From Nitrospirae bacterium CG2_30_70_394 (lineage in GTDB: Bacteria > CG2-30-53-67 > CG2-30-70-394), in assembly GCA_001873295.1 (NCBI GenBank), contig MNYW01000016.1, forward strand, positions 1 to 57,573: a stretch of DNA of 57,573 nucleotides. The letters run 5' to 3'. The notes beneath the pieces are model-generated. The model was not told the origin of the DNA. It saw nothing but the letters and a program-made list of their open reading frames with translations, and made no database searches. Both the position numbers and the translations under genes were made by a program. Below are positions 1-57,573 of this stretch, piece after piece. The number at the start of each line of letters is the position of its first letter. The first letter of the stretch is position 1.

Positions 1-1
1 C

Positions 2-64
2 CTGCCGGTCTTTACCCTCGACGAGGCGAACAACAAGACGCGCGACGGCGCGGCGGGTTGGTGA
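2..64 (+). CDS. 3' end of an unidentified upstream gene (partial, ...LPVFTLDEANNKTRDGAAGW*)
   Basis: Open frame runs off the 5' edge to TGA 62-64 with GC3-rich codons. Too short to assign a function. Confidence 0.25.
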   Translation: MPVFTLDEANNKTRDGAAGW

Positions 65-88
65 GCCGGATCGGTTGATCCTGAGGGT

Positions 89-870
89 TTGATGGCGGCC
101 ATGGACGGCCTGGTCATGGTCGCGGCGGTGGTCTTTGGGCTGATCGTCGGCAGCTTCCTCAACGTCTGCATCTATCGGCTCCCGCGACGCGAGTCGATCG
201 CCTTCCCCGCCTCCCACTGTCCGGTGTGCGGGGCGCACATCCGGCCGTGGGACAACGTGCCACTCCTCGCCTGGCTATGGCTGCGGGGGCGGTGCCGGGA
301 TTGCCACGCCCCTATTGCCTGGCGCTACCCATTGGTTGAGGCGGTCAACGGCGTGGCCTATGGCGCCATTGCGTGGCGCTATGGGTTGGGCGGGGTGGCG
401 CTCACGGTGGCCGCCTTTGTCTCCGCCCTTTTGGTCGTCACCCTCATCGACCTCGACTACCAGATCATCCCGGACCGCATCTCTCTGCCGGGCATCCCGC
501 TGGCTTGGCTCGCAGCGGTGGGGCTTGGTCGTCTCACCTGGGTTGACGCGACCCTCGGCGCCCTCTTGCCCGCCGCCCTTTTTCTTGCGGTCGTCTTTCT
601 CAGCCGCGGGGGCATGGGGCTTGGCGACGTGAAGCTGGTCGCGTTGATCGGCGCCTTCCTCGGCTGGCAGCTCGCCTTGCTGACCATCTTGACGGCGGCG
701 GTGGCGGGGTGGCGGGGTCGCTGGTGGGGGTGGCGATGATGGTGTTCCAGGGCAAGGGGCGGAAGACGGCGGTCCCCTTCGGCCCCTTTCTCTCCCTCGG
801 GGCGGTAGTGAGCCTCGCCTGGGGAGCGCCGATCCTTTACTGGTACCTGGCCCTGGGCGGTCTCTCGTGA
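89..870 (+). pseudogene. pilD: Prepilin peptidase / N-methyltransferase (A24 family, PilD-like), frameshifted
   Basis: Has the N-terminal Cys motifs (HCPVCGAHI...RGRCRDCHAPI) and the catalytic Asp regions (IDLDYQIIPD, GMGLGDVKL). The frame breaks at a perfect 8-bp tandem duplication GTGGCGGG (701-708 = 709-716). The conserved C-terminus (GKGRKTAVPFGPFLSLGAVVSLAWG...) continues in another frame to TGA 868-870. Confidence 0.85.
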
Positions 871-2111
871 GCGGTTCCGCGCCCCTCCTTTTCGCCCTCC
901 CACTTCTCCTCACCCTCCTTTTCGCGGTCCGCCGACTTCGCCAGCGGCAGGGGGACGAGCGGGGCGGCGCGCCTTTTTCGCCCGCGCAGTTTGCCTTCCG
1001 CGCCCTCGAAGGAACCTTGCGCGAGGTCTCTACCGCGCGCACCACCCTCCAGGGGGAGCGCGATCGGGCGGAGGCGCGGCGGCGGCAGGTGGAACGGCTG
1101 CACTCCCTGATCCTCGGCTCGATCGGCAGCGGCGTGGTGGCGGTTGGGGAGGGGGGAGGGGTGCAGGCCGCCAACCCGGCCGCCGGCGAGATCCTTGGCT
1201 GTCACCCCTTGACCTTGGTCGGCCGCCCGCTTGCCGAGTGCCTTCCCACCCCGTGCCTGGTGGAGAGTGTGGAAACGGTCCTCGCCACCGGCGAGCCCCT
1301 GGGGCGGCAGGAGGTGGCGGTGGTGACGGCAACGGGGGCGGCGCGCTGGCTCGGCGTCTCCATCTCGCCGATGGCAGATGCGGCGGGGCGGACCGCGGGG
1401 GCCGTGCTCCTCTTCTCCGACCTCACCGAGGTCCGCCAGTTGCAGGAAGAGGTGGAGACAAAGCGGCGCCTGGCGTCGATGGGGGAGATGGTCGCGGCGA
1501 TCGTCCACGAGTGCCGCAATGGCCTCGGGGCAATGGGGGGCTACGCCCGTTTGTTGGAGCGGCCGGAGATGGGGGAGGGGGAGCGGCGGCAGGCGGTGGG
1601 CGGGATCCTTGAAGAGATCGGTGCGATCGAGGCGGTCTTGGCCGAGTGTCTCGACTACGTGCGCCCTCGCCCGGTGCGGCGCGGGGAGGTGGCGCTGGGG
1701 CTCTTGGCGCAGGAGGTGGCGCGAGCGGTGGCGGCGGCGGAGCCGGAGGCGGCGGTGGTGGCGGAAGGCGATGCCGAGCTCACCGGCGATCGGGAGCAGC
1801 TCCGCCAGGCGCTGGTGAACGTGGTGCGCAACGCGGTGCAGGCGTCACCCCCGGGGGCGGCGGTGCGCATCGTGGTGCGGAAGTTGGGTGAGGCGGCGGA
1901 GGTCGCGGTGGTTGATCGCGGTCGGGGCATGTCCGAAGAGGAGCGGGGACATCTGTGTGATCCCTTCTTCACCACCCGCGCCGCCGGCACTGGATTGGGT
2001 ATGAGCATCGTCAAGCGCATCGTCGCCGCCCACGGCGGCCAACTGGAGGTGGAGAGCGCGGCGGGGCAGGGGAGCACCGTCCGCATCCTCTTTCCGGTCG
2101 AGGTGGCGTGA
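867..2111 (+). CDS. Sensor histidine kinase (N-terminal TM, PAS-like, HisKA, HATPase_c); possibly PilS-like
   Basis: H-box MVAAIVHECRNGLG, N-box LVNVVRNAVQA and G-boxes DRGRGM / GTGLGMSIV. The GTG start overlaps the restored pilD stop (GTGA). Confidence 0.85.
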   Translation: MSGSAPLLFALPLLLTLLFAVRRLRQRQGDERGGAPFSPAQFAFRALEGTLREVSTARTTLQGERDRAEARRRQVERLHSLILGSIGSGVVAVGEGGGVQAANPAAGEILGCHPLTLVGRPLAECLPTPCLVESVETVLATGEPLGRQEVAVVTATGAARWLGVSISPMADAAGRTAGAVLLFSDLTEVRQLQEEVETKRRLASMGEMVAAIVHECRNGLGAMGGYARLLERPEMGEGERRQAVGGILEEIGAIEAVLAECLDYVRPRPVRRGEVALGLLAQEVARAVAAAEPEAAVVAEGDAELTGDREQLRQALVNVVRNAVQASPPGAAVRIVVRKLGEAAEVAVVDRGRGMSEEERGHLCDPFFTTRAAGTGLGMSIVKRIVAAHGGQLEVESAAGQGSTVRILFPVEVA

Positions 2112-3451
2112 GCGACTCCGCCCTGCGGGTGGTGGTGGTCGAGGATCGGCGCTCCATGCGCGAGATGCTCGACCAGACCCTCACCCTCGAAGGGTTTGAG
2201 GTGGTGACCGCGGCGAGCGTCGCCGACGGGCGTGTGCGGCTGGCGCGCGGCGCCGACGCGGTGCTCGCGGATCTGCGGCTCCCCGATGGCACCGGTCTCG
2301 ACATCCTCGACGCGGCGCGCCGTCTCTCGCCCGCCCCGCCGGTGGTCCTGATGACTGCCTACGGCTCGGTAGACGTGGCGGTGGAGGCGATGCGGCGCGG
2401 TGCCACGGATTTTTTGTGCAAGCCCTTTGACACGCGGCTACTGGTGGAGCGGCTGCGTCTGCTGACCCGCGGCCCGGCGGGCGGGGTGGTGGCCGACGGG
2501 GTGGTAGCGGTCAGCGTGGCGATGCGTGAAGTGGTCGACCGGGCGCGCCAGGCGGCGGCGGCTCCGGTGCCGGTCTTGCTTGCCGGCGAAAGCGGTACCG
2601 GCAAGGAGGTGGTGGCGCGCCTGATTCACGCCGCGAGCCCGCGCGCCGCGGCCCCCTTCGTGGCGGTGAACTGCGCTGCGCTCCCGGCGCATCTGGTGGA
2701 GAGCGAGCTGTTCGGCCACCTGCGCGGTGCCTTCACCGGCGCCGAGAGCGATCGGGTTGGGCTGATCCGCGAGGCCGGCGGCGGGACCCTCTTTCTCGAT
2801 GAGCTCACCGAGATGGCGCCCGAGCTGCAGAGCAAGCTCCTGCGCGTCCTCCAGGAGGGACAGGTGGTGCCGGTAGGGTCCGGCCGGCCGGTGGCGGTGG
2901 ACGTGCGCTACATCGCCGCCACCAACCGCGACCTAGAGGCGGCGATCGCCGGCGGCACACTGCGCGAGGACCTCTTCTATCGCTTGGCGGTGGTGGTCTT
3001 ACGCCTTCCCCCCCTGCGCGAGCGGTCCGCGGACATCCTCCCGCTGGCCGAACGGTTTCTCGGCCAGGCCAGCCCGGCGGGGAAGGCAACCGAGCTCACC
3101 CCGGCGGCGCGCCGGGCGCTCCTCGCCCATCCGTGGCGGGGCAACGTGCGCGAGCTGAAGAACTGCCTTGAGCGCGCCGCCCTCTTCCACCGCGGCGCGA
3201 CGATCGACGCCGCGGACCTCGACCTGGCGCCGTCCTCCCCGGTGGCGGCGGCTTTGCCCCCTGCGACCCTCGCCGAGGCGGGCCAGCGCGCGGCTCGGGA
3301 GACCGAGCGGCGGTTGATCCTCGAAACCCTCCAGCGCGAGGGGTGGAACAAGCGCGCGGCGGCGCGGGTCCTCGGGGTCAGCTACAAGACCCTGTTCAAC
3401 AAGCTGCGCGAGCTCGACATCCCGAAGCAGCCACCACGGCAGGTGACTTGA
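2108..3451 (+). CDS. Sigma-54-dependent response regulator (NtrC family; REC + AAA+ + Fis-type HTH); possibly PilR-like
   Basis: Receiver domain, Walker A GESGTGKE, ESELFGH (GAFTGA-like RGAFTGA) and a C-terminal HTH AARVLGVSYKTLFNKL. Overlaps the kinase stop by 4 nt. Confidence 0.9.
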   Translation: MSDSALRVVVVEDRRSMREMLDQTLTLEGFEVVTAASVADGRVRLARGADAVLADLRLPDGTGLDILDAARRLSPAPPVVLMTAYGSVDVAVEAMRRGATDFLCKPFDTRLLVERLRLLTRGPAGGVVADGVVAVSVAMREVVDRARQAAAAPVPVLLAGESGTGKEVVARLIHAASPRAAAPFVAVNCAALPAHLVESELFGHLRGAFTGAESDRVGLIREAGGGTLFLDELTEMAPELQSKLLRVLQEGQVVPVGSGRPVAVDVRYIAATNRDLEAAIAGGTLREDLFYRLAVVVLRLPPLRERSADILPLAERFLGQASPAGKATELTPAARRALLAHPWRGNVRELKNCLERAALFHRGATIDAADLDLAPSSPVAAALPPATLAEAGQRAARETERRLILETLQREGWNKRAAARVLGVSYKTLFNKLRELDIPKQPPRQVT

Positions 3452-3561
3452 GGGGGGGGGCCGGTACACTGGCCGCGCGGTGAGGTCAGGCCGGCCTCCC
3501 ATCAGCCGGCCGCCGCGAGATCGAAACCGTTGTTGTTGCAACGAGATAACCGCTGCCCGCG

Positions 3562-3590
3562 TTGACACCCCGAAACCCCGTTCCTACTCT
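3562..3590 (+). promoter_or_regulatory. Candidate sigma-70 promoter for clpC
   Basis: Perfect -35 TTGACA (3562-3567), 17-nt spacer, weak -10 TACTCT (3585-3590), about 65 nt upstream of the clpC ATG. Confidence 0.35.
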
Positions 3591-3655
3591 CGCCGTCACC
3601 CAAATGGCTGCCGATAGACGATCCAATCCCTGCCGCACGCGCGAAGGAGCACCCC

Positions 3656-6142
<2,487 letters not shown>

Positions 6143-6163
6143 GCCACCGGGCAGGGTGGTAGC

Positions 6164-6204
6164 AAAAGGCCTCGGGACCTCCGTCCCGGGGCCTTTTCGT
6201 TTTG
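6164..6204 (+). terminator. Rho-independent terminator after clpC
   Basis: 15-bp stem AAAAGGCCTCGGGAC / GTCCCGGGGCCTTTT with 1 mismatch, tetraloop CTCC, followed by CGTTTTGGG. Confidence 0.8.
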
Positions 6205-6281
6205 GGCGCGGGCGACGCGGGACGTGGGTGGCCGAGAAAGGGGGTGCGGCGTTACCGTGAGCGCCACCTCGCGAGTCCCCC

Positions 6282-8716
<2,435 letters not shown>

Positions 8717-8719
<3 letters not shown>

Positions 8720-8890
8720 GAAATCGGGCGGAGGAGGTAGAAAGTAGAAAGGGGAGTGGTTCACCCGGCGTGTGGGGCGTACACGATCCAGCCGGCCCGT
8801 GGGCTCGCTGGCAGCGAGGGAGCTCCCGCCCTCTCCGCAGGACCCGACCGCCACCCTCTTCCTTCTTCCTTCCTCCTTCCTATTTCCTAC
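8717..8890. repeat. Imperfect long inverted repeat filling the pyrG-kdsA spacer (purine-rich left arm, pyrimidine-rich right arm)
   Basis: Left arm GTAGGAAATCGGGCGGAGGAGGTAGAAAGTAGAAAGGGG (from 8717). Right arm ...CCTCTTCCTTCTTCCTTCCTCCTTCCTATTTCCTAC (to 8890). The terminal 9 nt are exact reverse complements (GTAGGAAAT / ATTTCCTAC). Confidence 0.7.
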
Positions 8891-8891
8891 T

Positions 8892-9743
8892 ATGGACCTC
8901 CCCCTCCACACCCCCCCCACGCGCGAAGTGGTGGTCACCGATGGCGTAGTCCTCGGCGGCGGCCGCCCCATCTGCCTCTTCGCCGGACCGTGCGCCCTCG
9001 AGAGCGAGACCCTCGCCCTGACCACCGCCGAGGCGATCGCCAAGATCGCCCGCGACCTCGCCATCCCCTACGTCTTCAAGTCGTCGTTCGACAAGGCGAA
9101 CCGCACCTCGGTGGACTCCTACCGCGGTCCCGGATTGGAGGAGGGGTTGCGCATCCTCCAGAAGGTGAAGTCCGAGGTCGGGGTGCCGGTGATCTCCGAC
9201 GTCCACACGGAGGAGCAGATTCAACCCGCGGCGGAGGTGATCGACATCCTCCAGATCCCCGCCTTCCTGTGCCGCCAGACCGACTTCGTGGTCGCGGTGG
9301 CCAAGAGTGGCCGGGTGGTGAACATCAAAAAGGGGCAGTTCCTCGCCCCGTGGGATGCGGGCAACATCATCACCAAGGCGACCTCCACCGGGAACCACCG
9401 AATCACCCTCACCGAGCGCGGCGTCTCCTTCGGCTACAACAACCTCGTCTCCGACATGCGCTCGCTGCCGATCCTGCGCGAGCTCGGCTATCCGGTGGTC
9501 TTCGACTGCACCCACTCGGTCCAGCTCCCCGGTGGCTTGGGGGGCAAGTCGGGCGGGCAGCGCAAGTTCATCCCCTATCTCACCCGCGCCGCGGTCGCCG
9601 CCGGGGTCGACGCTTTGTTCATGGAGGTCCACCCCGACCCCGACGCCGCCCTCTCCGACGGCCCCAACATGGTGCCGCTCTCCGCCCTGCGCGCGCTTCT
9701 CGAAGAGGTGAAGCGCGTCGAGGCGGCGGTGCACCCGAGGTAG
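8892..9743 (+). CDS. kdsA: 2-dehydro-3-deoxyphosphooctonate aldolase (KDO-8-P synthase)
   Basis: [11 protein letters not shown]...[16 protein letters not shown]...PAFLCRQTD...[10 protein letters not shown]. Start set at ATG 8892; the track ORF starts earlier at 8772. Confidence 0.9.
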
Positions 9744-9835
9744 GAGCGGGCCTCGTCCACGATGACTCCGCACTTGGCTGTGGGGCTTTCCGTTCACAAC
9801 CAGCCTTCCGAACCCTAACCCCTACCTGTTCCCCC

Positions 9836-10819
9836 ATGCCCGACACCCCCTGTCCCACCGACACCCTTGCCATCGGCCAGCGCGTCCTCGCGATCGAGGC
9901 GGAGGCGTTGCAGCGGGTGGAGGCGCGCCTGGGGGCGAGCTTCACCCGGGCGGTGGAGCTGCTGCTCGCCTGCACCGGGAAGGTGGTGGTCACCGGGATG
10001 GGCAAGTCGGGGCTGGTGGGGAAGAAGATCTGCGCCACCCTCGCCTCCACCGGCACCCCGGCGATCTTTCTCCACCCGGCGGAGGGAATCCACGGCGACT
10101 TCGGGATGGTCACCCGCGGCGACGTGGTGGTGGCGATCTCCAACTCGGGTAATACCGACGAGGTGGCGCGCCTGATCCCGATGATCGAGCGCATGGGCTG
10201 CCCGCTGATCGCCATGACTGGCGGCATGGAGTCGGTCCTGGCGCGGAGCGCGGCGGTGGTCCTCGACGTCTCCGTCGAGCGCGAGGCGTGCCACCTGAAC
10301 ATCGTCCCCACCGCCTCCACCACCGCGACCATGGCCATGGGCGACGCCCTCGCCGTGGCCCTGTTGGAGCGGCGCAACTTCCGCCCCGAGGACTTTGCCC
10401 AGTTTCACCCGGGCGGCTCCCTCGGCCGCCGCCTGTTCGTGAAGGTGGCGGACCTGATGCACGCGGGCGGTGAGCTGCCGGTGGTCGGACAAGACCGGAC
10501 CCTGAAGGAGGCGCTCTTCGAGATGACCGCCAAGAAGCTCGGGGTGACCACCATCGTCGACGGTGACGGACGGCTGGCCGGGATCCTCACCGACGGCGAC
10601 CTGCGCCGCGCCCTGGAGCAGGGCAACGACCCCCTGGCCCGCCCGGTCTCCCAGTTCATGGGCAGGAACCCGCGCACCATCGCCGCGGACGCCCTCGCCG
10701 CCCTGGCGGTGAGCCAGATGGAGGAGCGCAACATCACCTCTCTGGTGGTCCCGGATGGCGACGGCCGGCCCGCCGGGATCCTCCACCTGCACGACTGCCT
10801 GAAGGCGAAGATCGTGTGA
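9836..10819 (+). CDS. kdsD: Arabinose-5-phosphate isomerase (KpsF/GutQ family; SIS + 2 CBS domains)
   Basis: VVTGMGKSGLVGKKICATLASTGTPA (SIS domain) with tandem CBS domains at the C-terminus. Sits inside the long track ORF 8756-10819. Confidence 0.9.
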   Translation: MPDTPCPTDTLAIGQRVLAIEAEALQRVEARLGASFTRAVELLLACTGKVVVTGMGKSGLVGKKICATLASTGTPAIFLHPAEGIHGDFGMVTRGDVVVAISNSGNTDEVARLIPMIERMGCPLIAMTGGMESVLARSAAVVLDVSVEREACHLNIVPTASTTATMAMGDALAVALLERRNFRPEDFAQFHPGGSLGRRLFVKVADLMHAGGELPVVGQDRTLKEALFEMTAKKLGVTTIVDGDGRLAGILTDGDLRRALEQGNDPLARPVSQFMGRNPRTIAADALAALAVSQMEERNITSLVVPDGDGRPAGILHLHDCLKAKIV

Positions 10820-10945
10820 CGAGGTAGAAAACAGAAGGTAGAAAGGGGGGAGGAGAGAGGGGGGCGGCGGGTCGAGGGTTGGCCGCCGGCAGACCGCTCC
10901 CCCAACCCCAGCCCTCAACCCGCAGCCCGCAGCCCGAACCCACCC

Positions 10946-11476
10946 ATGTCCCCCGCCGACCTTGCCACCCGGGCGCGCGCCATTCGCCTCATCCTCCTCG
11001 ACGTGGATGGGGTGCTCACCGACGGTTCGATCACCTACACCGCCGCGGGAGTGGAGGGGAAGTCGTTCCACGTGCGGGATGGCCAGCGGATCAAACTCGC
11101 CGGCCGTCACGGTCTGCGCTTCGGGATCATCACCGGCCGCTCCTCGCCGATCGTCGACCTGCGCGCGGCGGAGCTCGACATCGCCATGGTCCGCCAGGGG
11201 GCGAAGGAGAAGCTGCCGGTCCTTGAAGCGCTCCTCGCCGCCGAGGGGCTCGATCCGGCGGCGGTTGCCTACATGGGCGATGACATCGTCGATTTGGGGG
11301 TGATGGGTCGGGTGGGGCTCGCTGCCACGGTCGCCGATGGTCACCCGGTGGTCCGCGACCGCGCCCACTTCATTGCCACGCTCCCCGGTGGCCGCGGCGC
11401 GGTGGCGGAGCTGGTCGAGCTGATCCTCGCGGCGCAGGGCAAGTGGGAGAAGATTCTCGGGAGTTATCTCGCATGA
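10946..11476 (+). CDS. kdsC: KDO-8-phosphate phosphatase (HAD-IIIA)
   Basis: ILLDVDGVLTDGSI...GDDIVDL motifs, in kds gene context. Confidence 0.85.
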   Translation: MSPADLATRARAIRLILLDVDGVLTDGSITYTAAGVEGKSFHVRDGQRIKLAGRHGLRFGIITGRSSPIVDLRAAELDIAMVRQGAKEKLPVLEALLAAEGLDPAAVAYMGDDIVDLGVMGRVGLAATVADGHPVVRDRAHFIATLPGGRGAVAELVELILAAQGKWEKILGSYLA

Positions 11477-12099
11477 GTGGTGAGACGACGGGGCGCGCGG
11501 CGGGGGTGGGACCCGACAGTCCGCTGCCGGCGCCGTGGCTGAAGCACCTGCCGAATAGCCTCACCCTCCTGCGCGTCCTCCTCGTCCCCCTCTTCGTCCT
11601 CTTCCACTACCCGATCGTGGTGGACGACCACACCTACTGGGCGGCCGGCTGGACCTTTACCTTCGCGGCGATCACCGACTTCTTCGACGGCTACCTGGCG
11701 CGTCGCTACCACCTGGTCACCCGCCTCGGCAAGCTGCTGGATCCGATCGCGGACAAGGTCCTGATCACCGCCGCGTTGGTGATGCTGGTGGAGATCGAGC
11801 GCGCCGAAGCGTGGATCGTCGTGGTCATCCTCGGCCGCGAGTTCGCGGTCACCGGCCTGCGCGCCCTGGCCGCGAGCGAGGGGGTGGTCCTCGCCGCGGA
11901 GTCGCTCGGCAAGTGGAAGGTCGGCGCCCAGATCACCGCCATCCTCATGCTCCTCGCCCACCGCATCTGGTTCCTCCCCTTCCTCCCCTTCCGCCCCATG
12001 GGGACCTTTTTCCTGTGGGTCGCGATGGTCTTGGCGGTCGTCTCGGCGGTCCAGTACGGCCTCAACTACTGGCGCAGCGGCCCGCCGGCGGCGCGGTAG
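11473..12099 (+). CDS. pgsA: CDP-diacylglycerol--glycerol-3-phosphate 3-phosphatidyltransferase
   Basis: CDP-alcohol phosphatidyltransferase motif DFFDGYLAR...GKLLDPIADK. ATGA overlap with kdsC favours the 11473 start. Confidence 0.8.
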   Translation: MSGETTGRAAGVGPDSPLPAPWLKHLPNSLTLLRVLLVPLFVLFHYPIVVDDHTYWAAGWTFTFAAITDFFDGYLARRYHLVTRLGKLLDPIADKVLITAALVMLVEIERAEAWIVVVILGREFAVTGLRALAASEGVVLAAESLGKWKVGAQITAILMLLAHRIWFLPFLPFRPMGTFFLWVAMVLAVVSAVQYGLNYWRSGPPAAR

Positions 12100-13328
12100 A
12101 GGTACTCCCACGCCGCCTGCGCCAGGAGCTGGGCGCCGAGGGGAAGCGCCGACTCGTCGAGGTCGAAGCAGGCGTGGTGCAGGGGGTGGTGGGTGGCGGG
12201 GTCGTCGTTGGCGGTGCCGAGGCGGAAGTAGCTGCCCGGGGCGAGCTGCTGGTAGTAGGAGAAATCCTCGCTGCCCATGGAGGGTTCGCGGCTCTCCCGC
12301 ACATGCTCCTTGCCCACCACCTTCGCCGCGGCCTGGGCGAGGAGGTCGGTGAGGGCGGGGTCGTTCACCACTACCGGCGCGCCCACCTGGTAGTCGAGGG
12401 TGAAGTGGGCGCCCATCGCCGCACAGACGCCGTCGAGGACCTGTTCCATCACCTCGCGCACCCGCAGGCGGGCGGCCGGGCTCAGGGTGCGGACGGTCCC
12501 GGTGAGGGTGGCGTGGCCGGGGATGACGTTGGCGGCGAGGCCGGCGTGGATCGCGCCGATGGTGAGGACTGTGGGGTCGTGGGGGGAGAGGCGGCGGGGG
12601 ACGATCGCGTGCAGGGCGCACACCGCCTGGGCGGCGACGAGGACCGTGTCGATCGCCTCGTGTGGCCGGGCGGCGTGGCCCGCCTGGCCCTCGATCTCGA
12701 TGGTGAAAAGATCGCCCGCGGCCATCATCACCCCGTGGCACACCTCGACCTCGCCGGCGCGCAGCTGGGGTTGGCAGTGGAGGCCGAAGATCGCGTCCAC
12801 CCTTGGGTTCGCCATCACCCCGGCGGCAACCATCTCGTTCGCACCGCGGCCGATCAGCTCCTCCGCCGGCTGGAAGAGGAGCTTCACCCGGCCGTGGAGG
12901 TGGGGCGCGAGGGGGGTGAGGAGGAGCGCCGCCCCGAGGACCATGGTGGTGTGGGCGTCGTGGCCGCAGGCGTGGGTGGTGTTCGCCACCCGCGAGCGGT
13001 AGGCCACCCGCTTTTCATCCTGGAGGGGGAGGGCGTCCATGTCGGCGCGCAGGCCGACCGTCGGGCCGGGGTGGTGGCCGTCGATCAGGGCCACCACCCC
13101 GTGGCCGGCGACGCCGGTGGTGGCCGGTAGGCCAAGGGAGTCGAGCACCCCGGTGATCAGGGTGGCGGTCTGTTGCTCCTCGCCTCCCCGCTCCGGTTGC
13201 TGGTGGAGGGTGCGGCGGAGCCCCACCAGGGCGGGGGCGAGCCGCGGGAGCTGTTTGGCGAGCCAGGCGGTCACCGTGGCATCGGTGGCGGTGGCGGGCG
13301 GGACGAGGGTGAGGGCGCGGTAGTCCAT
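12066..13328 (-). CDS. M20-family amidohydrolase (N-acyl-amino-acid amidohydrolase / hippurate hydrolase type)
   Basis: Motifs HACGHDAHT, FQPAEE and AARPHEAIDTV. Start chosen at MDYRAL. The 3' end overlaps pgsA convergently. Confidence 0.8.
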   Translation of the reverse strand: MDYRALTLVPPATATDATVTAWLAKQLPRLAPALVGLRRTLHQQPERGGEEQQTATLITGVLDSLGLPATTGVAGHGVVALIDGHHPGPTVGLRADMDALPLQDEKRVAYRSRVANTTHACGHDAHTTMVLGAALLLTPLAPHLHGRVKLLFQPAEELIGRGANEMVAAGVMANPRVDAIFGLHCQPQLRAGEVEVCHGVMMAAGDLFTIEIEGQAGHAARPHEAIDTVLVAAQAVCALHAIVPRRLSPHDPTVLTIGAIHAGLAANVIPGHATLTGTVRTLSPAARLRVREVMEQVLDGVCAAMGAHFTLDYQVGAPVVVNDPALTDLLAQAAAKVVGKEHVRESREPSMGSEDFSYYQQLAPGSYFRLGTANDDPATHHPLHHACFDLDESALPLGAQLLAQAAWEYLYRAAGGPLRQ

Positions 13329-13735
13329 GGCTCGCCAAGGTGCAGCGCGCGCGCCGGGGTGATCGACCATGCCGGGGCGCGCGGCGGCATGGCTCACGGA
13401 GTTCGGGTAGCCGCGGTACCCCTTGGGCGCCGACTATGGCCGCACGGGAGAGATCGGGAAAGAGCTTGCCCGCCGCGCTTCGGGGGGTGATTCGCCCCCC
13501 CCCCACGGCCCGCCTACTGGCGGGGTAGGCGCCACGTGTCGCGGGGCCGCGCGGCGAGGTGGTGGGCCAGGGCGACCACACCGGCGGGTGGAGGCGGGGG
13601 GCCGGCTTGGTCGGTGGGCGACGACCTGGAGCGGTCTCCGATCGCACCCTCCGCGACTTCCCGCGCCGCGCCGGTTGGCCAGGTTGGTCGTTGGCCCGCC
13701 ATCCGCTACCCTGCCCGCCTCTCCGGGAGCTTGGG

Positions 13736-14980
13736 ATGGCCCTCATTGTCCAAAAGTACGGTGGCACCTCGGTGGCCGATTTGGAGCGCATCCGGGCGGT
13801 GTGCGACCGGGTGGCGGCGACGGTGGCCCAGGGCCACCGGGTGGTGGTGGTCCTGTCGGCGATGAGCGGCGAGACCGACCGTCTCGTCGCCCTCGGCCAG
13901 AAGCTCTCCGCTCGCCCCTCGCCGCGCGAGATGGACCTGCTCCTCTCCTCGGGGGAGCGGATCACCGTGGCACTGTTGGCCATCGCCCTAGATGCCGCCG
14001 GGATCCGGGCGCGTGCCCTCACCGGCCGCCAGGCGGGGATCTACACCGACACCGCCCACACCAAGGCGCGCATCGAGCGGATCGAGACCGCAACCCTCAC
14101 CCGCCTGCTGGACGAGGGCGGGGTTCCGGTGGTCGCCGGCTTTCAGGGGATCGTCGAGGAGGGGGGCGACTCGCGCGTCTCCACCCTCGGCCGCGGTGGC
14201 TCTGACACCACCGCGGTGGCCCTCGCCGCGGCGCTGAACGCGGACGTCTGCGAGATCTACACCGACGTGGACGGCATCTACACCGCCGATCCGCGGATCG
14301 TTTCCGATGCGCGCAAGATCCAGCGGATCTCCTTCGACGAGATCCTCGAGCTCGCCAACCTCGGGGCGAAGGTCCTCCACGTTCGCTCCGTGGAGCTTGC
14401 CAAGAAGTTCAACGTGCCGGTCCACGTGCGCTCCTCTTTCAGCGAGGCGGAGGGGAGCTGGGTGGTCCAGGGGGATGCTGCGATGGAACAGGTGGTGGTC
14501 TCAGGGATCGCGTACAGCCAGAAGGAGGCGCGGGTCACGGTGCGGGGGATCCCCGACCGGCCCGGGATCGCCGCCCAGCTCTTCGGCGCCCTCGCCACCG
14601 CCGGCGTGGCGGTGGACATGATCGTGCAAAGCGTCGGCGCCGCGGGCCACGCCTCCATCTCCTTCACCATCCCGGAGACCGACGTGCAGCAGGCGAACGA
14701 TACGGTCGCCGGTTTGAAGGAGGAGATGGCGATCGCCGCCATCGAGGTCGATCCGGCGATCGCCAAGGTCTCCATCGTTGGCCTCGGGATGCAGTCGCAC
14801 ACCGGGGTGGCGGCGAAGATGTTCGAGACCCTGCGCGCCGAGGGGATCAACATCCTGATGATCTCCACCTCCGAGATCCGCATCTCCTGCATCATCGCCC
14901 GCGACCAGATGGCCACCGCGGTGCGTGCCCTGCACACCGCCTTCGGCCTCGCGGTCGCGCCGGCGCTGGTCGGGCGGTAG
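13736..14980 (+). CDS. lysC: Aspartate kinase
   Basis: MALIVQKYGGTSV N-terminus, GRGGSDTTAVALAAAL, and C-terminal ACT domains. Confidence 0.9.
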   Translation: MALIVQKYGGTSVADLERIRAVCDRVAATVAQGHRVVVVLSAMSGETDRLVALGQKLSARPSPREMDLLLSSGERITVALLAIALDAAGIRARALTGRQAGIYTDTAHTKARIERIETATLTRLLDEGGVPVVAGFQGIVEEGGDSRVSTLGRGGSDTTAVALAAALNADVCEIYTDVDGIYTADPRIVSDARKIQRISFDEILELANLGAKVLHVRSVELAKKFNVPVHVRSSFSEAEGSWVVQGDAAMEQVVVSGIAYSQKEARVTVRGIPDRPGIAAQLFGALATAGVAVDMIVQSVGAAGHASISFTIPETDVQQANDTVAGLKEEMAIAAIEVDPAIAKVSIVGLGMQSHTGVAAKMFETLRAEGINILMISTSEIRISCIIARDQMATAVRALHTAFGLAVAPALVGR

Positions 14981-15059
14981 GAGCCCTCCGTTCGGCGAAC
15001 GAGGTCCCCACGGGTGGGCCGCGCAGGGCGCGGGTCGCCGGTGCCACCGGCTCCTACCC
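14978..15059 (+). terminator. Long hairpin starting at the lysC stop codon (possible terminator or processing structure)
   Basis: Perfect 10-bp inverted repeat GGTAGGAGCC (14978-14987) / GGCTCCTACC (15050-15059). No U-tract. Confidence 0.35.
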
Positions 15060-15230
15060 AGCGGGCGGGGGGGAGAGCGCGCCGCGGCTCCAAAACCGCG
15101 GTAGGAGCCGATTCCCCCCGGCGATCCCGGCACCACGGGTGGGCCGCGCGCGAGCGCGGGTGGGGAATCCGGGCGCGCGCGGGGTGGCCGCGGGGGTGAG
15201 AAGTCCGCCGGCCCGGTGCATCATGCGCGG

Positions 15231-16871
15231 ATGAGCCGCACGCCCAAGCCCGCCCTGCCGCCGGTGGAGCTGTACGACACCACCCTGCGTGACGGCACCC
15301 AATCGGTGCAGGTCGCCTTCTCGGTGGTGGACAAGGTGCGCATCGCCGAGCGCCTCGATGGTCTCGGGGTCCACTACATCGAGGGCGGCTGGCCGGGCGC
15401 CAACCCGCGCGACGGCGAGTTCTTCGAGCAGATCGCCCGCGCCCCCTTCTTCCGCGCCAAGGTGGTCGCCTTCGGCGCCACCCGGCACGCGAAGAAGCGG
15501 CCGGCGGAGGACCCGAACCTGGCGGCGCTGCTCGCCGCGAAGACCGCGACGATCACCATCTTCGGCAAGAGCTGGGACCTGCACGTGCGCGACGCCTTGC
15601 ACATCGACCTGTCGGAGAATCTCGAGCTGATCACCGACTCGGTTGCCTACCTCGCGGCGCGGGTGGAGCGGGTGATCTTCGACGCCGAGCACTTCTTCGA
15701 TGGCTTCGTGGCCAACCCCGACTACGCCATCGCCTGTGTGAAGGCCGCCGCCGCGGGGGGCGCGGCGCGCATCGTCTTGTGCGACACCAACGGCGGCTCT
15801 CTGCCGGACGCGGTGGGCACCGCCACCCTGGCGGTGCGCGCCGCCCTTGCCACGCCCCTTGGGATCCACGCCCACAACGACGCGGAGCTGGCGGTGGCCA
15901 ACACCCTCGCGGCGGTGGCGGCCGGCGCCACCCAGGTCCACGGCACGATCAACGGCATCGGCGAGCGGTGTGGCAACGCCAACCTCTGCTCGGTGATCCC
16001 CAACCTGAAGCTGAAGCTCGGCGTCGACTGTGTGAGCGACCTCCAGCTCGCCTCCCTCAAGTCGGTCTCCGCCTTCGTCGCTGAGCTTGCCAACCTGGCG
16101 AGCGACCCGCGCCTGCCGTATGTGGGCGACGCGGCCTTCGCCCACAAGGGCGGCGTGCACGTCTCGGCGGTGCGGTGCAACCCGCTCACCTACGAGCACA
16201 TCGAGCCCTCCTTGGTAGGCAACCACCAGCGCGTCCTGGTCTCCGACCTGGCGGGCAAGGGGAACATCCACATGAAGGCGGCGGAGTACGGGATCAACCT
16301 CGATGCCTCCTCGGAGGAGGTGGCGGGGATCCTCACCCACCTGAAGCAGCTCGAGGCGGACGGCTACCAGTTCGAGGGGGCGGAGGCCTCCTTCGAGCTC
16401 CTCGTCCGCCGCCTCACCGGCCGCTGGCACGACCCCTTCCGGATCCTCGCCTTCCGCACCATCAACGAGCGCTACGAGCACGCGACCGAGGCGATCAGCG
16501 AGGCCACTGTGCGGTTGGAGGTGGACGGCCGGATGGAGCACACGGTCGCCTCCGGCGACGGCCCGGTGCACGCGATCGACCGGGCCCTGCGGCGCGGCCT
16601 GGAGGGGTTCTTCCCGGCCCTGCGCCCGGTGCGCCTCCTCGACTTCAAGGTCCGGGTCCTGGCCAGCGACCAGGGGACCGAGTCCAGGGTGCGGGTCTTG
16701 GTGGAGTCGGGCGATGGCGAGCAGCGGTGGGGGACCGTAGGGGTGTCGGCGAACGTGGTGGATGCCTCCCTTGCCGCCTTGGTGGACGCCTTCGAGTACA
16801 AGCTCCTCAGCGAGGCGAAGCGGCGGGAGGGCGGCGGTGCGGCGGCGGTGGCGGATCCCGAGGGGGGGTGA
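15231..16871 (+). CDS. cimA: Citramalate synthase / LeuA-family 2-alkylmalate synthase
   Basis: LYDTTLRDGTQ, HAHND and a C-terminal LeuA-dimer-like domain. The lysC-cimA adjacency is known from Geobacter-type genomes. Citramalate versus isopropylmalate specificity cannot be decided from sequence. Confidence 0.75.
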   Translation: MSRTPKPALPPVELYDTTLRDGTQSVQVAFSVVDKVRIAERLDGLGVHYIEGGWPGANPRDGEFFEQIARAPFFRAKVVAFGATRHAKKRPAEDPNLAALLAAKTATITIFGKSWDLHVRDALHIDLSENLELITDSVAYLAARVERVIFDAEHFFDGFVANPDYAIACVKAAAAGGAARIVLCDTNGGSLPDAVGTATLAVRAALATPLGIHAHNDAELAVANTLAAVAAGATQVHGTINGIGERCGNANLCSVIPNLKLKLGVDCVSDLQLASLKSVSAFVAELANLASDPRLPYVGDAAFAHKGGVHVSAVRCNPLTYEHIEPSLVGNHQRVLVSDLAGKGNIHMKAAEYGINLDASSEEVAGILTHLKQLEADGYQFEGAEASFELLVRRLTGRWHDPFRILAFRTINERYEHATEAISEATVRLEVDGRMEHTVASGDGPVHAIDRALRRGLEGFFPALRPVRLLDFKVRVLASDQGTESRVRVLVESGDGEQRWGTVGVSANVVDASLAALVDAFEYKLLSEAKRREGGGAAAVADPEGG

Positions 16872-16872
16872 G

Positions 16873-17295
16873 GTGGCAGAGCTCTGCGAAGAGGGGCTGG
16901 TGGTCGCGGTGGCCGGGGCGGTGGCGCGGGTGCGCGTTGCCCGCAGCGGCACCTGCGGCAGTTGCGCCAGCCGCGGGAGCTGCAACCCCCTCGGCCTGGC
17001 GGAGGGCGAGATGGAGGTGGAGGTGGACAACCTTCTCGACGCCCACCCGGGCCAGCGGGTGGTCCTCGCCCTCGCGGAGCGCCAGCTCCTCAAGGGGGCG
17101 TTGTGGTTCTACGTCCTGCCGCTGGCCACCTTCTTCGCCGGCTACGGGCTGGCCGCGCGTCTGGGGCTGGGCGAAGGCGCGGCGATCCTCGCCGCCTTCG
17201 CCGGCCTCTCCCTCGGTGGGCTGGTGGTCTACGTCCGCTTCCGCTCGCATACGGTGTCCACCGCCTACCGGCCGCAGATGGTGCGGGTGGTGTGA
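16873..17295 (+). CDS. RseC/MucC-family (SoxR-reducing system) small membrane protein
   Basis: N-terminal beta domain with a CxxC motif (TCGSCASRGSC) followed by two TM helices. GTG start 2 nt after the cimA stop. Confidence 0.65.
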   Translation: MAELCEEGLVVAVAGAVARVRVARSGTCGSCASRGSCNPLGLAEGEMEVEVDNLLDAHPGQRVVLALAERQLLKGALWFYVLPLATFFAGYGLAARLGLGEGAAILAAFAGLSLGGLVVYVRFRSHTVSTAYRPQMVRVV

Positions 17296-17491
17296 GGTAG
17301 GCCGTTCGGCGCCCCCCCTCGTGATGGTCGGATCGCAGGCGCCAGACCGCCCGCCACCGGGGAGAAGCCACCCGGCTGGGTGCTGGGTTGCGCGGGGCGA
17401 GGGGGGTCACCCTTCACCACCGGGCGCGGTTGATCTTGCGAGGCGGTGGCCTCTATGGTCCCCCGCCGCGGCGCCGCCCCGGACCATTGCC

Positions 17492-20209
17492 ATGTTGCGC
17501 AGCCTATCGTTTCTCCTCCTTGCCACGACCCTCCTCGGGGCGGCGCCGCTCACCTACCCCCTCCAAGGGGGAGCCGGAGTGGCGCCGCTCGGTCGCTCGG
17601 CGCCGGGCGGCCTGACTGGGAGTCCGGTTGTAGTGCTCAAAGGCGCGCCCGAGGCGTTGCCCCTGGCGTTCGATCTGGTGGGCGAGGCGGAGGACGGGGC
17701 GGTGCGCCTCCAGTGGGAGGAGCGGCCGGCGACCCACGAGCCGCTCCTGGCCCCGGGCGAGGAGGTACCGGGGATTGCCGGCTACACCCTGGTCTATGGC
17801 CGCGATCCGGGCCCCCTCGACCAGCAGGTCGATCTTGGTGCGCGCACCGGGTACCGGGTCGGTGACCTGGAGAACGGCGTGGCCTACCAGTTTCAGGTGG
17901 TGGCGTACGACGCCACCCAGCAGGTCGTGGGCCGCTCGGATCTCCTCTCCTTGACCCCGCTCGCGGCGGCGGAGGTGCGCTCGCCGGTGGAGCGCCGTTT
18001 CGCGGAGGAGGCGGTAGGGCCGGGTGCGGACCGCGACCTCAAACAGTTTGGCTACGACCTGTTCGCCGCGTCTGGCAAACCCGTGGGGAGGCCGATCACC
18101 GCCCCTGCCGGCCCCGACTATGCGGTGGGGCCCGGCGATCTCTTGGAGCTCTTCCTCTGGGGCCAGGTGGACGCGGACTACGAACTGGTGGTGGAGCCCG
18201 ACGGCACGATCCACCTGCCGAAGGCGGGGCAGGTCTCCCTCGCCGGCCTCACCCTTGCCCAGGCGCGCGCGCGGATCCACGCCGCTTTGGCGCGCCAGTT
18301 CTCCGGTTTCGAGATGTCGGTGACCGTGAAGCGGCTGCGCACGGTGCAGGTCTACGTGGTGGGGGAGGTGGCCCGCCCGGGGAGCTACGAGGTGAGCGGC
18401 CTCGGCACGGTCTTCGACGCCCTGTTCGCTGCCGGCGGTCCGACTCGCCAGGGGAGCCTGCGCGCGATCGAGCTCCACCGCCTCGGCGGGACGAGCGAGC
18501 GGGTCGATCTCTACGCCTTTCTCATGCGCGGCGATCGCGGGGGCGACCTGCGCCTTGGCCAGGGCGACACGGTCTTCGTGGGGGTGGTCGGCGCCACCAT
18601 GGCGGTCACCGGCCAGGTGAAGCGGCCGGCGATCTACGAGCTCGCCGACGGCGAGTCGCTCAAGGAGGCCCTCGCCTTTGCCGGCGGCCTCACCGCCCAC
18701 GCCGATCCGCGCCAGGTGCAGATCGAGCGGGTGGAGGGGCAGCTCCGCCGGGTGGTGGAGGAGGTGGCGTGGGCGGAGGCGACGAGCGGCGACCATCCGC
18801 TGCACAACGGCGATTTGGTGCGGGTGCGTGCCATCTACCCGGACGTGGAGGGGAGGGTGGAGATCACCGGCGAGGTGAAGCAACCGGGGCGGTATCCGTG
18901 GCACGTGGGGATGCACGTCTCCGAGTTGCTCTCCAGCCGCGACCAGATCCTCCCCCACGGCTTCCTCGACTACGCCGAGGTCCGGCGGGTCGATCCGGTG
19001 ACCCTGCGGGAGAGCGTCCTCTCCTTCTCGCCGGCGCAGCTTCTGGCGGGGAGCCAGGGCGACGACCTTGAGCTCCTCGACCAGGACCAGATCCACCTCT
19101 TCGCGGAGAAGGATCTGGCGCGGCGCGAGTTCGTGGAGGTACGCGGGGAGGTGGCGAAGCCGGGTCGCTACCCGTACCTGCCCGGGATGCGGATCCGCGA
19201 CCTCGTCTACCAGGCGGGCAACCTCACCCGCGCCGCCTACCTTGGCGAGGGGGAGCTCACCCGCCTGCACGTGCAGGGCAGCGAGGCGACCACCGAACGG
19301 ATCTACTTCAGCGTCGGCGATGCCCTCGTCGATCGCGGCGACGCCGATTCGCCCCTCGCCCCCAACGATCAGCTCTTCATCCGCGCGGTCCCCGACTGGT
19401 CGGAGGCGCGGGTGGTGGAGGTGGAGGGCGAGGTGCGTTTTCCCGGCACCTACACCTTCCGCCGCGGCGAGCGGATCTCCGAGATCCTGACCCGCGCCGG
19501 CGGCTTCACCCCGCGCGCCTTCCTCAAGGGGACGATCTTCAACCGTGCCTCGGTGCGGGCGATCCAGGAGGAGCGGCTCCACGCCTTCATCCAAGAGCAG
19601 GAGCAAGAGCTCCTCCGCCAATCCGCGGAGGCGGCCAAGCAGACCCTCCAGTCGGGCACCGCGGCCGCCCTCCAGGGGGCGATGGCGGACAAACAGAAGC
19701 TCCTCGAGCGGCTCCGTGGCACCCAGGTCAAGGGGCGGATGGTGGTGCACATCCTGCCGGTGGCGGAGCTCAAGGGGTCTGCGTACGACCTCGAGCTGGA
19801 GGAGGATGACCGCATCGAGATCCCGCCGGTGCCGTCGTCGGTCACCGTCCTCGGCCGGGTCTACAACCCCACCTCGCTGCTCTTCGAGGAGGACAAGCCG
19901 GTGGCCTACTACCTCACCCAGACCGGCGGGGTGCGCGAGGACGCGGACGAGGACCACCTCTATCTAGTGCGCGCCGACGGTACGGTGATCTCGCGCGCCC
20001 AGCACCGGGTCGTCCGCTGGTGGTGGAGCCGCGGCGACCACCGCTGGTCGTCGGGCCGCTTCCTCGGCCTGCAGGTGGAGCGCGGCGATGTCCTGCTCGT
20101 CCCCGAGAAGCCGATCACCGTCGGCGGCCTGGCGATCGCCAAGGATATCAGCCAGATCCTGGCCAACATCTTCGTCTCCGCCGGCAACCTGAAGTTCCTT
20201 TTCCAGTAG
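17492..20209 (+). CDS. Polysaccharide export protein (Wza/Poly_export + multiple SLBB domains) with an N-terminal FN3-like domain
   Basis: Signal peptide MLRSLSFLLLATTLLGAAP. FN3-like block (GYTLVYG...YQFQVVAYD). Poly_export motif YAVGPGDLLELFLWG...DGTIHLPKAGQVSLAGLTLAQA. Repeated SLBB-like units. This is the C-terminal 905 aa of track ORF 16175-20209. Confidence 0.8.
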   Translation: MLRSLSFLLLATTLLGAAPLTYPLQGGAGVAPLGRSAPGGLTGSPVVVLKGAPEALPLAFDLVGEAEDGAVRLQWEERPATHEPLLAPGEEVPGIAGYTLVYGRDPGPLDQQVDLGARTGYRVGDLENGVAYQFQVVAYDATQQVVGRSDLLSLTPLAAAEVRSPVERRFAEEAVGPGADRDLKQFGYDLFAASGKPVGRPITAPAGPDYAVGPGDLLELFLWGQVDADYELVVEPDGTIHLPKAGQVSLAGLTLAQARARIHAALARQFSGFEMSVTVKRLRTVQVYVVGEVARPGSYEVSGLGTVFDALFAAGGPTRQGSLRAIELHRLGGTSERVDLYAFLMRGDRGGDLRLGQGDTVFVGVVGATMAVTGQVKRPAIYELADGESLKEALAFAGGLTAHADPRQVQIERVEGQLRRVVEEVAWAEATSGDHPLHNGDLVRVRAIYPDVEGRVEITGEVKQPGRYPWHVGMHVSELLSSRDQILPHGFLDYAEVRRVDPVTLRESVLSFSPAQLLAGSQGDDLELLDQDQIHLFAEKDLARREFVEVRGEVAKPGRYPYLPGMRIRDLVYQAGNLTRAAYLGEGELTRLHVQGSEATTERIYFSVGDALVDRGDADSPLAPNDQLFIRAVPDWSEARVVEVEGEVRFPGTYTFRRGERISEILTRAGGFTPRAFLKGTIFNRASVRAIQEERLHAFIQEQEQELLRQSAEAAKQTLQSGTAAALQGAMADKQKLLERLRGTQVKGRMVVHILPVAELKGSAYDLELEEDDRIEIPPVPSSVTVLGRVYNPTSLLFEEDKPVAYYLTQTGGVREDADEDHLYLVRADGTVISRAQHRVVRWWWSRGDHRWSSGRFLGLQVERGDVLLVPEKPITVGGLAIAKDISQILANIFVSAGNLKFLFQ

Positions 20210-20237
20210 GGACGCGGGCGCGGCGAGCCGCCGGTAC

Positions 20238-21272
20238 CTACGCCTGCGCCGCCCCCATCCGCCGGCCGCACACGATGGCCAGGGCGCGCAGCTCGTCCAT
20301 GAGATGCGCGAAGCGCTCGGGCTTGAGGGACTGGGGGCCATCCGAGAGGGCGTGCTCGGGGTCGTTGTGGACCTCGATCATCAGACCGTCGGCGCCCGCC
20401 GCCACCGCCGCCTTCGCCATCGGCGCGACGTACTGCCAGTAGCCGGTGCCGTGCGAAGGGTCGACGATCACCGGCAGGTGGGTCAGCCCCTTCAGGACCG
20501 GCACCGCGGCGAGGTCGAGGGTGTTGCGGGTGGCGGTCTCAAACGTGCGGATGCCGCGCTCGCACAGCATCACCTGCTGGTTGCCGCCGGCGAGGATGTA
20601 CTCCGCCGACATGAGAAACTCCTTCACCGTGGTCGCCAGGCCGCGCTTCAAAAAGATTGGCAGGCGGGTCTGGCCCACCTCCTTGAGGAGGGAGAAGTTC
20701 TGCACGTTGCGGGCGCCGATCTGGAGGATGTCGGTGTAGCGCGCCACCAGGTCGATCTCGCGCGGGTTCATCACCTCGGTGACCATCGGCATCCCCACCT
20801 CGTCCGCCACCGCGCGCATGATCTTCAGCCCCTCTTCCGCCAGCCCCTGAAAGGCGTACGGCGAGGTGCGCGGTTTGAAGGCGCCGCCGCGCAGGACCTG
20901 GGCGCCGGCGGCGTGCACCGCCCGCCCCACCGTGCGCATCTGCTCCGGCGACTCCACCGAGCACGGCCCGGCAAAGACGACGATCTCGGGCCCGCCCACC
21001 ACCACCGTCTCGGTTACCCGGATCTGGGTCGGCTCCTGCTTCGCCTCGCGGCTAGCGAGCTTGTACGGCTGGAGGATCGGCATCACCGACTCCACCCCGG
21101 GGAGGACCTCCAGCTCCTGCAGCGACATCTTGTCGCGCTGGTCGCCGATCGCGCCGATGACGTTGCGCTCGACGCCGCGCATGAGATGCGGGGTGTAGCC
21201 GCGCGCCGAAATCTGGTTGAGGACGTGTTGGAGCTGCTCCTCGCTGGCGCCAGCGCGCATGACGATGATCAT
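20238..21272 (-). CDS. aroF: 3-deoxy-7-phosphoheptulonate (DAHP) synthase, class I-beta with N-terminal regulatory domain
   Basis: [17 protein letters not shown]... (ACT-like domain) followed by FAGPCSVES...[13 protein letters not shown]...DPSH. This is the C-terminal part of the artefactual 1112-aa track ORF. Confidence 0.9.
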
Positions 21273-21398
21273 CGGTCTCTCCGGAAGGGCTGGGAAAAAG
21301 CAGATTGGTTCCGCGTGGGTGGGGGTGCGCCTTCTCTTTCGGCAGGATCGACTGTGGGCTTGCCCGGCGATCGCAGGCGGGCTAGGAAGCGCGCGGTT

Positions 21399-23630
21399 AT
21401 GCACCGCCGGCCGCCTTCCACACCAGACCTCTTCGCCCCGCCCACGCCGGCGGCCGGCTGCGTGGCGCGGGTGGTGATCCCGGCGACCGTCGATCAGCCC
21501 TTCGACTACGCGGTTCCCGACTCCCTGGCGACGGCGCTGGCGCCCGGGTGCGCGGTGGAGGTCCCCTTTCGCCGCCGCACGGTGGTCGGCTACGTGGCGG
21601 AGGTGGGGGTGAAGAGCACGGTACCGCCCGGCCGCCTGCGCGCCATCACCGCCCTCGCCGCCGCGGAGCGGTCGGTGATCCCCGCGGTCTTCGCCCTGTG
21701 TCGCTGGGCCGCCGCCTACTACCACGCCCCCCTCGGCGACTTTCTCAAGGCGGCGCAGCCGCCCGCCGCGGCGGGGGAGGGGGAGGCGACGCGCGCGTGG
21801 GTGGAGGCGGTGGCGGGCGGCGGGGAGCTTCTCACCCCGCGCCGGCGGGCGGTGTGGGAGGCGCTGGCCGGGGCCGGGCCGCTGCCGGTGGCGGAGGCGG
21901 TGGAGCGCCTCTCCACCACCCGCACCACGTTGCGAGCGATGGCCGCGGCCGGTGCGCTGCGCCTCACCCACCGCCCGCCGGAGGAGGGACCGCCCGCGCC
22001 CGCGCCCGCGGGTGGGGCAACCGCGGTCCGCCCGACCTTGACCGCCGAGCAAGAGCAGTGCCTCACCGATTTGCGCGCCGCCCTCGGCGATCCACTGGCG
22101 CGGCCGGTTCTCCTCCATGGGGTCACCGGCTCGGGCAAGACCGAGGTCTACCTCCGCCTCGCCGAGGGGGTGGTGGCGGCGGGCGGTCAGGTCCTCGTCC
22201 TCGTCCCCGAGATCGGCCTCACCCCGCAGGTGGCCGCCGCCTTCGCCGAGCGGTTCGCCGGCCAGGTGGTGATCCAGCACAGCGGCTTGGCCGCGGGCGC
22301 GCGTCGCGCCCAGTGGCGGGCGATCGCCGTCGGCGCGCGGCCCGTGGTGGTGGGGACGCGCTCCGCCCTGTTCGCACCGCTCGCCCGCCTGCGCCTTCTC
22401 GTCGTCGACGAGGAGCACGACCCCTCCTACAAGCAGGAGGAGCAGCCGCGCTACCACGGCCGCGACCTCGCCATCGTCCGCGCCCACCAGGCGGGCGCCC
22501 TGGTGGTCCTGGGGAGCGCGACCCCGGCCCTCGAAACCCTTCACCACGCCCACGCCGGCCAGTATCGGCGGCTGGTCTTGCGCGAGCGCGCCACCGGCCA
22601 GCCCCTGCCGCCGGTTACCTTGGTGGACATGCGCCGCGCGCTGGTGCAGGGCCTCTTCTCCGAGCGGCTGCTCACGGCGATCCGCCAGCGGCTGGCGCGC
22701 GGCGAGCAGTCGCTGATCTTCCTCAACCGGCGCGGCTACGCGCGCGCGGTCCAGTGCACCGCCTGCGGCGCTGCAATCGGCTGCCCGCACTGCTCCACCA
22801 CCCTCACCTACCACCGGGTCGATGGGATGGGGCGCTGCCACCTGTGCGGCTATCACGTCACCCCCTCCCTCGCCTGTCCGGGGTGCGGCAAGGTGGCCCT
22901 GCAGCTCGCCGGGGTCGGCACCCAGAAGGTGGAGGAGCGGCTCCACCACCTCTTCCCCGCGGCGCGGGTGGTGCGCATGGACCGTGATACCACCGCCCGC
23001 GCCGGCGCCCACGGCCGGCTGCTCGCGCGGATGCACGCGGGCGAGGCGGACATCCTCCTCGGCACCCAGATCGTCACCAAGGGCCACCACCTCGGCCGGG
23101 TCACCCTGGTGGGGGTCCTGCTTGCCGACCTCGCCCTCCAGCTCCCGGACTTCCGTGCCGCCGAACGGTGCTTCCAGCTCCTCGTCCAGGTCGCCGGCCG
23201 GTGCGGCCGGGAGGGGCCGGGGGAGGTGATCCTCCAGACCTTCCAGCCGGAGAGCCCGGTGCTGGCGGCGGTAGCCGCCTACGACTACGACGGCTTCGCC
23301 GCCCGCGAGTTGACCAGCCGGAAGAGCTTTGGCCTTCCTCCCTTCGGCCACCTGGTCCTGCTGGTCGCCGAGGCGGTGGAGGAGGGGGCGGTGCGTGGTT
23401 ATTTGGAGCAGGTGGCGGGGTGGTGGCGCGACCAGCACGGGGTGCGGACCCTGGGGCCGACCCCGGCGATGGTGGCGCGGGTCGCCGACCGCTACCGCTA
23501 CCACCTCCTCCTCTCCGGCCCGCGGTCGCCGCTCCACGCCGCCCTGCGCCGCTTCCTGGACCATCCCACCGCCCACCCGCCGCGCACGGTCCGCCTGAAG
23601 ATCGACGTCGACCCGCAGGCGGTGGCGTGA
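21399..23630 (+). CDS. priA: Primosomal replication protein N' (PriA helicase)
   Basis: Walker [17 protein letters not shown], and Cys-rich zinc motifs (CTACG...CPHCS...CHLCG...CPGCG). Confidence 0.9.
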
Positions 23631-23817
23631 GGGGGGGTGGGGAGTAGGGAGTAGGGGGAGGGTGTTGGCGGGCGGCCGGCGTGGATGGTTTGGGGTCTCT
23701 TCCCGCCGTCATGGTCACCGCCCGCAGGGCCAACCTCCCCTATCCCCCACCCCCTACGTTGACGCTCCCCGTGGCCCTCTTTACCGTCCGCGGCGGCGGG
23801 GGGCAGGAGAGGTGGTG

Positions 23818-24678
23818 ATGGTGCACAGCATGACGGGCTTCGGCCGGGGTGACGGGCGGGGTGGGGTGCAGGTGGAGCTGCGTTCGGTGAACCACCGCTA
23901 CGGCGAGGTGGTGTGCCGCCTGCCGCGCGAGCTCCTGGGGCTGGAGGAGCGACTGAAGGAGCAGGTCGGCCGGCGTCTGCGGCGGGGCCGGGTGGAGCTC
24001 TTTCTGGCGCGGCCGCTGGCGGTGGGTGGCGGTCGTTTGTGCGTCGACACGGAGGGGCTGAAGGAGGCGGTGGGTGCCCTGCGCATGGTGAAGGAGGCCG
24101 CGGAGGTTGAGGGGGAGATCGACCTTGGCTTGCTGCTGGGCTTTCGCGAGTTTTTCACCATCCAGGTGGGTTCCGTTGACGAGGAGTCGGTCTGGTTGGA
24201 GATCGAGCCCCCCCTCGCGGAGGCCATCCAACAATGGGACATGGCCCGGCGGCGCGAGGGGGCGCAGCTCGTGGTTGACCTGCGCCACCGCCTGGCCACC
24301 CTCGCCACTTTGGTGGCGGAGGTGGAGGGAGAGGCGGGTGGGGTGCGGGAGGAGCTCGGGGAGCGGGTCCGGGCGCGGGTGGCGGAACTCGGCGTCGAGG
24401 TGGAGGCGGGTCGCCTGGAGCAGGAGGTGGCGTTGCTTGCCATGCGCGCCGACATCCAGGAGGAGGTGATTCGCCTGCGCGCCCACCTTGCCACCTTCAC
24501 CGCGGCCCTGGAGGCGGATGGGCCGGTGGGGCGGCGTCTCGATTTTCTCTGTCAGGAGATGGTGCGGGAGACCAACACCATCGGCTCGAAGTCCTCGCGC
24601 CTGTCGATCACCGAGCGGGTGATGCGCCTGAAGGAGACGATTGAGCAGGTGCGCGAGCAGGTGCAAAACCTTGAGTGA
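23818..24678 (+). CDS. yicC: YicC-family stress-induced protein
   Basis: MVHSMTGFGRG N-terminus, C-terminal EMVRETNTIGSKS, SD GGAGAGGTGG. Confidence 0.85.
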   Translation: MVHSMTGFGRGDGRGGVQVELRSVNHRYGEVVCRLPRELLGLEERLKEQVGRRLRRGRVELFLARPLAVGGGRLCVDTEGLKEAVGALRMVKEAAEVEGEIDLGLLLGFREFFTIQVGSVDEESVWLEIEPPLAEAIQQWDMARRREGAQLVVDLRHRLATLATLVAEVEGEAGGVREELGERVRARVAELGVEVEAGRLEQEVALLAMRADIQEEVIRLRAHLATFTAALEADGPVGRRLDFLCQEMVRETNTIGSKSSRLSITERVMRLKETIEQVREQVQNLE

Positions 24679-24685
24679 GGTAAGG

Positions 24686-25351
24686 GTGCGCGATTCTGCT
24701 CTTGGCCCCCTCTTGGCGGTGGTCTCCGCCCCCTCCGGGGCGGGCAAGACCACGTTGTGTAACCAGCTCGTCGAGCGGCTGCCGAACCTCGCCTACACCC
24801 TCTCGCACACCACCCGCATGCCACGCCCGGGCGAGCGCGACGGCCGCGAGTACCACTTCGTCGACGAGGCGACCTTTCAGCGAATGCGCGCGGCGGGCGA
24901 CTTTCTCGAGTGGGCGGAGGTCCACGGCAACCTCTACGGCACCGCCCGGGCGAGCGTCGCCGCCCCCCTTGGCCGTGGCCAGGACGTGGTGGTGGATGTG
25001 GACATCCAAGGTGCGGCGAGCCTCCGCCTCGACCCTTCCCTCGCCCCCACCACCATCTTCGTCTTGCCACCGTCGATGGAGGTCCTCGAACAGCGCCTGC
25101 GGGGTCGTGGCCAAGACGCGCCCGAGGTGATCGCCCGGCGGCTGCACAACGCGGTGCGCGAGATTGCCGCCTGTGACGCCTTCGATTACTGGGTGGTGAA
25201 CGGGGAGCTGGAGTTTGCAAAGACCACATTGGAGGGTATCTTGCGCGTCCGCGCCGGCCGGACGGTGGACTACGCGATGCGGGATCTGGAGGCCCAGGCC
25301 CGCCCCACCACTGCGCGCCGCACCCTCATTCGTGAAACCTTCCGGGTGTGA
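24686..25351 (+). CDS. gmk: Guanylate kinase
   Basis: SAPSGAGKTTL P-loop and SHTTRMPRPGERDGREYHFV. GTG start just after the yicC stop; exact start uncertain. Confidence 0.9.
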   Translation: MRDSALGPLLAVVSAPSGAGKTTLCNQLVERLPNLAYTLSHTTRMPRPGERDGREYHFVDEATFQRMRAAGDFLEWAEVHGNLYGTARASVAAPLGRGQDVVVDVDIQGAASLRLDPSLAPTTIFVLPPSMEVLEQRLRGRGQDAPEVIARRLHNAVREIAACDAFDYWVVNGELEFAKTTLEGILRVRAGRTVDYAMRDLEAQARPTTARRTLIRETFRV

Positions 25352-25389
25352 CCCCCCCGCCCCCACGGGGGCTTCTGAGGAGAGAGAGC

Positions 25390-25932
25390 ATGGCCATTCT
25401 GGAGCCGTTGAAGATCGTCGAGAAGGGCATCGACACCAACCTCTACCGCATCTGCCACCTGGTGGTGCAGCGCGCCCGCGAGCTCCAGGGCGGGGTGCCG
25501 AACCTCATTCCCACCGACTACAAGAAGCCCACTAGCCAGGCGCTGGAGGAGATGCTCGACGGCAAGTTGTCCAGCTACACCGAGGAGGAGTGGGCCAAGG
25601 TGGATGCGCAGCGCGTCGCCGGCCAGATCCCGCCGCCCTACGAGCGGGTCGAGATGGAGGGTGGTTCGACGCCCTCCGTGGATGATCTCGGCGGCTTCAC
25701 CGGCTTTTTGAACGCGGTGAAGCGGGCGGAGCCGAAGATGGTGGGAGGTGGCGTGGCGGTGGAAGAGGTGGAAGAGGTGGTGGAAAAAGACGAGGTGGTG
25801 AGGGTGGTGAAAGAGGATCTGGCGGTCGTGGTCAAGGACAGCTACGACGAGGATGACGAGGACGACGACGAGGATGAGGACGACGAGGAGTCCGACGACG
25901 ACTTGGACGACGACGGAGAGGACGACGAGTAG
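25390..25932 (+). CDS. rpoZ: DNA-directed RNA polymerase omega subunit with a long acidic C-terminal extension
   Basis: N-terminal ~60 aa fit the RpoZ fold (NLYRICHLVVQRARELQ). Canonical gmk-rpoZ order. SD GAGGAGAGAG. The tail ends DEDDEDDDEDEDDEESDDDLDDDGEDDE. Confidence 0.8.
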   Translation: MAILEPLKIVEKGIDTNLYRICHLVVQRARELQGGVPNLIPTDYKKPTSQALEEMLDGKLSSYTEEEWAKVDAQRVAGQIPPPYERVEMEGGSTPSVDDLGGFTGFLNAVKRAEPKMVGGGVAVEEVEEVVEKDEVVRVVKEDLAVVVKDSYDEDDEDDDEDEDDEESDDDLDDDGEDDE

Positions 25933-26010
25933 GAGGGGCGCGGCCGGTGGCCGGTGGTGAGGGGTTGGCCACGGCGATGGTTCGGTTCTCTCCCCACCCC
26001 GCGGCCAGGA

Positions 26011-26178
26011 GGCTGGCGGACCTTGGCGATCGTCACGAGGAGCGGCGGGCTCGCGCTCGGACTGCGAGCCGTTCGTAGTGCGACGTGGGGCTATGGAACG
26101 AAGAATGGGGCTCGATCCGGGGGGCGATCCGCCGCCCCACCCGCCGCTCCACGGTAGAGCGGGACAACGTCCGACAGC
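26011..26178. repeat. Dispersed intergenic element, copy X1, bounded by inverted TGKCG-N5-TGKCG cores
   Basis: Left end GGCTGGCGGACCTTGGCGATCG (26011-26032). Right end GGACAACGTCCGACAGC (26162-26178) is its inverted counterpart. Interior aligns with copy X3. Confidence 0.7.
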
Positions 26179-26191
26179 TTCCTGGGGCGCG

Positions 26192-27427
26192 ATGAGCGGT
26201 GGGGTCCACCCCGAGGGCGATCCCGTTGGCGGTGGGCGGCTGGTCGGGGTTCGCTGCCTGCTGGTCGTGACCGGCTCCATCGCCGCCTACAAGGCGGTCT
26301 TCCTCCTGCGCCAGTTGCAGGGCGAGGGGGCGGTGGTGCGGGTGGCGATGAGCGCGGCGGCGACCCGCTTCGTTGCGCCCCTCACCTTCGCCTCGCTCAC
26401 CGGCGTCCCGGTGATCACCGAGGCCACGCCACCCGTCGAGGGGGAGATCCCGCACGTCGCCGGTGGCCGCGAGGCGGAGGTGGTGATCGTCTGCCCGGCC
26501 ACCGCCAACACCCTCGCCAAGCTCGCCCACGGGCTCGCCGACAACGTGGTGAGCGCGCTGCTCCTCGCCGCGCCGACCCGGTTGCTCCTCGCCCCGGCAA
26601 TGAACCCGCGCATGTGGGACCACCCGGCAACCCGGCGCAACGTGGCGCTGCTGGAGCAAGACGGCCACCGCATCGTCCCGCCTGAAGTAGGGGCGATGGC
26701 GTGCGGTGAGGTCGGGGAGGGGCGGCTGGCGGAGGGGGCGCGGATTGTCGGCGCGGTGGTGGATCTCCTTGGCGGTCTCCCGCTGGCGGGCCGCCGGCTG
26801 CTGGTCTCCGCCGGTGCCACCCGCGAGCACCTCGACGCGGTGCGCTTTCTCTCCAACCCCGCCACCGGGCGCATGGGTTTTGCCCTCGCCGCGGCGGGGC
26901 GTGAGCTGGGCGCCGAGGTGATCGTTGTTCACGGCCCCACCGAGGTGGCGCCCCCGGCGGGCGTGGCCACGGTGGGGGTGGTCAGCGCGGCGGAGATGCT
27001 CGCTGCCTTGGAGCAGTACGTGGCGGGGTGCGACCTCCTGGTGATGGCGGCGGCGGTGGGCGATCTGCGCTTCCCGCACCGCTTGCCGGGCAAGCTGCCG
27101 AAGGGCGAGCTGCCCGCCGCCTTGGCGGTCGAGGAGACCCCCGACCTCCTCGCCGCCCTTGCCGCCCACAAGCGCCCCGGCCAGCTCTTCATCGGCTTTG
27201 CCGCGGAGAGTGGCGACGTGGAGGGTCACGCCCTCGCCAAGCTGAAGCGCAAGGGGATGGACCTCGTGGTCGCCAACGACATCACCGCCCCGGGCATCGG
27301 CTTCGCCTCCCCGGACAACGCCGCCACCCTCCTCGACGGCCAGGGTGGCCGGTGGGAGTTCCCGCGCACCGACAAGCGCACCCTCGCCCGCCAGATCCTC
27401 CTCCAAGCGGCGCGCCTGCTGGGGTGA
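26192..27427 (+). CDS. coaBC: Bifunctional phosphopantothenoylcysteine decarboxylase / phosphopantothenate-cysteine ligase
   Basis: LLVVTGSIAAYK flavoprotein N-domain, PAMNPRMW, and a C-terminal DFP ligase domain (GFAAES...ANDI). Confidence 0.9.
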   Translation: MSGGVHPEGDPVGGGRLVGVRCLLVVTGSIAAYKAVFLLRQLQGEGAVVRVAMSAAATRFVAPLTFASLTGVPVITEATPPVEGEIPHVAGGREAEVVIVCPATANTLAKLAHGLADNVVSALLLAAPTRLLLAPAMNPRMWDHPATRRNVALLEQDGHRIVPPEVGAMACGEVGEGRLAEGARIVGAVVDLLGGLPLAGRRLLVSAGATREHLDAVRFLSNPATGRMGFALAAAGRELGAEVIVVHGPTEVAPPAGVATVGVVSAAEMLAALEQYVAGCDLLVMAAAVGDLRFPHRLPGKLPKGELPAALAVEETPDLLAALAAHKRPGQLFIGFAAESGDVEGHALAKLKRKGMDLVVANDITAPGIGFASPDNAATLLDGQGGRWEFPRTDKRTLARQILLQAARLLG

Positions 27428-27458
27428 GACGGAGAAGACGCGGCGTAGGGGCTTAGGG

Positions 27459-27852
27459 GGCTGTCGAACTTTGTCGATCGGGTGGAACGGCAAGGGGGCG
27501 CGCGCCCGGGTCGGGTTGCGGGTCCCAATAAAGGCAGGCCGCAAAGAAACGCGCATCCCGCCCATGGATGCGAAGGGTGGTCCGGCGTCGGGGAGAGGAG
27601 GTCACGAAGGTCAGAGCGCACCGTCTTAGAAATCGAACCTCGGGTTCCTCCGTCTCCTCAGCCGTGCGCGCCCCGGCCAGGCGGAACCGTCGCCAACCGA
27701 TGCGGTAGGCCGCCCCCTCCCCGTCCACGATTCGTGCCCCTTCGCGTTCATTCGCGGTGTGATCTAAAAAACACCTTCCCCTTCCCTTCCCCAGCGGGAC
27801 CTCTCGCCATCCGACCGCCTGGCCCCAAGGCTTGCCGACAAGGTCCGCCAGA
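27459..27852. repeat. Dispersed intergenic element, copy X2 (largest), bounded by inverted cores
   Basis: Left end GGCTGTCGAACTTTGTCGATCG (27459-27480). Right end CGACAAGGTCCGCCAGA (27836-27852). 27452-27746 is paralogous to 48421-48640 on the minus strand. Confidence 0.75.
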
Positions 27853-27897
27853 CTCCTCGCCCCCTAGCCCGCCTTCCCCCTACAACCTTGAGGGCCC

Positions 27898-29697
27898 ATG
27901 CGCTACGCCACCATTCCGCAGATGTTCTTTTGCCGTGCGGCCCATTTCGGCGGCCAAGACTGCCTGCGCTATCGGGAGGGCGACCACTACCTGCCGATCG
28001 CGTGGAATCGCCTCGCCGAGCGGGTGGCGGCGGTCGCCGCGGGGCTCAGTGCCCACGGGGTGCGGCCCGGGGATCGGGTGGCGTTGTTGGCGGAGAACCG
28101 GCCCGAGTGGGCCCTTGCCGATCTGGCAATCCTCTCGGCCGGCGCGATCACCGTCCCCCTCTACCCGAACGCGACCGCGGAACAGGTGCGCTTCATCCTC
28201 GGCCACGCCGAGGTGTCGCTCTGTCTCTGCTCCACCGGCGAGCAGCTCGCCAAGGTGGCGGAGGCGATCGCCGGCCTGCCGCTGCTGAAGCGCGTCGTCT
28301 GCTTCGACCTCCCCGCGGCGCCGCCCCCCTTCGCCCGCCCGTTGGCGTGGCTGGAGGAGACGCTGCACCACCAGCACCTCCCGGACCTTGAGCGGTGCAC
28401 CGCCGCCAGCGGCCGCACGGCGGATGACGCGGCGTCGATCATCTACACCTCCGGGACCACCGGCGAGCCGAAGGGGGTGGTCCTTACCCACCGCAACTTC
28501 CTCGCCAACGTCGAGGCGGGGCTGGCGGCGATCCCGGTCTTCGACACGGACGTTTGCCTCTCCTTCCTCCCCCTCTCCCACGTCCTCGAACGGACCGTGG
28601 GCTTCTTCCTCATGCTCTACGCCGGCGCCACCATCGCCTACGCCCGCTCGGTCTACACGGTGGGCGAGGACCTGCTGGTGGCCCGGCCGACGATCATGGT
28701 CTCGGTGCCGCGCCTCTACGAGAAGATCTACGCGCGCATCTGGGAGGCGGTGCAGCAGTCCAACCCGGTGCGCCGGGCGATCTTTGCCGGCGGGATGCGC
28801 GTCGCCCACCGGGTGCTGGATATGCACCTCACCCATACCCCCCTGCCGCGCCATCTGGAGGTGAGCTACAGGATTCTCGAACACCTGGTGATGGAGAAGC
28901 TGCGCGAGCGGGTCGGTGGCCGACTGCGGGTGGCGATCTCCGGCGGTGCGCCGCTCAACCCCACCATCGGCCGCTTCTTCAACGCGGCGGGGATCCCGGT
29001 GTTGGAGGGGTACGGCCTCACTGAGGCGTCGCCGGTGATCGCGGTGAACCGGGTGGAGGCCAACCGCATCGGCACGGTCGGGCCGCCGTTGCCGGGGGTG
29101 GAGGTGCGGATCGCGGCCGATGGCGAGATCTTCACCCGTTCCGCCGCGGTGATGCAGGGCTACTACAAGAACCCGGAGGCGACCGCGGCGGCGATCGACT
29201 CGGATGGCTGGCTCGCCACCGGCGACATCGGCCGTCTCGATGAGGCGGGCGCGCTGGTGATCACCGATCGGAAGAAGGACCTGATCGTCACCAGCGGCGG
29301 AAAGAACATCGCGCCGCAGGAGATCGAAGGAAGGCTGGTGTTGGATCGCTTCATTGAACAGGCGGTGGTCTACGGCGACGGCCACAACTACCTCACTGCC
29401 CTGATCGTCCCGGACCTGGCGCAGCTCCGTTCCTACGTTCAGCTCAAGGCGCTACCGGTCGAGGGAGACGCGGCGATCTGCGCCCACCCGCGCGTCGTCG
29501 ACCTCCTGCGCCGGCGCATCGACCTGCAGCTCGCAGACCTCGCCCGCTACCAGCAGATCAAGCGCTTCGCGGTGCGGCCCGAGTTGCTCACCCTCGATGC
29601 CGGCGAGCTCACCCCGACCCTGAAGGTGCGCCGCGCGATCGTCTACAAGCGCTACCGCGACCTCTTCGAGGGGCTGTACGAAGAGGAGCCGGCGTAG
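27898..29697 (+). CDS. Long-chain acyl-CoA synthetase (AMP-forming, FadD-like)
   Basis: AMP-binding signature IIYTSGTTGEPKGVVLTHRN, GYGLTE, TGDIG...DRKKDLI. Confidence 0.85.
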   Translation: MRYATIPQMFFCRAAHFGGQDCLRYREGDHYLPIAWNRLAERVAAVAAGLSAHGVRPGDRVALLAENRPEWALADLAILSAGAITVPLYPNATAEQVRFILGHAEVSLCLCSTGEQLAKVAEAIAGLPLLKRVVCFDLPAAPPPFARPLAWLEETLHHQHLPDLERCTAASGRTADDAASIIYTSGTTGEPKGVVLTHRNFLANVEAGLAAIPVFDTDVCLSFLPLSHVLERTVGFFLMLYAGATIAYARSVYTVGEDLLVARPTIMVSVPRLYEKIYARIWEAVQQSNPVRRAIFAGGMRVAHRVLDMHLTHTPLPRHLEVSYRILEHLVMEKLRERVGGRLRVAISGGAPLNPTIGRFFNAAGIPVLEGYGLTEASPVIAVNRVEANRIGTVGPPLPGVEVRIAADGEIFTRSAAVMQGYYKNPEATAAAIDSDGWLATGDIGRLDEAGALVITDRKKDLIVTSGGKNIAPQEIEGRLVLDRFIEQAVVYGDGHNYLTALIVPDLAQLRSYVQLKALPVEGDAAICAHPRVVDLLRRRIDLQLADLARYQQIKRFAVRPELLTLDAGELTPTLKVRRAIVYKRYRDLFEGLYEEEPA

Positions 29698-30132
29698 GGC
29701 TGAGGCGCGCCGGCGGTGGCGCTGCCACCCCGGCGGTGGCTCCGGGGCGGCAAACAGGCGGAGCGCCCCCCCACCGGCGCGTTGCCAACCGCGGCCCGGT
29801 GGGCCGGTGGGCCGGTCGGGGTCGATGACCTCTCGCCCTGGCCCGGTAGGGTGGTGGGCGGGTGGCCTCCCCGGGGAGAGGCCTCGCGCGCGGCGGAAGG
29901 GAGATGCTTCCGCGCGCCTCCACGGTTGGGGGGTCGGCGATCGGCAGGTGGTCGCGCCGTATTGCCGAGGTCCCGAAGGGAGGCGGTGGGGCGCCGGGGT
30001 GGGTCGACTCCGCGGGCCGTCCGGCGGTTCGCTAGGGGGCGCTTGGCCTCCCCCGCACCCCCTTTTCCGGCCTCCTCGCGCGATCTAGTGTCGGCGGTTG
30101 GCGCGTGCGGGAGGGCGTCACGAGGAGGTGCT

Positions 30133-31509
30133 GTGGAGGCCAAGTCCCACCTCGATCGACAGGAGATCGCCGCCCTCACCGCGGAGGCGTGGAGTGAGCA
30201 GCTCGCCACCGTGGAGGAGGCGGAGGCGCGGTCGATGCTCGCCCAGGTGGAGCCGGATCGCCTTGCCGAGGTCATCCGGCTTCTCGACGCGGCGCTCGCC
30301 GGCCGGGTGGTCGGCCTCTTGCAGCCGGAGCGTGCGGCGGCGGTCCTCAGCCACCTTCCCGACGAGACGGCCGCCGCGGTCCTCGGCCATCCGGCGGTGG
30401 AGCGGGCGGCGGAGGTGGTTCAGGAGCTCGACCCGGACGACGCCGCGGACATCGTCGCCGAGATGGACGCGCCGCAGCGCGACGCCCTGCTGGATGCGTC
30501 GGGCGATGCGGGCGACGTCATCGAGGGGCTCCTCGATTTCCCCGAGGACACCGCCGGCGGCCTGATGACCCCGGAGGTCCTGGCGGTGCGCCGCCAGTGG
30601 ACCGTGGGCGAGGCGATCGACGCGATTCGCCGGCGGGCGGAGGAGCTGGAGCAGATCTACTACACCTACGTGGTGGACAGCGACGACGTGCTCATCGGCG
30701 TGGTCACCATGCGCGACCTCATCCTCGCGCCACCCATGGTCCTGATCGACGACGTGACCCGCAAGGAGGTGGTCTCGGTCTTCGTGGACACGGACCAGGA
30801 GTCGGTGGCGGAGGTGATCTCGCGCCTCAACCTCCTGGCCGTGCCGGTGGTCGACCACAAGGGGCGGCTGGTGGGGATCGTCACCGTCGATGATGTGATT
30901 GACGTCATCCACGCAGAGGCGAGCGAGGACATCCAGCGGCTGGTGGGCGCCGGCGCCGACGAACGCACCGACTCGCCCTTTTCCTATGCCTTGCGCATGC
31001 GCCTGCCGTGGCTGCTGGTGAACCTCGCGACCGCCTTTGCCGCGGCCTCGGTGGTGGGGCTATTTCAATCGACCATCGCCAAGCTCACCTTGCTCGCGGT
31101 CTACATGCCGATCGTCTCGGGCCAGGGGGGTAACACCGGCGCGCAGACCATGGCGGTGGTGATCCGCGGCCTCGCCCTTGGCCAGGTGCCGGTGGGGCAG
31201 GGGCGGCGGGTGATCCTCCGCGAGCTCGGTCTCGGGGTGGTGAACGGCGTGGCGGTGGGTGCGGTCACCGCGGTGATTGCCCAGCTCGCCAGCGGGCGCC
31301 CCGGCCTTGGGGTGGTGATCGGCGCGGCGATGGTTCTGAACATGGCCATGGCGTGTGCCTTTGGCGCCCTCATCCCCCTGGGGCTGCGTCGTGCCGGCCT
31401 CGACCCGGCGCAGGCCTCCTCCATCTTCCTCACCACGGTCACCGACATCGTCGGCTTCGGGGCCTTCCTCGGCCTGGCGGCAGCGGCCCTGCGGATGGGG
31501 TGGATTTAG
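30133..31509 (+). CDS. mgtE: Magnesium transporter MgtE
   Basis: MgtE_N domain, two CBS domains and a C-terminal TM domain (IVSGQGGNTGAQ...TDIVGF). GTG 30133 preceded by GGAGG with a 4-nt spacer. The track ORF N-terminus (from 29716) is artefactual. Confidence 0.9.
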   Translation: MEAKSHLDRQEIAALTAEAWSEQLATVEEAEARSMLAQVEPDRLAEVIRLLDAALAGRVVGLLQPERAAAVLSHLPDETAAAVLGHPAVERAAEVVQELDPDDAADIVAEMDAPQRDALLDASGDAGDVIEGLLDFPEDTAGGLMTPEVLAVRRQWTVGEAIDAIRRRAEELEQIYYTYVVDSDDVLIGVVTMRDLILAPPMVLIDDVTRKEVVSVFVDTDQESVAEVISRLNLLAVPVVDHKGRLVGIVTVDDVIDVIHAEASEDIQRLVGAGADERTDSPFSYALRMRLPWLLVNLATAFAAASVVGLFQSTIAKLTLLAVYMPIVSGQGGNTGAQTMAVVIRGLALGQVPVGQGRRVILRELGLGVVNGVAVGAVTAVIAQLASGRPGLGVVIGAAMVLNMAMACAFGALIPLGLRRAGLDPAQASSIFLTTVTDIVGFGAFLGLAAAALRMGWI

Positions 31510-31643
31510 CTCGGGTCGCTTGCCGGGGTTCGCGGAGGGGAAGCGGGTCGCATCGGGGTGGGGGTCAGCATCGTCGCGCCTGGGCACCCTCCCGCGACGA
31601 TCCGTGGTGAGTTCGGGCGAGGGGGCGGGCGCGGCCGTGGAGA

Positions 31644-31732
31644 GGTTCGTCCCCCCTCGCGTGGGAGCTCTGAGCGGGGCGACTCCCGCGACCGCCACCC
31701 TCACGGTTCGTCCCCCCTCGCGGGGGAGCTCT
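31644..31732 (-). CRISPR. Two-repeat CRISPR-like unit with a type I-E-like repeat (orphan, no cas nearby)
   Basis: GGTTCGTCCCCCCTCGCG(T/G)GGGAGCTCT at 31644-31671 and 31705-31732 (1 mismatch), 61-bp period, unique 33-bp spacer. The minus-strand reading AGAGCTCCCCCGCGAGGGGGGACGAACCG resembles the E. coli I-E repeat. Only two copies. Confidence 0.4.
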
Positions 31733-31791
31733 TGGGCGCGGGGTGCGGGGGGGGCGTCGCGGAGGGGGCGGTGGGCCGTACACTCACCGCC

Positions 31792-33780
31792 ATGGCCTTT
31801 CGCATGGTCACCGACTTCGCCCCGGAGGGGGATCAGCCGCGGGCGATCGAGATGCTAGTCGCGGGCCTCGACGCGGGAGTGGAGCACCAGGTCCTGCTGG
31901 GCGTCACCGGCTCGGGCAAGACTTTCACCATGGCGAAGGTCGTGGAGCGGGTGAACCGGCCGACCCTGGTGTTGGCGCCAAACAAGACGCTTGCGGCGCA
32001 GCTCTACTCGGAGTTCAAGGGGTACTTCCCGGACAACGCGGTGGCGTACTTCGTCTCCTACTACGACTACTACCAGCCGGAAGCGTACGTCCCCACCTCT
32101 GACACCTTCATCGAGAAGGACTCGGCGGTGAACGAGGAGATCGACCGGTTGCGCCACGCCGCCACCCGGGCGCTGTTGGAGCGCGATGACTGTTTGATCG
32201 TCGCGTCCGTGTCGTGCATCTACGGCCTCGGCTCACCCGAGGCGTACCAGGGGATGCTTCTGTATCTGGAGGAGGGGCAGGAGATCGGCCACCGCACCCT
32301 GCTGAAGCGGCTGGTGGAGATCCTCTACAAGCGCAATGACCTGGAGCTGGCGCGTGGCTGCTTCCGGGCGCGCGGCGAGGTGGTGGAGGTGTTCCCGCCA
32401 TCGGGGGAGACGGCGATCCGCATCGAGCTGTTCGGTGACACGGTGGAGTCGATTCGCGAGATCGACGCGCTTACCGGCGCCACCCTCGCGCGCCTCTCCC
32501 ACTACGCCGTCTACCCTGCCTCCCACTACGTGGTGGACGAGGCCCACCAGCAGCGCGCCATCGAGTCGATCAAACAGGAGCTTGGCCTGCGCCTCGCGGA
32601 GCTGGAGCGCGACGGCAAGCTGTTGGAGCGCGAGCGGCTGGAGCAGCGCACCCTCTTCGACCTGGAGATGATCCGCGAGCTGGGCTACTGCTCGGGGATC
32701 GAGAACTACTCGCGCCACCTCACCGGCACCGCCCCGGGTGAGCCGCCGCCGACCCTGCTGAATTACCTGCCGAAGCGGGCGCTGGTGATGATCGACGAGT
32801 CGCACGTCACCGTGCCGCAGCTCGGCGGCATGTACCGTGGCGACCGCAACCGCAAGCAGACCCTGGTGGACTACGGCTTTCGCCTCCCCTCGGCGCTGGA
32901 TAACCGGCCCCTCACCTTCGAGGAGTTCGAGCAGCGGGTCGGGCAACGGATCTACGTCTCCGCCACCCCAGGCCCGTACGAGCTCGAGCGGGCGGGTGGC
33001 CACGTGGTGGAGCAGATCATCCGCCCCACCGGCCTCACTGACCCGCTCGTCAAGGTCTGCCCGGCGCGCGGCCAGGTGGATGACCTGTTGGAGCGGATCC
33101 GCGGCCGTGTGGAGCAAGACGAGCGGGTCCTGATCACCACCCTCACCAAGCGCATGGCCGAGGACCTCACCGACTACTACACCGGTCTCGGCATCGCCTG
33201 CCGCTACCTCCACGCCGACGTCCCCACCCTCGAGCGGATGGAGATCCTCCGTGAGTTGCGCGAGGGCGCCTTCGACGTCCTTATCGGGATCAACCTCCTG
33301 CGCGAGGGGCTCGACCTCCCCGAGGTCTCGTTGGTGGCGATCCTCGACGCGGACAAGGAGGGGTTCCTGCGCTCCACGCGGTCGCTGATCCAGACCATCG
33401 GGCGGGCGGCGCGCAACCTCCACGGCGAGGTGATCCTTTACGCCGACACGATCACCGGCTCCATGCAGAGCGCCCTCGACGAGACCGGCCGGCGCCGGGC
33501 GATCCAGGCCGCCTACAACGCGGCCCACGACATCACCCCGCGAACGGTGACCAAGGCGATCGCCTCGCTTGCCGCGGCGGTGGCGGAGCACGACTACGTC
33601 ACCGTCCCCACCACCGCCGAGACGCGGGCGGACTACGTACCGCTCATGGAGATCGGCCAGACGATCAAGCGGCTGCGGGCGGAGATGCAGAAGGCGTCGA
33701 AGGGGCTTGAGTTCGAGGAGGCGGCGCTCCTGCGCGACCGGATCCGGGAGCTAGAAGAGCGGCAGCTCCGCTGCCGGTAA
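31792..33780 (+). CDS. uvrB: Excinuclease ABC subunit B
   Basis: [25 protein letters not shown], helicase motifs, and a C-terminal UVR domain ([15 protein letters not shown]). Confidence 0.95.
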
Positions 33781-33781
33781 T

Positions 33782-33842
33782 GGGGTCAGTTCTTTACTCT
33801 GTCCCCAACATTCATTTGAGTTTAAGGTAAAGACCTGACCCC
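33782..33842 (+). terminator. Long AT-rich hairpin immediately after uvrB (terminator candidate or other structured element)
   Basis: GGGGTCAGTTCTTTAC (33782-33797) pairs with GTAAAGACCTGACCCC (33827-33842), 16 bp with 1 mismatch and a 29-nt AT-rich loop. No U-tract. Confidence 0.4.
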
Positions 33843-33892
33843 AAGGACGGTGGCTTGTCTGGTTCGGGTGTGCCGCCCACCCTTCTTGGCCC

Positions 33893-34717
33893 ATGGCCAC
33901 GCCCTGCTCCGTCATTCGCCCGGGCCACCGGTATCAGCTCCTCCGGGGGGTCACCTACGGCCTCACCCTGGCGCTGGCGATCGCTATCCCGGCGCTTCAC
34001 GGGGTGAAGTTCGACATCCCTGCCGGCCTCTATTATCTCGGTGGCGAACCGGCACCGCCTCTGCGGGTGGTGAAGGCGTTCCTCCTCCTGGCAGTCGCCA
34101 CCGCCCTCGCCATCCTCGGCTCCACCTATCCCTTCGGCCGAATGTTCTGTGGCTGGTCATGTCCCGGTGGCCAGCTCGCGCGGCTGGCCCGCTGGCTCCA
34201 CCACGGCTGGCCCAAGCGCCATCTGCTCCTTCGCCACCTGCTCGCGGTGGGGGTCGCCTTCGGCGGCGCCCTTATTTGCCTCAACTGGTTTACCCACCTG
34301 GCGGTCCTCTGGGAGGCGGGACGGCCCGGCTTCGCCGGGGCGTGGCGGTGGGCGGCGGGGTTGACCGCGCTGTTCTACGTCGAGGGGGTGTGGCTCGGCT
34401 TTGTCTGGTGCGAGCGGATCTGTCCCTACGGCTGGTACCTCGGGATCATGGCGCAGGACAACCGGTTGCGGATCGCCTTCGCCGACCCCGACGGGGTGTG
34501 CGGCGACTGCGCCGCCTGCGCCAAGGCGTGCCCGGTGGGGCTCGACCCCCACGGCGCCAACTTTGCCGCCGATCGCTGCCTCACCTGCGGCACCTGCCTC
34601 GACACCTGCCAGGCGATCTTCGCTCGCCGCGACGGCGCTCCCCCCCTGGGTTGGGCCCACCGCCTGCCGGTGACTCCGGCTCCGCCGGCGGGCGAGGCGG
34701 GTGAGGGGTGGGGCTAG
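33893..34717 (+). CDS. Membrane 4Fe-4S-binding protein (NapH / CcoG / RdxA-like family)
   Basis: Motifs FCGWSCPGG and CERICPYGW, plus two ferredoxin clusters CGDCAACAKACP and CLTCGTCLDTC. Several TM segments. Confidence 0.7.
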   Translation: MATPCSVIRPGHRYQLLRGVTYGLTLALAIAIPALHGVKFDIPAGLYYLGGEPAPPLRVVKAFLLLAVATALAILGSTYPFGRMFCGWSCPGGQLARLARWLHHGWPKRHLLLRHLLAVGVAFGGALICLNWFTHLAVLWEAGRPGFAGAWRWAAGLTALFYVEGVWLGFVWCERICPYGWYLGIMAQDNRLRIAFADPDGVCGDCAACAKACPVGLDPHGANFAADRCLTCGTCLDTCQAIFARRDGAPPLGWAHRLPVTPAPPAGEAGEGWG

Positions 34718-34978
34718 GGCCTCGCGGAGGTTGTCGCAATCGACTGCGGAGTCGCGGCGCTCGGCCTGGCGCGGGTCCCTTGCGGCCGGTGATCGGCGGG
34801 GTGGGGTCCGCCACGGTCGCCGGCGCGGAACTCGACCCGGTTCGGGTGGGGTTCTTCGTTGACGCCGGCCGCGCCCGCCCACACCAGCCGGCCGGAGAGC
34901 CGATCCGGCACGGTCGCCGTTGGACGTTGAGCCCGGCTACCGCCTTGCCGCTCCCGCGCAGGGTCGCGCGCCGGTCCG

Positions 34979-35428
34979 TTACATCCACCGTCCCGCCGCG
35001 ACCAGGGCGGAGATGGTGAGGCCGAGGGTGAGGTTGAGGGTGACGATCCGGCGAATCGTCGCCTGCTGGGCCGCCGCCCCTTGGAGGTCGCCGGCGGCCA
35101 GGGCCGCGCCCATCCTGCGGTAGGGGGCGAAGGCGAGGTGGAGGAAGAGGGCAATCATCACCCACCCCGCCGCCTGCATCACGTGGACCGGCCATCCCAC
35201 CGCCCCCATGCCGCCCAAGCCGCCGATGAGGGCGTAGCCGGAGAGGGGCAAAACGACGATCGCCGCCCACACCCAACGGAAGAAGCGGTCGAAGACCCGT
35301 AGCCAGAGGGCCAGGCGCTGGGCCGGTTCTAGCTCCATGGCGGCGGGGCGCAGGACCAGGTGGGCGAAGAACATCCCGCCGACCCAGACGATCGCGGCGA
35401 GGAGGTGGAGGGCGTAGACGATGGCCAT
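34979..35428 (-). CDS. CopD-like / DUF2269-like small integral membrane protein
   Basis: 149 aa with 4 predicted TM helices. N-terminus MAIVYALHLLAAIVWVGGMFF is typical of CopD-domain proteins. Start chosen inside the longer track ORF. Confidence 0.5.
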   Translation of the reverse strand: MAIVYALHLLAAIVWVGGMFFAHLVLRPAAMELEPAQRLALWLRVFDRFFRWVWAAIVVLPLSGYALIGGLGGMGAVGWPVHVMQAAGWVMIALFLHLAFAPYRRMGAALAAGDLQGAAAQQATIRRIVTLNLTLGLTISALVAAGRWM

Positions 35429-35698
35429 CGGCGGCTCCGGTGCGGTAGATGGGGTGGGGGAGGAGGAGGGCGAGACCGCCGGCCGCGGGACGGCCGCGGT
35501 GATCGTGGTGGGCTGGCGCGCGTCCTCCGCTAGAGGTGGCCGTGTGGAGTCGCGCGGGGTGGCGTGGCGGGCGGCCGCCCCTTGTAGAGGCGGCGGCTGG
35601 TCAAACCAAGGCGGCGGGTGGACGCGGGCGGGGGGTCGCGGCCAACGCCGGCGCGCGCCGGTGATCGTGGCCTTGCCGGCCACCCGCGCACGCCGGCG

Positions 35699-36184
35699 TC
35701 ACCGCGCCAAAAGCTCGGGGGCGAAGATCGGGATCGGGCCGAGGTGGCCGACCTTGTCGATCAGGGGGAGGTCGATGTCTACCAGGGGCAGGTCGGGAAT
35801 CGGCAGGCGCAACGGGCCGAGGATGTTCTGCCAGCGGAAGAAGTCGCCGCGCTGGAGACGATCGAGGTCGGCGAGGGTGGGAACCGATTGGCCGCCGATC
35901 TTGCCGGTGGTGAAGTGGGGGGCGAGGTGGACGCGGTCGGCAAGCACCTCTTGGAGGATCACCCGCGCCGGGGGCCGCAGGGGCGCCGGGATCTGGGTGG
36001 TGAGGGAGTCCAGCGTGGCCTCCTCCGCCGCTTGATCGGCCCGCTCCCACGCAGGCTGGGTAAAACGCGGCAGGCGCGACGCCTCGATCAGGCTGTTGAG
36101 GGTCGCCGCCGTATCCGCCGCCACCGCCGGTGCGGCGGCCAGCAAACCGCTAAGCAGAGAGAAGGCGAGGCCGAGACGGAACAC
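35699..36184 (-). CDS. Secreted hypothetical protein
   Basis: GTG start gives a signal peptide (M)FRLGLAFSLLSGLLAAAPAVAAD. GC3-rich frame, no recognisable domain, weak RBS. Confidence 0.4.
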   Translation of the reverse strand: MFRLGLAFSLLSGLLAAAPAVAADTAATLNSLIEASRLPRFTQPAWERADQAAEEATLDSLTTQIPAPLRPPARVILQEVLADRVHLAPHFTTGKIGGQSVPTLADLDRLQRGDFFRWQNILGPLRLPIPDLPLVDIDLPLIDKVGHLGPIPIFAPELLAR

Positions 36185-36565
36185 CGGCGGAGGATCGACG
36201 AGCCGCCCGGCGAGGACAAGGAGCGGCGTGGTGATCTTCCACTCGGCCGGGAGGGTTGCCCGACCCCCAGGGCAAGACCACCCACCCCGCGACGACCTCG
36301 GCGTTTGCCGTGGTGGTACGCCGCTTCCTCTTGATCTTGCCACCGAGAGCCAGACGGCGCCGCGCGCGGGGACGCGGATCTCGTCCAGACTCCACGCGAG
36401 CGGCAAGTCGATGGTTTGAGCAGAGTGCGGCCGTTGCACGTTCGCAGGCGGACTCCATGGCAGCCTGCACCCTGCCTGGCCCCGTCCTTGCGCCGCGCTA
36501 CTTCCGGCCGTTGCCCTCGGCGCGCGGTCGGGTGCGATCGCGCGCCCCCGGTCTTCCGTGGTGCG

Positions 36566-38293
36566 CTACTTCCGGTTGTCGCCCTCGGCGCCGTCCTCGA
36601 GTAAGGCTGGGCCGCTGCGCAACAAGGCGAGGAGCTCGGTGCCGCTCGGGGCGGCGACCGCGGCCTGGCGGAGGGTCGCGCTGCGGAACAGACGGGCGAT
36701 GTCGGCGAGGATCTCGAGGTGGCCGCGTTCGTCGCCGCTGCCGGTTACCACGAGAAAGATGAGCTGGGCCGGCTTGCCATCGGGCGCATCGAAGTCGATC
36801 CCGCGACTGGAGACCCCCAAGGCCACCGCCGGCCGCGTGACCCCCGGCAGGCGGGCGTGGGGGGTGGCGACGCGCTCTCCGAGTCCCGTCGGCATCAGCT
36901 CTTCCCGTGCCCAGGCGGCCGCGAAGACCTCCTTCGCGTTCAGTCCGGACGCGGCTCCGAGGGCCGCGGCGAGGCGCTCGATGGCGGCGCGCCGGGTTGT
37001 GTCACCGAGGTCGGGTACAAACGCACGGGCCGGCAGGTGGTCCACCAGACGGCACGGTGTGTGGCGCCGCAGCACGTTCTTGACCAGCGAGCCGCTGGCC
37101 AACGAGGTGAGCACCGCCATGACCACCAGGGCCACGAACAGCCGCTCGTCGATCACCCGTGCCTCGAGGGCGGAGAGGCCGAGGATGATCTCCATGGCAC
37201 CGCGCGCGTTCATGCCGAATCCGACCGCCCAGGATTCGCGTGTGCCCAACCCGCCGGCGCGTGCCCCGAGGACGCTGCCGAGGATCTTGCCGGCGGAGGC
37301 GGTGATCAGCACGAACAGCACGAGGCCGAGATCGAAGTGGGCGACAAAGTCTAACTTAAGCCCGATCCCGGCGAAGAACAGCGGGGCGAAAAACGACGAG
37401 ACGAAGTCGTCGACCACCGCCATCGTACGGCGGCGCAAGTGGCGGGAGTCGCCGATCGCCACGCCAACCAGAAACGCCCCGAAGATGGCGTGCACACCAA
37501 TCCACTCGGTGAACCCCGCGGCCAACAGCGCCAGGCTCAGGGTGAAGGCGAGGACCCCCGCGGGCCACGAGGTGTGGGCGTGGATCCACGGCAGCGACCC
37601 ATCCACGACGCGCCGCACGCCCGCGATCATCACGACCGCGAAGATCAGCACGAACGCGACGGTGGCGCCGGGCGAGAAGATGCGCCCCTCGCCACCGAGC
37701 GTGCCAAGGACGATGGCGAAGATCATCCAGCCGACCAGATCCTGCAGCACGGCGGAGGCGACGATCAGCATGCCGAGGTCGGTCTGGAACACGTCCAGAT
37801 CGCGCAGCGTCCGGGCGATGACCGGCAGGGCGGAGATCGACATCGCCGTGCCGAGAAAGAGGGCGAAACCGAAGAGTGGTGTCACCGGCTGGTGGCCAAG
37901 CCAACGGGGCACTAGCCAGGCGCTGCCGAAACCCACCCCAAACGGGATGGCCATTCCGGCCACGGACACGGACAGGGCGGCCCGCCCCTGACGCCACACC
38001 GAGCCGAGATCGACCTCCAGACCCGCCATCAGCAGAAAGAGCGCGGCGGCCAGAACCGATAGCCCTTCGCGGACGTTGGCGACCGGCCCGCTGAGGGGAA
38101 AGATGGCGTGGCCGACGGCGGGGAAGATCGCGCCCAGACAGGTGGGGCCGAGGACGATCCCCGCGACGATCTCGCCCACGATCGTGGGTTGTCCCAGATG
38201 GCGCGCGACCTCGCCGAACAGGCGCGCGAGGACGAGCAGGGTGCCCACGGCAAAGAACATCATCGAGATGTCGAGCGCGTGGAGGGAGCCCAT
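36566..38293 (-). CDS. Cation:proton antiporter (CPA2/Kef-type) fused to a C-terminal PTS EIIA(Ntr/Fru)-type domain
   Basis: Na_H_exchanger TM core (GQPTIVGEIVAGIVLGP...). The C-terminal ~150 aa carry a PTS_EIIA_2-like region (MPTGLGERVATPHARL...AQLIFLVVTG). Confidence 0.85.
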   Translation of the reverse strand: MGSLHALDISMMFFAVGTLLVLARLFGEVARHLGQPTIVGEIVAGIVLGPTCLGAIFPAVGHAIFPLSGPVANVREGLSVLAAALFLLMAGLEVDLGSVWRQGRAALSVSVAGMAIPFGVGFGSAWLVPRWLGHQPVTPLFGFALFLGTAMSISALPVIARTLRDLDVFQTDLGMLIVASAVLQDLVGWMIFAIVLGTLGGEGRIFSPGATVAFVLIFAVVMIAGVRRVVDGSLPWIHAHTSWPAGVLAFTLSLALLAAGFTEWIGVHAIFGAFLVGVAIGDSRHLRRRTMAVVDDFVSSFFAPLFFAGIGLKLDFVAHFDLGLVLFVLITASAGKILGSVLGARAGGLGTRESWAVGFGMNARGAMEIILGLSALEARVIDERLFVALVVMAVLTSLASGSLVKNVLRRHTPCRLVDHLPARAFVPDLGDTTRRAAIERLAAALGAASGLNAKEVFAAAWAREELMPTGLGERVATPHARLPGVTRPAVALGVSSRGIDFDAPDGKPAQLIFLVVTGSGDERGHLEILADIARLFRSATLRQAAVAAPSGTELLALLRSGPALLEDGAEGDNRK

Positions 38294-38362
38294 GGTGGTT
38301 CCGAAGGTCGTGAGGGGTTGCGACGGTACGGTCGTCCATGACCGGTCGTGGCAGACCAAGAG

Positions 38363-38570
38363 TTTGTCGGACTTTGTCGATCGTGGCGAGAAGCAGCGGG
38401 CTCGAGTCCGGATCGACCCGTGCGTAGAGCCCGTGGGGCTCGTGCGACGAAGAACGTGATACGAGTCCGGGCCCGCGCGTCCTGCCCCACGAGTCCTGCC
38501 CCACGAGTCCTGCCCCACGAGTCCTGCCATGGTTCCGCTCGGCTCAGGAGATCGGGACAGAGTCCGCCCC
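38363..38570. repeat. Dispersed intergenic element, copy X3
   Basis: Left end TTTGTCGGACTTTGTCGATCG (38363-38383). Right end GGGACAGAGTCCGCCCC (38554-38570), inverted. Interior aligns with X1 and contains the 14-bp tandem repeat. Confidence 0.7.
38479..38528. repeat. Tandem repeat, 14-bp unit GTCCTGCCCCACGA x 3.6
   Basis: Three perfect units (38479-38492, 38493-38506, 38507-38520) plus a partial fourth. Related CGAGTCCGG motifs occur at about 38402 and 38461. Confidence 0.9.
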
Positions 38571-38964
38571 CTCCTCGTCTGCGCAGCACGGCGCAGTAGA
38601 GAGAATGGGCCGGGCGCTTAGGATCTTCCCGGCCGCGTCCCCGCCCGCACCGGCGGTCCACCGCGGCCAGGAAGCAGTGGGCGCGGCGCCGGGGGCCAAG
38701 GTCATGGGCTGGCGGCCTGAGCCGTCGATCGCGCATCCGGCCGGCCGCGGCCGGCGTGGGGGAGCAGCGGACGGGCTGACCGATCCACCCGGGTGGCGCG
38801 CCGGCGCGGCCATTCACCATGGTGGCGACCGGCTGGGCCCGGCGCGGGGCTGGTGGATTCACCCGTAAACGGGCGCATCTGGCCGGCCGTGGCTGGCGAC
38901 GCGGGGCGGTCGCTCACGCTAGAGCGGCGTAAGAGTCGCCGTGCGGTAACGCGACTCCTGCCGA

Positions 38965-39178
38965 GGTCACCCCTGCGCGCGCGGAGGGCAGGGGGAGGCG
39001 TGCGCCGCGCGTACCGGTAGCCCCGGAAGGTCACCCCTGCGCGCGCGGAGGGCAGGCTCGCTCAGCAACAGGACTACACCCCGCCCCCAGGTCACCCCTG
39101 CGCGCGCGGAGGGCAGGGGACAAAGCGGGCGCGGGGATGTTCCGTCATGCGGTCACCCCTGCGCGCGCGGAGGGCAGG
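38965..39178. CRISPR. Orphan mini-CRISPR array: 4 identical 28-bp repeats, 3 spacers (36, 33, 33 bp)
   Basis: GGTCACCCCTGCGCGCGCGGAGGGCAGG at 38965, 39029, 39090 and 39151. Periods are 64, 61 and 61 bp with unrelated spacers. The repeat has an internal hairpin CCCTGCG-CGCG-CGGAGGG. No cas genes anywhere in the 57.6-kb window (about 39 kb on one side of the array, 18 kb on the other). Confidence 0.6.
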
Positions 39179-39289
39179 GGGAGGCGTGCGCCGCGCCGCG
39201 CTTCGAGGTCCTTGCGTGCACCACCCGTGGGCGGTCGCCGCGCCCTGGGTGGTGGCTCCGCCCTGCCTCGCTCCAGCCGGGCCGCGAGG

Positions 39290-39553
39290 TCAGACGACGA
39301 GGCTCGGGTCCTCGAAGTTGGCGAGGAACTCGGCGACGTGGAGGCCGAGGTAGAGGCACCGATTGGACTCGATGCACTGGTCCGCCTCGACCGTGTCGAG
39401 GTAGGTGGTGAGGGTGTGGTCGCCCTTCCGCAGGGTGATGACCCAGGTTCCCTGCTCCTCGTCGCGCCACGCTACTACCTCGATGCTGTGGTCGCGGAGG
39501 GTGGGGTACAGCTGACGAATCTTGTCGATGAGCGTCTGTGAGGTGTACGGCAT
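39290..39553 (-). CDS. Small conserved-looking hypothetical protein (87 aa)
   Basis: Strong SD GGAAAGGAGAG 5 nt before the ATG. Balanced, non-repetitive sequence MPYTSQTLIDKIRQLYPTLRDHSIEVVAWRDEEQGTWVITLRKGDH...CIESNRC. Confidence 0.6.
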   Translation of the reverse strand: MPYTSQTLIDKIRQLYPTLRDHSIEVVAWRDEEQGTWVITLRKGDHTLTTYLDTVEADQCIESNRCLYLGLHVAEFLANFEDPSLVV

Positions 39554-39616
39554 CGGCTCTCCTTTCCTCACTCAAGCTCCTCCCGGATGGAGGTAAGTGT
39601 ATCGGCGTAACCCTCT

Positions 39617-40564
39617 CTATTCCTCGCTGGCCCCTCCTCCGAGGGAGGTGCCGGGCGCCAGCGGGTGGCCTTGGAGAAAGGCCCCGGCCGTCATCCGCCG
39701 TTTCCCCTCGGGTTGGAGCTCGGTGATCGCCAGGCAGCCGCTCGCGCACGCCACCACGATCGCGCAGCTCTCTATCGCCACCACCTGACCGGCGGGCCGC
39801 GCGGTCTCTCGCTCTAGCGGCACGGCGGCGTGGATGTTCAGGCGCTGGCCGTTGAGGTAGGTGAAGGCGCCGGGCCACGGGGTGAAACCGCGGATCCGGC
39901 GGTCGAGCTCCGCGGCCGGCCGCGACCAGTCGAGGCGGCCGTCGTCACGGTTGAGCTTGGGGATGGCGAGGGCGAGGTGGTCGTCCTGCGGAATCGGCGT
40001 CAGATCGCCGCGCTCCAGCCGCCGGAGGGTCTCCACCAACAGCGGGCCGGCGAGGGCGGCGAGGCGGTCGTGGAGGGTGGCGGCGGTCTCGCGCGGAGCG
40101 AGGGGGATGCGGCTTTGCAGAAGGATGTCGCCGGTGTCGATCCCCTCGCCCATAAACATGGTGGTGACGCCGCTGTCGCGTTCGCCGTTGACGATCACCC
40201 AGTGGATCGGTGAGCTGCCGCGGTAGCGGGGCAGGAGCGAGGCGTGGACGTTCACCGCCCCGAGGCGGGTCATCTGCAAGACGGCCTTGGGGAGGATGGC
40301 GCCGAAGGCGACCACCGCCATGGCGTCCGCCGCCACCGCCCGCAACCGCGCCTGCGCCGCCTCGTCCCTCAGGGTGGGCGGCTGGAAGACTGGGATCCCC
40401 AGGGTCTCGGCGCGCTGCTTCACCGGGGACGCCTGCACGTGCTTGCCGCGCCCCGCCGGCTTGTCCGGCCGGGTGACCACCAAGGCGACCTCGATCCCTG
40501 CCGCGACCAGGGCGTCGAGACAGGGGACCGCAAACTCGGGGGTGCCCATGTAGATCGTGCGCAT
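39617..40564 (-). CDS. fmt: Methionyl-tRNA formyltransferase
   Basis: MRTIYMGTPEFAVPCL N-terminus and the motifs NVHASLLPRYRG and TTMFM. Full-length, 315 aa. Confidence 0.95.
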   Translation of the reverse strand: MRTIYMGTPEFAVPCLDALVAAGIEVALVVTRPDKPAGRGKHVQASPVKQRAETLGIPVFQPPTLRDEAAQARLRAVAADAMAVVAFGAILPKAVLQMTRLGAVNVHASLLPRYRGSSPIHWVIVNGERDSGVTTMFMGEGIDTGDILLQSRIPLAPRETAATLHDRLAALAGPLLVETLRRLERGDLTPIPQDDHLALAIPKLNRDDGRLDWSRPAAELDRRIRGFTPWPGAFTYLNGQRLNIHAAVPLERETARPAGQVVAIESCAIVVACASGCLAITELQPEGKRRMTAGAFLQGHPLAPGTSLGGGASEE

Positions 40565-40654
40565 GGAGGGCTCGCTGGGGTTGCGGGGTGGGGGTTGAGA
40601 GATGGGGGGTGGACGGCCCTACGGGCTGGGAGATTATTGGGGGAGGTGGGCGGA

Positions 40655-40758
40655 GCGCCAACCCGTGAGCCAAGAAGAGGGTTGCGCCAAGGATGCCGGG
40701 CAGTGTGTCGGTGGGGAGACGTTGGGTGCGCCAACCCGTAAGCCAAGTGGGTTGCGCC
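40655..40758. repeat. Two copies of a REP-like hairpin element upstream of fmt
   Basis: GCGCCAACCCGTGAGCCAAGAAGAGGGTTGCGCC (40655-40688) and GCGCCAACCCGTAAGCCAAGTGGGTTGCGCC (40728-40758). Each folds as CAACCC/GGGTTG plus GCG/CGC. Confidence 0.7.
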
Positions 40759-40827
40759 GGCCGTGCCCATCCCTCTGCGGGTTGCAGGGTCGCCCCGGGT
40801 TCGTGGCGGGCGGCGATCGCCCCCCCC

Positions 40828-41436
40828 TCATTCGCTGAGGTCGCCGGCCGCCTCCAACCACTGCTTTAGCTCGGGCGCGCCGGTATAGACCACTGCGTCG
40901 ATCCCGAGGGCCCGAGCGGCGTCGATGTGGGCGGGACGGTCGTCGATAAAGGCGGCCGCCGCTGGCGCCACCCCGGCGGCGGCGAGGGCGGCGCGGAAGA
41001 TCGCGGCGTCGGGCTTTCGCGCGCCAACTTGAAAGGAGAGGGTGGCGCCGGCGAGGTGGTCGCCGATCGGCCAGCGGCCGGTGATCCACGGGTAGTGGAG
41101 GGGGTCGGTGTTGGACAGGAGCCAGCAGCGACGGTGACGCGCAACAGTGGCGAGGAGGGCGAGGGCCGCCTCGTCAAGGGTGAACATGTCGGTCCACAGG
41201 TGGGCGAAGGCGGGGTAGTCGAGGTGGATGAGGCCCGCCTCCAGCAGGGCGCGGTGGAAGCCGGGCGCGTCGAGCCGCCCGGATTCGAAGGCATCGTGGG
41301 CGGGCGAGTCCACCACCGCGTCCACCAGTGTGGCGGCGGCGCGCCAATCGCCACCGGTGGCGGCGAGGCAGGCGCGCACCGGATCGACGCGGACGAGGAC
41401 GTTGCCGAGGTCCCAGAGAAGGAGGGTGTGGGCCAT
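40828..41436 (-). CDS. HAD-superfamily hydrolase (subfamily IA-like)
   Basis: N-terminal LLWDLGNVL (DxG variant of the DxD motif), LLSNTD, KPD and FIDDR motifs. Confidence 0.75.
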   Translation of the reverse strand: MAHTLLLWDLGNVLVRVDPVRACLAATGGDWRAAATLVDAVVDSPAHDAFESGRLDAPGFHRALLEAGLIHLDYPAFAHLWTDMFTLDEAALALLATVARHRRCWLLSNTDPLHYPWITGRWPIGDHLAGATLSFQVGARKPDAAIFRAALAAAGVAPAAAAFIDDRPAHIDAARALGIDAVVYTGAPELKQWLEAAGDLSE

Positions 41437-41510
41437 GGCGGCGGCGGTGCGGTGCACGGAGCGGAGCAGGCGGCTAAGCTGCGCGCCCTGCTGGGAGGGG
41501 AGAGGATGCC

Positions 41511-42206
41511 ATGCCCGAGATTGATCGACCACGCGGCCTCGTGAGTCGCCTCATCCATCGCCTGCGCCCCGTGGAGGCGGCGGTCGGGACGGTCCGCCTT
41601 GGCCTCGATCGCGACGGCTGGCAGGTGGCGGGGACGCTGCGCGGTCGCCACCTCGCGGTAGCCCTCTTCCCCTACCTCGAGCGGCTTCTTATCGCCACCG
41701 GCGGTCATCACGCCCGCCTCTTGTGTGAGGCGCTGGACAAGGCGGTGTCGGAGTTGAGCCGCTTCGAGGCCGAGGAGGTGGCGGCGGCGCGCTTCCTCCG
41801 CCAGACCCTCCTGCGCGACTGGCTCGGCGCGCTGGTGGAGCGGTGCGACACGGTGTGGTCGATGGAGTCCACCCTCGTGCGACGGCGCGAGCCGGCCCTG
41901 CCCGGTGGCTGGTGGTACGGCGAGACCACCCGCTTTATTCCGGCGGCGATCGACAGTGACGAGCTGCGGCGCGTGGCGACCACCTCCCTGGTGGTCTGGT
42001 ACGAGGCCGCCTTTGCCATCGACGACCTCGACCGCAGCCACCTGCTCCTCCACACCCTCCACAACCTCCTGCGCTACACCGCCCAGCACGGCATGCCGGC
42101 CCAGCCCGGCCGCGGCGCCACCATCGCCATGCTCCAGCACTTCGGTCTGGAGGCGCGGCCGGAGGGCGAGGTCGCGGCCGCCTTGCGCACCTTCCTGGCC
42201 GGGTGA
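41511..42206 (+). CDS. Hypothetical protein (231 aa), no recognisable domain
   Basis: ATG preceded by GGGGAGAGGA. GC3-rich coherent frame. Divergent from the HAD gene across a 74-bp spacer. Confidence 0.55.
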   Translation: MPEIDRPRGLVSRLIHRLRPVEAAVGTVRLGLDRDGWQVAGTLRGRHLAVALFPYLERLLIATGGHHARLLCEALDKAVSELSRFEAEEVAAARFLRQTLLRDWLGALVERCDTVWSMESTLVRRREPALPGGWWYGETTRFIPAAIDSDELRRVATTSLVVWYEAAFAIDDLDRSHLLLHTLHNLLRYTAQHGMPAQPGRGATIAMLQHFGLEARPEGEVAAALRTFLAG

Positions 42207-42420
42207 GAGGCGCCCCGTGGCTGGCGAAGGGCGAGGGCGCCCTCAGCCCAGAAGGGTTGTCGGGTGTCGAGGCGCCGAGGGGGGAGGCCAGCCGCAACTC
42301 TGGCGGCGCGCGGGGCGAAGGGCGGGTTGCGTCGCGCGTCGCCCTTGACGTTGGGGAAGGCGATGGGTGAGAACCCAGCGGTTTGTGCACCTCGTCCATC
42401 CCTCCCCGATCGGAGCCCCC

Positions 42421-43407
42421 ATGGCCAGCCGTCCCCTTCCCGCAGGTCCGAAGACCCTCTTCATCACGGGCGGTGCCGGCTTCATCGGCTCGACCCTCAT
42501 TGAGCGGCTGTTGGCGCGCGGCGATCGGGTGGTGTGCCTGGACGACTTCGACGACTTCTACGACCCGGCGATCAAGCGGCGCAACGTCAAGAACGCCCTC
42601 ACCTCGGACCGCTACCGCCTGGTCGAAGGCGACATCTGCGACCTGCCGCTCTTGCAGCGCCTGTTCGCCGAGGAGCAGGTCGACGTGGTGGTCCACATCG
42701 CCGCCCGCGCCGGGGTGCGGCCGTCGATCGTCGAGCCGCTGCTGTACCAGAAGGTGAACGTGGAGGGGTCGAACAACCTCTTCGAGGTGGCGCGCGCCCA
42801 CGCCGTCCCGAACTTCGTCTTCACCTCGTCGTCGTCGGTCTACGGCGAGAACGAGAAGGTCCCCTTTGCCGAGGCCGACCCGGTGAACTACCCGATCTCA
42901 CCCTACGCCGCGACCAAGCGGGCGGGTGAGCTGATCGCCCACACCTACCACCACCTCTTCGGCCTCAACATCACCTGCCTCCGTCCGTTCACCGTCTACG
43001 GCCCACGCCAGCGGCCGGAGATGGCGATCCACCTCTTCCTGCGCGCGATCCTCGATGGCCGGCCGATCAAAATGTTCGGCGACGGCACCAGCTCCCGCGA
43101 CTACACCTACGTCGACGATCTGGTAGACGGCTTTCTCGGCGCCATCGACCGGCCGCTTGGTTACGAGATCATCAACCTCGGCGAGCACGAGGTGACCACC
43201 CTCAAGGAGCTGATCGACATGATTGGCGCGGCGGTGGGCAAGCGGCCGATCATCGAGCAACTCCCCATGCAGCCCGGCGACGTGCCGCGCACCTACGCTG
43301 ACGTGAGCAAGGCCAAGCGGCTGCTCGGCTACCAGCCGAAGGTCTCGATGCAAGAGGGGATCCGGCGGTTTGTCGAGTGGTACCTGGCACAAGGAGCGCG
43401 CGGCTGA
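42421..43407 (+). CDS. NAD-dependent nucleotide-sugar epimerase (UDP-glucuronate 4-epimerase-like SDR)
   Basis: GGAGFIGS Rossmann motif, catalytic YAATK, and SSSSVYG. Confidence 0.85.
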   Translation: MASRPLPAGPKTLFITGGAGFIGSTLIERLLARGDRVVCLDDFDDFYDPAIKRRNVKNALTSDRYRLVEGDICDLPLLQRLFAEEQVDVVVHIAARAGVRPSIVEPLLYQKVNVEGSNNLFEVARAHAVPNFVFTSSSSVYGENEKVPFAEADPVNYPISPYAATKRAGELIAHTYHHLFGLNITCLRPFTVYGPRQRPEMAIHLFLRAILDGRPIKMFGDGTSSRDYTYVDDLVDGFLGAIDRPLGYEIINLGEHEVTTLKELIDMIGAAVGKRPIIEQLPMQPGDVPRTYADVSKAKRLLGYQPKVSMQEGIRRFVEWYLAQGARG

Positions 43408-43666
43408 GCGCGGGGGAGACCACTCCGCGACCGATCGGGAGATGCGCGCGGGCGGTGGTGGCAAACGGCGGTGCGCCCGCTCGACCCCCGCGGGTCGCGC
43501 GGGCGCGCCGCTCCCGCCGGCGATCGCGGAATCGCCGGCGGGACGGATTCCCCGAGAGGCCAGGCCGGCGTGTCGCCTTGGCCCTCCTTGGGCGCGCCGC
43601 CTCCGGTGACCCGCCCGCAACGCTCTTCCGGGGTCCGTCGCCGTGGTCCGCCGGCGCCAGCTGGTC

Positions 43667-44203
43667 CTACCCCACCGTCTCGGCGTCGATGACCCCGAGG
43701 TACGGCAGGGTGCGGTGGTGGTCGGCGTGGTCGAGGCCGTATCCCACCACCCACCGGTCGGGGATCTCGAAGCCGAGGTAGTCGGGGTTGATCGCCACCT
43801 CACGCCGTGCCGGCTTGTGGAGCAAGACGCAGGTTTTCAGCGATGCGGGCTGGCGCGCCGCCAGGGTGCGCAGGAGGTAGTGGAGGGTGCGGCCCGTGTC
43901 GAGGATGTCCTCCACCACCAAGACGTGGCGGTTCGCGATGTCGCTGCGCAGGTCCATGATCAGGCGCACCGCCCCCGGGTCGGTGGTGGTGTCCGGGTAG
44001 GTGGAGAGGGCGACGAAGTCCACCTGCCGGGGGATGGTGAGGCGGCGGGCGAGGTCGGCGAGAAAGATGAAGGCGCCTTTCAACACGCCGACCAGGAGCA
44101 ACTCGCCCTTGCCCGCGTAGTCGCGCGAGATCTCATTCGCCAGGCTGGTCACCCGCGCGGCGATCTCCGCCTCGGTGAGCAGGGGGGTGGGTAAGGTCTC
44201 CAT
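43667..44203 (-). CDS. hpt: Hypoxanthine phosphoribosyltransferase
   Basis: LLVGVLKGAFIFLADL and the PRPP motif VLVVEDILDTGRT. Start at METLPTPLL matches the usual Hpt length. Confidence 0.9.
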   Translation of the reverse strand: METLPTPLLTEAEIAARVTSLANEISRDYAGKGELLLVGVLKGAFIFLADLARRLTIPRQVDFVALSTYPDTTTDPGAVRLIMDLRSDIANRHVLVVEDILDTGRTLHYLLRTLAARQPASLKTCVLLHKPARREVAINPDYLGFEIPDRWVVGYGLDHADHHRTLPYLGVIDAETVG

Positions 44204-44236
44204 AGGGCAGGGGAGGTAGGCAGGAAAAGGGAGGAG

Positions 44237-44291
44237 GTAGAAAGGGGGTGGCATCCCCACCCCGGGTGCGAACCGTCCGACCCCTTTCTAC
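44237..44291 (-). promoter_or_regulatory. Hairpin bridging the ade stop codon and the hpt leader
   Basis: Perfect 11-bp inverted repeat GTAGAAAGGGG (44237-44247) / CCCCTTTCTAC (44281-44291). The ade TAG lies inside one arm. Confidence 0.55.
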
Positions 44292-46006
44292 TCCTGCAAG
44301 AGGTACGGCTCCACCACCTCCTGTTTCGCCACGTCGACCAGTCCGCGGTCGGTGAGGCGCAACTCGGGGACCACCTCCAGGCCGAGGAAGGAGAGGGTCA
44401 TGAAGGGGTGGGGCAAAGGCGTGCCGAGGTCGCATGCCGCTGCCTCGACCCGGGCCATCGCCGCCGCCACCGCCTCGATCGGTTGGTCCGCCATCAGGCC
44501 GGCGATGGGCAGCGGCAGGAGGGCCACCACCGAGCTACCGCGCGCCACCGCCAGGCCACCGCCGGTCGCGGCCACCGCCCGGGCGGCGGTGGCGATGGAG
44601 CGGTCGTCGCAGCCGGCGGCGATCAGGTTGTGGTGGTCGTGGCAGACCGTGGAGGCGAGGGCGCCAGCGCGCAGGCCAAGGCCGCGCACCAGGCCGCGGC
44701 CGGTGCGGCCGCTGCCCGTGTGGCGCTCGATCACCACCAGCTTCGCCAGGTCGCGGCCCGGGTCGGCCACCGCGTGGCCGCCTTCGAGGGTGGGCACCGC
44801 CGTGGCCGCGCGGGTGGCGATCCCCGCGCTCAGCTCGATCACCCGCATCGGTGCGGCCCGCCCCGGCAGGGTGAGGTCGGTGCGCGCCCAGTCGATGCGG
44901 CAGGTGGCGCGTACCCCGGGTGCGGCCAGAGGTGGCGGCGAGGGCGGTAGCCTTCCCCCTTCCGCCACCTGCCGGCCGCCGACGTAGACCGCATGGGCGC
45001 GCGGCGCGTCAAGGTCGTCGAACACGATGAAATCGGCGCGCCGTCCCGGGGCGATGGCGCCGCGATCGTGCAGCCCGAGGAGGGTGGCGGGGTTGATCGT
45101 GGCGAGGCGGAGGGCGGCCAGGGGGTCGAGTCCCGCGCTGATTGCCCGGCGCACCGCGTGGTCCACGGAGCCCTCGGCGAGGAGGTCGGCGGGTTCTCGG
45201 TCATCGGTGCACAGGGCGCACCACCGCTCGCTCGCCGTGGTGATGAGGCACAGGAGGGCGTCGAGGTCGCGGGCCACCGACCCTTCGCGCAGAAAGAGGG
45301 CCATGCCGCGGGAGAGTTTCTCGCGCCCCTCGGCCGCGCGGGTGGACTCGTGGTCGTTGGTGATCCCGGCGGCCAGGTAGGCGTCGAGGAGCGGCGGCGC
45401 CAGGCCCGGGGCGTGGCCGTCCACCGGCCGGCCCGCGAACAGGTCGATCTTCGCCGCCACCGCGAGGCGCCCGTGGGCCGCGCCGAAAACGTCCATCACC
45501 TCCGCCAGCCCCCACACCACCCTCTCGTCGCGCAGGGTGCGCAACTCCGCTGCGCCAAGCCGCCCGCCGCTGGTGGCCAGCTCGGTGGCGGGGACACACG
45601 ACGGCGCCTGCAAGACCAGGCGGCTCGCCCCCCGCGCCCCCTCCGCCGCCATGTATCGCACCCCGTCGATGCCCATGCAGTTGGCGATCTCGTGCGGGTC
45701 GGCCACCAGGGTGGTGACCCCATGGGCGGCAGCGACGCGGGCAAGCTCCGATGGCACCACCAGGCTGCTTTCCACGTGGCAATGGGCGTCGATCAACCCC
45801 GGAGCAAGGAAGCGGCCGTCGAGTTCCACCACCTCCGCGCCGGCGAGGGGGTGGCCAAGGGCCGCGATCCGGCCGCCCGCCACCGCCACGTCGCAACGGT
45901 CGATCTCGCCGGTGAAGACATTCACCAGCCGGCCGCCGCGCAAGACGACCTCCGCCGGCCGCTCTCCACGCGCCACCGCCAGGAGGGTCGAGAGTTCCGC
46001 CGTCAT
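44288..46006 (-). CDS. ade: Adenine deaminase
   Basis: Amidohydrolase motifs GLIDAHCHVES, EIANC and DHES. 572 aa from MTAELSTLL. The N-terminal track extension is artefactual. Confidence 0.9.
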   Translation of the reverse strand: MTAELSTLLAVARGERPAEVVLRGGRLVNVFTGEIDRCDVAVAGGRIAALGHPLAGAEVVELDGRFLAPGLIDAHCHVESSLVVPSELARVAAAHGVTTLVADPHEIANCMGIDGVRYMAAEGARGASRLVLQAPSCVPATELATSGGRLGAAELRTLRDERVVWGLAEVMDVFGAAHGRLAVAAKIDLFAGRPVDGHAPGLAPPLLDAYLAAGITNDHESTRAAEGREKLSRGMALFLREGSVARDLDALLCLITTASERWCALCTDDREPADLLAEGSVDHAVRRAISAGLDPLAALRLATINPATLLGLHDRGAIAPGRRADFIVFDDLDAPRAHAVYVGGRQVAEGGRLPPSPPPLAAPGVRATCRIDWARTDLTLPGRAAPMRVIELSAGIATRAATAVPTLEGGHAVADPGRDLAKLVVIERHTGSGRTGRGLVRGLGLRAGALASTVCHDHHNLIAAGCDDRSIATAARAVAATGGGLAVARGSSVVALLPLPIAGLMADQPIEAVAAAMARVEAAACDLGTPLPHPFMTLSFLGLEVVPELRLTDRGLVDVAKQEVVEPYLLQE

Positions 46007-46112
46007 CCCCCCAAGGTAGCCGCGATCCCTCGGCGGTGGCGCGTCCTGCGCTCTAGGAGGTAGGAAGGAATAACACCCGCGCCGCGGGTGGAGCTCTTCC
46101 ACCGCCTCCCTG

Positions 46113-46688
46113 CTAGCCGTCGAACAAGCCGCGCGAGCGCATCGCCTCGCCGGTGGAGCGGGCGCGCGCCTGGCCACGCCGCAGGAGCGCCTCGGTGGCG
46201 GCGGCGGCCTGGGCGCGGGCGGTGGCGGCGCACGGGCGCACCGGGGTGCGGCTGGTCCAGGCGAGGCGAAGCTCGGTGGCGGCGCGCCGGAGGGCACCGA
46301 TCTGGCCGAGGGTGAGGGTGAGCAGGAAGGCGAGGGTGGGGAGGGGGGCGAGGGCGGCGGCGAGGTTTACTCGCCGGACGACGGCCAAGGTGAGGAGGGT
46401 GAGGGCGAGGGTGCGCAGGTTGAGACGCACCAAGACGGTGGCGTCGAAGGGGGGGGCGATCCGGGCGACGAGGGCGTAGGCGAGGCTGGTAGCGCCGTTC
46501 ATCGCCACCAGCAAGCAGGCGGCGCGGCGCAGGAGGCGGCCGGCGTGGCGTCCGGCCAGCAGCAGGGCGATGGCGATCGCCAGGGCGAAGAGGGCGATCT
46601 CGTGGCGGCTGGTGCAAAGCAGCACGGAGGCGCCGTAGGTGGCCAGCCAGAGGCGGTCACGGCGCGGGCTGGGGGCGATCGGAGCCAT
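46113..46688 (-). CDS. cbiQ: Cobalt/ECF transporter transmembrane (T) component, CbiQ-like (short)
   Basis: Hydrophobic 191-aa protein. The C-terminal Arg-rich loop AWTSRT...ALLRR is typical of EcfT/CbiQ. Lies downstream of cbiM and the cbiN-like gene. Confidence 0.6.
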   Translation of the reverse strand: MAPIAPSPRRDRLWLATYGASVLLCTSRHEIALFALAIAIALLLAGRHAGRLLRRAACLLVAMNGATSLAYALVARIAPPFDATVLVRLNLRTLALTLLTLAVVRRVNLAAALAPLPTLAFLLTLTLGQIGALRRAATELRLAWTSRTPVRPCAATARAQAAAATEALLRRGQARARSTGEAMRSRGLFDG

Positions 46689-46888
46689 GGCGAAATCGGA
46701 GGGTGTTTGTCGCGGGCTGCACGCCGCGGGTGGTTCGGGGATCGCTGGCCGGTGAACCCTCTGCCACCGTGTTCGATGATCCGGCGCCGCCGCCTCTGGT
46801 TCGTTGATCGCTGAAGGGGCTCCCCGCCAAACCAGCGCTACCCCGCCGCCGGCCGGGTGGTCCGTGTTCGCGGGAGGCTGGACCCTTC

Positions 46889-47245
46889 CTATCCCCGTCG
46901 CCGTACCAGCCGCAGGACGCCGAAGACGAGGGCGACGCCGAGGGTGGCGGAGAGGAGGTAGCCCGCTACCGGTCCGACGCCCGGGGCGGTGTAGTCGGCG
47001 AGGGGGGCGGGGAGGTGGGCGGCGGTGCGGATCCCCGCCGGGACGAAGCCGACCATCCGCTGGAACTCTGCGACCTCCCATTCACCCCACGCCGCGCCAC
47101 CGGCGAGTAGCCCCACCGGGGTCAGGGCCAGGGCAACCTCGAGGAGGAGGGTGAGGGGGTGGAGACGGCGCCGGGGGTGGAAGGGGCGGTGGTCCGCGTC
47201 GTCCAACCGGACGGGAGCGGCAGGGTCGTGGCGCATACCTTTCAT
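46889..47245 (-). CDS. PDGLE-domain / CbiN-like cobalt transport accessory protein
   Basis: 118 aa with two TM segments flanking AWGEWE...GYL. 4-nt overlap with the cbiM stop. Confidence 0.55.
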   Translation of the reverse strand: MKGMRHDPAAPVRLDDADHRPFHPRRRLHPLTLLLEVALALTPVGLLAGGAAWGEWEVAEFQRMVGFVPAGIRTAAHLPAPLADYTAPGVGPVAGYLLSATLGVALVFGVLRLVRRRG

Positions 47246-47907
47246 GGGGTGGGACCCGTGGCTTCGGCGGTGGCGGTGCGGCGCACCAGGGCGATGACCG
47301 CGGCGGTGTACGCCCCTTCGGCGACGCCGAAGAGCAGGGCGTGGGCGCCGACGATCGCCGGTACGGTCACCGCCAGGCCGAGGGGAAAGAAGAGGGGCTG
47401 GCCGCCCGCATCATGGGCGAGGGCGGGCTGGATTCCCAAGGCGCACGCGGTCACCGCGGCAGCAACCACTGCCGAGCCCCAGCCCGCGATGAAGGTGGCG
47501 ACATGGGTGGGGAGCCGGTGGTGGGTGGCGCGGTCAAGGAGGGCGGCGGTGAAGGCGGCGGCGAACCCCATGGCGAGGGTGTTCACCGGGAAGGTGGTGA
47601 TGCCGCCGTCGCCGAAGAGCAGCGCCTGGATCAGGAGGACCAGCCCCATGGCGCAGCTCGCCGCCCACGGCCCGAAGAGGAGCGCCAACGTCGCCGTCCC
47701 CACCGCGTGGCCGGTGGTGCCGCCGGGGAGGGGGATGTTGATCATCTGGACCACGAAGGCCAGCCCGGTGAGGGCGGAGAGGGTGGGGAGGGTCTCGTCG
47801 TCGAGGGTCGCCCGCAGCCGCCGCCCGGCGCGTACCAGCAGCGGCAGCACCAGCGCGTAGGCGGGCAGGTAGGTCTGCGGCGATAGGTAGCCGTCGGGGA
47901 TGTGCAT
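47242..47907 (-). CDS. cbiM: Cobalt/nickel ECF transporter substrate-capture component CbiM
   Basis: Hallmark N-terminus MHIPDGYLS, the motif GGTTGHAVG, and about 6 TM helices. Confidence 0.9.
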   Translation of the reverse strand: MHIPDGYLSPQTYLPAYALVLPLLVRAGRRLRATLDDETLPTLSALTGLAFVVQMINIPLPGGTTGHAVGTATLALLFGPWAASCAMGLVLLIQALLFGDGGITTFPVNTLAMGFAAAFTAALLDRATHHRLPTHVATFIAGWGSAVVAAAVTACALGIQPALAHDAGGQPLFFPLGLAVTVPAIVGAHALLFGVAEGAYTAAVIALVRRTATAEATGPTP

Positions 47908-48033
47908 GGGTGCGACTATACCCCGAGCCCCACCCGCGGTTGGACCGGTGCGTGGGGTGGCGCGCCGCCTTGTGGTCAGCGCGCCCGATGGGGAAGAGTC
48001 CCGCCTGGTTCTAACCCCCTCCCCGGAGTCCCC

Positions 48034-48372
48034 ATGAAGGTCGCCTATATCTTCTCCACCCAGGGCCACACCGTCTCCTACAAGCTCGCCCGGATGATCC
48101 TGCCGCAGCTCGAAACGGGGAGCCACGGCGTCGAGGTGGTGGGAATGTTTTTCTTCGAGGACAACAACTACGTCCTTGCCAAGGGTGACCCGATCGGCGA
48201 GCGGCTCGCGGCGGTGGCGCGGGCGCAGGGGATCCTGCTCATGGGGTGCGACCAGTGTTGTGACGAGCGCGACCTCAGCGGCCACCTGGTCGATGGCGCC
48301 ACCATCGGCTGCTTCCCCAACCTCTACGCCGCCCTCGCTGGTAATCCGCCGGATCAGGTGATCACCCTGTAG
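48034..48372 (+). CDS. DsrE/DsrF (YchN)-like family protein
   Basis: 112 aa. MKVAYIFST... Rossmann-like start and the Cys motif GCDQCC. Assignment is tentative. Confidence 0.45.
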   Translation: MKVAYIFSTQGHTVSYKLARMILPQLETGSHGVEVVGMFFFEDNNYVLAKGDPIGERLAAVARAQGILLMGCDQCCDERDLSGHLVDGATIGCFPNLYAALAGNPPDQVITL

Positions 48373-48420
48373 GCGGCGGTCGCCTCTGGACGCGCCTGCG
48401 GGGCGGCAAAGAGAGGCCGC

Positions 48421-48640
48421 GAAGGGGCGCGAATCGTGCACGGGGAGGGCGCGGTCAACGCGCTTGGATGGGCGATGGCGCCGCCGAAGGCGGGTTGCAC
48501 CGCGGCGGCGACGGTGAACCACCCGGCGCGTTCATGGGTGTCGGCGCGTTCCTTTGCGGCGACCTTTGTCCGCCCCGCACCCTCGTTTTGGCGCGCCCCC
48601 ACTTGCCGTTCCACCTGCTCGCCAAAGTCCGACAGGCCCC
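48421..48640 (-). repeat. Dispersed intergenic element, copy X4 (paralogue of X2)
   Basis: The minus-strand reading begins CTAGGGGCCTGTCGGACTTTGGCGAGCAGGTGGAACGGCAAG and ends CCCTCCCCGTGCACGATTCGCGCCCCTTCGCG. Both terminal blocks are about 85-88% identical to 27452-27503 and 27705-27746. Confidence 0.7.
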
Positions 48641-48741
48641 TAGAAAAAGAGCGTGGCTCGCCGCCAAGGTCCAACCCCCCCTTCGGTGGCGCCGAGCGCG
48701 GCGGGAGGGGTGGGCCGCACCCTTCCCGTCGATCCTTCACG

Positions 48742-48848
48742 CCCTGGCGCCCCTCCGCGCTCCTTTGGTGTTTCCACGCGCGGCGGCAAATCGAACCGGT
48801 CGCTGCACTATTCCCTGGCGCCCCTCCGCGCTCCTTTGGTGTTTCCAC
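48742..48848. repeat. 36-bp direct repeat x2 separated by a unique 35-bp spacer (CRISPR-like geometry, only two copies)
   Basis: CCCTGGCGCCCCTCCGCGCTCCTTTGGTGTTTCCAC is identical at 48742-48777 and 48813-48848. Confidence 0.8.
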
Positions 48849-48960
48849 AGGGCTCGCCCATCCCTGCGCCCTCGAGTCTGACCGCTCCTGGGGCGAGCTC
48901 GTCGCCGCCGGTCCGCGGCGGAGGAGGCGCGCGGCCTCGTCCTTGGGCGCGGCGACCGCC

Positions 48961-49989
48961 TCAGCCGCACAAATCGTGGATGAGGGCCTCGAGGGTGAGG
49001 CGGTCGTCGAGGTGGTTGCCCTTGAGTTCGAGGTCGGTCTGGAGGAGGCGGGCGTGGGCGGCGACCAGCTCCGCCTCGGTGAAGCGGGTGGCGCGCTGGA
49101 AGAGCTGGCCGGCGCGGTTGCCGTACAGGCCAAGCTCCTTGGCGAGCGCCGGCCGCGGCCGGCCGCGGTCGAGACCGGCGCGGGCGCGCAGGAGCTGGCG
49201 GAGCTGCCAGGCGATGAGCCCGACCAGGCGAATCGGCGGCTCGCCGGAGGTGAGGAGGTCGTGGAGGGTGGTGAGGGCGCGGGGGCGGTCGCGGGCGGCG
49301 AGGTGGCCGACGAAGGCCCAGGCGTCGGGCAAAGCCGCGGCGGCGATCGCCTCGGCCGTCGCCATCTCCACGGTTCCCCCCTCCTCCACCTCCAAAGCGA
49401 GGCGTTGCACCTCGGTCTCCAGGCGCGATAGGTCGGTCCCCAACAGCTCCACCAGGAGGTTGGCAACCCCGCGCCCCAGGCGGACATTGGCCTCGCGCGC
49501 CATGGTCGTGCACCAGGCGATCGCGTCGGGGCGCTCCACCGGGTTGCATTCCAGGCAGAGGGCGCACCCCTTCAGCGCCTTGGTGAGGCGGGCGCGACCG
49601 TCGAGTTTGTCCGCCACCAGGGCGAGGGTGGTGGTGGGGTTGGGGTCCTCTAGGTAGGCGAAGAGCTCATGCGCGGGGTCGGTGGCGGAGCCATCGTGCT
49701 CCTCGTCGTTCGCCTCGTTGGGCTGTCGTGGTAGCCACCGCTCCACCGCCTCCACCACCACCACCAGGCGTGGGGCGAGCATGGGCAGCGACTGGCAGTG
49801 GGCCACCACCTCCGCCGGGCGCACCTCGGCGGCGTCGAGGCGCAGGTAGGCGAGGTCGTCCTGCCCCGCCAACCCCTCACGCAGCCGCTCCACCGCCCGC
49901 CAGGCGAGGCGGCGCTCCGTACCCAGCAGGAGGAGTACCGGCGGCTCTTTGGCCGTTGGGTCGCGGAGCCAGGTGATCACCGAGTCCAT
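48961..49989 (-). CDS. holA: DNA polymerase III delta subunit
   Basis: 342 aa. The N-terminal motif PVLLLLGTE and the overall length and architecture fit HolA. Sequence conservation is weak, as usual for this family. Confidence 0.7.
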   Translation of the reverse strand: MDSVITWLRDPTAKEPPVLLLLGTERRLAWRAVERLREGLAGQDDLAYLRLDAAEVRPAEVVAHCQSLPMLAPRLVVVVEAVERWLPRQPNEANDEEHDGSATDPAHELFAYLEDPNPTTTLALVADKLDGRARLTKALKGCALCLECNPVERPDAIAWCTTMAREANVRLGRGVANLLVELLGTDLSRLETEVQRLALEVEEGGTVEMATAEAIAAAALPDAWAFVGHLAARDRPRALTTLHDLLTSGEPPIRLVGLIAWQLRQLLRARAGLDRGRPRPALAKELGLYGNRAGQLFQRATRFTEAELVAAHARLLQTDLELKGNHLDDRLTLEALIHDLCG

Positions 49990-50253
49990 GGGAAGATTGT
50001 GCCCGCCGCCTAACCGCGGTGTCACCGCCAACGGGGCGCCGGTCGCCAGCAAGGAGGCGGGCGGGGCGCATTGCCAGAGGGGATCGAACGGTCACGCCGC
50101 CCACCCGCGATGACCACGGCCGGTCGCGGAGGGGCGGTCGTCGTGGGTCGAGGCCGGCTGGATCGGTTGCGAGGCGCTCCCTTGAACCGGTCGAGATGCA
50201 ACGAGTCTTGGTCCGGAGCTCCCCCAGGGTGCTCATGGTACGGGCCAAGGGAG

Positions 50254-50286
50254 CCCGGCGGGGAGGGGTTTCTCCTCCCCGCCGGG
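50254..50286 (-). terminator. Strong hairpin downstream of pyrC
   Basis: Perfect 13-bp stem CCCGGCGGGGAGG / CCTCCCCGCCGGG with a 7-nt loop, about 45 nt after the pyrC stop. Only a weak U-tract. Confidence 0.5.
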
Positions 50287-50331
50287 GGAGGTTGAGCGGT
50301 GCGCCAAGCAGCCCGGGGGCCGGGGGGAACG

Positions 50332-51618
50332 CTACCGCCCCTCCACCACCGTGCCGTCGCGGCAGACGATCCGGCCGGCGAGGATCGTGTGGAGGGGGCG
50401 GCCGGTGAGCTCTTGGCCGGCCCATGGGGAGTTGCGCGACTTGGAGTAGAACCGCTCCGGTTCGACCCGCCAAGGCGCCTGCGGGTCGAAGCAGCAGAGG
50501 TCCGCGACCGCGCCGACCGCGAGGTGGCCGGTGGCGAGACCCAAGATACGGGCGGGGCCGGCGGTGAGGCGGTGGAGCAGGTCGGCCAGGGAGATCCGGC
50601 CATCGCGCACCAGCGCCAAGACAACCCCCAGGCAGGTCTCCAGGCCGATCACCCCGAAGGGGGCGTCGTCGAAGGGCAGCTCCTTTTCCTGCGGCGCGTG
50701 CGGGGCGTGGTCGGTGGCGATCGCCTGGATGGTGCCGTCGGCGAGGGCCGCGACGAGCGCCGCGCGGTCGGCCGCACCGCGCAACGGCGGGCTCATCTTC
50801 CAGTGGGTGTCGTAGGCGGGCATGTCCGCGTCGGTGAGGAGCAGGTGGTGGGGGGTCGCCTCGGCGCTCACCGCCACCCCCGCGGCCTGGGCCCGGCGAA
50901 CCAGCTCGACGCCGCCGGCGGTGGAGAGGTGGGCGACGTGCAGCCGCGTCCCGGTGAGGGCGGAGAGGCGGATGTCGCGGTCGATCTGTGCCTCCTCCGC
51001 GGCGGCCGGGATGCCGGCGAGGCCAAGCTCGGTGGCGCGCCACCCCTCATTCATCACTCCGTGGCCGAAGAGGGTGTCGTCCTGCGGGTGGATGATCACC
51101 GGGATCTTGAAGGGGCGGGCGTACTCCATGGCGTGGCGCATGAGGTGGCCATCTTGGACGCCGCAACCGTCGTCGGAGATCGCCACCGCCCCGGCGCTTA
51201 CCATCTCGCCGATCTCCGCCAGCTCCTTGCCGGCCAGGCCGCGGCTGATCGCGCCCACCGGGCGAAGGTGCACCGGGATCGCCACGGCCCGCTCGACGAG
51301 GTCGCGGGTGATCGCCCCGGTGTCGTTGGTGGGCACGGTGTTGGGCATGCAGCAGAGGGTGGTGAAGCCGCCCGCCGCCGCGGCCTGGGCACCGGAAAGG
51401 AGGTCTTCCTTCCACTCTTGGCCCGGGTCGCGCAGGTGGACGTGGAGGTCAATCAGGCCGGGGCAGACCACCAGGCCGGTGCAGTCGATCCCCTCGGCGC
51501 CAGCAAGCCCCGCGCCAAGGGCGGCGACGCGGCCGTCGCGGATGGCGAGGTCGGTGGTGGCATCGACGCCATGGGCGGGGTCGATGACGCGGCCGTTCTT
51601 CAAGACGAGATCGAACAT
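50332..51618 (-). CDS. pyrC: Dihydroorotase
   Basis: PGLIDLHVHLRDPG, the ATDHAPH motif, 428 aa from MFDLVLKNGRVID. Confidence 0.9.
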   Translation of the reverse strand: MFDLVLKNGRVIDPAHGVDATTDLAIRDGRVAALGAGLAGAEGIDCTGLVVCPGLIDLHVHLRDPGQEWKEDLLSGAQAAAAGGFTTLCCMPNTVPTNDTGAITRDLVERAVAIPVHLRPVGAISRGLAGKELAEIGEMVSAGAVAISDDGCGVQDGHLMRHAMEYARPFKIPVIIHPQDDTLFGHGVMNEGWRATELGLAGIPAAAEEAQIDRDIRLSALTGTRLHVAHLSTAGGVELVRRAQAAGVAVSAEATPHHLLLTDADMPAYDTHWKMSPPLRGAADRAALVAALADGTIQAIATDHAPHAPQEKELPFDDAPFGVIGLETCLGVVLALVRDGRISLADLLHRLTAGPARILGLATGHLAVGAVADLCCFDPQAPWRVEPERFYSKSRNSPWAGQELTGRPLHTILAGRIVCRDGTVVEGR

Positions 51619-51630
51619 GGGCAGCTCAGG

Positions 51631-51800
51631 GCGTGGGACGGCGCGGCGCGGGGCGTGGCGCGGGACGAGGGGTAGCGTGGGACGAGGGGCGGCGCGGGAC
51701 GGGGCGAGGCGCGGGGCAAGGGGCGGCGCGGGACGGGGGACGGGGCGAGGCGCGGGGCTCAGGGTTCCAGAGGCGCGGGGTTCTAGACGCGGGGGGCGGC
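51631..51800. repeat. G-rich (plus strand) degenerate tandem repeats inside the pyrB-pyrC spacer
   Basis: Units such as GGGGCGGCGCGGGACGGGG...CGAGGCGCGGGGC repeat at about 51688-51717 and 51718-51758. GGTTCCAGAGGCGCGGGG / TTCTAGACGCGGGG follows. Confidence 0.7.
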
Positions 51801-51895
51801 ACCTTCCGGCTTGGGGCGGGGCGCGGGCAAGAGGTCGCCCCGATTCCGGCGGGTGAAGAGATCGTCCAGCGCGGGGGCGGATGGCGCGCCGCTCC

Positions 51896-52861
51896 TCACT
51901 GGCCACTGCCTTGCTGCCAGAGGACGTAGAGGATCGCCATGCGCACCGCCACCCCCGCGGTCACCTGGTCGAGGATCAGGGAGCGCGGGGAGTCGGCGAC
52001 GTCGGAGGCGATCTCCACGCCGCGGTTGATCGGGCCGGGGTGGAGGATCACGCAGTGCGGGGCGGCGAGCGCGAGGTGGGCGCGGGTGAGGCAGTAGTTG
52101 CGGGCGTACTCGCGCAGGCTGGGGAAGGCGCCGCTGCTCGCCCGCTCGCGCTGGATGCGTAGCATCATGATCGCGTCCACCCCCGCGATCGCCGAAGGCA
52201 GATGGTGAAAGACGCTACAGCCGTAGCGCTCCACCGCCGCCGGCAAGAGGGTGGGGGGGGCGCAGATGCGGGTCTCCATCCCCAGCGTGCGCATCGCCAG
52301 CAGGTTGGAGCGGGCGACGCGCGAGTGGGCGATGTCGCCGATGATCGCCACCTTCAGCCCCTCTAGCCGACCGAAGGCGCGGCGCAGGGTGAAGAGGTCC
52401 AGCAGGGCCTGGGTGGGGTGGGCGTGGCAGCCGTCGCCGGCGTTGATCACCGGCACCGCCAGCTCCTCCGCCAGGGAGGCGGCGGCGCCGGCGGCCGGGT
52501 GGCGCACCACGATCAGGTCGGTCCCCATCGCCGCCAGGGTGCGGGCGGTGTCACGCAACGACTCGCCCTTCTTCAGGGACGAGCCCGCGGCGGAGAAGTT
52601 GATCACGTCGGCGGAGAGCCGTTTGCCGGCCAGCTCGAAGGAGGAGCGGGTGCGGGTGGATGGCTCGAAGAAGCAGTCCATGATCGTTACGCCGCGCAGG
52701 GTCGGGACCTTCTTCACCTGTCGCTTGTTGATCTCGAAAAAGGCCTCGGACTGATCGAGGAGGAAGGAGATCTCCGCGCCGGTGAGCTCCGCGGTGTCGA
52801 GGAGGTCGGTGTGGGCGAAGGGGAGACCCTTGGCGCCATGGGGTTCGATCGTCGAAGCCAT
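51896..52861 (-). CDS. pyrB: Aspartate carbamoyltransferase catalytic subunit
   Basis: FFEPSTRTR, HPTQ and HPGP motifs. Start at ATG 52861 with SD AAGAGGAAAAA; upstream in-frame ATGs also exist. Confidence 0.9.
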   Translation of the reverse strand: MASTIEPHGAKGLPFAHTDLLDTAELTGAEISFLLDQSEAFFEINKRQVKKVPTLRGVTIMDCFFEPSTRTRSSFELAGKRLSADVINFSAAGSSLKKGESLRDTARTLAAMGTDLIVVRHPAAGAAASLAEELAVPVINAGDGCHAHPTQALLDLFTLRRAFGRLEGLKVAIIGDIAHSRVARSNLLAMRTLGMETRICAPPTLLPAAVERYGCSVFHHLPSAIAGVDAIMMLRIQRERASSGAFPSLREYARNYCLTRAHLALAAPHCVILHPGPINRGVEIASDVADSPRSLILDQVTAGVAVRMAILYVLWQQGSGQ

Positions 52862-52899
52862 TTTTTCCTCTTGGGTCACCATGACCTCGTCCCCCATGG

Positions 52900-53588
<689 letters not shown>

Positions 53589-53823
53589 TGAAGAGCGACG
53601 CGAAGCTAGGGCCCGGCCGGCAGGGTGTCAACTGGCTCCAGCCCCCACTCGGGCTAGGGTGATGATGCCGTGGCTCTGATGCGCCTTCGGCGAATAGGCG
53701 ACGCGCCACGGCCGCCCCCACTTCGGCCATGGCAACGATGAGCGGGATTCGATCCGCAGGTTGGGAGGACTGACCCCAGCGCTGCGGACCCCAGTGGGGT
53801 GACCGGCGTCGGGGGGCGCGCAC

Positions 53824-54093
53824 CTACCACGCCTCGCCGACCTCCTCCACGTGGTCGATCGCGTAGAGCTGGTCCGCCTCGCCCTTGCCCACCCCCCGGT
53901 CGGGGAGAGCGATGACGGTGAGGTGGAGGATCTGGCGGCGGGTGCGGACCGTTACCCGGTCGCCCGGGTGCAGCTCGCGGCCCGCCTTCGCGACGGTGGC
54001 GTTCACGGTCACTGCCTCGTCGTCGCACAGCTCCCGCGCCAGGGCGCGCCGCTTCACGATCCGGGCCACCTTGAGGAACTTGTCGAGACGCAT
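53824..54093 (-). CDS. S4-domain RNA-binding protein (Hsp15/HslR-like)
   Basis: MRLDKFLKVARIVKRRALARELC is a classic S4 N-terminus. 89 aa. Confidence 0.75.
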   Translation of the reverse strand: MRLDKFLKVARIVKRRALARELCDDEAVTVNATVAKAGRELHPGDRVTVRTRRQILHLTVIALPDRGVGKGEADQLYAIDHVEEVGEAW

Positions 54094-54265
54094 GGGGGAA
54101 GACGGCAGCAGGTAGGAGGTCGTAGCCGGGCGGAAAGCGGCTGCGGACTGTCGTCCGGGTCTCAGGGGCGATACGCGCGGTCCGGGGGGGGGTCGGGCTG
54201 GAAGAGCGTCGCATTGGGGTCGTGGCCGGGGGCCCAAGGGTGGCGGCGACGACCGTCCACGGGGC

Positions 54266-55261
54266 TCAGGGAGACCTGGGCGGTCCGCCGGTGGCCTGGT
54301 GGAGCTTGACCTCCACATACGCCTGATCGTGGAGATCCTTCATCCACTGGTCGTACTGCTCGGACATGCGGTTCGACTGGAGCTGGAGGACGATGTCGTC
54401 CTGGACGTCGACGAAGGGGCGCGCTGCGCTGCTGGCGATCTCCTTCACATAGAGGAGGGAGTAGCCATCCTTGGTGCGGATGAGTTCGGAGACCTCGCGC
54501 TCCTGCAGGCCGAAGGCGAACCGGTCGAGCTCGGGCTGCATCTCCCCCTTCTTGAACGAGCCGAGCAGCCCGCCCTGGCCGGCGGTAGGCCCCTCGGAGA
54601 ACGCCTTGGCCACCTCCTCGAAGGGGACGCCGCGCTTGATCTGGTCGATGGCGGCGGCGATCCGGTCGCGCGTCTTGTGCTTGCGCGCCTCCTCCCAGAG
54701 CGGGTCGTAGCGGAAGAAGATGCGGCACAGGGTGCGCCGCTCCGGCGCGGAGAAGAGGTCAGGGTGGCCCTTGTAGTACGCCATCGCCTCCTCGTCGTTG
54801 ACCACGATGCGCGAGCGCACCTCGCGGTGGACCAGGCGGGCGATGGTCATCTGCTCGCGAATCTGCTGGCGGTAGTCCGCCATGGTGAGCCCCTGCTCCT
54901 TCAGCGAGCTCGTCAGCTCCGCCTCGCTCATCTGGTTGCGCTGGCGCACGTCGTCGATCGCCCCATCCACGTCCGTCTCGGGGACCACGATCCCCAACTC
55001 GTGGGCGCGCTGGAGCTGGAGCTTCTTGTCGATCAGCCGCTCCAGGAGGCGCTTCTTGACCGCCGGATCATCGGTCTCCCCATAGGTAATGAACCCCTTG
55101 TCACCCAGGGGCATCTTCATCTCTTCGAGCTGACTCTGGGTGATCACCTCGTCGTTGACGACGGCGACGATCCCGTCCACGTGGGTCGCGTGGGCGGTGC
55201 GAGAGGCAAGGAGGAGGGTGGCCACGAGGGCCAGGGGCAGGCGTCGAATCATGGCGGCCAT
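54266..55261 (-). CDS. Periplasmic peptidyl-prolyl isomerase, SurA-like (SurA_N + parvulin domain)
   Basis: Signal peptide RRLPLALVATLLLASRTAHA. The motif GIVAVVNDEVITQSQL. Parvulin motif GGLLGSFKKGEMQPELD...SELIRTKDGYSLLYV. Confidence 0.85.
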   Translation of the reverse strand: MAAMIRRLPLALVATLLLASRTAHATHVDGIVAVVNDEVITQSQLEEMKMPLGDKGFITYGETDDPAVKKRLLERLIDKKLQLQRAHELGIVVPETDVDGAIDDVRQRNQMSEAELTSSLKEQGLTMADYRQQIREQMTIARLVHREVRSRIVVNDEEAMAYYKGHPDLFSAPERRTLCRIFFRYDPLWEEARKHKTRDRIAAAIDQIKRGVPFEEVAKAFSEGPTAGQGGLLGSFKKGEMQPELDRFAFGLQEREVSELIRTKDGYSLLYVKEIASSAARPFVDVQDDIVLQLQSNRMSEQYDQWMKDLHDQAYVEVKLHQATGGPPRSP

Positions 55262-55723
55262 GCTACCGCGAACGGGGGTGGGATACAGGAGCCTCGCGGC
55301 CCCGTGTTGATCCGGTGGCCGGGACGGACCGCCGGCGAGCGACCCGGCAGCGCCGTGGACGGTTGCCCAGATGACCCCACCGCCGCCTGAGACCGATGGA
55401 GAAAAAGGCGTCGGGGGTGGGGCGGACCCTTGACTTCAAATGGATCCGTGACGATAGGCTAGGCAGTCCAAAGAGGTCGCCAACATTCTTCTCGCCGATG
55501 ACAAAAGTGATCGTGAAATCAGAGTTGCGTCTCTCTCCATGGGGCGTTGCCGGGACCGCGGCCCAGGTCCGGATCGCACCGGTCGCGCGGTCTCGGCAAT
55601 CTCTGGGTTGCCTCGACCGGGGTAGCAGGGGGATGGCCGTGGCCATCAGTCGCCCCGACCTCGTCGCTGCGGCCTTCGGTGGGTTAGACCGTCACCAACG
55701 GCCGGTCGGTTAGGGATGTCCCA

Positions 55724-56461
55724 TTGGGTGATCGCGTGATTCAAGGTCGAGGCGATACGGGCAGTCTCCCCCCTCGACCTCCGGCCGGCGGACGGGCGCC
55801 GGTCTTCGGATTTCGGCTCCTTTCCCCGGCGGCGCTTCTCTTCTCCTACGTCGTCCTGGGGGCGCTCGTCGTCCTCGCCTTGCTGGTTCACGCGCGGCCA
55901 CCCACGGTGGCGCGCGAGCAACTCGCCACCCTCCCCAAGGAGTTGGGGGGCTTTCGCATGATCCAGGAGTCGACGATCGCGCCCAACGTTTTGGCGGTTC
56001 TCCAGCCGACGGACGCGGTCGTCCGGACCTATGCACGGCGGGCGAATGAGCCGCCTGTTTCGCTGTATATCGCCTACCACGCCGATCAGTCCGAGGGGAG
56101 CCGGGTCCACAGCCCCAAGTCGTGTCTGCCCGGGGCGGGGTGGCGAATCGCCGCGATTCAGACGCTCCCTCTGCCGTGGAAGGAGGGTGATGCGAAGGCC
56201 AATCTAGTGCGGGTGGAGAAGGGGCTCGACAAGCAGCTCGCCTTGTACTGGATCCACTCCAACGGACGAGTCGTTGCCAATGAGTACGTCGCTCGGGCCT
56301 ACATTTTTCACGATCTCTTTGTCCGTCACCGGAGTGATGGCGGACTCGTGCGCTACATGACCCTCTTGGCGCCGGATGAGCGTGAGGAGGTCGCGACGGA
56401 GCGGCTTCGTGCCCTGGCCGAGGCGACCCTGCCGGTGATCTCGCGCTATATCCCCGATTGA
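55724..56461 (+). CDS. epsI: EpsI-family exosortase-associated protein (DUF3485)
   Basis: N-terminal TM segment and the hallmark motif VHSPKSCLPGAGW. The start (TTG 55724 or GTG 55736) is uncertain. Confidence 0.85.
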   Translation: MGDRVIQGRGDTGSLPPRPPAGGRAPVFGFRLLSPAALLFSYVVLGALVVLALLVHARPPTVAREQLATLPKELGGFRMIQESTIAPNVLAVLQPTDAVVRTYARRANEPPVSLYIAYHADQSEGSRVHSPKSCLPGAGWRIAAIQTLPLPWKEGDAKANLVRVEKGLDKQLALYWIHSNGRVVANEYVARAYIFHDLFVRHRSDGGLVRYMTLLAPDEREEVATERLRALAEATLPVISRYIPD

Positions 56462-56480
56462 TTCACGAGCGGAGATCACC

Positions 56481-57365
56481 ATGAGCATCAAGTTCGATTC
56501 TGTTGTGCACCCCGGTCTTAGTCGCGGGGAGGGGGTCGCCCTTCTCGGCTTTCCGTTGGTCCTTGGTGTCTTGAGTTTCCCCCTGTGGGAGATGACCGCG
56601 CAGGAGTGGTTTCGCACCGGCAACGAGGCCTACACCCATGCGCCATTGATGCCCCTGATCGCCCTCTACTTCATCTGGGATTGGCGCGCGGAGCTCGCTC
56701 GGCTGCCCATTCAGTTTTCGTGGAGCGGCTTCATCTACTTCCTTTTCGGTGCCCTGATCTTTGTGGCCGGGAAGGTGGGGGCCGATCGGTTCACTGGTCA
56801 GATGGCGATCGCGACGCTGCTGATCGGCCTGGTGTGGATGCACTTCGGAAACGTCATCACCAAGCGCATCGTCTTCCCCATCTCCCTCCTTTACCTGATG
56901 ATCCCCCTGCCGGGGATCATCTACCGCAACCTCTCCTTCGACCTACAGATCCTCTCCTCGAAGCTGTCGGTCGACTTCATGCAGCTCTTCGCCCTGCCGG
57001 TCTATCGCGAGGGCAATGTGATCGACCTTTACTACACGCAGCTCGAAGTGGCGGAGGCGTGCAGCGGCATCACCTCCCTGGTCTCCCTGGTCACTGTCGG
57101 ATGGATCTTCGCCTACATTGCCCAGAAGCGGTTCTGGCCTCGCGCGGTACTCGTCGCGTCGGCCATCCCCATCGCCATGCTCATGAACGCCTTCCGCATC
57201 GCCGGCACCGGCATGCTCGCCCACTTCTGGAGCGTCAAGGCGGCGGAGGGCTTCTTCCACTCCTTCGCCGGCTGGATCGTCTTCATGGCCGCATTCGTGA
57301 TCCTGCTCGCCGAGAACGGCGTGATCGTGGCGGCGCAGCGGTGGCGGCAGTCTTCCACCCAGTAG
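56481..57365 (+). CDS. Exosortase (EpsH/Xrt family)
   Basis: Polytopic membrane protein with catalytic-type motifs EACSGITSL (Cys), NAFRIAG (Arg) and FHSFAGW (His). SD GGAG upstream of the ATG. Confidence 0.9.
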   Translation: MSIKFDSVVHPGLSRGEGVALLGFPLVLGVLSFPLWEMTAQEWFRTGNEAYTHAPLMPLIALYFIWDWRAELARLPIQFSWSGFIYFLFGALIFVAGKVGADRFTGQMAIATLLIGLVWMHFGNVITKRIVFPISLLYLMIPLPGIIYRNLSFDLQILSSKLSVDFMQLFALPVYREGNVIDLYYTQLEVAEACSGITSLVSLVTVGWIFAYIAQKRFWPRAVLVASAIPIAMLMNAFRIAGTGMLAHFWSVKAAEGFFHSFAGWIVFMAAFVILLAENGVIVAAQRWRQSSTQ

Positions 57366-57573
57366 AAGTGGCCTCCCGGTTGTGAGCAGGGTCCGATGAA
57401 GACACCACTCAAATTGCGAAAAGACCGAAAGCCCAGAATGGAGATCGATCACGATGACCGCGATGAAGACCTTCCGGATCGGAGATTGACGTTCAAATGT
57501 GATTACATTAACCCTGAACCGACCCATTTATTTGGTTGTGATTGACTGGTTTTATTGTGACGACAGCATTGAG

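Follow-up and report, generated by a model that had tools for sequence, protein, structure and literature searches.

What are the short sequence cores that recur in the intergenic spacers of this contig, and why do several of them face one another across a non-coding segment? The window, by which we mean the whole stretch of 57,573 nucleotides analysed here, is ~70% G+C and comes from an uncultured lineage. An earlier note, made from the sequence of the window, described a core of two TGKCG half-sites (TGKCG-N5-TGKCG) at seven intergenic positions. It proposed that the core might represent the terminal inverted repeats of a MITE/REP-type element, a regulator binding site or an outward-facing promoter. 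The analysis reported here indicates, with a probability that we place at about 0.9, that the cores are terminal inverted repeats (TIRs) of non-autonomous elements (MITEs), and that these ends are those of IS1182-family insertion sequences.

The pattern TGKCG-N5-TGKCG has eight matches in the window compared with 1.5 ± 1.2 in dinucleotide-preserving shuffles (0 of 100 shuffles at eight), and TGKCGGACNTTGKCG, allowing up to two mismatches, has 19 compared with 2.6 ± 1.8. By the shuffle comparison proposed when the core was first described, its frequency is thus above expectation. Conservation outward from the 15-mer core originally defined reaches ~20 nt (AGGAGNCTGKCGGACYTTGKC). A 20-nt family consensus, GGAGTCTGTCGGACTTTGGC, was recovered from copies elsewhere and then used to re-score the entire 57.5-kb window. 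Six copies lie at two to four mismatches from this consensus, while no further 20-mer in the window is found at six or fewer, the next ones having at least seven. A seventh core, at 38554-38570, has suffered a 1-nt deletion and about six substitutions; although badly decayed it is real, and is recognisable because the adjoining CCGATCT of the right end of the Type 1 elements described below is retained. The core positions reported in the earlier note are therefore borne out, as six strong copies and one decayed one, and all are indeed intergenic on a GC3-based gene map supplemented with Pfam calls. Other matches to the 15-mer (11182, 35745, 38067, 30089 and others) display 7-10 mismatches over 20 nt and are taken as chance. 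The possible second solo end listed in Table 1 is by itself indistinguishable from chance, and is included for its location only.

Table 1. Positions of the repeat elements, their ends and the neighbouring genes in the window.
Feature	Position	Strand	Context or basis
gmk	24641-25351		GC3 map and Pfam
rpoZ	25348-25932		GC3 map and Pfam
Putative Type 1 MITE copy, 175 bp	26008-26182	+	Between rpoZ and coaBC; left end 26008-26027 = GGAGGCTGGCGGACCTTGGC, right end 26163-26182
coaBC	26192-27427		GC3 map and Pfam
Type 2 element, 401 bp, non-coding	27456-27856	+	Between coaBC and the AMP-binding ligase; ends 27456-27475 and 27837-27856
AMP-binding acyl-CoA ligase	27898-29697		GC3 map and Pfam
CPA2/EIIA antiporter	36566-38293	-	GC3 map and Pfam
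Putative decayed Type 1 MITE copy, 218 bp	38359-38576	+	Upstream of the CPA2/EIIA antiporter gene; left end 38359-38378, degenerate right end ~38557-38576
Small ORF, 113 aa	48033-48372	+	Read by eye
Partial Type 2 copy, one end only	48418-48640	-	End 48621-48640, preceded by CTA on its own strand; 2 mismatches to consensus
Possible second solo end	48663-48682	-	AGGGGGGGTTGGACCTTGGC; 7/20 mismatches to GGAGTCTGTCGGACTTTGGC, 2 to the 15-mer; 42 nt from the preceding end
holA	48961-50052	-	GC3 map and Pfam
Strong core copies, outer ends	26008, 26182, 27456, 27856, 38359, 48640	+, -, +, -, +, -	2-4 mismatches to GGAGTCTGTCGGACTTTGGC

At three loci an inverted core closes a unit (26008/26182, 27456/27856 and 38359/38576). 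The segments previously described as bracketed measure 175, 401 and 218 bp, and the distances given from the cores to the downstream start codons (13, 45 and about 70 nt) were also correct. Behind their common ends the elements fall into two interior families, Type 1 (26008 and 38359) and Type 2 (27456 and, on the minus strand, 48640). Intact Type 1 is ~163 bp and a near-complete palindrome, and Type 2 is 401 bp. The Type 1 copy between rpoZ and coaBC has three to four mismatches to the consensus at each end, has lost its flanking TA (it is now preceded by CCA and followed by TGG) and displays 75-82% identity to 162-164-bp units of the metagenome-assembled genome (MAG) CAZRGD01. The decayed copy at 38359 can be aligned with other Type 1 copies and harbours a 14-nt tandem array (ACGAGTCCTGCCCC x4.9, 38461-38528; Tandem Repeats Finder). 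With respect to Type 2, the left end of the complete copy is preceded by TA at 27454-27455 and both its ends have three to four mismatches to the consensus. Its interior is shared with about 48418-48642 on the opposite strand in two blocks of 74% and 81% identity (blastn), the two copies differing by a 65-nt indel. The partial copy is flanked by the 3' ends of holA and the small plus-strand ORF, forms inverted repeat pairs with 27454-27506 and 27705-27746 at 87-88% identity, and has no recognisable right end. The flanking TA is kept at two of the six window ends and lost at four, three of which are now CCA or TGG. These changes, CTA/TAG to CCA/TGG, are located at 26005-26007, 26183-26185 and 38356-38358 (CTAGG to CCAGG) and, speculatively, fit GC pressure or very-short-patch-type repair. 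No Rfam family matched anywhere in the window at gathering thresholds, the element loci at permissive E-values returned chance-level eukaryotic families only, and a tRNA/tmRNA scan of the window found nothing.

The locus around coaBC provides a comparison with related genomes. CoaBC homologues at 73-83% identity, of which that of JAJRSX01 is 83% identical to the window's protein, led to four contigs (L117, L118, L120 and L121) with the gene order yicC-gmk-rpoZ-coaBC. The rpoZ-coaBC spacer is 90, 42, 57 and 36 nt in these four relatives compared with 260 nt in the window. A TIR-like end is absent from all four loci. As the spacers of these relatives are so much shorter and lack such an end, the Type 1 copy at 26008 is, to judge from this comparison, an insertion in the window's lineage. 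At the Type 2 locus (27456), likewise, no TIR-like end was found in the relatives. Within the species the picture is one of stability. In six metagenome strains the copies at 26008 and 27456 are 100% identical to those of the window, and at 38359 the sole variation is in the count of the 14-nt tandem units, by one unit either way; all three element loci covered by strain contigs (26008, 27456 and 38359) are fixed in the six strains. All four window copies look old and are probably immobile, since their ends are substituted, most of the flanking TAs are lost, one copy has undergone tandem expansion, another is missing an end, and three of the four are fixed in every strain sampled.

Better preserved copies of Type 1 occur in related genomes. 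A scan of a genome collection containing one genome per species, using the pattern YTGKCGRACYTTGKCGATCG, returned at least 110 loci. Among the matches listed nearly all were singletons in unrelated taxa, at about the chance level for this pattern, while at least 15 of the loci listed were in a single MAG, CAZRGD01 ('uncultured Nitrospirota bacterium'). Its coding DNA is ~70% identical to that of the window and its Type 1 elements 71-83%, values indicating that it is a relative of, and a different organism from, the source of the window. CAZRGD01 contains at least nine complete Type 1 copies of 162-164 bp, which are sharply bounded by inverted ends, GGAGTCTGTCGGACTTTGGC and GGAGCCTGTCGGACTTTGGC, near-perfect over 20 nt. 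Further copies, of 151 and 163 bp, respectively, are present in the relative JAJRSX01 (L032) and in a metagenome locus (L141). Among the 22 ends that bound complete copies in the relatives, 20 have the dinucleotide TA directly outside, usually as cTA before an initial GGAG and TAg after a terminal CTCC, and abutting copies have one TA in common (L094 4250/4253, L043 1904/1907 and L113 ~1831). The flanking TAs, together with the single TA between abutting copies, argue for duplication of TA or CTAG. It should be emphasized that this evidence for duplication comes from the relatives and not from the window. The rpoZ-coaBC spacers of L117, L118, L120 and L121 are too diverged for the filled and empty junctions to be aligned base by base.

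A number of the CAZRGD01 copies are at contig ends, as would be given by repeats that break assemblies, and solo ends with truncated interiors are also present, as are different interiors between the same ends (L007/L043) and a 76-bp internally deleted Type 1 derivative (L099). Their location is intergenic, and either orientation relative to the flanking genes is seen. Three copies coincide precisely with the TAG that terminates the gene upstream, and insertion there regenerates the stop (L090 2581, L094 4088 and L034 6483); in a genome of 68-70% GC, stop codons may be where CTAG targets are concentrated. It was considered whether a transposase accompanies the solo ends at L034, L089 and L111, and this was rejected, as the adjacent ORFs are metabolic or transport genes (chorismate synthase, PLP decarboxylase, a pyruvate:ferredoxin oxidoreductase subunit and a Na+/H+ antiporter). 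Type 2 was not found among the collected relative and metagenome loci; with two copies, both in this genome, its putative status as a mobile family derives solely from its ends.

The family to which the ends belong is revealed by longer elements. When metagenome contigs were scanned for a left end with any base but G after it, a condition that excludes the Type 1 left end, 21 loci were identified in organisms of 37-74% GC. In L124, L137 and L142 the inverted 20-mer, with TA outside, bounds full-length units of 1589, 1535 and 1571 bp, respectively, each with a single ORF (445-460 aa) whose start lies immediately internal to the end. Against the NCBIfam model for IS1182 family transposases, NF033551 (cut-off 270 bits), these ORFs score 373, 309 and 336, and they also match Pfam DUF772, DDE_Tnp_1 and DDE_Tnp_1_6. 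The three transposases are mutually only 40-44% identical, and the elements encoding them are in unrelated organisms of 42-62% GC outside the window's lineage, although, as they were found by requiring the exact 20-mer, the apparent breadth of exact-end conservation is biased by that search. Annotated plasmids contain IS1182-family genes at 42-48% identity (tblastn). On three of these plasmids, Pseudomonas aeruginosa pPAG5, Aromatoleum aromaticum EbN1 plasmid 2 (annotated 'IS1182-like element ISAzo2 family') and an Acetobacter ascendens plasmid, annotated IS1182/ISAzo2-type genes are flanked by inverted copies of TA followed by GCAGCCTGTCGG(A/G), continuing with CTT in two of the three records (pPAG5 and EbN1 plasmid 2). 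The earlier statement that the core matched no known RNA or repeat family is thus superseded, as its ends match those of the IS1182 family. IS630/Tc1-type parentage, which the TA/CTAG target had suggested, was dropped in view of the IS1182-family identity of the full-length elements. A literature search with the end sequence found no paper with a match, and one around IS630, MITEs and CTAG found nothing specific.

The same end also bounds short elements. MITE-sized pairs, 43-465 bp apart and with unrelated interiors, are present in organisms of 40-74% GC. At L127 1535-1577 (~43 bp) and at L130 from ~1985 there is little beyond two back-to-back ends, and these minimal elements suggest that mobilisation may require nothing beyond the 20-nt end. 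A tblastn search with three IS1182 transposases detected no IS1182 transposase gene in the window or in the collected loci of the clade. The likely mechanism is trans-mobilisation: a DDE transposase of the IS1182 family, encoded elsewhere, would bind the ~20-nt ends (GGAGTCTGTCGGACTTTGGC), excise the short element and insert it at (C)TA(G) sites, leaving TA, or CTAG, at both flanks. Mobilisation of the window copies by such a transposase, and the identity of the flanking TA as a target duplication, not the element's own last bases, are deductions from sequence comparison, and any effect on neighbouring genes would be incidental. ISPse1, an IS1182-family element captured experimentally, generated a 4-bp duplication (PMC3281130, Table 2), and a passage in PMC5678879, citing Siguier et al., states that palindromes serve as targets for some IS1182 members. 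CTAG is itself such a palindrome, of 4 bp; duplications of 2 and 4 bp are indistinguishable here because both yield the same sequence.

The window and its relatives thus provide paired inverted ends, small non-coding units, dispersed copies (four loci in 57.5 kb) and presence and absence between species, and other organisms provide autonomous elements with the same ends; these are attributes by which a MITE is recognized. Of the original suggestion of a MITE/REP-type element, the MITE part stands, in view of the multi-copy TA-flanked units, the element-free relatives and the IS1182 elements with the same ends, while the REP part does not.

It could be argued that the Type 1 hairpin is a functional structured RNA, such as a stabiliser, processing site or attenuator, and that its fold is selected, a proposal that is compatible with a MITE origin. 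The RNAalifold consensus of Type 1 is one hairpin of 59 pairs in which 95.8% of the alignment cells are paired. Thirteen pairs have changed on both sides, compared with 4.2 ± 1.5 in shuffles (0 of 500) and four or fewer in slid controls, but the Type 1 copies are related by descent as sub-families, in one of which TTTGGC has become TTATGC in both ends, and the covariation counts are thereby inflated. The copy at 26008, which is inside the probable rpoZ-coaBC transcript, folds into a single long hairpin of -97.4 kcal/mol (z = -4.3), whereas the folds of the other window copies do not surpass those of shuffled sequences (z = -1.2 for 38359, and likewise for 27456). Furthermore, Type 1 orientation relative to the flanking genes is mixed, the element has no Rfam match, and the same pattern of paired changes would arise through gene conversion between palindrome arms, or if transposition required the ends to match. 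A closing stem formed in RNA by the paired inverted cores was also considered and rejected for the window, where the G/T positions of the pairs are without compensation; compensation is seen in the wider Type 1 alignment though not in the window core pairs. RNA roles have been proposed for ERIC and Correia elements, and stem-loop targeting has been reported for IS1272. On balance a function in RNA is improbable. The broader proposition that the hairpin is under selection, either because this branch of IS1182 transposases acts on a hairpin or cruciform or because it has become an RNA element in host transcripts, we consider unlikely. If it were true, the near-invariant 20-nt end, common to transposases of only 40-44% identity and to MITEs of 43-465 bp in organisms of 40-74% GC, would point to an unusually constrained, structure-dependent transposition system spreading across phyla.

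A second possibility is that a host transcription factor, perhaps a response regulator of the OmpR/PhoB type, recognizes the core as its operator through two TGKCG half-sites, or that the core is an outward promoter for coaBC, the acyl-CoA ligase and the antiporter. The outward-read copies do lie upstream of the three start codons at the distances given above, the TGKCG pentamers are spaced at 10 nt, or one helical turn, and the G/T positions vary independently between paired copies, which a protein site could tolerate. The same core, however, forms both ends of transposase-encoding elements in unrelated organisms. Across these parent insertion sequences CTGTCGG(A/G) and little more is conserved, with CTGTCGGACTTT in most. 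The second TGKCG half-site is variable, TTTGGC being followed by C, A or T, and in the annotated plasmid elements, which diverge past GTCGG(A/G), it is without conservation. In CAZRGD01 the copies occur in either orientation, and are found after genes as well as at stop codons. The relatives keep the gene order around coaBC without any such site. A scan for sigma-70-like promoters found none in or beside the elements, and 13 nt before coaBC is too short for a promoter. The regulator-site and promoter alternatives that the earlier note had left standing are consequently largely refuted, the unconserved half-site, the mixed orientation, the lack of a sigma-70-like promoter and the presence of the same ends on transposons making them highly improbable. 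A sigma-54 or sigma-70 promoter reading of the core was rejected, as its spacing and G/T positions misfit and the consensus scan gave no promoter.

The interpretation of the elements as IS1182-derived MITEs has consequences for the annotation of their neighbours, whose positions were taken from the GC3-based map and Pfam calls, which also place mgtE, uvrB, fmt and cbiM in the window. The deposited CoaBC protein (P0001, 444 aa) begins 33 codons upstream of ATG 26192, inside the element (26093-26191). This start is doubtful because the called CoaBC starts in the relatives L117 and L120 align with ATG 26192, and it probably reflects misannotation brought about by the insertion. Near the partial Type 2 copy, the long minus-strand ORF 47242-48522 is not a single gene: its CbiM domain begins near 47906 (MHIPDGYL), and the part upstream of CbiM (47907 onward) overlaps the separate plus-strand ORF 48033-48372. 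Other repeats in the window were also noted. A 53-nt direct repeat (48725-48777/48796-48848; 85% identical, with a 36-nt exact core) is downstream of holA beside the partial Type 2 copy, and a 28-nt direct repeat (31644-31671/31705-31732; 96% identical) is in the 260-nt spacer upstream of uvrB. At 38965-39196 four exact copies of the 28-nt repeat GGTCACCCCTGCGCGCGCGGAGGGCAGG are separated by unique spacers of 33-36 nt, and strains L001 and L003 have one additional unit and a different first spacer. From its sequence this array looks like a small orphan CRISPR; no cas gene was seen near it.

The value of these findings is mostly for annotation. The MITE identity accounts for the excess length of spacers that separate housekeeping genes of this uncultured lineage, flags the deposited coaBC protein as probably mis-started within an insertion, and cautions against taking the core for a regulatory motif in motif-discovery screens. 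The 20-nt signature could also be used to find IS1182-derived MITEs in metagenomes. An end that is conserved across very different hosts, and a compensated hairpin, would be of interest to transposon specialists, though neither is surprising.

Short dispersed repeats of several kinds are known in bacterial genomes. REP/BIME sequences consist of ~20-40-nt units, without a TIR-bounded body or target duplication, and are associated with RAYT (IS200/IS605-like) HUH/Y1 transposases. The window elements resemble them as short palindromic repeats dispersed in intergenic regions, but differ in their length of 160-400 bp, 20-nt inverted ends, TA flanks in relatives and DDE-type parent. Membership of REP/BIME was thus rejected on unit size, inverted ends, TA flanks and the DDE transposases. 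Correia/NEMIS elements of Neisseria, RUP of Streptococcus pneumoniae and ERIC/IRU of enterobacteria are ~100-200 bp, have TIRs, are intergenic, are present in many copies and form hairpins. Correia and RUP duplicate TA. Sub-families that differ by internal deletions are a further feature in common with the elements described here. RUP is linked to IS630, while we know of no parent for Correia. The window elements are like Correia, RUP and ERIC in size, TIRs, intergenic siting, dispersed copies and hairpin, but their sequences and parent family differ, and the window copies are relics in an uncultured high-GC lineage as opposed to a recent burst. Operators of OmpR/PhoB and CpxR comprise two similar pentamers about one helical turn apart. 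In contrast, in the elements described here the second pentamer is unconserved, and the sites are always the ends of discrete insertions with no fixed position or orientation relative to promoters.

The IS1182 family, in its ISAzo2-like branch together with ISPse1 and IS1272, has a terminal sequence in common with the window ends. The IS1182 elements described here have TA (CTAG) outside their ends, which fits the 4-bp duplication of ISPse1 (PMC3281130). The window elements differ from these insertion sequences in being 175-401 bp, without a transposase gene and with interiors that are unrelated beyond the ends, and no autonomous copy was seen in the lineage. The elements are an ordinary kind of mobile-DNA relic, and these MITEs can now be assigned a parent family.

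Follow-up and report, generated by a model that had tools for sequence, protein, structure and literature searches.

The DNA analyzed here, a stretch of 57,573 bases referred to as the window, carries a short repeat array in a non-coding gap of ~1 kb, and all neighboring genes are located on the minus strand (Table 1). Read along this strand, the order is fmt, a small conserved ORF of 87 amino acids (ORF87), the array, ~435 nt of DNA with a GC content of 72–77%, a 14-nt VNTR, and the antiporter gene, which encodes a Na+/H+ exchanger-EIIA fusion. The initial annotation of the locus had placed a gap of this size between an antiporter gene and a small ORF next to fmt, and our gene annotation agrees with this arrangement.

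Exact matching identified four copies of the 28-mer GGTCACCCCTGCGCGCGCGGAGGGCAGG, whose start-to-start distances of 64, 61, and 61 nt leave spacers of 36, 33, and 33 nt. The four perfect repeats, the spacer lengths, and the 61-bp period given in the initial annotation were thereby reproduced. The 28-mer is not a solitary REP-like element in this region, as the rest of the window (57,573 bases) contained no further copy even when 3 mismatches were tolerated; the number of copies expected by chance is 0. Nor are the spacers diverged copies of each other, the second doubt that had been raised about the array. They are unrelated among themselves and to the repeat, the spacer-spacer and spacer-repeat similarities lying within the background of random genomic 33-mers (p = 0.19–0.62), and Tandem Repeats Finder (TRF) did not call the region as a tandem repeat. 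As had also been noticed before, positions 38965–39010 and 39151–39196 (46 nt) are 100% identical.

Table 1. Features of the array locus (positions in the window; preferred orientation, minus strand).
Feature	Position	Strand	Evidence or remark
Lineage-specific 3.0-kb block	about 36255..39270	-	Synteny in L043-L053, L056; BLAST boundaries
Na+/H+ exchanger-EIIA fusion gene (antiporter)	36566-38293	-	
CRISPR repeat furthest from fmt, last in preferred orientation; minus strand CCTGCCCTCCGCGCGCGCAGGGGTGACC	38965..38992	-	Exact match; in every allele
Chimeric 36-nt spacer Sold'	38993..39028	-	Compared with the 33-nt allele in L002, L032, L041
CRISPR repeat copy	39029..39056	-	Exact match
Spacer S2, 33 nt; minus strand TGGGGGCGGGGTGTAGTCCTGTTGCTGAGCGAG	39057..39089	-	Missing in allele L041
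CRISPR repeat copy	39090..39117	-	Exact match
Spacer S1, 33 nt; minus strand GCATGACGGAACATCCCCGCGCCCGCTTTGTCC	39118..39150	-	Missing in allele L041
CRISPR repeat nearest fmt/ORF87, first in preferred orientation	39151..39178	-	Exact match
GC-rich flank of 111 nt, putative leader, ORF87 stop codon to array	39179..39289	-	
ORF87, small conserved 87-aa ORF	39290-39553	-	
fmt	39617-40564	-	

To place the array in its genomic context, the surrounding genes were inspected. Among the 71 long ORFs that the 57.5-kb window contains, PADLOC detected no core Cas family, in agreement with the initial annotation; the cas-free DNA extends from the array over 38.9 kb in one direction and 18.4 kb in the other, and includes no type I-E operon (cas3, cse1, cse2, cas7, cas5, cas6e, cas1, cas2). 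A PADLOC match to 'RtcR CARF_AAA_HTH' proved to be an NtrC-type REC-sigma54-HTH regulator without a CARF domain. The reported absence of mobile-element genes is likewise borne out by Pfam annotation, which revealed only housekeeping genes over 10 kb on each side. Among the genes of the window are those for a two-component sigma-54 system, ClpB, CTP synthase, aspartokinase, a LeuA-like protein, PriA, CoaBC, UvrB, and others.

The GC content around the array is 0.72–0.77, and the flank accordingly offers no AT-rich leader, as had been stated before. Neither a sigma-70-like promoter nor an intrinsic terminator was found in the 111-nt flank, and no IHF consensus within 1 mismatch occurs on either side of the array. 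The flank can form a hairpin at 39219–39255, and its fold is no better than those of shuffled sequences. The idea that the GC-rich gap on the other side represents a decayed extension of the array was discarded, since the best match to the repeat has 12 mismatches in 28 positions and does not exceed shuffled controls. The GC-rich DNA that separates the array from the VNTR contains an imperfect direct duplication of ~50 nt (38705–38757 and 38846–38898, ~142 nt apart), for which neither an Rfam match nor an ORF with a family match was obtained. The VNTR itself (38461–38528) has a 14-nt unit in tandem, which reads ACGAGTCCTGCCCC on the plus strand, and precedes the start codon of the antiporter gene (38293) by ~170–240 nt. 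Its full units number about 2 in strains L004 and L005, 3 in L002 and the window, and 4 in L003, and it could act as a phase-variation-like switch.

The repeat was then compared with type I-E repeats. Its plus-strand RNA folds into a stem of 7 pairs, one of which is G-U, with an A bulged out (-10 kcal/mol), and the minus-strand RNA folds more weakly (-7.8 kcal/mol); the stability of the hairpin is not above that of shuffled controls on either strand (z = 0.29 plus, 0.94 minus). The 7-bp stem with a tetraloop described in the initial annotation is therefore imperfect, and the hairpin is weaker than had been stated. The palindrome is central, and the 3' tail that follows the stem comprises only 4–5 nt. 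Because the repeat is nearly symmetric, the orientation of the array is ambiguous, and the polarity of the alleles described below mildly favors the minus strand. In the E. coli K-12 CRISPR-1 type I-E array, which we checked directly as a control, the period is 61/62 bp. Aligned with the I-E repeat of E. coli, the repeat showed no significant similarity (p = 0.14 for the minus strand, 0.8 for the plus strand). A search of Rfam with the repeat gave zero matches; it likewise gave zero for the genuine E. coli array, where no CRISPR-DR family was reported on CRISPR-1 (L057, 1150–1910) even at E values up to 10, and the negative result is therefore uninformative. Of the proposed type I-E spacing, the 61-bp period is confirmed, and the repeat sequence, the hairpin, and the leader add no confirmation of type I-E. 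We regard an assignment to type I-E specifically as an even call.

The origin of the spacers and the distribution of the repeat were addressed by database searches. The proposed comparison of the spacers with viral and plasmid sequences yielded no protospacer-type match: blastn found none in 50,697 phage and 72,556 plasmid records, and no exact 20-mer of a spacer occurs in IMG/VR. The only matches to phages and plasmids, which are weak (E about 0.01, in ClpP-like head-protease genes), span the repeat-spacer boundary and were not accepted as protospacers. Most natural spacers have no detectable match (10.1101/137356). The repeat is absent from IMG/VR and, with one exception, from 185,579 GTDB representative genomes; the exception, a match of a Hyphomonadaceae MAG to the 22-nt repeat core, is solitary, lies inside a coding region, and was judged to be due to chance. 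Metagenome contigs contained no repeat followed by A or C, a weak negative given that the collection misses even the known JGI contig, and a loosened repeat core retrieved 25 solitary chance matches and no array. Overall, no second array with the same repeat was found in the searched collections, the metagenome part of this result again being a weak negative.

To evaluate how the array varies within the species, we made use of the exact Fmt protein, which is encoded in 150 blocks of a public assembly collection (ENA, JGI, and the NCBI MAG GCA_002780165.1), and drew further strains from variant Fmt sequences in the same 90% cluster. The flanks of the array in these assemblies are 99.4–99.96% identical to the window, which indicates that they represent one species population. 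Along the minus strand, starting from fmt and with R for the repeat, the largest allele is that of L032, R-S1-R-S2-R-Sx-R*-Sold-R, in which one of the five repeats (R*) carries a single substitution. The allele of L002 is R-S1-R-S2-R-Sold-R, and the window shares R-S1-R-S2-R-Sold'-R with L003–L005 and L039, Sold' being a 36-nt form of Sold. The array of L033 and L040 is that of the window, accompanied by two C-to-T changes in the flank beside the first repeat, and L041 has R-Sold-R only.

The repeat number of the alleles is thus 5, 4, or 2, and they differ from one another in complete repeat-spacer units. Each of the unaltered spacers, S1, S2, Sx, and Sold, has a length of precisely 33 nt. Taken in order, the spacers of each allele form a subset of the series S1-S2-Sx-Sold present in L032. 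Sold, as such or as Sold', is common to all alleles and occupies the end far from fmt, the variable spacers being on the fmt side. Among ~15 loci from many samples, neither a strain-private spacer at the fmt-side end nor the intermediate alleles Sx-Sold and S2-Sx-Sold were seen. A strain phylogeny could not be used to tell spacer gain from loss, as no more than 24 SNPs separate the strains over 9 kb, and their patterns are mosaic. Spacer Sx (L032, 5537–5569), which occurs in the five-repeat allele only, contains the 9-mer GGTCAGGGG twice; the notion that spacers are decayed fragments of the repeat, prompted by two occurrences of CAGGGG(G)T in Sx, found no statistical support. The substitution next to Sx (repeat 5570–5597 of L032, first base C to G) is the sole one seen in any repeat. 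A further locus flagged by a simple CRISPR detector, L023, is an 87-nt tandem repeat.

We next asked whether the array is shared with related species. The comparison covered seven sister lineages, among them the closest relative by Fmt (82% identical). Their homology to the window stops at ~39273–39290 and resumes at ~36240–36297, and the intervening 3.0-kb block is therefore specific to the window species. It comprises the array, the ~435 nt of GC-rich non-coding DNA, the 14-nt VNTR, the antiporter gene, and ~310 nt downstream of the latter, and is missing from all seven sister lineages, where an intergenic stretch of 47–85 nt stands in its place. None of these sister lineages has an array, an antiporter gene, or a remnant of the repeat. 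Three of them carry a gene for a 161-aa protein, and then CopD, at a distance of 115–155 nt behind fmt and ORF87; in three others, represented by shorter contigs, the same 161-aa gene follows ORF87 after 120–220 nt; and in the remaining two, unrelated genes come after ORF87. The nearest named relative is a 'Nitrospirae bacterium' MAG with 76% identity in Fmt, and identity outside the clade is ~52%.

The junctions of the block (39271–39289 and 36236–36254) carry an imperfect 19-nt direct repeat, CCTCGCGGCCCGGCTGGAG and CCTCCCGGCCGAGTGGAAG, which we put forward with low confidence as bounding the block. There is no recombinase gene in the block. The antiporter gene ends, over its final ~25 nt and the stop codon, in one copy of an imperfect 28-nt direct repeat, CGCCGAGGGCGACAACCGGAAGTAGCGC and CGCCGAGGGCAACGGCCGGAAGTAGCGC, whose other copy lies ~68 nt downstream (36495–36522 and 36563–36590); this repeat may be the scar of a recombination that brought the gene in. 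An attempt to trace a donor through the antiporter was unsuccessful, because its nearest homologues are only 64–66% identical and reside in unrelated contexts without arrays. In two sister lineages, a BrnT/CopG-type toxin-antitoxin pair or a lone CopG-like gene is inserted beside the epimerase gene, ~1.7–1.9 kb upstream of fmt (L043, 2295–2853; L044, 1709–2267; L048, 2228–2500). The window species is without this insertion, indicating repeated gain or loss of small cassettes in this neighborhood.

ORF87 was considered as a Cas2-like or array-associated gene. It has no match in Pfam, NCBIfam, or PADLOC, and it follows fmt in every lineage in which the upstream gene is on the contig, including the sister lineages that lack the array, and this candidate was dropped. 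Its family comprises seven 90%-identity clusters (75–100% identity) among 5.8 billion and is limited to this lineage; 49 of the 87 positions are invariant, among them the cysteines C60 and C66.

The variation in whole units, the uniform spacer length, and the distinctness of the spacers argue for a genuine CRISPR array, and the 'CRISPR-like array' of the initial annotation is strengthened by the first two of these properties. With four copies of 28 nt, the array also lies within the usual range for CRISPR arrays, three or more near-identical repeats of ~23–47 nt. An origin from Cas1-Cas2, whatever the present state of the array, appears probable to us. Weighing against it are the absence of cas genes from the window, of protospacers, and of leader signals and the insignificant similarity to the E. 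coli repeat. For the more specific proposition that this very small array is now static or decaying, a relic, we consider the chances to be about even; the points just named were counted against it, together with the weak hairpin, the lack of any positive sign of acquisition in the population, the ambiguous orientation, and the false CRISPRs known from GC-rich genomes. On this proposition, the spacer-integration machinery would have built the array at some past point, and the array would now stand isolated, with no cas gene in the window, in a species-specific 3.0-kb block of an uncultured groundwater-type Nitrospirae-like lineage. Whole repeat-spacer units would since have been lost by misalignment between identical repeats during replication, which is the simplest explanation of the alleles; deletion alone accounts for the variation. 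The array is presumably inactive at present. Isolated arrays without spacer turnover have been described as likely relics (PMC5294841), and unit deletion through replication misalignment between repeats has been proposed for CRISPR arrays (PMC8047081). Were no matching cas operon present elsewhere in the genome, the array would be an inert relic; were there one, the array would most likely be transcribed from the minus strand, downstream of fmt-ORF87, and yield 61-nt crRNAs.

That such an operon, probably of type I-E, exists elsewhere and that the array is still active, the series from L041 to L032 reflecting stepwise gain on the fmt side, is, in our estimation, the less probable state. The position of Sold far from fmt and of the variable spacers near it corresponds to the polarity of acquisition at the leader end (PMC8047081), the repeats are perfectly conserved, and isolated arrays that function at distances above 1 Mb from their cas genes have been documented (PMC13142298). 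However, stepwise gain is not reflected in the ~15 loci, which lack both intermediate alleles and strain-private spacers; moreover, leader features and cas genes are missing from the window, and the searched collections, with the weak metagenome part noted above, hold no second array with this repeat.

It is rather improbable that the structure was never made by Cas1-Cas2 and is a GC-rich repeat cluster, such as four protein-binding sites in phase or an interspersed repeat restricted to the species, in the long region upstream of the antiporter gene. The array does lie upstream of this gene on the same strand and arrived in the same block, it has only 2–5 repeats, and the genome has a GC content of ~70%, GC-rich genomes being known to yield false CRISPRs (PMC5294841). 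The missing cas genes, protospacers, and leader signals and the weak hairpin would also fit. Such a cluster is nevertheless difficult to reconcile with four different spacers of 33 nt, perfectly conserved 28-nt repeats, and changes strictly in 61-nt units. The spacers are mutually unrelated, the array is not a tandem repeat, and solitary copies occur neither in the 57.5 kb nor in the loci of the sister species. Of the properties by which isolated and false CRISPRs are separated (PMC5294841), spacer diversity and the tandem or dispersed character place the array with the former, and companion cas genes are lacking within the window. Slightly less probable still, we believe, is the proposal that array, non-coding DNA, and antiporter gene entered the species as a 3.0-kb cassette without a recombinase gene, or that the array was co-opted for control of the antiporter.

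The comparison of alleles also sheds light on the 46-nt identity between the two ends of the array. The intact 33-nt Sold, TTCCGGGGCTACCGGTACGCGCGGGGCGAGTCC (ending …GCGCGGGGCGAGTCC), was found in L002, L032, and L041. It consists of TTCCGGGGCTACCGGTACGCGCGG followed by GGCGAGTCC, whereas the 36-nt Sold' consists of TTCCGGGGCTACCGGTACGCGCGG followed by CGCACGCCTCCC, and the flank beside the fmt-side repeat ends with …GCGCGG followed by CGCACGCCTCCC. Sold' thus retains the first 24 nt of the ancestral spacer (39005–39028), and the last 9 nt of the latter are replaced by a 12-nt patch (38993–39004) copied from 39179–39190. The remainder of the 18-nt identity, the 6 nt CCGCGC (39005–39010), was already common to both sites, and the leader-side segment 39179–39196 (18 nt) is the source of the duplication. 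The 33-nt form is taken as ancestral since it is intact in three allele contexts, whereas the chimeric form occurs in one only. In L033 and L040, the flank has C-to-T variants at 39181 and 39188 where the internal copy keeps the C's, which makes the copying an older, separate event.

The crossover points coincide with the identical 28-nt repeat and with a 6-nt microhomology, GCGCGG. The most economical mechanism would be a template switch between repeats during replication, an event of the same class as the unit deletions discussed above (PMC8047081). While copying the far repeat, a nascent strand would have moved over to the repeat on the fmt side, been extended by 12 nt into the adjoining flank, and returned at the GCGCGG microhomology. 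In this way the last 9 nt of the oldest spacer would have been overwritten, lengthening it from 33 to 36 nt. The 46-nt identity is most likely a small copying accident that affected some strains only.

The initial annotation had explained this identity differently, by growth of the array through duplication of a repeat-plus-flank unit or, alternatively, by a first spacer that is a copy of the leader-like flank. Both were suggested by the window, in which either end of the array shows the same 46 nt, the repeat plus 18 nt. Growth by duplication is contradicted by the intact 33-nt spacer in three allele contexts, including the two-repeat allele; of the second option, the 12-nt patch holds true and the spacer as a whole does not, its other 24 nt being unrelated to the flank. 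We thus consider the initial model very unlikely. The array is not an assembly artefact: several contigs end inside it, precisely at the points of allele divergence, and the NCBI MAG has an N-gap there, which could suggest that mis-joined repeats made the chimeric spacer or the allele differences, but the chimeric junction is preserved even in this MAG and is identical in independent ENA, JGI, and NCBI assemblies from different samples, MEGAHIT (k141) assemblies among them, and since it shares only 6 nt, far below the k-mer length of any assembler, it could not have been created in this way, leaving this explanation with practically no probability.

The locus provides a clean natural example of the changes that a minimal CRISPR array undergoes in a near-clonal environmental population. 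Besides unit deletions, these include a rarely documented micro-event, the replacement of the end of the oldest spacer by 12 nt of flank at a microhomology of 6 nt. It also illustrates that an isolated array can share a species-specific block with an ordinary transporter gene in the absence of mobile-element genes. Small arrays without cas genes such as this one would likely be scored as low-confidence or false by annotation pipelines, and a population comparison looking for uniform 33-nt spacers and whole-unit changes is a cheap means of rescuing such calls in metagenomes. A new question of CRISPR biology would arise only if the genome were entirely without cas genes and the array still expressed. 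If the block did enter as a cassette, it would represent an 'immune memory' moved horizontally in a deep uncultured lineage, and the flank-to-spacer patch would have given the array a second, internal leader-repeat junction, to which spacer integration could be redirected.

The array resembles E. coli K-12 CRISPR-1 (type I-E) in its 28 (or 28+1)-nt repeat, its 33 (or 32+1)-nt spacers, and its 61-bp period, and both combine a GC-rich, partly palindromic repeat core with unique spacers. In the E. coli type I-E repeat, an 8-nt handle follows the stem. The stem of the present repeat is interrupted and is followed by 4–5 nt instead. Unlike type I-E arrays, the locus has no IHF site, no AT-rich leader, and only 2–5 repeats, and whereas E. 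coli CRISPR-1 adjoins cas1-cas2, no cas operon is adjacent here. With false CRISPRs, be they tandem, STAR-like, or REP-like (PMC5294841), the array has in common a GC-rich short repeat without companion cas genes in view. In contrast to these, its spacers are diverse and of uniform length, its repeat is not dispersed in the available region, and TRF was negative.

Closer parallels are found among isolated arrays. P. aeruginosa CRISPR3 (described in a preprint, PMC13142298) is, as here, an isolated array in a strain- or species-specific segment that is missing from close relatives; its leader is the same as that of a cas-adjacent array, and it is associated with mobile elements, whereas neither a partner array nor a mobile-element gene was found here. 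The isolated array of S. pyogenes and CRISPR2 of E. faecalis (PMC5294841, PMC4580645) are located far from cas genes, as is the present array on the scale of the window, and, like it, each displays a near-constant spacer set across strains, with deletion or duplication of units and without evident turnover. The present array differs from them in being much smaller, in belonging to a deep uncultured lineage, and in that its separation from cas genes, and with it the putative 'orphan' character named in the initial annotation, applies to the window. Taken together, the locus is most likely an ordinary small isolated CRISPR array of a known kind, with a minor micro-evolutionary detail of its own.
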